Assembly (NCBI GenBank): GCA_964270895.1
Contig: OZ185440.1
Length of the DNA: 64,000 nt
From: Podarcis filfolensis
Taxonomy: Eukaryota
Reading direction: 5' to 3' (one strand)
The translations under genes were made by a program, and so were the position numbers. The notes below the pieces were generated by a model. That model did no database searches. It saw only the letters and a program-made list of their open reading frames with translations, and had not been told where the DNA came from. Below are positions 1 through 64,000 of the stretch, piece by piece (within the stretch, counting starts at the first letter, position 1; each line of letters starts with the position of its first letter).

Positions 1-519
1 GTGTCCTGCAAAATATTCATATATTTTGAAGCCCCACCACCTCCAAGAAGTGTGAGACAATGTAGCCATAGTCTTTCTGCCCCCCTTCTTCTACCCACCA
101 GCTGTGTGGCAAGCAGAGCAAGCAGGGCTCCAAGTGTGCAAAGAAAGAGAAAGAATGGATGGAATAAGCTGTGGCTGCCTTATTTGCTACTGCACTGGGA
201 GATCCAAAGGTATATGCATATTCCCAGCGTTTCAACTGGGCAACACTACTCTTCAGGAGCAACATCTCAAGACTTTCACTTTTCTAAGCCATAACTGAAT
301 GGAGGAAGCATTGATTAGGTATATGCTGTGGAATGGGAAGGGAAAACTAGAAGGAAAAGAACCTTGTGAGGGAACTGCCCTCTCCCTTCAGATCTACCAG
401 GCATGAATTTATGCCTTTGAGAGATCCCATTTTGCAAAGCTGAATAGGTTACTGATCTCTCTTTCTGAAGAAGCTGCTAGCAGTAAGCAAGGCTGTACCT
501 TGGAGGTAGAGTACATTCT

Positions 520-1070
520 ATGCAAGGGGACATGCAGAAAAAAGCTGCCCTCACCAAGCCCCTCTTGGTGACAAGAATAAAAAATTACACTGCCTCAGAA
601 TTTATCATGCACCCAATTACAATGTTAATTGGCAAGCCCCAGAAATCAATTAATTCACAAGTTTTTTTTCAATTAAAAATTAAGATAAATCATAAAAATG
701 TTTCAAGCAAAGGCCAAACACTGTGAACTGCTTTCCGTCTTCCTATAGGGATATATTAGAGGCTTTTTTTGGAGGGGATTATAAACATAATAATAAAATA
801 ATAATAATAATAATAATGATATATATATATTTAAAGTGCTCGTGTTTTTGAAAGCCCGGTTGCCCTTGAGTGTCTTTGGCAATGCGCAAGAGGCCTGTCA
901 TCAGCAGGACTGGGCTGAAGACAGATAAAAAAGTATCGACCGGTCGGACACACGGCTTCTGCTTTATTGATCAGGCGGGAATTTAACTTGCTGTGCATAT
1001 CCACGGTGTCAGCAAGGGCCACAGGCGAAATTAAAAGTACTTGGCTTGGAGATGTCGCCATGATACCATG
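520..1070. promoter_or_regulatory. Putative conserved non-coding element block
   Basis: TE-free. 590-700 is dense in TAATT/ATCAATTA/ACAAT motifs and 840-1060 is CpG-rich. Conservation is inferred, not tested. Confidence 0.35.
787..830. repeat. (AAT)n/(AT)n simple repeat
   Basis: Direct reading. Confidence 0.9.
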
Positions 1071-2429
1071 GGAAGGAGGGGGAGGAGAAGAGGGAAGAAA
1101 GAAAGAAAGGATGAAATGTTAAAAAGCTGATGGGTGGGGGGAATCAAAGAGAAACTAATGAGAAAAAAGTTAGCGAATGGAGGGAGATGGGGGGCCACCG
1201 GGGTCTAATTCTCACTGAGAGTAATGCTGGCTAGTCACTGTCTCTTTAGATCTCTGCTTGGTTGTCAGGTTGCTTTTAAGGTGAGAGATTTACTAGGTAT
1301 TTCAATGGAGCTTTGTGAAAGAAAAAAGGCCCTCACTCATAAATGTCTCTAATCTCCCTTGCTCGAAGCTCTGTAAGACCTGAGTGTTGGTTGCTTTGGA
1401 GGTACCAGTGCGTTGCCTGGCCGGTTTATGTCACTGGGCGTAAATCTAGGAGAGCCAAGAGGTGAGAGCAGTGACCCTGATGCATGGCATGTGACAATGG
1501 GACTTATTTATGTTTTATGCACTCCATTTATTCTTATTGGGGGGAAAGGATTACATCTTGCACACCTCTTGGGGATTAGCTTTTCAGGAGGATTCTGAAG
1601 AGGGCTGGCGCAGTCAACTGCTGGATTATCCAGGGAACTTTGTGATACCTGCCCATAAGCTCCCTATAGGTGAGTTCCTAGTGGATCAACCCAACTCATG
1701 ATTACAGAAGTGTAGAAAACACCAATATTTCAAACTGGAGTGTCTTACCTGAACTCAAGACTGAGCTCAGTGATTATACTCAGTGTGGCCACTTCCAGAC
1801 TGTCACTATTTTGCAGGTATGATTCTATCATATACTAGTAAATTTAGATTGCACAATTAAAGTGAATTTGGTGCTCTTAAGTTCTTGCACAATAAATTCA
1901 CTTCCAAAAAACAGCCACATAATTTTTTGTGGTAAGAAAAGTGATGGGAAAATACACTTGAGAGTGTCAGATAATGGCAATGTCAGGTGATGCTATATAA
2001 TCTTCGCTCAAACTGAATGCTCAATAGTGATGTTGTACGATGTGTGGGTGTGGGTGGGTGTATACAGTGCTTTTTTTCTTAAAAAAATGTTTAGGGGTGC
2101 TCTCATTTTCCTACTCATATTGAAATACTGCCCCTCAATGAGGCCAAACTTAGATTCACAAAATGTTTAGGGGAATGTGTACCCCTGCTTCCCCCCAGAA
2201 AAAAGCACTGTGTGTGTGCACGCGCGCCCTGTTTTTTATCTCATTCTCTCTACTATCTCCTGTTATGTCTGCATAATAGTGCTAATGGAATAGGAGGATG
2301 CTGGCAATGTTATACCAAAATACTGATACAGGAGGAAGGAGGATTTTAAGCACTGGGTGTGCATTCCATACATACGACTCAGCAAAAATAAATGAGCAGA
2401 CTAATCTCAGACCACCTAAGGTTCCTGAC

Positions 2430-2566
2430 ATATGCGAGGAACCTGTGGCTCTTCATACATTGTTGGGCTACAATTCCCATTATCCCTGGCCACTGGCCAT
2501 GCAGGCTGGGACTGATGAGAGTTGGAGTCCAGCAACACCTAGAAGGCCATAGGTTTCCCATCCCTG
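2430..2566. mobile_element. ~135-bp palindromic hAT-like MITE (ACTACAACTCCCATCATCCC family)
   Basis: Imperfect palindrome GGAACCTGTGGC...CTACAATTCCCAT...ATGAGAGTTGGAG...GCCATAGGTTTCC, with related copies elsewhere in the window. Confidence 0.75.
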
Positions 2567-3869
2567 ATGTAAGGATGCAGCCATACTATGGATCTAGTTG
2601 TCCTACAGAATCTCAAAGCTTTCAGCTTCTGTCCTACATCATGACCCATTTATCTAAATAAGAAACTTCCTGCATGTGTTGTGATGTAGAGGAACAATGT
2701 GGTATTCAGTGAAGTAGTTGCACTAGTAAAACAATTTTTCCCCCTTTCTTCCTCTCTCTGTGTGCCCCATGGCATCCCCAAATCTGCTCCAGAGTGTCAG
2801 GGGAAATCCCAGAACAGATTTAGGGAGTATGCTGGGGGAGGAACGGGGGGAACTGTTTCACTGAACAAGGAGAAATCCTTGCACTGACAGAACTATCTGC
2901 TTAATTCTACACTAAATACAACCCACATATTTTGGTTAAATAGTAGGGCCACTTATTAACACAAAAGATTTTCTGAATCAGTGCAAATGCACTCATAAAC
3001 TGTTCAGGTTGTGCTAATCCACAATTACAAATGAACCTGTAGGATCAGTGCACGTGGCACAGCCTGAATCAATGAGTGTTAGAAAACCACAGTGCTAGCT
3101 AGCTTTGTTAGGATACCTTCCCATTCACTTTTAATTCAGCAGCAATAGAACAGATGGGCGGGTAGGGAGTTAGCAGGGCTTGGGCTTCATGTTTTTGTGC
3201 CTCCCCCTCTCTAAGGAGAAAAGTACCATGAAAGTCGCCTCTCTCCAATGAGAGTGCTCAAACACTTCCATTATCCTTGAGTGCAGCCTCTCACTAGTCT
3301 CTTGATCACCTGGAAAGCTGGAAGGAAGGTAGTCTGGGATTTGCATCAGGACTGGAAACTTGGCTGAGTGGGCCCTTAGCAATTCATGAGAACCTGCCAA
3401 CGCTAGGTGCTGATAAAGCTGCGTACTGACGTTAGACATGCCTGGATATTGCTTAAATGTGCAAATGTATTGGAAATAAGCAAGGTCACTGCAGAATCTC
3501 ATCATCTTTACATTAGAAGACTGAAAGGCCATTTGCAAGAGTTGCATAAAGGATCCAGAGGATTCTGCCATGACTGGGTGGCTGGGTGGAGGCAGATTAG
3601 AGGGCAGCTGGGGCACCTTTCAACACAGCGATTCTTTTAATGTTTTATCTTAAGTCAACTATAGAGCTTGGGGGGCCAGCATCTCGATCCCTTCAGTGCT
3701 TCACCATGGGGCACTGTGCCTTGTCCCCGGATCCTAACCCAGGGCTGTGTACTGCATGAGCAGCTACTTGGCATTCCGTGGGAGGCAGTGGAAGGGTGGG
3801 GAGAGAAAGGGCTGCATGCAAATTTCATTTCTGAGCCACTGGCGCTGTTTCAAGTGCCAGGAGCCTCGG

Positions 3870-4230
3870 AGCCCCTTCTCAGCATTACATATGTAACAGC
3901 CTCATTGAACTTGACATGTCAAATTCAGGCCATTTGTGCAAAATCTCCCTTTAATAATACCGTTTCATTTCACTCAAATGAGACTTGAATGCATGTAAAA
4001 TGGAAAAGGATATTTAAGCGCTAACATTAGGCAGATGTCTTGCCAGAGGCCGATTGAATATATGAGATTTTGAAGTGGTTAACACGATTTCGCTGCTCCC
4101 TCTTAGAATATGTCACCTGCCGGGCGTTTCTTCCCCCTCCTCCCTCCCTTTTTAAGCGAAGGATATAAATTGAAAGAAAACAAAACTACAAGCTTTGGCT
4201 TGGAGGGGATTAACTCCGTCCACGCTGGCA
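3870..4230. promoter_or_regulatory. Putative conserved non-coding element
   Basis: TE-free complex sequence with retained CpGs and a TTGACATGTCAA palindrome near 3910. Confidence 0.35.
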
Positions 4231-5285
4231 TGTCCTTCTGAAAAACAAACAAGCTTCTATCTTACTTTTACAGGGCAGTTTTGGAAATAGATGCAACATT
4301 TTGTGGCAAGGTAGGTGCTAGGCACTGCTTTTAAATTAAAGAATATTAGAAATATAATTGGAGGCAATATAGTCCAATCCCCTGCCCCAGCAAGATTCCT
4401 TCAGACTAAAACACTCTGGATAGTTGCCTATCTAGTTTCTTTTTAGGGCTTATTCAGCCACTTCCCCTCTATTGGGCAACACTAAAGCAGGCTACCAATG
4501 TCACATGCGCTTCACTCATTGTTCAACCCGCAGAGGATAGCCTTGCTCAGAGGAACCGTTGTGCTCCAGTTCACCTCCCATTCAAAAATATGCAGGACGT
4601 CCAATCAGGCACAAATGCAACAGACTGCACATTCACTGGATAAACAGCCGTGTACAAACACTATACCTTTAGAGCAAATTCGAAGCACATTCTTCAGAGA
4701 ATTCTGAACACTGTTGTTTGTTAAGGTTCACTGGGATTGTAACTCTTTGAGGGGAAAGAATGTGTTTCAGATGTGCTTTAATGGCATAGGGTGTACATAG
4801 CCAGAGCAAGGGCAAAGCTGTTGAAGTGGCCAATTGGCTCAGATTCTAATAAGCAACTGGGCTACATGGCCAGTGAGACAGCTGCAACTTGCTTCACACC
4901 TGTTGAGGGTTTAAAAAAATGCCTTGCTAGAGTGTTCCTACACTTGATCTACAAAATGAAGCAGTGCTAATTCTGGAGATAATTAAAGCAAAACTAACAA
5001 AAAGAAGTAAGGCATGTGTGAAGAGGAAGGTTTGTCATTCAAAGTTCATGACAAAGTCCCAAATAAGCCAAGGTTGAATTTATTTTTCTCTGGTAGAGGG
5101 TACAAATCCTGCTGTAACAGATAAGTCTGTTGTTTGGGGATGAAAACTGATTTGTTCACCCAAGCAAGGGTTGAATCAGAAACTGAAGTGAGGTGACATA
5201 GACTCAGCAATCTCAATTAAAAATAGAAACAACACTCCTCTCTTTTGTTCTAAGATACTATGATTATACATCTCAAGTCCAAGAC

Positions 5286-5362
5286 ATAGAATCATAGAAT
5301 TGTAGAGTAGGAAGGGACCCTGAGGGTCATCTAGTCCAACACCCTGCAATACAGGAATCTCA
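5286..5362 (-). mobile_element. CR1-type 3' tail fragment (truncated SINE or LINE)
   Basis: CATAGAATCATAGAATTGTAGAG..GGAAGGGACCC..AGGGTCATCTAGTCCAAC..CCTGCAAT is the reverse complement of the shared tail. Confidence 0.8.
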
Positions 5363-6273
5363 ACACGCTATCCAATTCCCCCATCCAATTCATGGTCTGA
5401 AGGCATATGGTACAGTAACGTTACTGCAGCTAAGCAGATCTGAGTCTGGTTAGTGAAAGGATGTGGGCTCCATGATGGAAGAAAGGCAAGTCATAAATGG
5501 GAAAACAAACAAATATCATTTAAATTGAAGTCATAATCTCTGGTGAAAAAATGCCATCTATTGAGTAACACCAGTAAGGAGATGTAGCTGTAACATCCCC
5601 CAGTGCCTTGTTAATGCAGATAAAGGTTGTTACCTCAAGATGATAACCCTGGAATCATTACCTCTAAATCTTTTTGGCTGTGTAAACAAGCCTTTAGAGG
5701 CCACAAACCATGGAGCCACTGGTGCTTTTCATAAACACTGGAGTTAAATGCTTCTGAGTAATGTCCAAATCACTTTACTGTGCGGTGTTCACACCGATGC
5801 CCTGCTGAGAAGACAATATGGGCCAGGGCATTCTTTGTGTGGCCATGACCAGGGAAGGCTGCTTTTTTCATCCCACACCACAGGAGGTTTCCTCTACCCT
5901 AATGTTTATTTAATAGCTGAAACAACAATCTGTGGTTGGGCACATCTTCCCTTTAAAAAAAGAAGAAGATCCTTCCCTTTGGCAAGCGAGGTTCTCCCAC
6001 TTCCCAGGATGATTTTCCCATACCACAGTGATTAGTAACAGCTGCTGGGCCATTTTGGTAACGACTGGAGTTTGGCAGAGAGGTATGTTGGGCTCCTGTA
6101 CTCTAGCCCATCACATTTATAAGCCTACATTTTATTTTCAAGTTTATTGGCTTATTTGAGATTGGTTATTAGCTTCCCTTTCTCATTATGGGTGGCTTCT
6201 GTTTCCCAAGTCCTTTCTGTGCCCAGGGTCACAAGCTGGAAGGATGGTGCCACCATCTTGAATACACAAAGCA

Positions 6274-6274
<1 letters not shown>

Positions 6275-6308
<34 letters not shown>
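6275..6308. repeat. (CA)n microsatellite
   Basis: Direct reading. Confidence 0.97.
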
Positions 6309-6310
<2 letters not shown>

Positions 6311-6439
6311 CATGCACACACAGAGTGAGATTTGTGTTGAAGATGGGCAAGTTCATGTAAGAGGGCCATGTTTATATACCGTGTTCTATGCAAGGAAGCC
6401 CTGAACCCCACTTCCCATGAGACACAAAAGCAGCCTGAC

Positions 6440-7010
6440 TTTTAAGGTGGCTTGTTCCCACTGCCAGGCTGGGGCAGGATGCGGCAGCGGGCTGGTGATT
6501 AGCCCCTGGGGCCTGATCTGCAGAGGAGACTGAGCGTTATCTATTGCAGCATGGTAGGAGTCATTAGTTAATAATTAATAAAGACCCTGCTATTGCTCTT
6601 CCCCACGCATGCAGCCTTAGCGGGCAAGGGCTAGGAGTAAGCTGTCTCCCCCTTTAACTGCCGTGGTTATTTAAAGGAATAATGCCATTCTTTTTCATTT
6701 GTCAGCTGGCCCACAATGGCCCTTGTCAGCCTTTATGATTTAGTGTTTCCTTTCCTTTCCCATTAAACGCCACCTCCCCCCCCACCTCCCTGCCTCACGC
6801 CAGCCACAGGCTGCTCTCGGCCAGCTCCACTCCAAGACTAGCCTCGCTCTTTCCACAGGCTCCTCTGAGCGCTAATTGCTTCTGTTCATTTAAACCTGTT
6901 CGTTAATTTGCTGTGGCCCTTTATTAAGTTGGATGCAGCCCAAATTACACCATAAATTATGCGCACAAGGGAACCGGGTGTCACATGGGATAAATGACTT
7001 GGCTGTTGCC
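6440..7010. promoter_or_regulatory. Putative developmental enhancer (homeodomain/Sox/TALE motif cluster)
   Basis: Contains cattagttaataattaataaa, ACAATGG, TTGTCA x2, TTTATGA, CTAATTG, TTAATTTG and CCATAAATTA, with retained CpGs and no TE signature. Confidence 0.45.
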
Positions 7011-8624
7011 TCCCCCCCCCCCCATTCCTCTTCCCTCCCATCTGAGAAGTGGCAGATTCTGGCTCGGTACTAGATCCTACATTGGTATGGATCTGGGAGG
7101 TCTTGGTCCAGCCTGGATTCAGTAGGCCCCTCTTTTTATACCCTGTGGAAACTGGTTCCTTACACCTGTGTCCAATAATCCCCCTTGTTACACTGAGAAA
7201 AGACTCCAGGCTAAGCTGGGCCCTCTTTTCGAACCTTGAGGGGTGGTCTGTTGAGGTGCTGGGCGGTCCAAAACCTGGCCGTTCCCTGCTTCCTACTGTT
7301 CCCAGCCACCTGATGACATCACCTTGCTGCCATCGGCAGCCCGATCTCTTTCCTCACCTTTTAATGACCGGGGAATTCATTAATAATTGAAATAAACACG
7401 CTCTCTCCCAGGCTGCAGTTTTATTAAGGGAAGGCCAGGGATCTGCCAACCCTTGGCTGCAGCGATTTCCTAAATAACTGCTAGCAGTTAAAATGCAATT
7501 ATTATTTTTAAAAAAAGACAGAGGACTTTTGCTGCGCTGGTGAAAGCAGCAGCAGCAGGCAAGGGAGAGGCAGCCTCAGGGCAGGTGACAGCCTCTGGGA
7601 GGTGGGCTGGTGGACTCCACCTTTGTGTCCACATGCTTAACCTCTTCTCTGCTGCACTGGGGAGGCAAGGATGCCTGAGAAGAAGAGGCTGCTGTTCACA
7701 GGAGTCACGAAAGGGGGAACCTGGAGAGGAAGTAATTCCCCACCGAAACTCTTTGGCAGTGTGTTTTCCATATTGGTAAGATCACACATTTGTTTTGCAA
7801 TTGATGAAAGCTGGGGGGAGGGGATCAGAGATTTCAAACCTTTCAATTTCATTTTCATTGGCAGGCTAGGTAGGCCAGTATGGAATTTACAGGTTAAGAG
7901 ATAAAAATGCATGCTGGGAGTTTCGTGGAGCTTTCCCTGAAACCAGTGAAGCAGCACCAGAGACATCAATGCAGGCAGGGCTGGCCACAGAGAGAAGCAG
8001 CCTGAGAGCTAGTGAAGTATTCCCAGTGTCCCCCACATCGGATTTAGGGCAGTGCCGGCAGTTTCCCCACAAAAGGGCAGTGAGCTGAGGGGGCGCAAAA
8101 TTGAGAAGATCCATTTGGGGGCACCAAATTTTGGGCTCGCTCAGGGCACCATATTACCAAAGATTACCTAATTCTGCCCCTGGTGTGTCAAAGTTGTTTT
8201 TTTAAAAAGTGCCCTTGAGAAAGAATCCCCAAAAACGTGTTGCACTCACAATAAATATTGTGTGGTATGATCAATCAGGAAAATAACATTGCCTGAGAGC
8301 CTTGGTGGGGAATATTTTGCAACACCTAAAGTTTCCTCCCTCCTCCTTTTTGGGGGTGGGAGAAGCATCTCGGATTGATTGATTATTGGGACTGAAAACA
8401 CATGTTCAAAAGAAGGGTACACAGATAGTTTAATGTTCTAAAAATCTGCAGTAAGAGTTAAACACTCCTCACCAAGGTATACAAGAACAAATTTATAGAT
8501 TGCTCAGCTGGTACATGCCACACTGACTATAGAGGGATGGGACCCACGTTAGCTGTGTCTTGGGGTTATGCACACTGATGCTTGTGGTAGTACGTGGGTT
8601 GGTGAAGACCCTGGCTGTCCTTAC

Positions 8625-8754
8625 CTGATGTTGAGCTGTGTTAACTTCTCCATTTCCTGCTCCATGTGTTCCTGCAGCTCACCCGGGCGCAGCAAGACCT
8701 GACAAATGGGGCAGATGGGAGCCTGGCTGTCAAAAAGTGTTGCCTTCTTTTTGC
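8625..8754 (-). CDS. RNF220: RNF220 internal coding exon (equivalent to human exon 3), 130 nt, phase 1 to phase 2, contains the CPICQ...H zinc-binding-like motif
   Basis: Minus-strand translation KKKATLFDSQAPICPICQVLLRPGELQEHMEQEMEKLTQL closely matches my recollection of human RNF220 KKKAAALFDSQAPICPICQVLLRPSELQEHMEQELEQLAQL. The acceptor is ttacAG|GC (AG at 8756-8755) and the donor is CATCAG|GTAAGG (GT at 8624-8623). Length 130 = 2 + 42x3 + 2. Confidence 0.95.
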
Positions 8755-9276
8755 CTGTAATGGAACACAAGATAGAGTCTTGAGTTTCAGGTACCCTCAA
8801 ATCCATTCATTAGTACCATCCCACCACTCTCATAGCTTGGAAATAGAAAGTGTTTTAGAAAAACAACAACCCACAAGTATCTGTAGCCTCAATTACTAGC
8901 TCAGTAGTCAATTTGTGTCGCTTCTACCCACTGGCTTTTCTGAATGCCGCTCCTTGTTTGTTTCAGGAATGCACTTGTAGGCCACACACCATTGGCTAAG
9001 TTCAGCAGAACTTTGGACCTATGTAATGGGCTGCAGCAGCTGGCCCTGGCTTAGGATTAGACCCTTATAAGCTTGGAAAGGAGTGGCTGTGGGGAGGTGC
9101 CAAGGGAAGTTAGCTTGAAGAAATTAACTTCAGCTTCTTGTCCTATAATTAAACATGGCTGAAGGAGGCAATTAAAGGGAGAGAAGGAGCACCTCTAGCA
9201 GCTAGGGGAAATTACTAGGGCAGCCTCTTTCTGCACCATCAGCCAAGAAGCAAGATGCCCCACCTCCTACTACCAT

Positions 9277-9277
9277 G

Positions 9278-9308
<31 letters not shown>

Positions 9309-9321
9309 GAGACAGACAGAC
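9277..9321. repeat. (GACA)n microsatellite
   Basis: Direct reading, one interruption. Confidence 0.95.
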
Positions 9322-9925
9322 TATGACTGCTGCTTACCACTGCTTGAAGTGGCAGCAATAACATATTTGCACTTTTCTAACGTTACCTATACACAGGCAC
9401 TACAACAACTGAGGGCAACACCACACAAGACAATTTGCCTACATAAATATCACTTCCGTACAGAACTGTTGAGAGTACACAATGTATTTCTATAATGGGG
9501 TCCTTGGGCACACACCCAGTTTTCTTACATGGGAATTATATCCATGAAGGAAATTCATTTTGCATGAAACGGCCTTAAAAGTGAGAGAGTCTTACAACAG
9601 TTAATTTTACTCAGTATCAATATTCTAACTCTTTGTCCCCAATCGCCCTGCTAGGAACCATGCCATTGATTTCCCTGGTTGGAACAACCTCAGAAGGCAC
9701 TAAGCAGAGGTAGAAACAATGTGGTTTTAAAATAGACTTCTATCAAAAGTGCAAGTAAGGATTAAGTCATAGTAACCTTCCATGAGCAGAACTAAAGCAC
9801 TTCTACCACTCAAGTTAGCACTCAAACCATGTAAACAAACTTTCAGGGGAGAAACTGGATATACATGGCTCCTTGTAAGCTTGAGATGATTCAGAAAAGA
9901 CAAGCAACTTCCTTGAATGACTTGT

Positions 9926-9927
<2 letters not shown>

Positions 9928-9964
<37 letters not shown>
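9928..9964. repeat. (GT)n microsatellite
   Basis: Direct reading. Confidence 0.97.
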
Positions 9965-9965
<1 letters not shown>

Positions 9966-10889
9966 GATGAACAGAAGGGATACTGAAAACCTAAGAAATA
10001 TACGGGTATTTTTGAAGGTCTCCCAAGTAGAAGACCATCTTTGCTGTGAGTACTGCAAGACCTGCTCCCTGCTTTGCTGGCCTGTTTCTACCTGGCCTGG
10101 GAGGGTGGGTCGCTGACTGATTCCAGCCACAGAAACAGCTGTTGCTACTAAAACGGTCAGAGACCATCTTAGCTGTGAATCCTGCAGGGCTGCTGCTCAA
10201 GATGCCTAGAGGCTATCAGGATGGAGAGTTTTTGCTGGAGTCAAGATTTCATTTTGGAAATGCTGTTACTGGTACAGAATAATGCTTTTGTCTCTTTACT
10301 GTTAGACCTTATTATGAATTATGTAGAGATTGTTTATTTTATTATATATGTATTAAGATGTTTTCATTTATTGCTTATAACTTAAGTTGTGTTATATTTT
10401 TGTAATTATGTAATTTTTTTGATGTTGTAAGCCACCTTGAGTTTAACTGTAGAAAGGCGACATACAAATAAACAATTGTGATGAAATGTGATTTATTAGT
10501 ACTAGAAATTATACCAACCCTATTCGGCTTCTTCCTCTGGTACAAATCTAACCAGTCACAACCTCAAAAGATACTGAGAGCTCTGAACTAGCAGGGACAG
10601 TGATTTCTGTACCATTTGAATCACCTCAGAAAGACCTCCATGGCCTATTGCAGCACAACTGAATTTTGTTGAGAAGCCGGCAGCAGTTTGGCTTTCTATG
10701 TTTTCTATGTTCTACAGCTAGTTTCTTTCCCTGCTCAGAGATGTTACTACACTCTGCTTTAGAATATGCAGCACCCTGATAACGTATAAATATGTTTTAA
10801 AGGCAAACAACCAAGTGACCAGAGACATTATTAGACAGTTGCAGGGCTGCAAGCATGAGCTCCATAGCTGTGATAGCTGCTCTGGTCGT

Positions 10890-11230
10890 CAGAGGGCGTA
10901 GCACACCCAGATCTGATGGCTGCCGTGAAGGGAAGCATGCTTTATAGTTTCCTATTGTCATCTAATGTGAAGCGTTCCTGCTGGATTATTTATTTATGTA
11001 TTAGACATGGATCAAATTGGTTAAATCCGCGCGAGAGGCAGTAATGCGCCATAAAGCAGGCTGCGTGCAATATGGCCTTCCAATCAAAAGCCAAAAGGTG
11101 CCATTTTATGGCCCCAAGCAAAAAGCACAGCCCAGTTAAATGAATCCCCTTGAAAGGAATAGACCTCCCAAAGGAGAAAATGTTGGCACAAGCACTTTGC
11201 CGGGGCTACATAAACAGGTGTAGGGGGGAG
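10890..11230. promoter_or_regulatory. Putative conserved non-coding element
   Basis: Retained CpGs (ccgcgcgag), posterior-Hox-type CCATAAA and TTTTATGG sites, CTATTGT and TTGTCA. Confidence 0.35.
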
Positions 11231-11807
11231 GCGCTTTAACAGGACTGAAATAAGTTTGGAAATAACCTTGACTCATCCTTGCCTTCAAATTATGCACAAG
11301 GCCATGCTTCAGGGGAGATGTCTTTCACCAGCAATGTCCTCACTATATAATACACTCACTAAGTGCACCACAGAACCCTTTATGGGAATTAGGGTTTTAT
11401 TTCTCTCTATACATATTGAGGGCATTGAACTGAGGGCACCTTACTCAAGGCTTCTTCTCCCCCTGCTGTAAACTACCACACCATCGTTCCCTTTTATAAC
11501 TAAAGCTGCAAACAGTGTTTGAATTATCAGAGTTCAGGGGCGTGGAGGAGAGCAGTAGAAGTCTTATATGAGGATGGAGTAAAGGGGTGCTGTTATGAGG
11601 TAGCCCAAAGAACCTGAGTCCCAGGTCTTTTTTGTAGGCCCCTGGTTCCTCTGCCTCTTCCCCTCTCCTTTTCAAGGAACTCAATAAGTTGTTTTTAATT
11701 TTGCATACTGACATGCTAAAAAGTGCATTGCCCATAAGACTACATGCCATCTTGATTTGTCCAGTGACACTCACTTTAGACTGAATATGTACAGAAGCAA
11801 ACAAACA

Positions 11808-12022
11808 GGGTGGCTTAGTGGTTAGAGGGGTGGACTAAGACCTGGGAGACCAGGCTTCAAATGGCCACTCAGCCATGAAGCTCACTGGATGACCTTGGGC
11901 CAGTCACTCAATCTTAGTCTAGCCTACCCCACATGGTTGTTGTGAGGATAAAATGGGGAGGGAGAAGAACCATGTATGCCACCTTGAGCTCCTTGGAGGG
12001 GGCATAACTGTAATAAATAAAC
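11808..12022 (+). mobile_element. MIR/Ther1-like CORE SINE
   Basis: GTGGCTTAGTGGTTAGAG head, GACCTTGGGCCAGTCAC core, GGTTGTTGTGAGGATAAAATG, and an A-rich tail. Confidence 0.8.
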
Positions 12023-14253
12023 AAAATATGCTGCAGTTCATGACAGCAAATTATTCAGATTATTCTTATTCAGGCACTGTTAAACTCTTCTTCCAGAACA
12101 GAGACAGACTGCTGGTCCTTACTACCATCGCCCCTGCTATAGGCCCTGCTATGGATCAGAAGGAGAACAACTGGCCTGTTTTGCAGTGCTCGCTGTTGCT
12201 CCATCACACACAGAGTGCTGCTGCTTTTCAATAATAGCCAGACCTAAACAATCCTCTCACATTGAGGAGGGTGAGCAATCCCAGCTTCCTCTTGGAGCCT
12301 TTCCACTTTTGTGTGGTCAAAGTCCAAAATAACCCTAGAAGGTCCCCCACTGGCTGCTATTTATAACTATAGTCCCATTAGTGTAACAATGCTGGTGTCT
12401 GAGACCTCCCTCCTAAAACAAACAGGCAGCCTCTGAGCAAACGGGAAATCCTGCTGGATCCCTGCTGCAGTCTGCATGGTTGGATGGGTAAACATGCAGG
12501 GTGATCTCGCTGTCCCCTTCCCACAGCACTGCAAGAGCATGAAGTGCTCCTTGGAGCTGCTTCTCTGTTCATCACCACTAGATGTGACCCAGAGCCACGA
12601 AAGGACAATCAATTCAATGCTCTTCAACTAATAGGGTTTCCGTCCCATCTTCTTCTGATGGCAATCTCTTCATTATTTTCCTTGTTTTGGCAGAAAAAAA
12701 TATGATTTTAAATTGCTTGTAAGAACCCCCCCCCCACATTCTCAGCTGTTTAAAAAAATTAAAATACGAAGCCAAGGTTTTGCCAAAAACTACAGTCCCG
12801 CATGCTGAACATCTGATTGCCAGCAGAGGGCGGCATAGAAACAAAACTAGTTACTAGATTAGTAACCCGTATGGGTGCCCATCGTTTGCTGGCCTAAGAT
12901 TGAAATGGACTTTTCAGATCACTTAATTTATGTGACACTGGGAGGGAGAGATTACAGAATCACTGTAGGAAAAAGGACCCATTTCAAGGGTACACTTGAA
13001 ATCATTTCATCCAGAGGGTTGCCAGAGTGACTTTAGCACTGTGAGTCAACCAGCACCCAAGATAACATCTGCTCCTTACAGAGGCACCTCCCGCAGAACC
13101 CACCAGGTACAGTTTTCTGTTTCTTCCCAACTTATGCCTGTTGAAGGAAACAAGAAGGCAGCTGAGAGTGTGGTGCCAAGCAACCAACCATACTACCCGG
13201 TCTGTGCCAAGTCTGAGTATGCCATTGTGCCAGGAGCTCCCACGCCCCCATATTTCAGCCAAGGCTGCAGGCTTCAAATGGCCCCTTTCAAGCTTTGTTT
13301 TTGGCAGCTGTGTTTGTGTTTGCTTGGCCTCCCTGCCTGTCCTTCCCTTCCCTTTGGCCCCTTGTAACTCAGCAGGGTTCATCTCCAGTGTTTACCCTCC
13401 TTGGCACGGCTGTTCTCTCCCCTGCAGCCCTTGGCTTGCTAACACTGCAAAGATGAAAAGGGCCAGCCACGTCCCTCTCCTGTGTGTGCAGACTCCCCTG
13501 GGCTCCAAATAAATGCTTCGTTCTAAGTGTTTGAAACTGAATATTTCCTGTCCTGAAAGCGGAGTAGAGGGGGGTTGGTACTTCAACACAGAAACCACAA
13601 GAGCAGCTCTGTGAAATCCCTTCACACATCACAGCCTTAGGTGGGTCTGTCTGGACAACAAGAACACACCTGCTGGCAGCCTGTGAAGAAGGAGGCATGG
13701 TGGTTGCATCACTGAGAACTGAGCAACTTTATCACTTACCCAGGAGGAACCTCTGCATGTATGAATGTGCCTAGAATTGTCTCAGGTTATATGAAGACAT
13801 TTGCAGGGCCAATGGGTCTGCAGCGGGACAATTTCCTGTCCCCAGTGGCTTTTTCATCCTTTCTGCTGTTAGATGTAGCCAAAATTGCTGCCAAATTAAG
13901 GTACAGGCACATTGTGTAGATGTCATAACAATAAAACATCTCTTCACAAAAGGCTGGAGGGGATACTTGTAGTAATGCCCCATACTGGAATAAAAAAATG
14001 AGTTTATTCCAGAAGCATTCCAGAGATGTCACCACCACTTTTGTGGGACAACTGTAGAATAAGCATTTTGAAATTTTACTGTGTGTATACAGTACAGACT
14101 GCTTTCTGAATACACATAGGATGCACCTGAGTATTCTTGGAATTTTAGACATTTAAATAATAATGCATGCTAAACGGGTAAGGCGTAATAATACAAAATA
14201 TGGCTGTATGGGAGACAGTGCATAGCTATGAAGTGGAAAGGGGTTTGCTGTAG

Positions 14254-14750
14254 TTGTTTTCTAACCAATATCTATATAAAGAGGATTCTTCACAAAACCA
14301 AGATACAACCAATAATTATCTTACTCTGCTCTTATTAGCTGCAGCTAAATTAGTGATAGCAACATATTGGAAGTCTCTAGATACAAACCTTTTTGAAGCT
14401 TGGTTCTCGGAAGTATGGGACATCACCCTTATGGCAAAGTTAACCATTTTACAAAAGGAACGACACACCAGGGTGAAAGTGAACACCTTCTATTCAATAT
14501 GGTATGCTTGCATTGACTTTGTAAAATCAATTGAGTATGGTTTCCCTCCACCATCATCACATGGAACACTATGGAGAAACACCTTTATTTGACTGCCTAT
14601 ATTAGAATATAAGTGACTACAAATTTCAGCTGATACTTATTTTCTTCATTAACTAAGCTCTGTATTCTGTCTAGATAACTGTTTATCCTTTTTATGTTCA
14701 GTACTCAGCTCAGAAAATCAATAAAATATATTTTTAGCAAATGGAAAAAA
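14254..14750 (+). mobile_element. L1-type LINE 3' fragment (older)
   Basis: ORF LLLLAAAKLVIATYWKS...AWFSEVWDITLMAKLT...FYSIW resembles the L1 ORF2 C-terminus, followed by AATAAA and an A-rich end. Confidence 0.65.
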
Positions 14751-17009
14751 GAAGAAAGGATTCCTATATGCAAATTAAGGCGTAGGCTGCACTACTTTTT
14801 TTTTATCCAGTATGGTGCATGACGGGACTTCACAAACATGCACAACTACGCCAAGCGAATGCACATTGAGCTGTGGCTCCTTGTTGAAGCAATACCCAAG
14901 AATCTATATTGCAAATCAGGGCAAATATGTCATCACACCACTTGGGTCTGAATGACTGTATTGACAGTGTCCCGGCTTCTCTAATTTTAAGGTGCAAATA
15001 TTTTACAGCTTGCTTCCCCCCCCCCACTTCCTGCCACTTCTACACAAACTCAAAGAAGCAGTGCTGCAGACACTCTTACTGTGTTTGCCCCTCTGTGGGC
15101 ATCTGTGAGTTATAGTAGGTGTGGAGATGCTCCCCAATACCACAGTAATCTGCCATGTTTACACAGAGCCTGAAAGGATAAGGGCAACATGCTCCAGGAT
15201 GCAAACAGATTCGTAGGTGCTTTGCATGGAAGCAATCTGATAGCCAATGCTTTGTGACAACATACCCTTAATTTTCAGCAACAAAGGCTGCTTTCCAGCC
15301 AAACAGCAAAGCAAAGCAATTTCACTCTCGCTCTCTCACATTTCATAAACGTGTGTCTGACCTAACAAATCTACCCAAATCATTTACTCTGAAACGCCCC
15401 AGAATAAATGAGCAGCCCTCTCCCCATACCAGAGACCTGTTGCCTGACAGGCTGCGAAGAAGCCTAGTGGCAGAAACATAATAGAAATGCTGACACAGCC
15501 TCAGGGTCTGTAATCAAGCTCTTGAAGGTTCTGTGGGGATTATTCTTCCCTTGGTGATGGGCCTGCTGTTATTCCTGGGCTGATAGCAGGTATCTGCCCT
15601 GACAAGCTGCCTCTCCCTCCAGCTCAGAAAACAATCATTCTAAGGAAGGTCCACATTAGCTTTGGAGCAACCAAATGATGCTTCTGCACCCAGAAACATT
15701 GCCAGCTCATGGCTGTAAGGAGGCACTCATATACAGTTTGCTTGTTTGTTTTTATTCTAAGCATTTAGATCCAACCCTTTAATGACGTTTTCCCCTAGGG
15801 ATCTGACAAACTTGCCCAAACATCCAGCCCCTATAAGGCAAGCTGAATTGTTCAGGCTACTGATATCAGCTCAAGTTTCTTCTGAGTTCTCTTGTACCTT
15901 CTTCTTTTGGCAATTTCTTGTTTGGCACCAAAGAGGACACCGAACTTCTTGTGCACAGCAGTCACTGTCTCCCGAGGATGATAATTACATGACAATTAAG
16001 AGGAATTTGTTCAGGTGTCAAAATAATGCATCCAAAAGAGCACAGGGATGCAGACTCAGGGGGAGATCAAATTTAGCCGATGTAAAGCTGTGCAAGATAG
16101 ATTGCTAGTCAAAACAAATTAGTTATCGCATAGTACACTTAAATACCATTGCATACTGATGTATCAAGTGGGAAGGAACCACAAAGGCTCTCTAAGGCAG
16201 AAACTCGTAGAAACTGAAGACAGAAAAGTGACGTTGCTTCTGTAACTTCCCTAGACAACTTATATCACAGTCTGGTCATGCTTTCTGTTAGAAGTTCAGA
16301 ATAGATTTATGCAACTATGGGCACATCCACACTTCTGTTTGGTCCATGTTTTATTCTGTTTCATGTTTTCTAGGCACGGGGGTTTTTTTGTTCATCCCGC
16401 TGGACACAAGTACACACCTCAACAAATGTCTTACTTTAGTTTTTTCTGCCTTTTAAGTGCCACCCCTTTCCCCTCTTTTCTTCATATGGGCAATGGCAGT
16501 TAATACTACCAAAAGCAAGGCAGGAGACAAGGGTCAGCGGGAAAGGGGCAAATGCAGAATACGCAAAAACAGTGTTTGACTGACCTTGCCTGGCCTTGAG
16601 TACATCATAAAATCCAAAGAGAGAAATGGACACAAAAGCCTTGAACAGTAACCTCAGTAACCCTAACCCTAAAACAGGATCTTCCATACATTAAGTCTGT
16701 ATCACTCAGATTTCAGCCTACCACAACCATATAATTAAAGTACCAGCAGAGAACTTATCCCTAGACAGCACAAGCCAATGAGAAAATCCACTGCTTGGAT
16801 TACAGTGGGTGAGACTGGGCCCAGCCCCCTTAACTTTTGTGATGTCCTTCTTAGCTACAGATTTAGAAGACTGCAGGGGAAACACATTGTGATTTGGCTA
16901 AAATTGGTGGAAGCAGGGAGTGGGGCTTGTGGATTTCACTAAAGACCCCTTACTCTTTCCCCCATAATATGACATCTTAAAAATGGGATTCTGGTACCCA
17001 CCCAATTCC

Positions 17010-17463
17010 TGTAACTGATTTACAACAACTCTCGTCGTGCTCCAGATGCAGATGCACACACGCCTCTAGCCACTAAGCAACTGTCCCACACAATTCTATA
17101 CCCTGTGGATCAGTTGCGGCAACAGTGAGACCCCTCCTCCCTGCCAGCTTATATACCCTCCCCTGACAGGTTGTGCACCCACAACCTGAGACGCCTCCTG
17201 CACAGAAGTTGTCACTGTTCGAGGAGACAGTGGGGCAGAGGAAGGTGAGGAGTCTACTGACCCGTCTGTCTCCTGAACAGTCTCTTCCTCCATGTGCTTT
17301 CCTCCATCTTGGACTGCCCTGACTCTCCCCCTCCTCCCCCTGCCCTGGGTCCTGCCTTGTGGGCAGCGTCAAACCTCATATGTCACTGGTCTCCTTTCCT
17401 GGGTCACTCCCCTTGACCGCTGCCTCCACCACACACACTTCGGAGCCCTGCCAGTCCCTGACA
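17010..17463 (-). mobile_element. Possible solo LTR abutting the CR1
   Basis: The minus strand starts TGTCAGGGAC, is purine-rich, contains a TATATAAG TATA-like box and ends ...TTACA. No matching TSD was found. Confidence 0.4.
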
Positions 17464-17464
17464 A

Positions 17465-17885
17465 GACGATAAAGCGTCTAGAAGCCATGTTTTATGAGGA
17501 ACAATTGAGGGAGTTGGGTATGTTTAGCCTGGATAAGAGGAGAGTAAGAGGAGATAACAATATTCAGATGTCTAAAGGGCTGTCACATGGAAGATGGGGA
17601 AAGCTTGTTTTCTCCTGCTCTTGAGGGTAGGACTCAAGGCATTGGTTTCAAGTTACAAAAAAGGAAATTCAGACTAAACATCAGGAAGAATTCTCTGACA
17701 GTAAGAGCTGTTCAACAGTGGAACCAACTCCATCAGAAGGTGGTGTACTCTTTTTTATTGGATGTTTTTAAGCAGAGGTTCATTGGCCATCTGCCATGGA
17801 TGCTTTAGCTAAGATTCTTGCATTGCAGGGGGTGGGACTAAATGACCCTCAGGTTCCCTTCAAACTCTATACTTCTATGCTTCTA
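17465..17885 (+). mobile_element. CR1 LINE 3' fragment
   Basis: Degenerate ORF2 C-terminus IKRLEAMFYEEQLRELGMFSLDKRRVRGD, a CR1 3' UTR and a (TTCTATG)-type tail. Confidence 0.9.
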
Positions 17886-20111
17886 AATTCTCAAACAGAA
17901 CGACCCCCTCACCCCCCAAAAAAGAAAGCTTAGCCATTTGTTTAACTGCTTATTGAACCGTGTATGAAAAACTGCCTACTAATTTGGAGCATTTTAGGAA
18001 TCACATCTTTTGTTTCCTCACGTCCTGAAAAAACATCTACTACAACATTTAAATAGCCAGGACCTTAGGGAGGATGGATCTAAGCATTACAATACACACA
18101 GCGCTACTTCTGAAAATGGCAGGTTCCCCTTTTGACAATGCCTAGTACAACTTACTGTGTGTCTTGCCACAAGTGTGGTGGAGAATCACACCGTTTAATG
18201 ATGTCAGGATACAGGGTGAGTTGAACTAGAGGTTGGAGAGAAGGGGGAGTTTAACTGAAGGCTTAGTTCCACCCTAGTTTAAAGCTTAGTTCCATGCTCA
18301 CTGAGACTTATGTAGAGATAAGGAAGAGCACAAGTTTGTCAGGATTACAGTCACAGGTATGGTACCCAGTGAGTTCAGACAGCAGAGGTCTGTGCTCCTG
18401 CTGAACAGTGCCAACTCCATGGCCCCTCCAGCCCAATATTCCATGTCCAGGGGTGGTCAGCGCTCTGTTTCTGCCACAAGGAGCTGAGTCTCCAGCTCCC
18501 GATTCTAAGCCCACAGCTGCCCATCCTCAGCAAGAGGAAGATGGATTGAGCTGGGCAATAATTTAAGAAACTGAGCGAGTCTGTACATCCAATCACTTTA
18601 CAAATCAGGAGAAAGGGAGAGAGGAGGAAGGGGGGAAGGGGAAAGAAGTGAAAAGGCCGTGCAGGGAAATGCATCACAATTACTGTCTAGTCTCTAATGA
18701 GGGGCCTGTCAGGAGGCTGTCATCCTGCGGAAAGCCACCTACTCAGAGAGATTCAATAAAAAAGTAGCAGAGAGATAAAAAAGAGATATATTTCAACCCC
18801 TGCTAATATTCTTTTCATTTGTCCCAGCACAAAATAAGATACTGCACTTAACCAGCTCGGTTAAAATGAAAGGGGGGGAGGGGGCTGCGTTGATCAATAC
18901 CGCTAAAAGCTGGGCGACACAGTGATGGAGTGCAATTTTTTTGTCTGTGCTGAAGCCTAGTAGAGGCCCAGGCTGTGTAATTTATGATTCGCACGCACGC
19001 CAGCTAACTAGAGGCTGACAAGACAATGAATTCTCGATGAGAAGGAAGAAAGAAAGAAGACACCGTGGCAGAGATCTGAAAGAAAGAGCCACACACACCA
19101 GCCTGTCTTTCCTGAGCTCTTCATTCCCTAAGCCCACCTGGGCAGCCAGCTCCATGAGCAATGGAGGGAAAGTGTTGCCCTCATCCCAGCAGAGAAAGAA
19201 TGGAAAACTGGTAACAAGCCTAGATTCACTGACACTAAACTTTCCACACTTGTCACCTCATTCTATGTCATTTCCCATGGACAATCTGAAGAAATCCAAG
19301 CTTCAAAGGAAGGCAGATATGGTCAGCATATATAGAGACCTTTGCCTAGTGTCTGGGGCAAGGGCTATGAATAATGCTAAATTTACATATTGACTGGCTT
19401 GTATAGGTGCTTCACTTGATGATATGATGACCTCCTATGTATAACTTTCCTTGTATTTCCTTTAACTGTTCCCTCCCCTTTCCAGGCTTCACTTTCCTTT
19501 TACTAGGTTACTGGTGCATTTATGTTAGTATTGTGGAAGATGTTATAAGCTTATTCAATAAAACAATAATTAAAGGGGGTGGGGGGAAGCTTTAAAGGAA
19601 GCCACCAGACCACTCTTTCCATGCTGGGGAGCAGCCTGTTCATGAGAAAGTTTGACTTTAGTTCTAAATCATTAGATGCTGCTTTGATCCTTGGTCTCAC
19701 ACTCAGTTTCTAACACCTGACTGAGTCATAATGGATCACCACACATAACTTTTATATGCATGGCCCAGTCACTTATTTTTTTTATTCAAGCTAATGATCA
19801 CTTTGCAAGAGGTACTCAAAAATAAGAACAATGATAAATACATCGACAGATGAAATGAAACACCAGCTTCCTTCCTAAGCAGCCTGAACTGTTTCTGATG
19901 GTGTAACATGGAGTTTTGCTTTTGTAAGAGAGATTCTGCCCTGACAAAGGGGTGGGTACATAAGCACGGTCTTTGGTACAGCTGGCTACTAGATGATTCA
20001 CAGAAACTGCAGCAAGACAAATACAAGAGAATTCAGAGTAATAATGATGATCAATTGCCATGAGAACTAGGTGAGGTTATGGGAGCAAGAACTGGGTGAG
20101 GATTCCTCTAC

Positions 20112-20250
20112 AGTGGGGATGGGGGACCTGTGACTCTCCAGATATTGTTGGATTACAACTCTAATCAGCCCTGGCCACTGGCACTGCTGGCTAAGGATGA
20201 TGGGAGTTGTAGTCCAACAACATCTGGGGATCCAGGGTTGGGAAATGCTG
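20112..20250. mobile_element. ~135-bp palindromic hAT-like MITE
   Basis: Same family: CCAGATATTGTTGGATTACAACTC...GGGAGTTGTAGTCCAACAACATCTGG. Confidence 0.75.
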
Positions 20251-22079
20251 CTCCAGAACACTGGTAATCAATTGGCCTTGCTCTGCTTGGCTGCTATGTG
20301 CATTACTAAGCTTGTAGGATTTAGTAGACAGTTGTTACAGTTCCTTTGTATGAAGTTAGAAGTTTTCTGCTACTAGGCAAAGGAGTGATCATAAAAAGAG
20401 CAACTGCCAGATTTGATCAAATGACTTGTCTATCTTCTTCAAGATCCTGTCTCTTAGAGTAAGCAGTGTCAAACTGCATCAGAGAACAGTATACATGGAT
20501 TGGAGCAATCTTAAAAGAATCCATTTTACATAATTCACTTTGTGTTTATGTCAGAGATTTAGGAGCTCTTGAAGCACGAGGCTCAACTGTTAGTCAGTTC
20601 TTTGACCTCCTCCATGCACTTGCTGATTTAGAGTTTGTGAGTGCATCATATACATATTTTTTGGGGAAGGGGGGTGTTTGTGTGTGAGAGTCTGTATGTT
20701 TGTGCGTGCTTGTTTTTGAAACTGTCTTCCATCCCTAAGGGAATTGTGGCCTCTATCAATGGGTGTCAGTCAGAGGAGGGGAAACTCAGGCCTCTCTATC
20801 TAACCCACAAAACTCTCTCCAGGACACATCCTTCACTGGCCCTGCTTTGCACCAGGAGCGTTTTTTGTCTGGCTTGGAGGGATCCTTGAACTTTGATAAT
20901 GCCTCCTGCTACCGTATAAAGGCAAAATTTACATTTGCTGCCTGGCCTCTCCCAACACTGCCATGTGGTCCTCAGAAGGTTGCCCAGAAGGAAATGTGGT
21001 CGTTGGGCTGAAAAAAGTTTCCTACCCCTGGCCAAAGTAGATCAGACCTCCCACCTCTTTAAATTTCAGCAAACGGAAGCTGCAGTGGGAAGAGATGGAT
21101 TTTGGATTGGACCCATGGGCTTAACCCTTTTCCCCAGCACAGTTTTTCTGATTAAAATTTCCCCTAGCCCCATTGAAAGAAATGTATGTGGACAAGCTAT
21201 TTTCTTCTTCATATTTACCGTTCATACTTGTTTTAATTTAATTCCCCCTCCTCCAAATATTTTCCTTTACTTGTACACAACTTTGAGCATCTTTTGGTGT
21301 AGGAAAGGGCATATATTTCAATTAAAAGAAAAGGGAGATCCGATCACAGATTCTGTACTCTCATGTTTAGGGTAAATGTGTAGTAAGACCAATCCATATC
21401 TTTTGTTGTCAGTGGATGCTGGATGTTGAGCCGAAGCTGGAAGGTTCATGGGTGTGGTCTCTGGTGCAGCAAAGATTTTTCTAGCATCTTATTCAGAAGA
21501 TTTATGGGAGTATTGGCAAGAGGGACAGTTAAATACATAAGTTCTGCCTGTGTCCTCAGAAGCTAACCGAGATCAGGGTCAAGTATAGGAAGGGAGCGCA
21601 GATGTGGGCAACAATCAGATGGATCAAGCCACTGAAACAGCAGCAGCTGGTGTGGGACCAATATCTTCATGAGCATATGCTTTTATTTTAGCATTTACAC
21701 TTCCTCAGCTTGCATAGAACATTTGTTGCAAATCTCTGGCTCTCCTGATTATGTAAATAAGCTTAAAAGTACCACTAACTCAAATGTTAAAGGAAGGCAA
21801 AAATGGATGACTATGCAATGACCATGGATTTTAATGTAGCCTTCTGCTTGTGAGGGGAACCTCCCCACTCACCCCTCCTGACTTGAATAGTTTGACTAGG
21901 TAGGGCTTATGGTGCAAAGACAGGTGTTATAAGAGCTAATTGTATGTTGTACAATAGTAGCATAGGACTCCTCAAACACCATGCCAGAAATTACTTTCTC
22001 TTGGTTAAGGAGAGTCCTGTTGGATCCCAGCAAAGGTCGTTCTATCCAAACATTCTGTTTCTACATGATAGCCAACTAG

Positions 22080-22580
22080 ATGCTTCTAAGAAGCCAATAG
22101 CCAGGGCAGGAAAACAACGGCCCACAACTGCTGCTGATCCCTAGCAAATGGTACTCAGAGGTATACTACCTCTGATTTTGGAGGTAAGACAACCATTATG
22201 ACTGGTGGGCATTTATATAGCTTTATCCTCCATGAATTAGTGGCCATCACATCTGGCAGCAATGACTTCATTGTATGAAGAAGTTCTTTATTTTGTCTAT
22301 CTTGAGTCTACTGCCAATCAATTTCATTTGATAATCTTGAAGTCAGCAGTATACCTAATATTATAAATCTCTATCGTCTCCCCATCATCATCTCCCCTCC
22401 CCCCAAACTAGGAAGTCCCACACTTACACCTTTCCTGGTGAGATGATGCTTCAATCCCTTGGTCACTATGGTTGCCCCGTTCTATATCTTTTCCAACTCT
22501 ACAGCATCCTCTTTGAAATAGGGTGACCACAACTGTACACAGTATTCCAGATGGGACCACACTATAGATCTGGAAAAGGC
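22080..22580 (-). mobile_element. CR1 LINE 3' fragment (old)
   Basis: The minus strand reads VWSHLEYCVQLWSPYFKEDAVELEK, the CR1 RPHLEYCVQFWSP motif, followed by a degenerate 3' UTR. Confidence 0.85.
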
Positions 22581-23789
22581 AAACTCATCTCCTCTTTAAC
22601 TTGTGTTCAAATGTAGGGTTTACAAATATATTTGGTCTCACTCTTACTAGTCTATTGGCCCTTGAGTATTCTGTATACACAAGGCATGCTAAAACTCCAA
22701 GTATCTCTATGGTCAGGGGTCTATCTAAAAAAGCAACACCTATTGGCCAAAGTTACTGAATCATGTTTTTCTAGTCAATGATGGCATAAATTTTCACACT
22801 ATTTAAAGAAGTGGAAACTAAAATATCCTATGCACAGTCTATCTCTAACTGTTTTAGAGGAACAACAATAGTGGAGCAACTGGAGGAACTAACTAGCTCC
22901 CTCTAGTTCTAAATGTGCGTTTCAAGCTTTTGAACTAAAATATATAGATCTGACAAGTAAGGAATGAAAAGCTCATGAATGGTCAACATGGCTTACATCC
23001 TCTGAAAAGGAGAAAGCATTATAAAGACTACATGGACTAGCAGTCTGGAGGAAACAGAATCAAGATCACTTTGTAGCCCAATGCCACCACCAGACAGGAT
23101 GAGAGGCACATAGGGTACCTCAAGACAAAAACCCAAAACCTGTGTAGTGGCTACAATTCTACATGCTCATTTCTAGAATGGATGTGACACAAATGGGTGA
23201 CAGCCTACAGCTCTGTAGTTTTCCAGCTACAGAGTATACACAATCCCTATTCCTTCCTGGTTTGCACTCCATCTCTAATACCAATAGAACCGGGTGTTTC
23301 AGAGGGCAGCACCAACCAGTCCCCAATATAATGATTCCCAGTTCCACCAGAGTTTCTATTTTTCCCTTAGCTGGGGATATTTATAGACTTGTGGAAGGCT
23401 ATATACCCTTATGTTTGTAGCATTAAATGTTCTAACACAGTGTTCCCTGCATAAAGTTCATGCAAAGAACATCGTGAGATAGGAGCCACTTATTATTATT
23501 ATTTTTTAGTTCCATTTCTTTGTAGGTGTGACACTCAGGAACCATCTTGCACAAGGCAGCAGCTCCAGTTCTTTCCCACAAGACATCCTTGTAGGCAGCA
23601 CTTGTCCTTGACTTAGAGGGCAACTTGCTAGGTTGGTGATATACTGAGATGCCTATAATTTGAAGCAGTGACGGGGCAGAGCCCTCCACTCTTTCTTCTC
23701 CATTCCTTTCCCGCAGCATTGCCCTCCCTCCTCCCACTAGCTTGGTGAGACAAGGGGGAGGGGAAAGCACACATACTGAAAACACAGAT

Positions 23790-24260
23790 ATTGAACTGTC
23801 AAAACTATTTCCTACAAGAAAATAGATTCATCAGCTTGCAGCAGGCAGGGTCAACGCCACATATCCCTCTCGCGTCGGCATCCGCTCATGCCGGCGCATA
23901 CCCAATGCTTCTTCGCAGTGCCGGCACTTTAGCTTGTAGCTCAGGGCCCCTAAGTGACTTTGAGAAATGGATAATCGATTATAATTCCAGAGGCCTCTCT
24001 GCAGATTTATCCGGAGAATGTAGAAAAGGCAGAGCTCAAGAGAAGGTAGGTCCTTCTGGCCGGCACGTCAATTGCTCGCACTCTCTCTCCAGCTTGGAAA
24101 ATCGCATCCTGAGCACGACTCCGTTTAATCCATCAGTACACAATCAATGCACTCTGTAATCAACTCTTGATCACTTAATTTTACACATGTTGGCTGAATC
24201 CCTTTGTTTAATCACAAGATCAGGCCACATCGCCACGCTGCCCCCTCTTGCACCACCAAA
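23790..24260. promoter_or_regulatory. CpG-rich putative conserved element
   Basis: High CpG density, the palindromes ATAATCGATTAT (23971-23982) and GTGCCGGCAC, and no TE hallmarks. Confidence 0.5.
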
Positions 24261-24540
24261 CACAACCAGGCGCCTTCATTTCACCTTGAGGAAGACCTCA
24301 GTGAATTTAGAAAGCTCACAGACAGGGCAGGAGCAGGGGGCAGCACAGTAGGGAACCAAATTTAAAAAAAAGAAGAGGGGTGAAGCAGCGAGGAAGGAAG
24401 GAAAGAAAGAAGCCAACAAACAAGGAAGGAAGGATTTAAGCTCAATTGCTCCGAATATTTTGTCTTCTCTGAAACAAAATCCGTTTAATTTGTCTTGCTG
24501 TTTCTCCAAAATCCCCAGAGCACTATATATTTCCCCTGCC

Positions 24541-24685
24541 ATTTTATTTTCTCAATAACTCTGTGAAGTAAGCTAAGTGGACAAATAGTGAGTGGCCCAA
24601 TTTCACCCAGTTAGCTTCACAGCTCAGCTGGGCTTGGATTCTGGGTCTCCCTGGTCCTAGTTAGTCACTTTAACCACTGCAGCAC
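24541..24685 (-). mobile_element. MIR/Ther1-like CORE SINE (degenerate)
   Basis: Reverse-complement similarity to the 11808 copy (taaccactgcagcac head end, core, gagaaaataaaatg). Confidence 0.65.
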
Positions 24686-25142
24686 ATTTTAAATCTCCTA
24701 AATGCCCTGACAAACTTTCCTCTGCCTCAATCATACTATAATATGGAAAATATAAATAACTATGTTATAAAAATATTTTTTTAAAACTGCACTGGATCAC
24801 CCTGCCTCAGAGCTGTACTGAAAGAATACCCAGGATGAGATTATGCAAGTATGAGCAACCTTAATTTTACCTTCTCCTTTATAAATGAATGGTTGGATAT
24901 TACTAAAACACTGAATGCTTCTGTGGTAAGAACAAAACCTTTTCTCTACACCTGACAGTAGCTGACCGCTCTCCATTCCACAGACAGGGAGCCAGAGGAA
25001 GAGCATTGCATCTCAACAGAGACACACTGGATTCCCCAGTGGTCCTTATAATATTCAAGCACTGTGTCTACTTTCCCTCTCCCTCTCTTCTCACCCCCTA
25101 TTGTAGTGATGGGCATTTTTCTTATTAATAAAACTGGGATAC

Positions 25143-25270
25143 CTCAATCAGTAGAGAACGAATGCTGTGGGTTCAAGCCCCACATTGAGCAAAAGGTTCC
25201 TGCATCGCAGGTGACTGGGCTAGAGGATCCTCGTGGTCCCTTTCAACTCTACAATTCTGTGGTTCTATGT
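25143..25270 (+). mobile_element. tRNA-Lys-derived SINE with CR1-type tail (degenerate head)
   Basis: GTGGGTTCAAGCCCCACATTGAGCAAAAGGTTCCTGCAT...GTGGTCCCTTTCAACTCTACAATTCTGTG. Confidence 0.75.
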
Positions 25271-27051
25271 GATGATCTTATTGTATCTGACTGTGAGAAG
25301 TGTGTGACATTGATAAAGCAACAGCCAATACAGATTACATTTGTTAAAAAGCCAGCATCTAATTCTATAATTCCTGGTCACCCATATATACAAATACTAG
25401 TGATATAGTATTTTTGAGCAAAAATGCTACAAAAACATTAAAATATTTGGCTGCAATAGCACACACACATATATACGGTACGCTAGCAGCAAAGGAGGCT
25501 ATGTTTTCAAAAAGGCAGATGTTTAAAGAGGATGCTGGTGGTGGCTCCCCTATAGGAAGAGGTCTTCAAAGAGCCCCTGGCGTTACACACTTCTCAGCAG
25601 GGAAGGAGAAGCTTGCACAAGATGAAACACAAATAAATGATAGCCAGTACAAAAGATACACACTGAAAATCCGAAACCTCACACTGGCCAGCTGTGCTTT
25701 CACTGGCACCTGAACATAAGCAAGGCATAACATGAACCCAGCTTGGTTATTGTGAAACTAGGTACATATTTGTAAAAATGCCTGCCTGGGTTTTAATTGG
25801 AACAGCCATCCCCTGAATCACCATTTCATTTCCATTCATGGATCTGTTAATAGAGTGTAGACTGAACCACTACACCAGTTGAGAAAGGCTGCTCAAAGGT
25901 ACAAATGATTCAAGCTTTGCACTTGTAGTTTGTGACAGAAAGCCAGTCTTCTTCCACTCTGTCTAAAGTGATACTTTTACTTGCTGAATGGGAACAGAAA
26001 CAGATCAAGAGTTGGGGATGGTCTGTGGATTTCCTTCCTCTTTGTATCATACCGTTTCCATTGCAGATGAATTAATCAGTGAAGAGACTAAAGAAGACAG
26101 ACTGGTCAACTTTTTTTTTTTTTAAGGGCTTAAATCCCACTGATTTCAATCAAAGCATGTAAAGCACATGCTTAATTTCCCCACTGTATCAGTGGAACTT
26201 ATAATGCTTAACTCTGGCTGGACTGCATCCCAAATCAGTATTTTGCTAAAGGAGAAGCTCACTGAAGCAAAGATTAAACCGGAAACCATGCAGCCAGTCC
26301 TAGATGAAAACATATCACAATCTCTGCAGAGAAGGAATGGAAAGAAAATGGAATAAAAAGTGACTCTCATCTACTGCAAGATAATAGGAAGAAAAGTTAC
26401 ACTTCCTGATGCCCTACCCAAACACTTCTGCTGCCCCTGGAAAAAAATGGCAGGTGGTGGGACTGGGATGCCAGTGGCCAGTGACAGTAATGGGGAAGGA
26501 TTCAGTAGCAATGATGGCCAGGAGAGAAGAAACAGTGAGGCTGATTAAGTCTGTGGGTTTCGAGTTGAGGAACACGGTTCTCTGCCTTAGACACAACCAA
26601 GCAAAGGGATGAGGCCCATTACTGACCCCGACCGCTCCTACATATACGCACTGAAAGCAGGGTAGATCCCATATTTTTTGTATCCCATTTTTCCTCCAAG
26701 CGGTGGAGATTGGTTCATTAGGGCCAATGGGGCACTGCCCCAAGAATCCCAGTCTGCCCTCAGCCAGCCCAACCTGCCTGCCTTCCTGCTTACAAGTAGT
26801 CAAGGCGGCGGCAGCGGGGGGGGGGCGGTGGCAGAGGGGGGGGGGACAACTGATGTCAGCCTCATCCTCCTGAGACTCTGTTCTGCTCCTTGTAGAACTT
26901 AGCAGGGGACAGAGCTAGAATTAGTTGTCTGTCTGTCACTGGCTCTGGATCTGCCCATTGTTTGGCGCTCCATGCCTTCTGCCCTACTAGTTGCAATGGG
27001 GGCCAGCCACCACTGGCTCCAAGTAGCTGCAGGCAGTGTACAGGATTCTCT

Positions 27052-27202
27052 CATTTTATCCTCACAACAACCCTGTGAGGTGGGCTAGGCTGATAGACAG
27101 TGACTGGCTCAAGGTCACCTACTGAACTTCATAGCTGAGTGGGGATTTGAACCCTGGTCTCCCAGGTCCTAGTCTATGACATTCTAACCACTACACCACA
27201 CC
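27052..27202 (-). mobile_element. MIR/Ther1-like CORE SINE
   Basis: CATTTTATCCTCACAACAACCCTGTGAGG...CAAGGTCAC...TTTGAACCCTGG...CTAACCACTACACCAC. Confidence 0.85.
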
Positions 27203-27329
27203 ACCTCTCTATTGTGTCACCCTGTTATTGACATGTCAGCACAAACAGGCCAATTTATGCTTTATTCTCCAATGATTCTTTCCCCCTCTTTTTTCAGAGG
27301 GTGGTGCAGGAATAAGGGGAGAAACAACA

Positions 27330-28040
27330 ACCTGCCAAGCACTAATTAATATTTAATTTACTGCAAAATGTACTTATTATTTCCAAGTAATTGGCCGGCT
27401 GCACAGCTGTGGCCACTAATGAACACAGAGAGCACCAACATGAGGGGAGGGGGAAGGGCAGGCAGAGGGACAGAGCGTGTGGGGGGGATCTCTCTTATTT
27501 CTCTCTCCTTCTCTGATCACATCACATTGCCAGGGTTTAAAGTGCATAATAAGCAAACATAAATGTCTTTGATTTTTTCTTTAAAAAAAAATCAAAAAAT
27601 GCCTGTGACGCCGCTAATGGGTCATGTTTAGCTTATTGCACTTTGATCGCTCTATTACAGCACTGACAATAACTGGAGAGAACAGGAACAACAGGAAGGG
27701 GGTGGGGTGGGGGCTGGGGAAAGCTAAGGGAGGATAAAGAGCTTTGGAAAGTGTCATTGGCAAACTGGAATAACACTGCAGCTCAGCCTCAGTGTGGTGA
27801 AAACAGGCAACAGCCGCTTGCTGTGATTGCCTGCATAGATTCCCAATACATGAGGCCCTCTGCATCATTCTCTCCACTGGCTGAGTCTGGTTCCCTGATC
27901 GAGCTGTTGGTTTGCTTCTCTCTGCAGGATGGGAAATATTATTTTAGTGGCTAACAAAGGCCAGCTCTGTTGTTAATTGGCAGGGGGTCTAGGCGGGTTC
28001 TTTGAAGTGGCACATTCATTTGGCAGAAATGGTAACTGAG
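27330..28040. promoter_or_regulatory. Putative conserved non-coding element
   Basis: Contains CTAATTAATATTTAATTT, TAATTGG, CTAATGG, TGACAAT and TTAATTGG motifs, is TE-free, and includes a canonical G4 motif at 27698-27719. Confidence 0.35.
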
Positions 28041-28915
28041 AATATTCCTGGGCAAAGGGCCAGCACAGAGCTTTGAACACACACATCTTTCTCAGTGTTG
28101 GTGCACAACTGGAAATTTTGGGGTGTCCAGGTCTCACAAAGACTCATTACTTGGTTGTGCAGGGGACTTTAGAAAGGCACCTCTGGAACTTTTGGGAGAG
28201 CGCATCCCATGTGTAGCATGGAGCCTGCCATTGTTTTACATGGAATGGAGATCAGAATTCTGAAATGGTAGAGGTAGCAATCCAAAATAAGTCAACATGT
28301 TCCTTATGCTAACCTTCACAATGCTGTTGATTTTACCTCAGGATTCCAACTTCCTCTAAAACCTGCTGATGTTATTCCTTTTCACTTGAGGCGAACTATG
28401 TTAAATGTTGGTGTTGACACTCAACAGTCAATCATCCAATTCTATGAGTGTAAAACTTATCCCTGAAGGACAGAAGACATTGGAAACCAAGCAAGGATAT
28501 CCTACATCCCAGATACTAAAAAATAGGAATCTAATACTTTTTGGGGGAAATTTGACATGGTACAATCTTTCCTGAATTGTACCACTTCAGATTGCAAATA
28601 GGGGATTAGATCAACGCCACAGTAACAAGTGTTGTTTGGACTGTCCAACAGCTGATATTTTTGAATTGCTGAGCTGGTCCTTAAAAGAGGGTGCAAAACG
28701 AGCTAAAAGCCATGTTGACTCACCTGCACCCCTAATCCTTGTAGACACACTGATTCAGCAGCTTGATGTTCACAGATGTTCTTGGCCAGCAGTACCAAGC
28801 AGAGGCCTTAGCTTTATGTTATAAGTTCAGTTTGCAAAGATCTGAAGGCCTCACAACTCTTTGACACCAGCTAAAATGGTGTAAATCTGAATGGTTTTCA
28901 CTTGTCACTGTAAGG

Positions 28916-28916
<1 letters not shown>

Positions 28917-28948
<32 letters not shown>
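28917..28948. repeat. (TG)n microsatellite
   Basis: Direct reading. Confidence 0.97.
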
Positions 28949-28949
<1 letters not shown>

Positions 28950-31097
28950 GATCTGGAAATATCCTAAGTTCCTCGTGCCACTGTCTAAACTGAAGTTTGG
29001 ACACAGAGCTAGACATAAAGTGAGACTGTAATTTGGCAGCCCTCCCTTTTCCTCTTCCAATTCTTACCATGCATTCCCATTCAGAGACGTTGTGTCAGAC
29101 TCACCTCCTGCCACAAGATTCCATTCTCCCAAGGGGCCTTTCTTCCTTGGCTAACATAAATAACTCCTCAAACATTGTCCCAGCAAGATGGACATGAGAG
29201 AAAGTCTCATCAGCAGGAGGCGAACAGGAGATTGTTAAGTGCTAGCCATAAAAATAAGGACCACCTAAACCTTGAGGGTATCAAAGGGAGATAAGCAAAC
29301 AACAGCATGTCCCAAGAAACCTTTGGTGGTCTTGAGAGCTTGACTACAAAGAGTTGTGCCTGTGTTGTTCCACTAAGAGAAGATTTCATCTTGACCCTGC
29401 AAAGGATACAGTATTCAGATAATAAACACATCTACATACAGTATTCAGACAGCTCACCAATATACCAAGTCTGAGAATAGATGCAGTTACCATTTCCTAT
29501 CATTAAAAGTGGGATGAGGGTGCTGTCCTTGCAAGAGCAGTGCTAGGACAAGTGTGACTATTTCCAATGAAGGGCCCTCTGAACTCAGTATCTGACTCTC
29601 TCACTGACTTCCACTGGATGCTTCAGACAAAGCTTCATACATGCACAAAGTGGAAACTATACAATTTTATTACTGTCTTGAGCTCTGTAGAGACTCCCTG
29701 GCATGATTGTTCAGAGGGGAAGGAGGATCTGGATGAGAGTGCTGAGCTTGGTGCTGGGGAGCAGCTGAGTAGCCTGTCAGGAGATCAGGAGTGCCAACTT
29801 GGTGCTGCAACCATGAGTGCCCAAGGTTGTGGGTGCCATTCAGCGTGCATGGCCCTGGGACTGAAATTGGTGGGGGCTTGGGCAGCCAGGGCCTCAGGGA
29901 GTTGGCACCTACGTAGGAGATAGTGCTAGATATTTCAGTAGAGGAGGAAGAGCTGTCTGAACTGGCCCCTACCCTGCCTCATATTAGCACTATTTCCCTG
30001 GCAACTGGGGAGGCACCTGAAGCTGAATTGGATACTGAGCCAGCTGGGTAGACCCCACCTCTGTCTCTTGGATGTGCCAGCATGAACAGACCAAGTCTAC
30101 TTGTCAGAAAACCATAATCACCGCAATGTGTAGGGCTATTGTCCTTGGAAAAAGGAGAGTAGGGCTGTGTCACTGGACCTGTTCCTGAGGATCAGTGGCG
30201 TAATGTGCCCAATAGCTGCCCAGGGTGGGTGTGGCGGAGGGGGGGGCAACTTTGGCAAAGGTCGGCCTCTTGTGCTGCCTATACTAAGCGGAGATGGGTC
30301 AGCTTGGGGTCCAAGAGATATGAAGCACCCACATCTCACAAATCTATATGTAAATCAGCAATGATTTACACTGCTCAGCTCCAACGTTTCACAGAGTAAA
30401 TACTTATAGATTTGTTACATTCATTTGTAATTTTAAAAAGTCAGACCCCTCCCCAATGAACAACACTCCTCTTATTTGAGGATATATTTTTACAAGTGAG
30501 ATGGTAGAACGAGCCATTTCTGCCCACTAATTTCATCTGCGAAAGCACTTATTCATATTCTTGCTGAACGAAAAACAAAAAGGCACCATAGTCATTTAAA
30601 ACAGCAATGAAATGATCGGCTCGAGGCTTTTACCAAAACGATGATTATGATTCAAATGACATAGCTAAAGGAACACCGAAGATGTTTAAAATAATAAATT
30701 AATCAGAAAAAGTTAAATACATTTTCACATAATACAAAGAGCTAGAGGGAAGGCAGTTAAATGAACATGTTGCAGGCTTTATAAACTAATAAAAATGTAA
30801 CTCTCTCTCACTGCTCACTATAGACCTATGGAACACTCTGTTATGGGATGTAACTGCTTGTGATATGGATTTTAGATGGTGAGAGCTTCAAAGCAAGGAC
30901 ACCTATCCTCTTGGACTTATATAAAGAACTGTACACATACTGATGGCAGTGTGTAAGTGGGTAAGGATCAGGGTGAAGAGCTCAGTGAGTCAGTCAGAAT
31001 AATGTATCAAGATTTTGTGCAACAGGATGCTATTTATTGGCTTGTGTGGTTGTAAAACCCATTAAATAGGATTTCTACTTCTAATGCAAATAGCGGG

Positions 31098-31098
<1 letters not shown>

Positions 31099-31141
<43 letters not shown>
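31099..31141. repeat. (CA)n microsatellite
   Basis: Direct reading. Confidence 0.97.
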
Positions 31142-31142
<1 letters not shown>

Positions 31143-31319
31143 GTTAATGCCGCCTAGCCATTATGACAGGGTCCCTGACCTGGATCCTCATCTCAGTGTG
31201 GGGCAGGAAACAAAATTCAGCAAATTTCATCCTAGGATAATGAAAGTGGCTGAAAATAAGGCTGCCACTATCATAATGACTATATAAGTTTATGAAATAT
31301 TGTGCACAGTTCTGGTCAC

Positions 31320-31420
31320 CCCAGGGAACTGGTGGCCCTCTGGATGCTACTGGACTACAGCTTCCATCATCCCTGAACACTGGAGTCCAACAACATCAGG
31401 AAGCCTAAAGGATCCCCATT
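31320..31420. mobile_element. Palindromic hAT-like MITE, internally deleted
   Basis: GGGAAC.GGTGGCCCTCTGGATG...GGACTACAGCTTCCATCATCCCT...AGTCCAACAACATC. Confidence 0.6.
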
Positions 31421-32139
31421 ACTATAGTTCAAGGAAAATGCAACTACCGTAACAAGGGACATGAAACTGGTTTGTAAAGTTATGCACAGAACGGATAAAA
31501 ATATTGTTCCCTTCTTTATAATTATTATCCATGCTTTGCAGTAGTCAACTTAAATTGATTGGTTGAGGGAGTGTCTCTGCATCAGATTCCACGTGAAGAA
31601 ATACAGAATTGTATAAGCATTCCAAGAGAGCTAACAAAGGTTTAATTTAGGGGAAGGAATGTAGAACTTGCAAAATCTGCTGTTCCTGAGTGCCAGTTGG
31701 AAAGAGGCCCTCAACAGATTACAAAGGACACCCGCACCCCCGAAAAACTAGAAAAACTAGAAAAAGCTGAATAGCACTTTTGCAGCTCACAGGACTCTCT
31801 TGGGAAAGCCAGCCTTTTACTAAACCACTCAAACTTACATTTTATTTTCAAAGCATTTCTTGCTCTTGAGGGGGAGAAAGTAGGCTGTATGTGAGACCCT
31901 TCTAACCCCTGGATTCTGCAAGTGTTAAAATATAAGCCAGGCTAGCTTCCTAAGTTGAGGTGCTTGCCTGGGTGATGGGCCATTAAGGGAAACAAAAGAA
32001 AGGGGCTCTGTGTGAGATGGCAAATGGGTGGGGCCCCTCCACTGGCTCACTGTTAGTTTGAAGGACCAAGCTTAGTTAGAAGTTAGAAGGAAAGTTGAAA
32101 ATAGAAAGTTGAGAGTTGAAAGGTGTGGCAGTGGAGATG

Positions 32140-32725
32140 AAGGACTGTTGTCTTGCATCAGTAATGGACTGGATAGGAGACAAACTGAAGCTCAATCCAG
32201 ATATCACTGAGGCTCTGTTAGTGGGTGGTTCCCTGGACTGATGGATGGGAGGTTGCCTGCCCTTGATAGGGCTACACTCCCTCTGAAAGGTCGATTATGT
32301 AGCTTCAGGATCCTTTGCTGTCACTTGAGGCTCAGGTGAAGAAGAAGAAGAGGAGGAAGAGGAGGAGGAGGAGGAGGAGGAGGAGGAGGAGGAGGAGGAG
32401 GAGGAGGAGGAGTTTGGGTTTGATATCCCACTTCATCACTACCCTAAGGAGTCTCAAAGCAGCTAACAATCTCCTTTCCCTTCCTCCCCCACAACAAACA
32501 CTTTGTGAGGTGAGTGAGGCTGAGAGACTTCAAGAAGTGTGACTAGCCCAAGGTCACCCAGCAGCTGCATGTGGAGCAGCAGGGACGTGAACCCAGTTCA
32601 CCAGATTACGAGCCCACCACTCTTAACCACTACGCCACACTGGCTCAGTGGTGCTGAGTGTCTTCTATCAGCTTCGGCTAGTGACCCAGGTACACACTTA
32701 TCTGGACAGGGAGAACCTAACCATA
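32140..32725 (+). mobile_element. L2 LINE fragment 1, interrupted by a SINE
   Basis: Degenerate KLKLNPD.TE.LLV...LPLK....SL...LSLEAQV up to 32338. It resumes at about 32645 with sequence resembling SVA.SAFYQLRLV.Q...YLDRENL. Confidence 0.75.
32338..32646 (-). mobile_element. CORE-type tRNA-derived SINE with (GAR)n tail, nested in L2
   Basis: Minus-strand head GAGCCAGTGTGGCGTAGTGGTTAAGAG (A box), the CORE-like GTGACCTTGGGCTAGTCAC, and a simple-repeat tail at 32338-32410. Confidence 0.8.
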
Positions 32726-32729
32726 ACCC

Positions 32730-33190
32730 AGTTATGACTGAGGTTGCACTCTCATTGAAGGAGCAGGTTTCTACTTTGAGGCTACTCCTGGATCCATCAC
32801 TGTCATGGAGGTCCAGGTGGACTCTGTGGCACCAAGTGCCTTCTGCTAGATTCACCTGGTGACCCAACTACACCCCTATCTCAATGAGGATAGCTTGACT
32901 TCAGTTGTTTATGCTCTGGTAACCACAAATTTAGACTGTTGTAATGCCTAATAAATAGGGCTGCCTTTGAAGATAGTTCAGACATTTCAACTGGCTCAAA
33001 ATTAAGTGGCCATACTTACAACTGGGACCAGGTTGTCTGAATATATGAGTAGAATTGGCTTTTTGGGGTGCCATTTGAATGTTGATATATGTAGCTGGCT
33101 TACTCAGTGGATGGCTTTTAGCTGCTTTTTTAAGGTGATCACTTGTGATCACTTTATGGTAAGAAATGTGTACTGGGAGGGATGCCTAGT
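32730..33190 (+). mobile_element. L2 LINE fragment 2
   Basis: VALSLKEQVSTLRLLLDPSLS...TSVVYALVTTNLDCCNA..IGLPLK.V..FQL.QN is the L2 ORF2 C-terminal region. Confidence 0.8.
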
Positions 33191-34104
33191 GTGATTACTT
33201 TCTGTTGTTATTATTGTTGTATATAAGTAACATATAGTCTTAGGATACAAGGCACATAAATAATAAAATCATCTTTATCTTCATCTTCATCATCATCATC
33301 ATCATGCCTAGTCTAGGTTTAGTCACAAACCCTTCCGTTCCACAAACACAGTGCTGGCATTATGGAAGGTACAATTAGTGACAAAAAGCTCTGCCCGCCT
33401 TGAAACGTGTCAGTCATTTGATGTCAAAGTATTATCTAATCTTTGTATGTTCAAGAGAGAAGCACAGCTTACTGGATTCCTCAAAGGTTGCCAATGTAAA
33501 CTGTCCCAGAGAAAGACTGAGACTGGTTCAGCTCCCCCCAGTTGTTCCTTGCAAATTTCCTCTCCATCTTTTTACTTTTCCACTCTGGTGCTTCTTCAGC
33601 TGTCTAGTCCAGAATAGCAGGCGCTATCAAAACAATCCTCCTCCTTACAACCACATTTTTATGTTGCTGCCAATGAGAGCAGCTCATAAAAGAAAGAGGG
33701 GGGGGGATGAGTCGGAGAACAGAAAAGACAATATTGAGTCTGCTCCTTGGCAAGCTCAGGGGTTGTTTCTCTTCACTGTTTGATTTCTTTTTACAGTCTG
33801 CTGGGCCCTCTCTCCACCTCTCCTGGATCACAAAAAGGCAGGATGTCAACACATCCTAAGCTTTATAATTTTGCATGTATTAAAGCTCAACCGTTGTTAA
33901 GAAACACAGGACTGGAGAACGGCTAAAGATAATCTAGTGTCTAATTTACTAAAGTAATGCAGAATTCTTCATATCAGCAACAGAAGATTTGACACATACC
34001 AACAAGATTCAACCATGCTTACAATCAGATAGCAAATAAAAGAAATTAAACTGTGGAACTGACTGCTATATGATTTATATAGAAGAATATTAGAAGGTCC
34101 ACGC

Positions 34105-34184
34105 TGCAATCCTATACTTCCTAACCTGAAAACAAGCCCCACTGAACTCAATGAGACATCTAACTAGACATGTACAGGATTGCA
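34105..34184. mobile_element. ~80-bp palindromic MITE relic
   Basis: TIR TGCAATCCTATAC versus GTACAGGATTGCA (1 mismatch in 13), with an internal CCCACTGAACTCAATG. Confidence 0.55.
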
Positions 34185-35884
34185 CTTCCTGATTTAATTA
34201 TTTTTACAACAACCATAAAAGCGGGGTGGGGGGAACTGACCTTCTATGACTTAAGCTTAGGAAAGTATGCATACATATGCTAAAACATTGGGGAAAGATT
34301 GATGGCAGGGTGATACTTGCATCACAGACTTCTTTCCCATATACTCCCCATGAAGCTTTAAGTAAGTGGTTCATCAGGGACAGGACACTGACCAGATGGC
34401 TCGTGGTCATTCATGGCGCACTCTGGCACTCTCCATTTCTTCTATGGGGAGAAGAGGCAAGGTATTGTTTACCGACAACTCTGCAAGACGTGGTTGTTGC
34501 TTTGGCACACGTGGGGCAAGGCTAAGCAGATTTAGCCTGGTCTTGTTACACCAGGAGCCATAGCTTGTTGATACATGAAGAACCACAGGAAGGGGAAGCA
34601 GCAGTTGTAGAATGGGGGAAGTGGCAGGAGATAAAGCAAGGAAAGAGGAAAAGTCAAGAAAAGGGTAAGATGAGGAGAATGGACTGGAGCCCCACATTCC
34701 GCTTTCCCACACATCTGTCAAGAACATTCATCTTCTGTATCCACTTGTGTGTACATGAACATGCACCAAACAAAATGTTCAGCATGGCCAAAGGATGGAG
34801 GAACCACACTGTCTTCTTCAACTGCTTTCCTGGACTGTCTCTTCCAAAGTGATTTCCCTAACACTGCCACAAAGTTGCCTGGATGAATAAAGCGCTAACC
34901 ATACCTCTCCCTGGTCTAAGACTAAAGGCATGTACAAATTAGCGGCTTAAAATGCAGGGAGATCATTTCCCCTTGTCAAGTCACATTCTGTGGTGTTGTA
35001 CACAACCTAAATTATTACCGGATTTGTTTCCCCGTGCCTGCAGCTCCTATTAATACCTATTAAAATGAGCCATCATCTAAAATGTCTAAAACGTACAAAC
35101 CTTAGCTTAACTGTGACTTACGTTTTTGAATCGGATGTAACCCAGTCTGAGGGAAAGTGCATCAGTCAGCAGTATTTCTCAAGAAACTACAAGATGCAGA
35201 TGGGTTGTGGCTAATGCCATGTGCACTCACCTTGAACCACCAGTGGTGGGAGCACACTGGAGCCAAAGTAAGTAGTAACGTGCACCCCCAGCCCATGGTT
35301 ATTACACAGAACTCAAGAAACACTCTTTTTTTTTTTTGCTCCAGAGCTTTCCCCGCAAAAAAACCTGTTCTTTAATGCTTAATTGGAGCAAATGGCAATC
35401 CACAGAAAATTTGAACTGACGTTTGCTCCAACTGACTGCTAAAGAGCACATTTTTGCGGTGAAAGCTCTGGGGCAAAAAACAACAACACCCCACACTCAG
35501 ACACAGAGCTTTAAAGCATGGACCTGTGTCTGGAAAGAGTGGGACAAAAATTAAGTGTGGATAAGCCCTCAGACAGTATTACTGGCCACCTGTTACAATT
35601 CTGATGTTTTACATGTTGTTTTTGAAACACCTGATTTGTGGTGATTTTCTGACTTTGAATGCAGTTTCAGTTGCAGCACCAACCTGTCCAGCATAGAATG
35701 ACAAACTACCACTGATGCCCTGTATTGTTTGCTTGCATTTCCTGATGCCATTGTATTTACATGCCTTGCTATGTGGTTCTTTCCCAGGCAGCTGGAATTT
35801 CGTCGTTTAAAAAAATCATAATCTGATATTGCTTTTTTACTGAAACATGAGCGTATAAATAAAAGATAATGATTTTTAAAAATA

Positions 35885-36131
35885 CAGTGGTACCTCGGGT
35901 TAAGAACTTAATTCGTTCTGGAGGTCTGTTCTTAACCTGAAACTGTTCTTAACTTGAGGTACCACTTTAGCTAATGGGGCCTCCCGCTGCCGCCGTGCTG
36001 CCGCCATGCCATGCAATTTCTGTTCTCATCCTGAAGCAAAGTTCTTAACCCGAGGTACTATTTCTGGGTTAGTGGAGTCTGTAACCTGAAGCGTATGTAA
36101 CCTGAAGCGTCTGTAACTCGAGGTACCACTG
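35885..36131. mobile_element. Tc1/mariner (pogo/Tigger-like) MITE, copy A
   Basis: 18-bp TIR CAGTGGTACCTCGGGTTA (1 mismatch), flanked by TA on both sides. Confidence 0.9.
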
Positions 36132-36917
36132 TAAAGCACAACTGCATAATTTTTATTTTAGATGATCCAGGTATTGTTTTTTAAAAACCATTTTCAATAA
36201 TTCTGCTGGTGAGTCCAAGAACAACTAATGAAAAGGGCTAATTTCAGTAAAGGTCTACCTTTTTAATGTGGTTTTCAGCCACTCCTGTTTCTCCTGGCTA
36301 CTGGCTCTTTAACTGGTTATTTCCTGGGCTAGGTCAGAAGGGAATTTGTACAGGGAGAGGGGGCTGATTTAAACAATGTTAAATGGGGAGATTTTTGCTG
36401 ACTGAAGGGTATAATTAGGAAATGACTAATAAAGAGCTAGTAGCCAGGAAAAGCAGACACTACTTTAAAACATACCTCAGGGAAACCTTTGCTGATCAAA
36501 AACTGAAATCACAAATGCACTTTCTGGAGACTAAGTCCCATCAAAGCAAGTGGTGTTTATTGCTGAATAAATAACATTAGGATTTCGCCCATAGCTAATG
36601 GGCATACTGGAATTCTTTGGGAGAATACAGCACTATGGAACTCTTCAGATCATGCATTCATAATGATTTGTCCTCATGATGATATTGGAGCAGTTATGCA
36701 TTATGTCTCTTTCACTATTGTTTGCACCTGCAATATTTTTAGGGTAGATTTGTTTCCAATCAGGGTGTGTCCCATAGCCTCCTGCTGAAATGTCATACCA
36801 CAAATGTTCCCAGGGTATGGGTGGGTGGGGTTGTCGTCCCACTTTTGTTGTGCTATAGTGCAAGAGTGCCACTCCAGATGGCAATAATGTGGGGAAGCAT
36901 TGCAGAACAACGAATTA

Positions 36918-37175
36918 CCGTATTTTTCGCTCTATAAGACTCACCAGACCATAAAACGCACCTAGTTTTTGGAGGAGGAAAACAAGGAAAAAATATTCTG
37001 AATCCCAGAAGCCAGAACAGCAAGAGGGATCGCTGCGCAGCGAAAGCAGCAATCCCCCTTGCTGTTCTGGCTCCTGGGATAGCTGCGCAGCCTGCATTCG
37101 CTCCATAAGACGCACACACATTTCCCCTTACTTTTTAGGAGGGAAAAAGTGAGTCTTATAGAGCAAAAAATACGG
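36918..37175. mobile_element. Tc2-like (TcMar) MITE
   Basis: 27-bp TIR CCGTATTTTTCGCTCTATAAGACTCAC (1 mismatch), a TA target duplication, and an internal inverted repeat. Confidence 0.88.
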
Positions 37176-38150
37176 TAAGTGGTATGATTTGTGAATGGCC
37201 CTGTGTAAATCCTAACCCACGAGTATTGTGCCAACGACATGTTGCAGAATATTCCTGCAAAAACTCACAGGGGCCCTAAATGACCATGTGGAATCATAAG
37301 TTTAATTCTATTTCACACTGACCACAAAATATCAATGGCTCAGCACCACTAAAGAGCCGTAGTAGAAAGGGACCCAACACTCTTCTCACTACAGCAACCT
37401 CTTCTCTATCTAGACAAAAAGAGAAATGAGCCAATAACTACATTAGTCTAAGAACTCGGATTTTGATATCCCAAATTGGTGGCAAGACAGGGTGCAACTG
37501 GAGGGAATTCATCTAGAAAGTGCTCCTCAATTCTCCTTTCAAATGCTCCGTTTCTGTCCCCCCCCTCCCACCCCCAATCAGGGCAAGGTGGAAAATCCAC
37601 CCCAGAAGAATTTAAAACTCTTGGCAAGGCAGGCACTATTGATGAAGGAATATAAACATTTCTATCATGGTGGCAGCAACAGCCTCACAGGTCCTAAACC
37701 TGAATAGCCCAGAGAGATTGTTGGGTTCGATCTGTCAGACTCAAAATGCTGGTATGTTGGGGCAGCTTCACAGACTGTATTTTATAGGAGCTCTCAGCAA
37801 ACCTCCATAAAAATGTATTAGATTAGTAATTTGAGTCCCAAATGACCAATTTGAAACAATTGCTTTCTTATGATTTTTCTGAAAGTGCCTGTTTCATGAG
37901 AAATTGCTGGGGGTGGGGGGGAGGATCAAACACTTATATCAAATACTTATTTTTTCCAAGAAAGAATTTATAGTCAGCATTCAGAACAAGGTGAGTATAG
38001 GGAGTATGTAGATACATGTATTCTTTGCCACTGCCTTCCTGTTCATGCTAATGGTTCAAAGCTTCAGGAGAATAAACTGAAGCACAGGGAGTCTAGGGTA
38101 ACATGGCTATGCCAAGAACAGGAATTAGTCCTAGTGGAAGAAAATATAAA

Positions 38151-38598
38151 TATTTATGTATGCTACTACTGCAGGCCGTGTTTTGTTAGCCCAAAAATGG
38201 AAATCGAGCGAGGTCCCAACCAAAGAAGAATGGCAACTTAAGTTGACAGAATATGCACAACTTGCAGACTTAACATATAGAATAAGAGAACAAGAAGAAC
38301 ATAGGTTTAAGGAAGATTGGAAAACGTTTATTGAATATATGGGAAATAATTTGTGTACAAATCTGAAAACACTGACAGCATTAAGATAAATTCAACAGTG
38401 TAAATATGTTTTGATGGATGTAATAATGAAATACTGAATGGTACAGTTTTTGTAAAATATGCAGGGATTTATGATATGTAAAATGAACCATGAAAAGAGA
38501 AGAAGTGAAGTCACTGATATTGTAAGGATGCAAAATGAGTATTTTAAATGATAAAACAGAAAATTTAATAAAAAATATATACAAAAAAGAAAAGAAAA
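38151..38598 (+). mobile_element. 5'-truncated L1 LINE, young
   Basis: Uninterrupted ORF2 C-terminus (YATTAGRVLLAQKWKSSEVPTKEEWQLKL...FKEDWKTFIEY...*), a 3' UTR, AATAAA and an A-rich tail. The 13-bp TSD AAGAAAATATAAA lies at 38138-38150 and 38599-38611. Confidence 0.88.
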
Positions 38599-38667
38599 AA
38601 GAAAATATAAAATGCTTCTTTACTTTCCAAAAGGGATTCAGTCTTGGAGGGATGACTAAAGGAATAT

Positions 38668-38798
38668 TCTTCAATCTTGGGTCCCCAGATATTGTTGCAC
38701 CACAGCTCCCATAGCCCCCAGACAGATAAAGCAGAGGTTGGGGGTGATGGCAGTTGTAATCCAACCACATCTGGGAATCCAAGGTTGAGGAATACTGG
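38668..38798. mobile_element. ~135-bp palindromic hAT-like MITE
   Basis: TTCTTCAATCTTGGGTCCCCAGAT...ATCTGGGAATCCAAGGTTGAGGAA. Confidence 0.7.
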
Positions 38799-40995
38799 TC
38801 TGGAGTAGGACAGTTCTACAATGGTAAAGAAACCCCAAAGAATTTGTTGCAGGTGATACAATCAAGTTGGCATGCTCAGCACACCAGGTTAAGCTTAAAG
38901 GTAACAATAAACAAAACAAAAAGAGAGAAGATAGGTTCTGAGTTCTATTTTTTATAGTTGTTGCTAAGGAGAAGATGGCTAGGAAAGGGATAGTGTCACT
39001 GGACTATCCTTGATTTGTGTAGGGATATGTGGCTTGCAAGATACACATGATGGACTCCCATGAAAGCTTTTGAAATTCCCCAGACATTGATCCAATTAAA
39101 TATATCAGCTTGTCTGCATTTGTTATCTTCTAAGACTATTAGAGTAAAATTATCAATACAAAGGAAAATAATGAAATTCTGATATTTCCCTTTAACTATC
39201 AGCCATCCTTATTATATTAGCAGGGGGCTGGTTCTTATTCATCAAAAAATTTTAAATGCTACAAGAGCAACTGAAATGCAATGCAATCCTTTCCATTAAT
39301 TACACTATATAATAATGACATTTTGAAAAGAAATGAAGATTGTGGGGGGAAGAAATCAGTGTCACTGGGTTTCACATTAATGCCAATTTCCAAAACTGCG
39401 GAGGCAACATTTTCGACATGAACTTTGAGCCAAAAAAAAAGTATTTTGTCCCTTTAATAAATGGGTCTCTGTAAAATACAGAGAGTCTATTCTACAAAGG
39501 GGAGACAGTGTGAGGTTCTGTTCACAGTTTTCATCAATTGCAATAAGATTTATATGTAAATATGTTAATGGTACTATTAATAATTTAACGGGGGCAAGGC
39601 ATGCTGTGTTTACATAATAAATATGATTAAGTGTTTCCCTCAAACGAAGTTGCTGAACTGTCATGCTACCCCAGGTTATTATCTATGTGGCTTTAAAATG
39701 TTAATAAGACAATCAAAAGGAAATGTTTCCAGAGCCTGGCTACACGCAATACAAATTTCTTTAGAACAGTCAGTCAGATAGGACACTGTCTGAAGAAAGC
39801 CTCTCCTATGAAGCTGAGCACAACTAACGTACATAAAACCTTTCATTTTTTTGCATTTCCAGCCAGAGTAACCTATCCATTTGAGTAGACTTTCACTAGC
39901 TTAATTAAATAAAGCAATAATTATATTGCTATACATACCCCTACTGTTTATCTGGTCTCATTTCTAGCCAAGCTGAACACAAGGAAAACCTCAAGAGCAA
40001 GGACAGAATTTGCAAGTCAGGTTACTATAGAATGGTGACACAAATGGATTAATAAGTCATCATGTGGATCTGGCAGCTGGGAGTACTGTCTCCATGCTGG
40101 TCAAGGATTTTTTGCATAACTATCTAGGAAATCATGTGGACAGTGCTGAAGGAACATGCAGCCACTCCCAACATATAACCTCACAGACCCAAGGGAATGA
40201 AACTATCAGGGCAACCGGAAGAGGAAATTTATACTGCAGGGGGGGGGGAATGCTAAGCTTTACTTTTATTAAAGGATCGATCCAGTTCGCACACAGTCTG
40301 AGCATGCATGCTTCAGACAGGGTAGAGCACAGGAGCAAGTCTTCAGTATGAAGTCATGCCTAGGTAACTTAGGCATGCTCACACAATCTTTTGGTGCAAA
40401 AATGAGGTATTTCTATATGCAGGCCTCTCTCCACACTTAAGGTTCTGTGCAAGTAAGGGAGGACAGCCAAGCTCCAACAGCTTCTTGTCCGTTACCAAGT
40501 TCAAGAATGGCAGAGTGCTGTTGCTTCAGGAATGCTGGGGTTCACACTGAGAGCTGACGTTGGAACTGGAGACTTCACCCCTTCCTAATTCTTAGCCAGG
40601 TTCTGATTAGGCAGGTGTGTACATGCATTTCTCCCCTGCATGTGTGGCAAGCCAGGTACTTTGCCAGCATCCCTGAAAGCTCCTGCCTCACATGCCAACT
40701 CCTATGCTCGTGGACATAATGAGGGGAGATCCAGGAGCCAGCAAGGAACCCAGACAACCAGTGTGGAAACCTCCAGTCCCGTGGCTGGGATGTCAAGGTC
40801 TGAAGGCTCATCAGGATCGCTGGCAATGCATTCGAACAGCCCCAAGCAGCTTCAATCCAAATCTAGAAAAAGAACCACCTCAATGTGTTTTTAGCCAGTA
40901 ATGTGCACACAGCCTTGGAAGCATGTGCTGAGCACGCTCAAAGTGTCTTTTGTTTATTCCTTAGCATCTTCCATGCATGCAAGATTGAGACAACT

Positions 40996-41212
40996 TTTTA
41001 TTTATTTATTAAATTTATATCCCACCTTTTCTCCAAGGAGCTCAAGGCAACATATATGGTTCCCCTCCACCATCTATCTCTCACCACAACCCTGTATAGA
41101 AGATGAGGCTGCGAGATGATGAGTACCCCCATGTGCCCTGCTTTGTGACTGAGAGAGCTCTGAAGCTGCTTCTCCTCAGTCTGACACTCTAATCCACTAT
41201 ACCACACAGGCT
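40996..41212 (-). mobile_element. MIR/Ther1-like CORE SINE (degenerate)
   Basis: (TTTA)n tail, CCAAGGAGCTCAAGG, CACAACCCTGT, and a head ending CACTATACCACAC. Confidence 0.7.
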
Positions 41213-42140
41213 TTCCAGAGTTTTCTGGACAGAAGGCACAACTTCCAGGTCACTGTAGAAATAAGCAGTGTCTCAAGACTAGAGGTCAAGGCGAGATGCA
41301 CAACAATTGGTGGTACTGCTCCAGAATAAGTGTATTGCGGATTGCTGCATCAGCTTCTAGTATCCTAAGCTGAATAGCCTATCAAGACTATATTTTCCAA
41401 AAAACACTAGCATCCCTTTTGTTAAAGGCCACTTGCCCTACTCCCTCCTCTGAAACAAATATGGAAAGAGAAGCCTGGCCTGCTGCTGAGTAAGGGCTGT
41501 AGCTGCTTGGAAAGAATCGGATGGTTGCTTCTACATGGCAGCAGTATTGCGATCAATCCATTCATAGGCCTCCAGGGAGCCACTGGATATCTCCTTTCAC
41601 AGAAGCCAGCTTTTATTCCAGCACAGGAGGGGTTAATTTGAACCGAAGGCAGGGCCACTGGCGTCAAGGTGTCAAACTATAATTTTATATTAGGCACCGT
41701 AATAGTTACTAGAATTTTACTACAATAACTACATGTCCAAGCAGAGTTTAATGAGAAAATCTATAGTTTTGCTATGGTATTTTCTCTTAGTTTGCATAAT
41801 TCCCTGAATACAACCCAGTAAAGCTTTTGACCCAAGATAATAAAAAGGTGATAAAAATGAGCTGTAAAAAATCAGCTCGTATATATATTTGAAACAGCCA
41901 CTACAAAATTATGGATCGTTTCCACAAAAATAAAAGAAAACAAAAAAACTCTCCAGGCGTGATTAACCTTGGAGGGGGGGGGAGAGAGAGGAATAAAAAG
42001 AAGCTATTGCAAAAGCAATTCCAGATCTGCCTAAGGACAATGTGGGGAAGTAAGGAAGATTTGACAATGATATTCAGTTGGAGGAGAATTGGACCAGCAA
42101 AGCAGGAGTTTCACTCTTTATGATCTGCAAGCTCTGTTCA

Positions 42141-42288
42141 GGATAGCTCAGGTTGGTAGAGCATGAGACTCTTAAAGCTCAGGGTTATGGCTTTGAGCCC
42201 TATGTTGGGCAAAAGATTCTTGCATGAAGGGGGTTAGACTAAATTATCCTTGTGGTCCCTTCCAGCTCTGCAATACTGTACTATGATT
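42141..42288 (+). mobile_element. tRNA-Lys-derived SINE with CR1-type tail
   Basis: The head GGATAGCTCAG..GGTAGAGCATGAGACTCTTAA..CTCAGGGT resembles tRNA-Lys(CTT). The tail resembles the CR1 end at about 17810-17885. Confidence 0.85.
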
Positions 42289-42346
42289 CGTTGAAATGGA
42301 AACTCCTTACAATTGGTGTGTTTGCATAGGTGACGTGGCTTTACAG

Positions 42347-42483
42347 CAGGTGTGGGAAACCTTTGGCCCTCAAGGTGTTGCTGAACTACAGCTTCCATTT
42401 GCCCCAGAAAGCATGGCCAATGGCCAGGAATTATGGGAGTTGTAGTTCAGCAACATCCAGAGGGCCAACGGTTCGCAACATCA
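42347..42483. mobile_element. ~135-bp palindromic hAT-like MITE
   Basis: TTTGGCCCTC..G.TGTTGCTGAACTACAGC...GTTGTAGTTCAGCAACATC.AGAGGGCCAA. Confidence 0.75.
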
Positions 42484-42714
42484 GCTTTACACTGCTTATG
42501 CACTAATGCACAACTCACACACAGAATCTATACCACACTGTGGGTTGGGTGTACACTCACTACCAGCTATTATGCACAAATAAGTTTGGAAGGAAGCATG
42601 TGTAAAGGAGAAATAGAGCTGTGTGTCATCAGCATATTGCTGACAACATACTACAAAACTCTAGATGAACCTACTCAGCAGTTTTATGTAGATGTTAAAC
42701 ATTATGGGGGATAA

Positions 42715-43115
42715 AACTGAACCCTGAGGAACCTCACATTGAAGGCTGCACAGGGTCAAAGAGCACTCCTCAAGCATCATGCTCTGGAAACAACCATCTA
42801 CAAAGAAGTGCCACCCACCTATAATTCAGATAGCCTCTCCAGAAGGATATCATTGTCGATGGTTTCATAAACTGCTGAGAGGTTAAAGAGAATTTAAACT
42901 GGGCTTAAACCCTGATTGATATAGACCTAGAAAATCAGTTTAATCCAGGAGCACTTGGATCACTCAAGAACCCTGCCCAAGAATGGGAGATGGGCAACTG
43001 GCCAGTAATTATTTAGATTTTCCGAACCCAGGGAGGGTTTCTTGAGAAAGTTTTACCGCAGCCTCCTTCAAGCAGGCAGGGACCACCTCCTCTCATTAGG
43101 AGGTATTAATCACCT
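42715..43115 (-). mobile_element. L2 LINE reverse-transcriptase fragment
   Basis: The minus strand gives VVPACLKEAAV..LKKPSL, NYWPVAHLPFLGRVLE, YQSGFKP, LFNLSAVYETID and CEVPQGS in the expected order. These are degenerate L2 RT motifs, with an internal deletion. Confidence 0.85.
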
Positions 43116-44332
43116 CCTTGGCCCAGCCAGCTGTCCCCTCCCTCTGCAAGTTATTATCAGCCAAGAGAGGCAAGGGTCCAGAGTACAAGTGGCAGCCTGA
43201 CCAATCCGAGCACCTTGTCTACATCCTACTAACTGAAATTCATCCAACGCAACAGAACTAGACAGATTCATCTGCTGTAACAGAGGAGTCAAGATCCTGG
43301 CAGATGCAAGTAATTTTATCCTGAAAATACTTTGCAAACAAATCAGTGAGCTACTGTTGGTTCTGTCATCTCTTTTTGGCCAGATAGGCCAGATTTGGCC
43401 TTGCAGCACCCAGAAAAGCTCTACTGGATGGCAAATCAGAAGAAGGCTGGTCTATAAATTAGCAGGGAACAAGGTGGTGGGTGAATCTGGAATATCTGTA
43501 TTTAACATCTGTATTAAACAGTTGTTGCTCCTCATCTTCTTGGCATCCATTTAGATAGGCTATCATATTGGTCCTAATATTCTTTTTGTCTAGGCCCAAC
43601 ATGCATGGTACTAAGTTCGGTCTTTCCCCCATACTACATTATGGCCATTCATAGGCAACAAGGTTACATCCAGGAAACACCACAGTGAAAGGTGAGCAAC
43701 TTTGGGGCACAGGATGACTGTGTCAAGGCCACCAGCTGGCAAAGGAAAAGCAATGAATCTTGGCCAGGAAAATGGGCTGGTTTTCTATTAGCCCAAAAGG
43801 AAAGGATATAATTGGGGAGGGGGGACAAAAGGTACTTACCACTTGCTCAAAAACTAGTTTCAAGTATGCAACTAAGTTTTTAACACAGATCTTATATGTA
43901 TTCTTTTCAGTACCACAGTGTCAATTCAGTGACATTTTCTTGTTTGTTCTCGTTTTCCATAGTGCAATGTGACAAGGAAAAAGAATCTGAAGCATTTTTT
44001 TTGGATTGCCTCCAAACTTCACTGCACCCTGCACTTAAGTAAGTTCTTGGGGGTTCCCTTAATCTTCTGGAGCAAATTTGGGGAGGACGCGAGGCATGCA
44101 CAGAGAGAACTGAGTGGGGGTGTCCCATTGCGTAAGCGGAAATTCCTGCACTGACTGAACATGGTTGGTGGATGCCTCCCAACGTATTTATTTTTTCCAT
44201 TAAAATATCAGCATTGGCTCCCTGGAAGTTGTTACAGTGGAACTCTTCAGGGAATCTATTGGATCTATAGCCTGATGTCTGTCAGCTCATCCCTCTCACC
44301 TTCTTAGGCGAGGCTCTCCTGTCTTGCCTATA

Positions 44333-44575
44333 CAGTGGTGCCTTGGGTTACAAACACCTCAGGTTACAAACACTTCAGGTTACAGACTCCGCTAACCTGG
44401 AAGTAGTACCTCGGGTTAAGAACTTTACCACAGAATGAGAACAGAAATCATGCGCCGGGCCGCGTGGGAGGAGCGGGAAGCCCCAATAGCTAAAGTGGTA
44501 CCTCAGGTTAAGAACGGTTTCAGGTTAAGAACGGACCTCCGGAATGAATTAAGTTTGTAACCAGAGGTACCACTG
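44333..44575. mobile_element. Tc1/mariner (pogo/Tigger-like) MITE, copy B, opposite orientation to copy A
   Basis: TA|CAGTGGTGCCT...AGAGGTACCACTG|TA, with an internal sequence that is the reverse complement of copy A. Confidence 0.9.
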
Positions 44576-44989
44576 TATTCCTTGCTCTCCTCCTCTAAAT
44601 ACAAGGGTTTCACCTGTCAGAGAAGATAAGCACTCTAGAAAAAGTTGTGTGTGAACATGCCCTTCCATGACCTCCCCAGAACATTGGAGTGCTATTTATG
44701 TTACTAGAAAACCCACTGGACAGAATAGGAAGGGACACAAATATATTCTCTGCCAGATGCCATATTAGCTACTGCAACATTATGCAGTTAAAATTGGGCC
44801 CTCCATACCTGGCCCTAAAAATAGGAAAAGAGACACTGCCTCCGTGAACAGGACAGCAATTTCAACAGATTAGTGGAGCCTAGTTTATATGCAGAGGTGG
44901 CCTTTGGTAAGAGGATACTTCTTTCAAGTGGGACCAACACCTTGGCATCCTCTTGTCTGTCACTACTGCCAGCACTAGGCTGTCCCTCT

Positions 44990-45720
44990 TCCATCAGCCC
45001 CATCAATCAGCAGCCACAGGGATGATCTGTTAATGTTTTTCCTATAGACAGACACATTATGTCTCCACGCTGCCTCTGCACACACCGTGTTTACACCCCT
45101 TCTCTCTCCAGGGAGTAAATCAACCAAATTGATACGAGCCGTGATTAATTGTGTATCTCGGACCAATCTTTCCCCGAGTCCCTCACGCGGGCGGCTTCCT
45201 CCTCCTCCCCCCCCCCAACAAACCAGGGGAGAGAGGAGGCCCTGCTTGGTTTGACGGATAGAGCCTGCCCAGGACGCAGCGAGATAAATTTGAGAGGCCT
45301 ATGCTGGGCTGTCAGCGTTAAAGATGATGGATGGGGGAGGTGAGGCGGGAGGGACCCGTTGAGCTTGGCGTAATGGAGAAGGTTCCTGGGGGATGGATGC
45401 TTGCCCGGTGATTCGGCGTTAATCTCCGGGCGCTGGCGAGGTGCTGACGACTGATAACAAGGAAATAGGAATGACAACAATTTTTAGCCAAGAGATTCTT
45501 CACAAAAATGCCAAGCTGCCGGAGGTCTGACAGGCTCTGATTGAACGGGCATGGGGAGGGGGCAGCCACCTTGGCGAACATGCAAAAGATGGATCATTTT
45601 ATTTTCCCGCCTGACCATCTACATTTATTATCATTCCTCCTAATTCCACCTCGCTTAGCAGCTTGTCACCACCATTTCTCTTCCGCCTGCTGGCTGATGG
45701 GACCAGACCTTCTGTGCAGG
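44990..45720. promoter_or_regulatory. CpG-rich putative enhancer or internal promoter
   Basis: One of the most CpG-dense non-TE stretches in the window (about 45130-45430), with TGATTAATTG, TAAATCAA, CTAATT and GATA (AGATAA, TGATAA) motifs. Confidence 0.5.
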
Positions 45721-48665
45721 TGAGCCTGCTGGATAGTGCAACCAATGGCCAGGGTCTTTCTGGGAGAAACTGGCTGCTCAGTACAATAAGCCAGACACAC
45801 GTGCGAAGAGCTACTGAAAAAAAGGCCTTTGGGGGGCAGAACTGGTAGCTGGAGATGTGAAAGTGCTTGACTGAAAGTATGCAAAGCCAACCACTTTATT
45901 CACATAGAAACAAGTGGAAACAAGGAGGAGGAGGATGCAGCAGATGTACTGATACAGACAGGCTGACTTGTATCGTGCTGCCACATTTTACGTATTTGTG
46001 CCAGGATTCAATCTCTGGAGCAAGGCTAAGTAATAACAAAGAAAAAGTATCTCTGAGCATGCACAGAATATGTTTCCCTAACCACTGAGCAAGCACAGTT
46101 TGGACTCACACCTTTACAGACAGAACAGCTCTGAGGGCTTATCCAGACTTTGTGCCACATTTTCCAGGCAAAAGTCCGCACTTTAAAGCTCCTTCTCCAA
46201 GCAGGGTTTATTTGTCCCTGTGGAAAACCCAATTGCCATTTGCTCCAATTCAGTGGTAAAATGTGGGTTTTATGATAGATGGCTATCATGGCCAGACAAT
46301 ATGGGGAGCTTCCCACCACCACCACCAAAGTGGCCCTGGCAGCCACTTCATCACAGACAATGTGGTTACAATGTGGACAACTAAACTTTTGTACACACAC
46401 AGTAGCAAACAAACAGACAAACTGGGGGAACTTGTGGTCCAAAAGAAGGGGGGAACTGACTAAATGCTGCAGAGTGCTCTCCAAAGCTCCTGCTTATACA
46501 ACAGTTAAAGAGAACTGAGCAAGAAGGTTCTCAGCTTTAAGCATGCATTCCTCCCCTTTCTGTGAAGAAGAGGTCAGAAGCACCAGTTCCCTGGCTAAAA
46601 CTGAAGAAGTTTCCAAGTTTACTCTGCCAAGTTTACTCTGCACAGGCACAGAGCTGATTAGTGTGCATACATAGGGGCCACAGAAAAGAACTAAGAATTT
46701 TCTACTTAGTACCTCAAGAATATGCTGGCAACATTAAGTTTAACAATGTAAATATTGGATGGAGGATTTAACTCAGGATATGAGATGTGTGGCTGGGTTG
46801 CAGAAACTCTGCACCATTCCTTTAAGTAGATATGCTAGCCTGGTCAGAAAACAAAATAAGGTAGGCTAAAATAACCTTGGCAGCAATAAGCTTTGGGTAG
46901 TTTGCAAGAAATATGGATATACTGCCTCTGCAGGTCAAACAAAGCAATAGAAAATGATGCTGCCCCCACAGTCCAAGCAGAGCATGAGAAGATGAGGAGA
47001 TGAAAATTATGGAATTTCCAAAACACAGCTTATTATGAGCAACATGCCAGAAAGCCTCATTTGGGTTTTTAGGCAAGGAAGAAAGTATTACATATGTGTG
47101 TTCTTTTCCATATGTATGAACATCAGTTTTACATCAATAGCTGATGAAATCCCACCCCCCAATTTTGTGGAATTGTTAGGTACTGCTTTATCATATGGCA
47201 GGCTGTAGGTGGATTCAACTCTAATTTCAGCCAGGTCGAGTCATATGTTCAAGACCCACTTCAGTAGAAGGGGCTTGCAGGTATGAAGCCTCGAAGCCAA
47301 TTAGTCCAAGGAGGAAACAACAAAGGAATCTGGGGACTGGATCAGCCAAACTCAGTCAATATGGCCCATCTGGAGCAGGCAATAAGCAACATTAAAGGCA
47401 AGTAAGAAACTCTTCTGAAGGCAAGGGTGAAAGGCAGGAGTACAGAGATGCAGGAACACGTAAAGAAAACAACATGGATGTAAGAAAGGAAAAAGTGACA
47501 GGGATACAAAGCAGGTACAGAATTAACTGATAATGGTACCACAGCTTGAAGATCAAGCAAGATAACCTGCTTTGCACACATGTATTATACCCAGCAGGGG
47601 TCAGCAAAGATCATTCACCTGCCTTAGAGATGGAGCCATGCAAAGTGGTAGCTTACAGCACAACAGAGTTCGCAAACAAGGTCCGTCCTGCACCCTATTA
47701 TGTGCTGCGACTGCAAAATGGGAATTTCATGACAAAAATGTGCAAGTCAGAAATTGTTCTGTTGTAAGAACAGAGGTTAAAAAAAAAAGAAGGAAGCGCA
47801 ACACTGATTGGAACTTCAGAACTACTGAAAAGGCTACAACAATCTAAAGCAATGTTTATTCGAGGAGTCAATTTGCATCGCCATTTGGCACATGGCCAGA
47901 TGCACTGTGCTCCTGGGTAATGGGATGTCTGAGTAATTAATGATGAGTATAGCCTATGATTTTGCAGTCCACTGCAAAGTTTTCTAGCGTTGGCTGAATG
48001 TAGCATACAAAACTGCAATTTGTGCTCATGACACACTATTTATATAACCCATTTTGCCACAAGCATGATGCAATCTGGGTAGGAAAAAAGGGGAAGGGGG
48101 AATCTGGCCGCCTGCCAGTATATGAACTGACTCTGAGTGCCAAGGAACTAGTGTGTTGGGAATGTGTGTTGAATAGATGTTGGACTTTAGCACATAGTGA
48201 TGTTGTTGTGCAACCGCTTTGTCATCTGTATCTTTCCCAACTCATTCACATTTATAAGTTATACTGCAGCTCAACTTATCTTGGGAAGATGAGTACCGCT
48301 GTGGTAGATATGGATTCAGCTGCTAGCTGGGTATCTGCTGAAGCCATCACACAATAATTTCACCACATGCAAATTCACCAACCTATTCCAGTAAAAGTAG
48401 CTTCCATGTAAAGATGCTTAACTTCACAGCACCACCTGATTCTAAGATTTGCTGAGCCAACATGAAAGTAAGTGCTCATAACTGGACATAGGAGAAGCTT
48501 ATATAGGAGATATAGTACTCTCCTCAACTGCAGTGGAGGACTTGCCCTCCAGCCTGGAAATGCTACTGTAGCACTTTTGGCCATGACCATACATGAAACA
48601 CAAACTAAGAAAAGGCACAATCTGGTTAGGAAAGACAGAAGAGCTGGTACTCCACCCTGAAGAGA

Positions 48666-48802
48666 CAGGCCTGGGGAACCTTTGGCCCTCCAGATGTTGC
48701 TGTACTACAAGTCCCATCATCCCTGGCCACTGGCTATGCTTGCTGGGGCTGATGGGAGTTGTAGTTCTGCAACATCTGGAGGACAAATGTTCTCCACACC
48801 TG
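48666..48802. mobile_element. ~135-bp palindromic hAT-like MITE
   Basis: CAGG...GGAACCTTTGGCCCTCCAGATGTTGC...GCAACATCTGGAGG...CCTG. Confidence 0.8.
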
Positions 48803-48845
48803 GTCTAATACTTGGAGGTACCATATGCCATTTCAAAAGAGAAGC

Positions 48846-49014
48846 GGAAGCTGCCTTGTACTGAATCAGACTCATGGTCTATCTAGTTCAGTATTGTCTG
48901 CACTGACTGGCAGCAGCTTTCCAAAGTTTCAAAAAGGAGCCCTTTTCCCCTGGCACTACATGGGGATGCCAGGAATTGAACCAGAACCTTCTGCATGCAA
49001 ATCAGTGCTCTACG
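48846..49014 (-). mobile_element. Squam3-like SINE
   Basis: Reverse complement: GTAGAGCAC.GATTTGCATGCAGAAGGTTC.GGTTCAATTCCTGGCATC...GCTGCTGCCAGTCAGTG.AGACAATACTGAACTAGAT...AAGGCAGCTTCC. Confidence 0.85.
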
Positions 49015-50479
49015 CTTCTGTAATGCATAGGTTTACCCATAGGGGAGCTCTGGAGCCAGAGAAAGAGGAAGGGAACTTTATCCCCAGCTTCACTAACTAT
49101 GCTTGCAACAACAGAATATCACAAACTAGGATTACACACATGTTGAGGACAGAAGGACTGGCCACTACAACTCTATCTTTCAATACTTAACTGCCACTCC
49201 CAAGCAACTGATGCCAGAGCCAGCTGCTTCACTCTGCCTATTGGTTGAGCTGGAGGAAGATATGTGACAAAAAACATCTAGGGCTGGGGTACTAGTTACC
49301 CTCACCATACTACTATTTTCTTAGTCACATATTAAGGTTTCTATTCCCCACTAACCCTCCCGCTGCGGTATTAAAAAGCAACCCACTGCTGGGAATACAT
49401 TAGTGAGTTGCAGCAGATCCTTCTTTGCGATTATAATTACAAAAAATAGAGGGACAATAACTATTAATATTTTATTGCAGTATTTAATGAGCTAAAGCAG
49501 ACCATCTCCCACTCTACTGGAACGGCATACTTTGTCACTCTCCTGTCCCCACCATCCTCCTCTCAGGGAGGAGAGGGAGCCTTCCCTGTCTTCCAATAAA
49601 TCTTAACAATACTATGCAATCTATGCTGTTGCATGTTTTATTTTAAAACCAGAAATGACCTTCCTCATTGTTAGATTTCTCTCCCAAACCTATGCATCTC
49701 CTTGCGTCCCCAAGTCAGTTTGGCCCGCAGATCTGGACCCTAGTTCCTTTAAGCCCAATGTTAAAATATAGACTAATTTGCAGCAAGAAGCTCAGAGCTT
49801 ATTTGCCCCTTAAGGTCTCAGAGACTAAGGGGAAATTACTGATAGGCACACTAAAGGAATGCATATCCAAAATTTGGGAAATATCCTTAATTAAAGAAGA
49901 TACTCACTTGACTTGTCACAGAACTCTTAATAAGTCAAGAACTGAGCTCCACTTCCCAGTTTAATTTCTGTGATCCTCCAATACTAAGGCTGCGTACACA
50001 CAACATTTTACTCTAAAATCAATAGAGACAGTACTTGTTTTTTTCTGTGCAAGTCCACACACATTTTAGATCTATAGCATATATTTTGCCCTTGCAAACT
50101 GCTTATTGAAAATGCTGTTCTATTCAAAAAAATAAAAGCTCATTGCAGATTGATATTGCATTACTTTGCAGTGTGTCCATTTGAAAACAGATGTAGGTGG
50201 TCTCAGTAATTGGGGGTGTATCCACATCTGCTCAATGACACTGAGGGTGGCCATATACTTCACAGTCACTACTTCTTGCTCCCTTCCCCTGGGACATGTG
50301 AAGGGAAGGAAGACAGGATCTAGAATCAATCTAGATTGAAAGCAGCATATTGAAGATGAACATGAACAATTTTGTATTAAGAACAATTCTGTTTTTGTGC
50401 TATGAACAGGTTGCTGTGAATGCAGCCTGATGTTTGTTTGTTTTTAAAAATGTAGCACTTATGAGCCTTCCCAAGTGTA

Positions 50480-51030
50480 ACTAACATAACAAATGACTCA
50501 CCTATGAGGAAAGCTTCGAAGCATTTGATGCCTTTTAGTTTAGAGAAAAGGTGAGTAGGAAGAGGTGACAAGATACCAGTTTATAAAATTATACATGGCA
50601 TGGAGAAAGAGGATAGAGAGATGTTTTCCTCCTTTTCTCGTAACAGTAGAATGCAGAGATATTGGAAGGTTGGAAGATGCAGGATGGATGAAAGAAAGCA
50701 TTTCTTCATATACTGCATAGTTAAGCTTTGGAATCTGTTCTAGAGGGATAATGGCATCCAACTTGGATGGCTTCAATAGAGGATTAGACAAATTTGTGGA
50801 GCATAAGGCTATTGATGGCTACTAGCCATACTGGCTATGTTCTGCTTCCATGGTTGGAAGCATTATGCTTCTCAATACCAGTAGCTGGGAATGGTGGGTG
50901 GGCAGAGTGTTGTTGTACTCATGTCTGGATTGCGAGCTTCTTACAAGCATCTGTTTGGCTACTGTGAGAACAGAATGCAGGACTTGATGGGCCATTGGCA
51001 TCACCTAGCAGAATCTTCTTATTGTTATGG
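50480..51030 (+). mobile_element. CR1 LINE 3' fragment with long 3' UTR
   Basis: Degenerate ...FSLEKR..RGD.I.VYKI.HG... C-terminus, then a CR1 UTR (GGATTAGACAAATT...GGCTACTAG...GATGGGCCATTGG). Confidence 0.8.
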
Positions 51031-52136
51031 TTTAGTGGGGGAACAGGGATTCCCGAGATCCCTGGGTGCCGGCTTCCCCACTCTAGATTATTGGGTGCTG
51101 GAATTAATCAGAGCTGACATGCTAAGCTTGTTTTTCTGCCAGACAGAGGGGCAGAGAGAGATTGTGGCCTTGCCACTAAGTGACCTACAAAACAAAAGAC
51201 CCTACAGGTAACGGAGGGGGAGGTTGCAAGGGCCTGATGGGTGTGATGCAACACAGAGGTTTTTTCGTAAGATGTTCTGGGAACAAAGAGGAAGTAAGGA
51301 GCACTCCAAGTGGCGCTGGCTGGAGGAGGCTGCACCAAGAGACCAGGGTCATGACTTTGAACCCAAGCTCCCTGAAGCTATGATAGGAGCAATGAGAGAT
51401 ACTTTTGGGGCATAATGTTCTGCACCCCCTCCAATGAAGGCTCTGTATGTAAACATGTGTAAAAAAACCGCATTTCCCCCCTTAAAAACACTAGTCTGTG
51501 CTGTGCCTCAATTTCCCAATGGAAACGCTACCCTGCGTAAGCGACTGGAGCCCCCAGGAATCTTGCTACTGCTTGGCAGAGATTGAGGGTAGCATGTAAC
51601 ACTATGTTCTTAAACACTGATTTGGAAGCCTGCCTTTTTTAGGACTGTATTTGAATCTAATGCAACCCTGAGTTTTTCTTTTGAGTGGGGGAAGTGAAAA
51701 AGAAATTGAATTAATTAGAGCAAAAGCAAAAATCAGGACATAAGAATTCACAGGCAAGGGTCACAGCAAGGTTACTCTGCCTCTGATAGTGGTCAGCCAG
51801 ATGCCAGGGTGAAATCGCAAGCATGCACATGAACTGCACCAATAGATAAAGCCTGACGACGGGACTGCTGTACCATCAAAAGTCAATAGATTATACCCAA
51901 TCAAAAATAGTGGTTTTAAAATCACAAGATTTTAAAAGCTAATAAATCCAAGGCCTTTTTATTTGCTTTCTGCTTTATGAGCTTTTAACAGTCACATTTC
52001 CCAGCTTCTTGTCTGTAACCATGACTGAAGCATTTTGAGATTCAGAAGCTGAGCATTTCACACAATTTTTTGAGCACTGGGGTTCAGAGCAAAGTATCAT
52101 GAGTTGTAGGAGTCTGAGAGCCAGGTAACTGAAACA

Positions 52137-52258
52137 CCAGCCTATTGCCAACCTGGTGCCCTCCAGATATTTTAGGATACAAATCCCAACTGTGCTGGCT
52201 AGAGCTAATCAGAGTTGTAGTCAAAATAATCTAGAAGGTACCAAGTTGGCAAAGGCTG
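52137..52258. mobile_element. Palindromic hAT-like MITE (degenerate)
   Basis: CAGCCT.TTGCCAACCTGGTGCC.TC.AGAT...ATCTAGAAGGTACCAAGTTGGCAAAGGCTG. Confidence 0.7.
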
Positions 52259-52375
52259 CACTTGCCAAACTGGCTCAGTGTCAAGTTCTAGTCAAAATGG
52301 TAATGAAGTGATAAGCAAGTGTGGATGAATTACTCAGATTTTTATAGAATGAGCCCTTGCCCTGATTCATTAAAC

Positions 52376-52700
52376 CAGGAGTGGAGAACCTCTGGCCCAC
52401 AGGCCTAATTAGGTATGGCACAGGTCCCAATTTGGACTGTGAGGATGTTTCCCACAAATCACACCTGCCTGCCCTGCAGCTGACATCATATCGGATGCCA
52501 GGTGTGGGGCAGGTACAGACATGGCTTCAAAGGAAGAAATGGGAGCTTATGGGGAGCTACCAATGGGTCCTTTGCAAGGTGGACTCCCTCTCAGGACCAA
52601 TCAGCTGACTGGGGCTCACAGGAAGCATTGATGGAAATTTCCTAACGCAGCCAAGAGGGCCAGGGGAAGCAGTTTGGATTGAAACTATTTCAATCTCAAC
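52376..52700. mobile_element. Probable hAT non-autonomous relic
   Basis: The left end CAGGAGTGGAGAACCTCTGGCCC resembles the MITE TIR family, and there is an internal CACACCTG...CAGGTGTG inverted repeat. The right end was not found. Confidence 0.4.
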
Positions 52701-53589
52701 ACTCTGCATGGACACCTTCTCCTTGAAAGAGGAAGTCCCTTTGCTCCTGTGTGCCATTCACTTTGAAAGTTTGCTTTGTTTATACAATTTCCGGCACAAC
52801 TTTCTAAGGCTTATGCCCCACTTAGTGCAGTTTACATAAATTAAAATCACAATCTGTCCTAAAAGGGATGACAATAGGTTCATTTCCCAAGCAGGGGCAA
52901 AGGAAGGCTAACCAGCACCTGATGCGGGTATTGGGGCAAACCGCCTGGCAGCGCATGCACCATATGTACGGCACATGCACGGCACCGCTATGTATGGCGC
53001 ACACACATGTGGTGTATGTAGCGGCGCTGCACGTATGCCACTTGGCAGTTTGCTGACGGCGTCGCTTGAGTGCCAAATGGACAGCAGTGGGATCCTCTGC
53101 TTGCAGCTGCAGTGGCAATGGAAGGATCCTCCGCACACGGCTGCAAGGGTGTGATGGCAGCGGCTCACGCCGCCACACCCGGGGGCAGCGGGGCAACCCT
53201 CCCGTGCGGTGCCTGCTTGTCACCTCCCTCAGAGATGGCACCCGGAGTGACCCCCCCCGTCCACTTCCTCTGCCACTGTTCCCAAGGCAGGTACATTTGT
53301 CTCAGGAGAAAACTCACCCTTTCGTATCAAATCAGGGCTAATTTTGGTTATATGAAAATATTCTGAGAAAAAAGTTTGAAGGGAGTGTTAAGCAAACAGG
53401 TCATTGTAAAGAAAGAACAGGAAACCTAAAATGTTTCATTTCCATAGGCTGGTTCATGCTTTTGATTTGGCAGAGAACATCCTGGAGTTTGACCTCACTG
53501 GGAGGTAAGGGACAAGGGCCAGGTTTTCCCCACACCTTGCAGCCAGGTGGCCCAGCTAAGAGGAAGCAGACTGGGGGTTGGGTACTGCT

Positions 53590-53910
53590 GGCTTTCAGAT
53601 ATAAATAATCACTTCAGCAGCCTCCAAGAGCGGCAGGGAGACTTAATGTGCTGACAGCGCTGCATTTTTTACTTTTAGTCAATATGAGAAAGGCCCCAAG
53701 ACTATGATTCTAAACATCTGGATTCCATCAATCTGTGATCCATCATCGCCTATCGGCATTCGACCATTGCCTGGCCGGAGCAATGCTGCTTGTTTTATTA
53801 ATACGTCAAATACATTATCCATGTAATACACTTGTCTTCCTATTCCCCCTCCCACCCACACAGACACTGCTTCCCCACTGCTTCTGTGCAGCATATTTAA
53901 ATGTATAATG
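53590..53910. promoter_or_regulatory. Putative conserved non-coding element
   Basis: TE-free, with retained CpGs and CCATCAATC, TTTTATTAAT, TGACAG and CATTGCC motifs. Confidence 0.35.
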
Positions 53911-55559
53911 GATCAGTTTGCATTACATGTCTGTATGTCATAATTTGTCAGGTTTAATAGAACTTAGTAAGGAGAGGAGGGAAGGGAGAGAAGCCTTCAT
54001 GTCGTGTATGCTTAATACAAAATTGTCTGGATCACTTTATTTATTTCCCTCTTTGTTCCTGGAAACCAGAGAGCATGGGGCGTCTGGGAATTGCCTGCTT
54101 CATCCACATTGCCTTGGTCATCATGTTCTCTCTTACATGCAGCTCTCTTGCAACTTTTGTGTGTTCACATTGCATGGTGGATTGCCAGCCAACAGAAGGT
54201 GCTCAAATGGCCTAGGTTTCTGGTGCAAAAAGGAGATTGCAGTTCCTGTAGTACCATGCTCTTGTAGTTGTTATATAAACAACATACATTCAAACTAAGA
54301 ATCTCTTGGAGAGAGGGACCAGATCTCAATTTCTTCTGGTCTGTGAAATTTGCCAGAGATACTTGCCTGGTCTATAATGAAAATATTAAAAGGCCTCAGT
54401 GGCACCACATGGTAAATTTAAGAGCATATGGCATCATGCAAACTGTTTTGAATCCCACAGGCAGTGGGGTGGGTTTGATTTGCAACAAGCCACACAAAGG
54501 CTTAGCAAGCTAGCAAGTAAGTAACACATGGGCCATTTCTGTCCATATTCCAAAGGCTCTCCCAAAAGGCAGCGGACACCCCAAATGACCTGAAAGGAAA
54601 GCTGTGTGGTGTTTTTATTTGTGACATTAAAAGAGGACTCAGAAATTGCATCATTGAAGCTCCATTACTACTTGAAACTCTTCCTTGCAATAAAGATCTT
54701 GGAAGAGACCCCTGACAAAGTCACTTCTCATGGAAACTTTCAGGGTGGGGTTTTGCCTTCTAAATTACCATCCTACGCATCTGAATTAACCCACAACTAA
54801 ATGGATGGGGACAGATCACCCTTCTGCAAGATAGTGCTAGAGATGCTTTGAAAACTCACAGGAAAGTGCTACCGATTTCTATAATAACTTTATAATGTAC
54901 AAACCTATTATAGTATTTCATAATGTAAATTGTTGACCAATCCACTACACAATAATCAGGAGAGATAAAAGAGGGTACATATTTTAGAAGCTGAAATGTA
55001 GTTTCTTGTTGTGGCTGCAAAGGAATGTCAGCCAAGCTGAATGAACCACTAGGGTCCATCTGACTTTTGACCCATGCCCCTTATTGTGAGACCTATGCTC
55101 TTATTTTTGTTTCCTGCTCATCACAAACTTGATTGACACAACCGGCTGTGAATGCCTCTCTCTCCAACTCTGTGCTATTTCCTGAGGAAGTGATGTCATG
55201 TTTCCTAATGGGCAACAGTCATGTCGCCTTAATAACAGTCCCAGAAACAATTGCACATTTACTATCCAGCTTGCTCACTTGGCACACGGAGCCCATTCCC
55301 TTTCCAAGGCTTAATTTGATTTTGACATATTGGCTTCAGATTAAAGGAATCTCGTAAAAAAAAAAAAAATCCAAACACATACACATCCAGGTCTCTCTGC
55401 CCCCCCCTTTGTCATTCCTTTCGGGTCTTGCAGAAAAGTGCTAACACCATAATATTTTAAGGAGAGAAAATCCAAGTGTGCTTTACCCCCTGCTGGCTCT
55501 TATGCTGGGCTTATAAAAATTAAGTGGGAACTTACACAGCTGTGGGCTATAAACCCTTT

Positions 55560-55870
55560 GTTGCCAACTCTACTAGGCCTGGAGTTTACCTGCCTTGGTG
55601 GGGGGAGGTATCCACGGAGAAAGCCGAAACCGCAGTCCGATGAAGCCTACATGACTTTCCTGGGTGAGAATGCCGAACATGTGGAAGAGCAAAGAGTAGC
55701 CACTGGGACGGGTTCCTAGCAAGCAGCACAGATGCCTGGGGTGGTGGTGGAACGCCACGGCGGAGGAGAAGGGGGAGCAGGCATGCGAAACGACAGAGTG
55801 CAGTGAAGCAGTAAGAGCCCTCCCAGCTGAATATCAATTAGCATCAATTACTGACTTCATTTAATTGTCG
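55560..55870 (-). promoter_or_regulatory. CpG-rich island, candidate internal promoter or enhancer
   Basis: Many CpGs against a CpG-depleted background, no TE hallmarks, and tandem ATCAATTA motifs at 55833-55840 and 55843-55850. Confidence 0.45.
55590..55680 (-). CDS. Candidate alternative coding first exon of RNF220 (MFGILTQESHVGFIGLRFRLSPWIPPPTKA-G)
   Basis: ATG at 55680-55678, then 30 codons plus 1 nt, then donor CAG|GTAAAC (GT at 55589-55588). The phase-1 end joins the exon at 8754 as G|GC (Gly), continuing KKKATLF in frame. It lies in a local CpG-rich island. There is no transcript evidence. Confidence 0.4.
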
Positions 55871-56759
55871 TAGAAGATGAATTTGTCATTTTTAGTCTTG
55901 AATTAATGGGAGACCTTCAACTTTTCTTTGGCAGCAACCTGCATTTCCTGGCTTTGCTCAGCCTGAATGGGGGTAGGGGAAAGAACGGGACACTGGAACA
56001 GAGAAGGGAAAAGGAGGTTATGGTCCAGCTTCATACTAAGGAGTAGGTGCACTTGATTCAGGATTGGAGAATCATGTGACATGTCCCACATTTTCCAACA
56101 GGGGTCGCTGTAAAGAGACTATGGGTGGTGATTCTAAGGGGTGTTCCCTGCTATTCCAGTATCAGCCTCTCCTGAAAGAGGGCACTGGAGAACTGGCCAG
56201 GAGGAATCAGTCTACTCCCATTCTATGACTGCTTTACATGGCATATCATGTTTGCAAAGTGTGTCACAGGATTTGTTACATCTTCTATCCCAGCTCATGA
56301 TCATTTGCTGGGAGATCATTCCACAGATGGGAAACTGAAGTGGAGAGACAGTGCACTGACCAAGGCCACTCAGTGAGTGCATGGCAGTGTTAGATCTGGT
56401 TCTGTACCCAAACCTCTCAGATTTAAGCCCACCCTGCCCAGCTCTAGACCAGAGTTTGCTGCAGGAGAGACTTGATGACTATGAGAATCATAGTATGTAC
56501 ATAATATGCACATATATCCACAGCATTCATATACAGAACTGATAATTAAAATGGTTGACTCCTAACTTCACTTCTCATTCTGCAAAATGAAGCAGGTGCA
56601 AGTGGGCAAAAGGAAGGAACTGAAAAACACTTAGGTTTAGGTGTTGCGGGGGGGGGAGAGAAATACAGGAATGCCAGCACACAACCCATGCTCTATCCTT
56701 GCATTCCGTTTTGATTTCTTATTTTCTTTCCATCTTTCCATCCCCGACCCCCTACCTTA

Positions 56760-57030
56760 GTTCTCAGGCCAGAAATTAATTTTACAGCCATGAAGTGTTT
56801 ACATTTTTTCCAGCAAACAGGCAATGGTAAACAATAAATGCTCGGCAGCAAAATTGAATTTATAACTGCATTACGGCACCAGATAACGCCCTAAAATAAC
56901 AACGCGATAAGGAAATTCGATTTGATTGCCTCTGCACATCAGCTTGGGCCCATCTGCAGCCCGGGCCTCCCTGTAATAATTTTCAATTGGGTTTGTAAAC
57001 CTTATTTGTCCTTAAATATTTCTGTCATTT
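56760..57030. promoter_or_regulatory. Putative enhancer with forkhead, GATA and homeodomain motifs
   Basis: TGTTTAC (56796-56802), GTAAACA (56827-56833), AGATAA, GATAAG, AATTAATT and TTTATAA, with CpGs retained in AT-rich DNA. Confidence 0.4.
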
Positions 57031-60000
57031 TTCATTGCTAGAGACAAATCCTTGGGTATACAGCAGTAGACGGACTGCTCTTTAGGAGAGATTTGTGTGT
57101 GTAGGTGTATGTGTGTCTATGTGCCTGCCAAAGCGGTGGGAAGACATCTTGGTGAGCAGTGGTGGACGATGCAGGGTGGGGGTCGGATCTGGAGCAGCCG
57201 CTGACAGTCATACGTCCAATCAATCACATTGCTGACAGGGAAGAATCACAGACCAGAAATTGAGTTTGACTCACATGGGATGACTGAACAAATTAATAGA
57301 CCATTAGCCAAGCGGTGACCTGAGAAATGATGGGCGGATGCCTCTCCATAAGGCTCGAGCTGGAGTGTTTTAATATGCACATCCCCTCAAATTCAGCAAG
57401 ATTCCAGCACTTTTCCAGGAATGTGCCCCCAGCTCTATTCAAGTTTCAGAGTGCGTTTTATGAAGCTGCTTAGGGATTCAAGGGCCCAAAGTAGAAAATG
57501 AGGGCATGGTGGAGAACTCTAATGTTTAGCATCTCTTTCAAAACAAGCATCCACAAAGCAAACAGACCAACAAGGATTAAACCACCCTTACTGCATAAGA
57601 ACAGCAACTCCAGTAACCCACTCTGGACAGGAATTGGATAAAGATTTTATAAAGGCTGATTATTTCCAGTCTTTTTCAGTCAAATATTTAAGGACACCCA
57701 TTTTAAAAGGAAGTATGGCCCAGATATCTTAATTGTTAGAAAATGATATCCTCATCTTACATCAATCTTATTTAGAACTCAGTTATGCTGTTGGCATTTG
57801 CCACACTTGTGGCACAGCCCTTCGAAGATCAATTGTGTGTGGGTAAATATTTCTCTCTTAAGCTTCCTTTGTTTGTTCTTTGTAACTAGCCATAATAATT
57901 TTCAAGATCTTTTGAAAAAGGTAGCAGTTAATTCAAAAGCGTAAGCAAATCTGTCTCTGCATTTTACTTTGCTTGTATATTTTTGTCTTTATCAGCAGTT
58001 CATTTAATTTGACATTTCATTGCCAACACTCCCAGGGTTATATGCATCTTTTGAGCTGCAGCTCACAACCTGGTCGAACACTGATAGTCATGAGCATTCT
58101 GATTGATCTGTAATGACAGTAGAGATTTCCTGAAAAACAAGCTTTAATATAAAAGGCGGAACACAAAGGAATTTGTTCTTACCATGAAAGTTCATTCTAT
58201 ACAGTTGGCAGGACAGCCAGTAAGAAAGGAAAGGGTTAGTAGCCCCTCAGACTACTTGGCAGGTAAAGTCAGCCTACCTGAAAATCTCTTTCCATATAGA
58301 AGTTGCCTTCCAGTTTTAGATATAGCTACAGCTTATTAATTTTATAAAACAGAAGCCAACAAAAATCTAGAATATGGAACTAAATAGAAGAAAAGGAGGG
58401 GAAGAGAACTGGCAAGCCAACCCTGAATCATTCTTACATGGTGAGCAAGTATGAGGGGGGGGGGCGCACAGGGGCTGCACCAACTAGCCCCATCCCCTAT
58501 ATGATGCATACAGAGTTCCTCCACTCCCCCCTGCCATGGCTCTGTATTTCTAGAAAGGAAGCTATTGCAAGTACAGCTGTATGCATGAATATTTCCATGT
58601 GAGAAGGGTGAGAACCTTCAAGGAAATGAACTTAATGGGCTTGAAGAAGACAAACATGAGGCAACAGATCCAATGAGAGGGGTGCTAGAGGAAATGGGAT
58701 ACTGTAGCTCCACAGAGTGCTGCAAAATTAGCATTTTGCCATTAGCTCACAACATATTGTGTGATGCATTTAAGTCTGTTTCGACACTTCCTGGGGTTAC
58801 ACCTCAACAAGGTGGGAGGAAGTCAACATCACACTCTTCTGATCATTCTGTCAGCACAAACATTTCTTCTTGCCAGATGGAATGACCTCCCCCCTCTCTC
58901 CCCACATGCTGTTCTGCAGGGGGTGGGTCCTCCTGATCCTCTAGAGAATATTTTGGGGAGGTGTGGGGGGGAGGGAGCCCTACTGTTGTTAGCTAGAGCC
59001 CTCACAATGGCTTCCATTAGAGTTCTGGGTAAGTTGAATCTGGGTTAGTTAAATGGCAGAAGAATACATTAGACTGAATGCTGGGAGCTCATGACAAAAT
59101 GCCAAGTTCATAGCACCCTGTGGTCTGTAAGAGCCATAGGACATTACCTGCTAGTGTCTTAAAATGAATGAAGCTTTTTTTTTTTGTCTCATCCCCCAAA
59201 AACATCAGGTCGCAGAGTCTATTACAGAAAGTGAAGATGACGTTCTCATGGACCATGCCCCTTTCATTCTGGATACCAGAACGTCCCAATACAAAGATAT
59301 ATGCTACGGATTTTGAACCTGAGACAACTGAGATCCAAGAACCATGATCTCATCGAACAGTGTAGATCTATAAGGATTACCCTGAACTGTAGCACTCTGA
59401 TAGATAGAATTTGAAACATTGAAACACTGAGGAAAAACCTGAGAGCACCACAATAACAAGGCACTGCACTGGCGTTGTCCATGTCTTGGTCAATATGTCC
59501 CAGCAGAGCATCCCATCTTGCCATTGACTCTGAGTGCCCCATCTCTGAGTTATCTCATGAAAGACTTCCTAGTAGGTTTGTGATCTAGTGCTATGCTAGT
59601 GACCAATGTAAGAAGAAATGGACCAACATATCCTTGGCTTGCACTTTTCTTTCTTAGGAGATTGGGGGGGGGGTATTGTACCTTTTTTATTCTTTATCTA
59701 AATGAGGGCTTCCTTCAAGAAACTGCCACTAATACATCCCAAACACACAGGCACAGTAATAGATTTTATCATCACTTGCTACCAACCCATCTCAACAGTG
59801 AGGTTTACAGAAATACGAGAACTGAAATAAAATTCCTGCTCAGACACAAACTTAGTTAAATGGCTTTGGACAAGTGATTCTCCTAAATCCTAGTTTACAA
59901 TGTATAAAGTGGGATAATATGATCTAGCATGGCATCCAGCCTCCTGGGCACTCCAAAAATTGTTCCAGAGGGTCCCCCCAACCTTCTGGATCAAGGGGCT

Positions 60001-61077
60001 TTAGGGGGTAGAGAGGAAGGCAAAGTCTCATTGTGCCAGCAGAGACCCAATAGCACTATGTTGCACCTCACATCTAGCTTTTTGTGATTAAGAAGATAAA
60101 CTCAACCATTTCTATAGCAAGCTGAACTTTATAATGTTTAATATCCGCAGCATTGTGTTGATAGTTAGCATTGTAGCAGAGCACTAGATTGTTTCTTTAT
60201 ATGAATGAAATGCACAACCACAATTGTGAACAATATTATAAGCCATTCCTAATGCATCTGGCTCTCCCACAGAGCAGGCAGCAGAGGGCAATGGAGAACA
60301 GCAAAGAGATGCAATACAGAGGCAACAGTGTAACATCGGGTTTGGATATTTATCAGGTGAAATTGCAGTTATCCCAAGGCCCTGCTGCATAGAACTCAGT
60401 CCTTCAGCCATATGCTCATGTTACAGATACTGTTTCCACAAAGTGAAATGTGGTGTGTTAATTTGAAGACCCTGCTTTCCTTTGTCTCCCTGGGAGATAA
60501 TCAGGTAAACTATAATAAAAACACACGTGGGCAATTTACCTTTTCATCCCCATGAGCTTGGAGGGTTTCAATTACCGGATTCTGGGATTTAGTGCTTAGG
60601 GCTTTTTGGTGTGTGCAAGATTTATTAGGAGGTTTAGTATCAGTGGAGAATTCATGCATTTACTCCCTAGAGCTGGGCTTCCGCTCAGAGCCCCTAAATC
60701 ATGGCCCTAAAGATGGGCCACTGTCACTTACAGCATTAGCATCGTTAGTGCATTCAGAAGATGATTAACAACCGTGCATGTGCAGCCCTCCTGGTCTGGC
60801 CCTCCTGATTTGGGTGTGTTCCCTTCCCAGTGCCTCAAACCTCAAAGAGCAGGGGCAATGGTGCCAGGCTCAGAGAATCTGCTTGAAATGCTTTAGGATG
60901 CAAAGTGTGTAATATTAAGCGCCCTCAAAGCATACACTTAAGTGAGAGCCGCTGCCTAGGGAAACTTCTGAACTGAAGCAAGGGATGCATTTTGCAATTC
61001 TTTCCAACCATTTGTAAAAGGGTGTGAAAATGTTTGTAGTGGGAGGGTTACTGAAAAGGGGGGAAAGTAACATATCT

Positions 61078-61230
61078 GGGATAGCTGAGTCAGTAGATCA
61101 TGACTCAGTAGAGTAGACTCTTGATTTCAGGGTCATGGGTTTGAGCCCAACATTGGGCAAGAGATTCCTGCATTGCAGGGAATAGACGACCCTTGTGGTC
61201 CCTTCCAACTCTACAGTTCTATGATTCTAT
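61078..61230 (+). mobile_element. tRNA-Lys-derived SINE with CR1-type tail
   Basis: Same family as the 42141 copy, ending CCCTTCCAACTCTACAGTTCTATGATTCTAT. Confidence 0.8.
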
Positions 61231-61765
61231 TATTTTATAACCAGACTAACACTCCTGCCCCTAGTTGGGGCAGGAACTAGATGGGGATTATACATTTGAT
61301 GTGCATTCCCACCCACTTTCTGTCCTAGAGTCATAACCAGGCCCAAATTGAGGGGTGGAGGCAACTGCCCGGGGTGGCAGGTTAGGGGTGGCAGCAAACA
61401 GTACCCTGCCCCTACCTTTCTCATACCTGCCACTGCCTGAAACAATGCAGGGTTTGTTCTATGCTCATGGGAAGGTGAGGAGGGGAAAAGTTAGTGAAGG
61501 AATGAGCAGTGGGCCAGAACTAGTGGGAGATAGCAGCAGCAGAAAGAGTAGTTCAGGATTACAGTGCTCTGGGTGGGTGGTAATCCTGTGCCATTTTCCT
61601 ACTAAAATCACCCCCATTAGCTAATCAATCGCTGATTCTTAATGTGATCCAAATGTGGAGAGGGAAAGTTTTCCCTTTCCTCCTCTGCTGCCATCCTGAG
61701 TAAAACACTTCATCTGTGTTGTTGGGATTTCCCCTCAAAATCAATACAAGATTCACAAGGGGGAA

Positions 61766-61905
61766 GGGGCCATAGCTCAGTGGGAGAGCATCTATTTTGC
61801 AAGTAGACAGTGCCAGGTTCAATCTCCCATATCTCCACGTAGAGTTGGGAGAGAACCATGGAGATCTACTGCCAGTCTGTTCAGGCAATACTGAGCTAAG
61901 TGACA
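61766..61905 (+). mobile_element. Squam3-like SINE
   Basis: GGGGCCATAGCTCAGTGG.AGAGCATCT..TTTGCA...CCAGGTTCAATC head, followed by CTGCCAGTC...CAATACTGAGCTA. Confidence 0.75.
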
Positions 61906-62361
61906 AAGTACTACGTAATTATTTATTTGCTAAACTTTATCCAGCCTTCCTTCAAGGAAGCTTGGGTATGGTTTCCCTAGAAGTCTTCTACCTAAGTATT
62001 AGGTGCAAACTTGCTTAGCTTGGTTTAGGGTTGGGGAAAATCATTACTGTAAAAGACGTTAAGGTGCATCAAAGAATTAAGCATTGTAAAAGGCTGTCTG
62101 TAGGACTTTTTCAGGATCTGTGGCTTCCTCCCTCTGTTTAATTTGGGGTTACAGGTTTACAGCCCATTGTTCACAATCAGGGAGAGGTGGGTGCCAGAGC
62201 AGACTTTTGCCTTCTATGGCAAAATTTGAAGATCTGGCACTGAACACAACTACATTTGGACCAGGGATCTTCACAGTGCTGGCAGGCACATAGCACTATG
62301 TGGTAAACTCAGGTACAACAGAGATGTGTCCCCTTTTGCACTGACCTAAAGCAGCAACAAA

Positions 62362-62712
62362 GGGATGCGGATGGCACTGTGGTCTAAACCACTTGCCAAT
62401 CAGAAGGTTGGCGGTTCGAATCCCCACGACGGGGTGAGCTCCCATTGCTCGGTCCCAGCTCCTGCCAACCTAGCAGTTTGAAAGCACGTCAAAGTGCAAG
62501 TAGATAAATAGGTACCGCTCCGGCGGGGAGGTAAATGGTGTTTCTGTGCGCTGCTCTGGTTTCACCAGAAGCGGCTTAGTCATGCTGGCCACATGACCCA
62601 GAAAAACTGTCTGCGGACAAACGTCAGCTCCCTCAGCCAGTAAAGCGAGATGAGCACTGCAACCCCAGAGTCGTTCGCGACTGGACTGTCAGGGGTCCTT
62701 TACCTTTACCTT
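62362..62712 (+). mobile_element. Sauria SINE (Squam1-type), near full length
   Basis: tRNA-like head GGGATGCGGATGGCACTGTGGTCTAAACC...GGTTCGAATCC, Bov-B-type (ACCTTT)n tail, and a 13-bp target-site duplication TAAAGCAGCAACA at 62347-62359 and 62713-62725. Confidence 0.9.
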
Positions 62713-63037
62713 TAAAGCAGCAACAGATTGAAAAAGCAGTATCTGTGAATGGGCATGAACAGACACATTTAAAAAGTGGGAAGTAGAGGTTTTGTCATAA
62801 ACATTTTAGTTCCTCCTCACTCAACCCTGGAACATTTGTGTGAAAATCAAAATCCAGAAAAATTCAGCACAATACAACTCAGGTCTAGTCCCACAACAAT
62901 TTCAACATCTCCAGGTTTAATACCACAGTTCCTGGAAATGCATAAAACCTCTGTGTGTCGAGCAGGAGGGGGGAAAGGCCATTTCTTAGGAATCTGCCAG
63001 TTCCATCCAGCTAATTTGAGGAAGAGCAGGGCTGTAA

Positions 63038-63038
<1 letters not shown>

Positions 63039-63095
<57 letters not shown>

Positions 63096-63120
63096 TACAT
63101 ACATACACATACACACACAC
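63039..63120. repeat. Compound (AT)n(AC)n microsatellite
   Basis: Direct reading. Confidence 0.97.
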
Positions 63121-63483
63121 AGAGAGCTTTTATTCACTACCCAGTGGAGGGATATCTCACCTTCTTACTAATGCTTTTAGCACAGACACTCGGTACATTA
63201 TGAAGACATAATGTGGCACCACCTCACTCCTACTATTATTTATTATGTCTCTCTCTCTGGTGACAGCCTAAGGCACTGGACCTGGGATAGTGGATGAATT
63301 CTCAGACAGGAAGGAAATGGGGGAGGAAAGGAGGATGAAGCATAAGGTCCCTTGTTATAATCATATCAGCCACCATCAATGTGTTAAAAAATGTGGGCCT
63401 CCAAGTTAGATCTTTCCTTCTTCTTTCTGGAATTGTAGCTTTGGAACACAGACTGGACCTACAATAGGTGAACATGGTACAGC

Positions 63484-63629
63484 CAGAGATAGCTCACTCG
63501 GAAGAGCATGAGACTCTTAATGTCAGGTCATGGGTTCAAGCCTCACGTTGGGCAAAAGATTCCTGCATTATGGGATCAATAGTTGACCCTTGTAGTCCCT
63601 TCCAACGCCACAATTCTATGGCTCTATGA
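63484..63629 (+). mobile_element. tRNA-Lys-derived SINE with CR1-type tail
   Basis: GATAGCTCAC..G.AGAGCATGAGACTCTTAAT...GGGTTCAAGCCTCACGTTGGGCAAAAGATTCCTGCATT...TTCTATG. Confidence 0.85.
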
Positions 63630-64000
63630 CTTACACGAATGGAAGAATGTTAGAAGGAAGTTTGTAGCATATTCAGCAGCACACAAACATCAATGCATCA
63701 TCAGGAAAATCAGGTACTATTTCTTCTACGTCACTCTTGCATTCACTGTAGGAAGCCAGCTATGTGGACTGAAAATCTTTGCCTGATTCCATGCCACTCT
63801 GCATCAACAGTGCAGGCCACTAGCAGACTAAGCTCTGGATAAAGATAGTTGAGATGGGAAGCAAGGAAACAGTCCATCAGATCTGTGAATATAGAACTGT
63901 GCAGATATACACTAGGAAATTCGAATGATCTTCAGGGCACCAGTAGCCATAACTGATTGTTATTTCAGGAGTGGTCAGCCTCGTATGCTTTGTCCTCAAG

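Follow-up and report, generated by a model that had tools for sequence, protein, structure and literature searches.

The open frame at 55590-55860 in the large middle intron of RNF220 in the lizard Podarcis filfolensis is tentatively read here as a chance frame within a non-coding regulatory patch, a reading to which we give a probability of roughly 0.45. An earlier note on this DNA had proposed that the same place hides an alternative first exon giving RNF220 a different N-terminus. That observation is partly confirmed: the letters all hold, but they carry no signal above chance. Most likely the ATG, the open frame and the GT came together by chance in non-coding DNA, and what is probably real is the CpG-retaining patch itself. 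Positions are those of the window, by which is meant the whole stretch of DNA analysed (64,000 nucleotides of contig OZ185440.1, assembly GCA_964270895.1). The features on which the argument turns are the following.

55591-55680, minus strand: ATG with 30 open codons, the proposed unique N-terminus (read directly).
55584-55590, minus strand: G at 55590, the last exon base and first base of a split codon, and then the donor-like GTAAAC (55589-55584).
55716-55784, minus strand: out-of-frame upstream open reading frame (uORF) of 22 codons (read directly).
55716-55717, minus strand: AG, possible acceptor of a cassette unit that would begin x-GA (read directly).
8625-8754, minus strand: RNF220 coding exon of 130 nt, start of the Pfam RNF220 domain (Pfam match).
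55614-55813, no strand assigned: small CpG-retaining patch, 11 CpG in 200 nt, with GC 0.575 and an observed-to-expected CpG ratio (o/e) of 0.72.
55824-55867, no strand assigned: three homeodomain-type TAATTG/CAATTA cores (55835-55840, 55845-55850, 55862-55867) and a CAGCTG E-box (55829-55824).

Read letter by letter, the minus strand carries the ATG at 55680-55678, and the 30 open codons that run from it are followed by the G at 55590 and by GTAAAC from 55589. The frame is open from 55833 over 81 codons and is closed upstream by a TGA at 55836-55834, and the donor context is CAG-GTAAAC, with G absent at +5. The weak Kozak context ascribed to the ATG was borne out (C at -3) and extends to a T at +4. 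The out-of-frame uORF is likewise there, with an ATG at 55784, 22 codons and a TAG at 55718-55716. The translation signals of the candidate are therefore poor, combining a weak Kozak context with an upstream out-of-frame ATG. An AG is also present at 55717-55716, where it was suggested as the potential acceptor of a 126-nt unit (55715-55590).

The exon to which the candidate would be joined (8754-8625) is preceded by ttacAG and reads KKKATLFDSQAPICPICQ... after the split codon, of which its first bases, GC, are the last two. Because it opens with two codon bases, a phase-1 upstream partner is needed. It matches Pfam PF15926 (RNF220) over the first 35 profile positions with an E value of 9e-13, and its nearest database relatives all have the PF15926 domain. 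The claimed phase match stands up, the G at 55590 and the GC of the exon forming a Gly codon (G-GC) in frame, and the distance given as about 47 kb comes to 46.8 kb. The patch falls within the large middle intron, and nothing else that codes for RNF220 intervenes between it and the 8754 exon. These elements are what a real alternative first exon would use: a promoter at the CpG patch would drive an exon that ends at 55590, is spliced to 8754 and is translated from the ATG at 55680. Its 31-residue N-terminus would stand in for the roughly 210 residues that the large upstream exon encodes, making it the lizard counterpart of the human exon 2a isoform. The ATG and the open frame are present, as is a usable donor in the correct phase, but these features are at chance level, and the weak Kozak context and the uORF upstream also count against such an exon, which we consider unlikely.

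The chance level was gauged from the intron itself and from shuffled sequence. All minus-strand GT sites in the intron part (8755-64000) were scored with a simple donor matrix. With a score of 3.3, the donor at 55590 comes sixth when the ranking is confined to phase-1 donors that have an in-frame ATG before them and 20 or more open codons. Arrangements of an ATG, at least 30 codons and a phase-1 donor with a score of at least 2 number 10 in the same 55 kb, the candidate included. At a score of at least 3, a phase-1 ATG is found at 22 of 79 donor-like sites, with 5 of the 22 in CpG-enriched surroundings. Dinucleotide shuffling of the stretch leaves a frame of at least 81 codons open 35% of the time, and 14% of ordinary intron windows have one too; the unshuffled stretch has more than 80 open codons in both frame 1 and frame 2, two of the possible three. 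With 99 C and 84 T in 311 nt it is C/T-rich, and its frames stay open because such sequence has few stop codons. By the donor scan and the shuffles, then, the candidate arrangement is not rarer than chance in the same intron, and a search for minimal start exons of the ATGG-GT type gave none that was convincing. That the frame is unexceptional on these counts (the shuffles, the ten arrangements and the two open frames) is one of the points in favour of the regulatory reading.

The patch had been described as a non-TE, CpG-rich island. The local enrichment is real, but the word island overstates it, as 55590-55860 holds only 11 CpG with GC 0.55 and o/e 0.55. Background o/e in the window is 0.21, against 0.72 in the best 200-nt window (55614-55813), and at that minimum length only does the patch reach the 1987 minimum for a CpG island (at least 200 nt, GC at least 0.5, o/e at least 0.6). 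It falls short of the stricter definition (500 nt, GC 0.55, o/e 0.65). In line with the non-TE description, the patch is single copy in the 64 kb, is without N masking in this window and is not flanked by terminal inverted repeats, and a search for a tRNA-like head, repeats or terminal inverted repeats at the patch gave nothing convincing. A real first exon would draw some support from a CpG patch that just reaches the 1987 minimum, and from its being single copy and free of transposon ends. Against that exon, the intron part holds four stronger CpG patches that are promoter candidates at least as good.

The same CpG figures bear on the possibility that this is plain unconstrained intron, devoid of function, with CpG count, motif group and frame each due to chance. 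Four CpG patches in the 64-kb window are denser, so that the candidate is fifth or sixth by CpG count, and 7 of 236 non-overlapping windows hold at least 11 CpG; both figures are in keeping with plain intron, as are database searches that were all blank. This possibility is doubtful, since the patch has 11 CpG in 200 nt where about 2 are expected from the window rate, and since CpGs at which C-to-T is silent should have decayed if they were methylated and unconstrained. Several CpGs in the candidate frame occupy such silent sites (TTC-G, ATC-G, CCG-T), and their survival would favour hypomethylation or base-by-base constraint over protein-coding constraint alone.

Elsewhere in the window, the densest CpG patch is found at 52941-53211, 2.4 kb from the candidate, with 21 CpG in 271 nt and GC 0.63; it is a better CpG-island candidate than the patch at 55590-55860. 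Further CpG-enriched patches in the RNF220 intron lie at 62411-62681, 45181-45451 and 23871-24141 (16-17 CpG in 271 nt each), each of them a possible conserved element or further start site. A simple repeat at about 63080-63170 appears as alternating IY and TH residues in ORF translation.

Under the favoured regulatory reading, the roughly 200 nt that retain their CpGs, in a genome otherwise strongly depleted of them, would be a putative cis-regulatory element, enhancer-like or else weak and unmethylated. It would belong with the conserved non-coding elements known from the large middle RNF220 intron of other vertebrates, and such an element would bind transcription factors and encode no protein. 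CpG retention suggests that the patch is constrained or hypomethylated, and motifs together with the literature point to a regulatory function. The TAATTG/CAATTA triple spans 33 nt (55835-55867) directly upstream of the frame, and only two such clusters occur in the 64 kb, the other being near 591-650. Developmental enhancers typically carry homeodomain and bHLH sites, and the homeodomain-type cores and E-box at 55824-55867 are suggestive of a putative enhancer.

The middle of human RNF220 contains one of the 52 top or densest ultraconserved clusters, with 12 elements of which none lies on an exon (PMC13513235 Table 2). With this intron known for a non-coding ultraconserved cluster, a CpG-retaining and repeat-free patch within it has a ready non-coding explanation. 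The patch resembles the members of the RNF220 cluster (dedUCE cluster 2, PMC13513235; UCNEbase, PMC5836973) in lying in the large middle intron, in being repeat-free and in adjoining homeodomain-type motifs. It also has a CpG density similar to that of the UCNEbase element RNF220_Mateo, which holds 12 CpG in 324 nt and is 94% identical to zebra finch (PMC5836973 Table 2). Identity with RNF220_Mateo was considered and rejected: the published bisulfite assay oligos, with C or T allowed at each T, match nowhere in the window, and the patch is therefore not that element. Composition also speaks against an ultraconserved element, as ultraconserved non-coding DNA is reported to be depleted in CC/GG (PMC13513235 Table 1), whereas the patch is rich in C-runs (55600-55800), which is atypical.

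Two further points weigh against the regulatory reading. An internal promoter also looks like a small unmethylated intragenic CpG patch, and human RNF220 has an annotated start between exons 2 and 3 (PMC12296455). Orphan intragenic CpG islands that act as alternative promoters are similar to the candidate in being short CpG-retaining patches in a gene body, here with a donor just downstream; unlike them, the patch is at the very bottom of the island definition (200 nt, o/e 0.72). The two functions could also be combined in a conserved element that doubles as an active internal promoter, from which lizards, and perhaps other sauropsids, would express a short RNF220 beginning with the distinct 31 residues; we hold this combination to be rather improbable.

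Sequencing runs were compared with the 801-nt stretch at 55300-56100 through word shares, that is, the part of its sampled words present in each run. Of the sampled words, 0.96-0.76 occur in the genome-sized runs of organisms E and F and 0.20-0.21 in those of organisms A and B. Each of seven small runs (70-440 million letters, from four studies, of organisms C, D and one other) contains 0.13-0.14, which amounts to one piece of about 130-140 nt. Across four other organisms, runs share a constant 13-21% of the stretch, which would fit a conserved core. The piece in the seven small runs is exon-sized and could speak for a first exon, but among the runs listed with words of the stretch none is on record as RNA. 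The share of 0.13-0.14 fits an exon-sized RNA piece, a captured conserved element or a restriction-site library equally well, and a GCATGC at 55787-55782 is a possible restriction-library site. For organisms A and B, the share of 0.20-0.21 equals that from an even 5% divergence and fits that equally, which suits plain intron; against plain intron, a random spot present in single copy would hardly turn up at one share in all seven small runs, drawn from four studies, unless these are restriction-site libraries. A transposon or multi-copy passenger DNA has also been considered as the source of pieces in low-depth runs of several species. It would account for the constant piece shared by the small runs, but the 64 kb contain the sequence only once and show no convincing terminal inverted repeats or tRNA-like head, and we regard this source as far-fetched. 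Since capture, restriction-site libraries and even divergence fit equally, the word shares were rejected as proof of an expressed exon, and they were counted for no reading.

A further alternative keeps the donor at 55590 and pairs it with an acceptor, so that the 126-nt unit (55715-55590) would be a transcribed non-coding or poison cassette between the large upstream exon and 8754. The AG at 55717-55716 follows a pyrimidine-rich run, and by our own arithmetic the unit would take up 12.5% of the sampled words (a share of 0.125), near the 13-14% of the small runs. The canonical junction codon with the 8754 exon, x-GC, is presumably the Cys of the human protein, so that x would be T. As the unit starts x-GA, an upstream exon ending in T would give an immediate TGA and mRNA decay, which would make the cassette a poison exon rather than an insert that keeps the frame. 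That T is deduced from the human protein, as the window does not reach the upstream exon, and a second AG at 55737-55736 (minus strand) is preceded by a better pyrimidine run and competes with the first. Such a cassette is very unlikely.

Database searches for the peptide were blank. The 82-codon frame gave no match among 1.84 billion cluster representatives, where at 50% identity an isoform differing by 31 residues would merge into the canonical RNF220 cluster. It shared no words with the 45-143 aa proteins of a 5.8-billion library, a length range that excludes an isoform of about 370 aa. The translation of frame 2 found no homologue in the protein library, the candidate frame had no Pfam match, and the start of the candidate peptide was not found in a literature search. 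The fragment range of the library is sparse: with the 42-aa translation of RNF220 exon 3 as query, only 12 library proteins of 23-73 aa were found to carry this universally conserved exon, all of them ORF calls on genomic contigs, with no transcript fragments among the matches. The blank peptide searches are consequently weak, and the peptide's presence in no protein of either library counts against a real first exon with that weight. A contig search for one carrier of exon 3 returned only a 974-nt contig around that exon, and for a neighbouring 62-aa ORF no encoding contig is on record.

Scans of prokaryote, viral and metagenome collections for related loci gave nothing real; a viral locus matching at 32% identity was taken for chance. 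A 21-letter pattern from the TAATTG cluster had no matches in metagenomes, and Rfam gave no match above threshold on 54000-57500. A Sphinx_2 match at 54237-54403 (24 bits, where the gathering score is 34; E 0.15) was likewise taken for chance.

The wider interest of the candidate comes from what is annotated in human. RefSeq gives RNF220 four isoforms and five start sites there, with alternative starts in exons 2a or 5a (Choi et al. 2025, PMC12296455), and these isoforms are a point in favour of an alternative first exon in the lizard. Human isoforms 2 and 4 are without the N-terminal region, and isoform 2 initiates in exon 2a, between exons 2 and 3 (PMC12296455). As a putative exon in genomic sequence, the candidate would agree with the description of isoform 2 in gene, intron, internal start, loss of the exon-2 N-terminus and splicing into exon 3. 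The same study, which dealt with isoform 4 only (308 aa, starting in exon 5a), shows that N-terminally truncated RNF220 predominates outside the brain and that it may persist in the exon-2 knock-out mice commonly used (PMC12296455). The concept of an internal start replacing the exon-2 N-terminus is thus already annotated in human RNF220, and by this analogy the idea of an internal RNF220 start can be called biologically sound.

Nothing lifts the lizard candidate above the chance background. If the patch is a conserved non-coding element, it would be an ordinary member of the known RNF220 cluster. If instead it does drive a short RNF220, that form would be a parallel to human isoform 2, itself little studied, and would escape an exon-2 knock-out; were such an additional start between exons 2 and 3 conserved, it would affect the interpretation of exon-2 knock-out mice.
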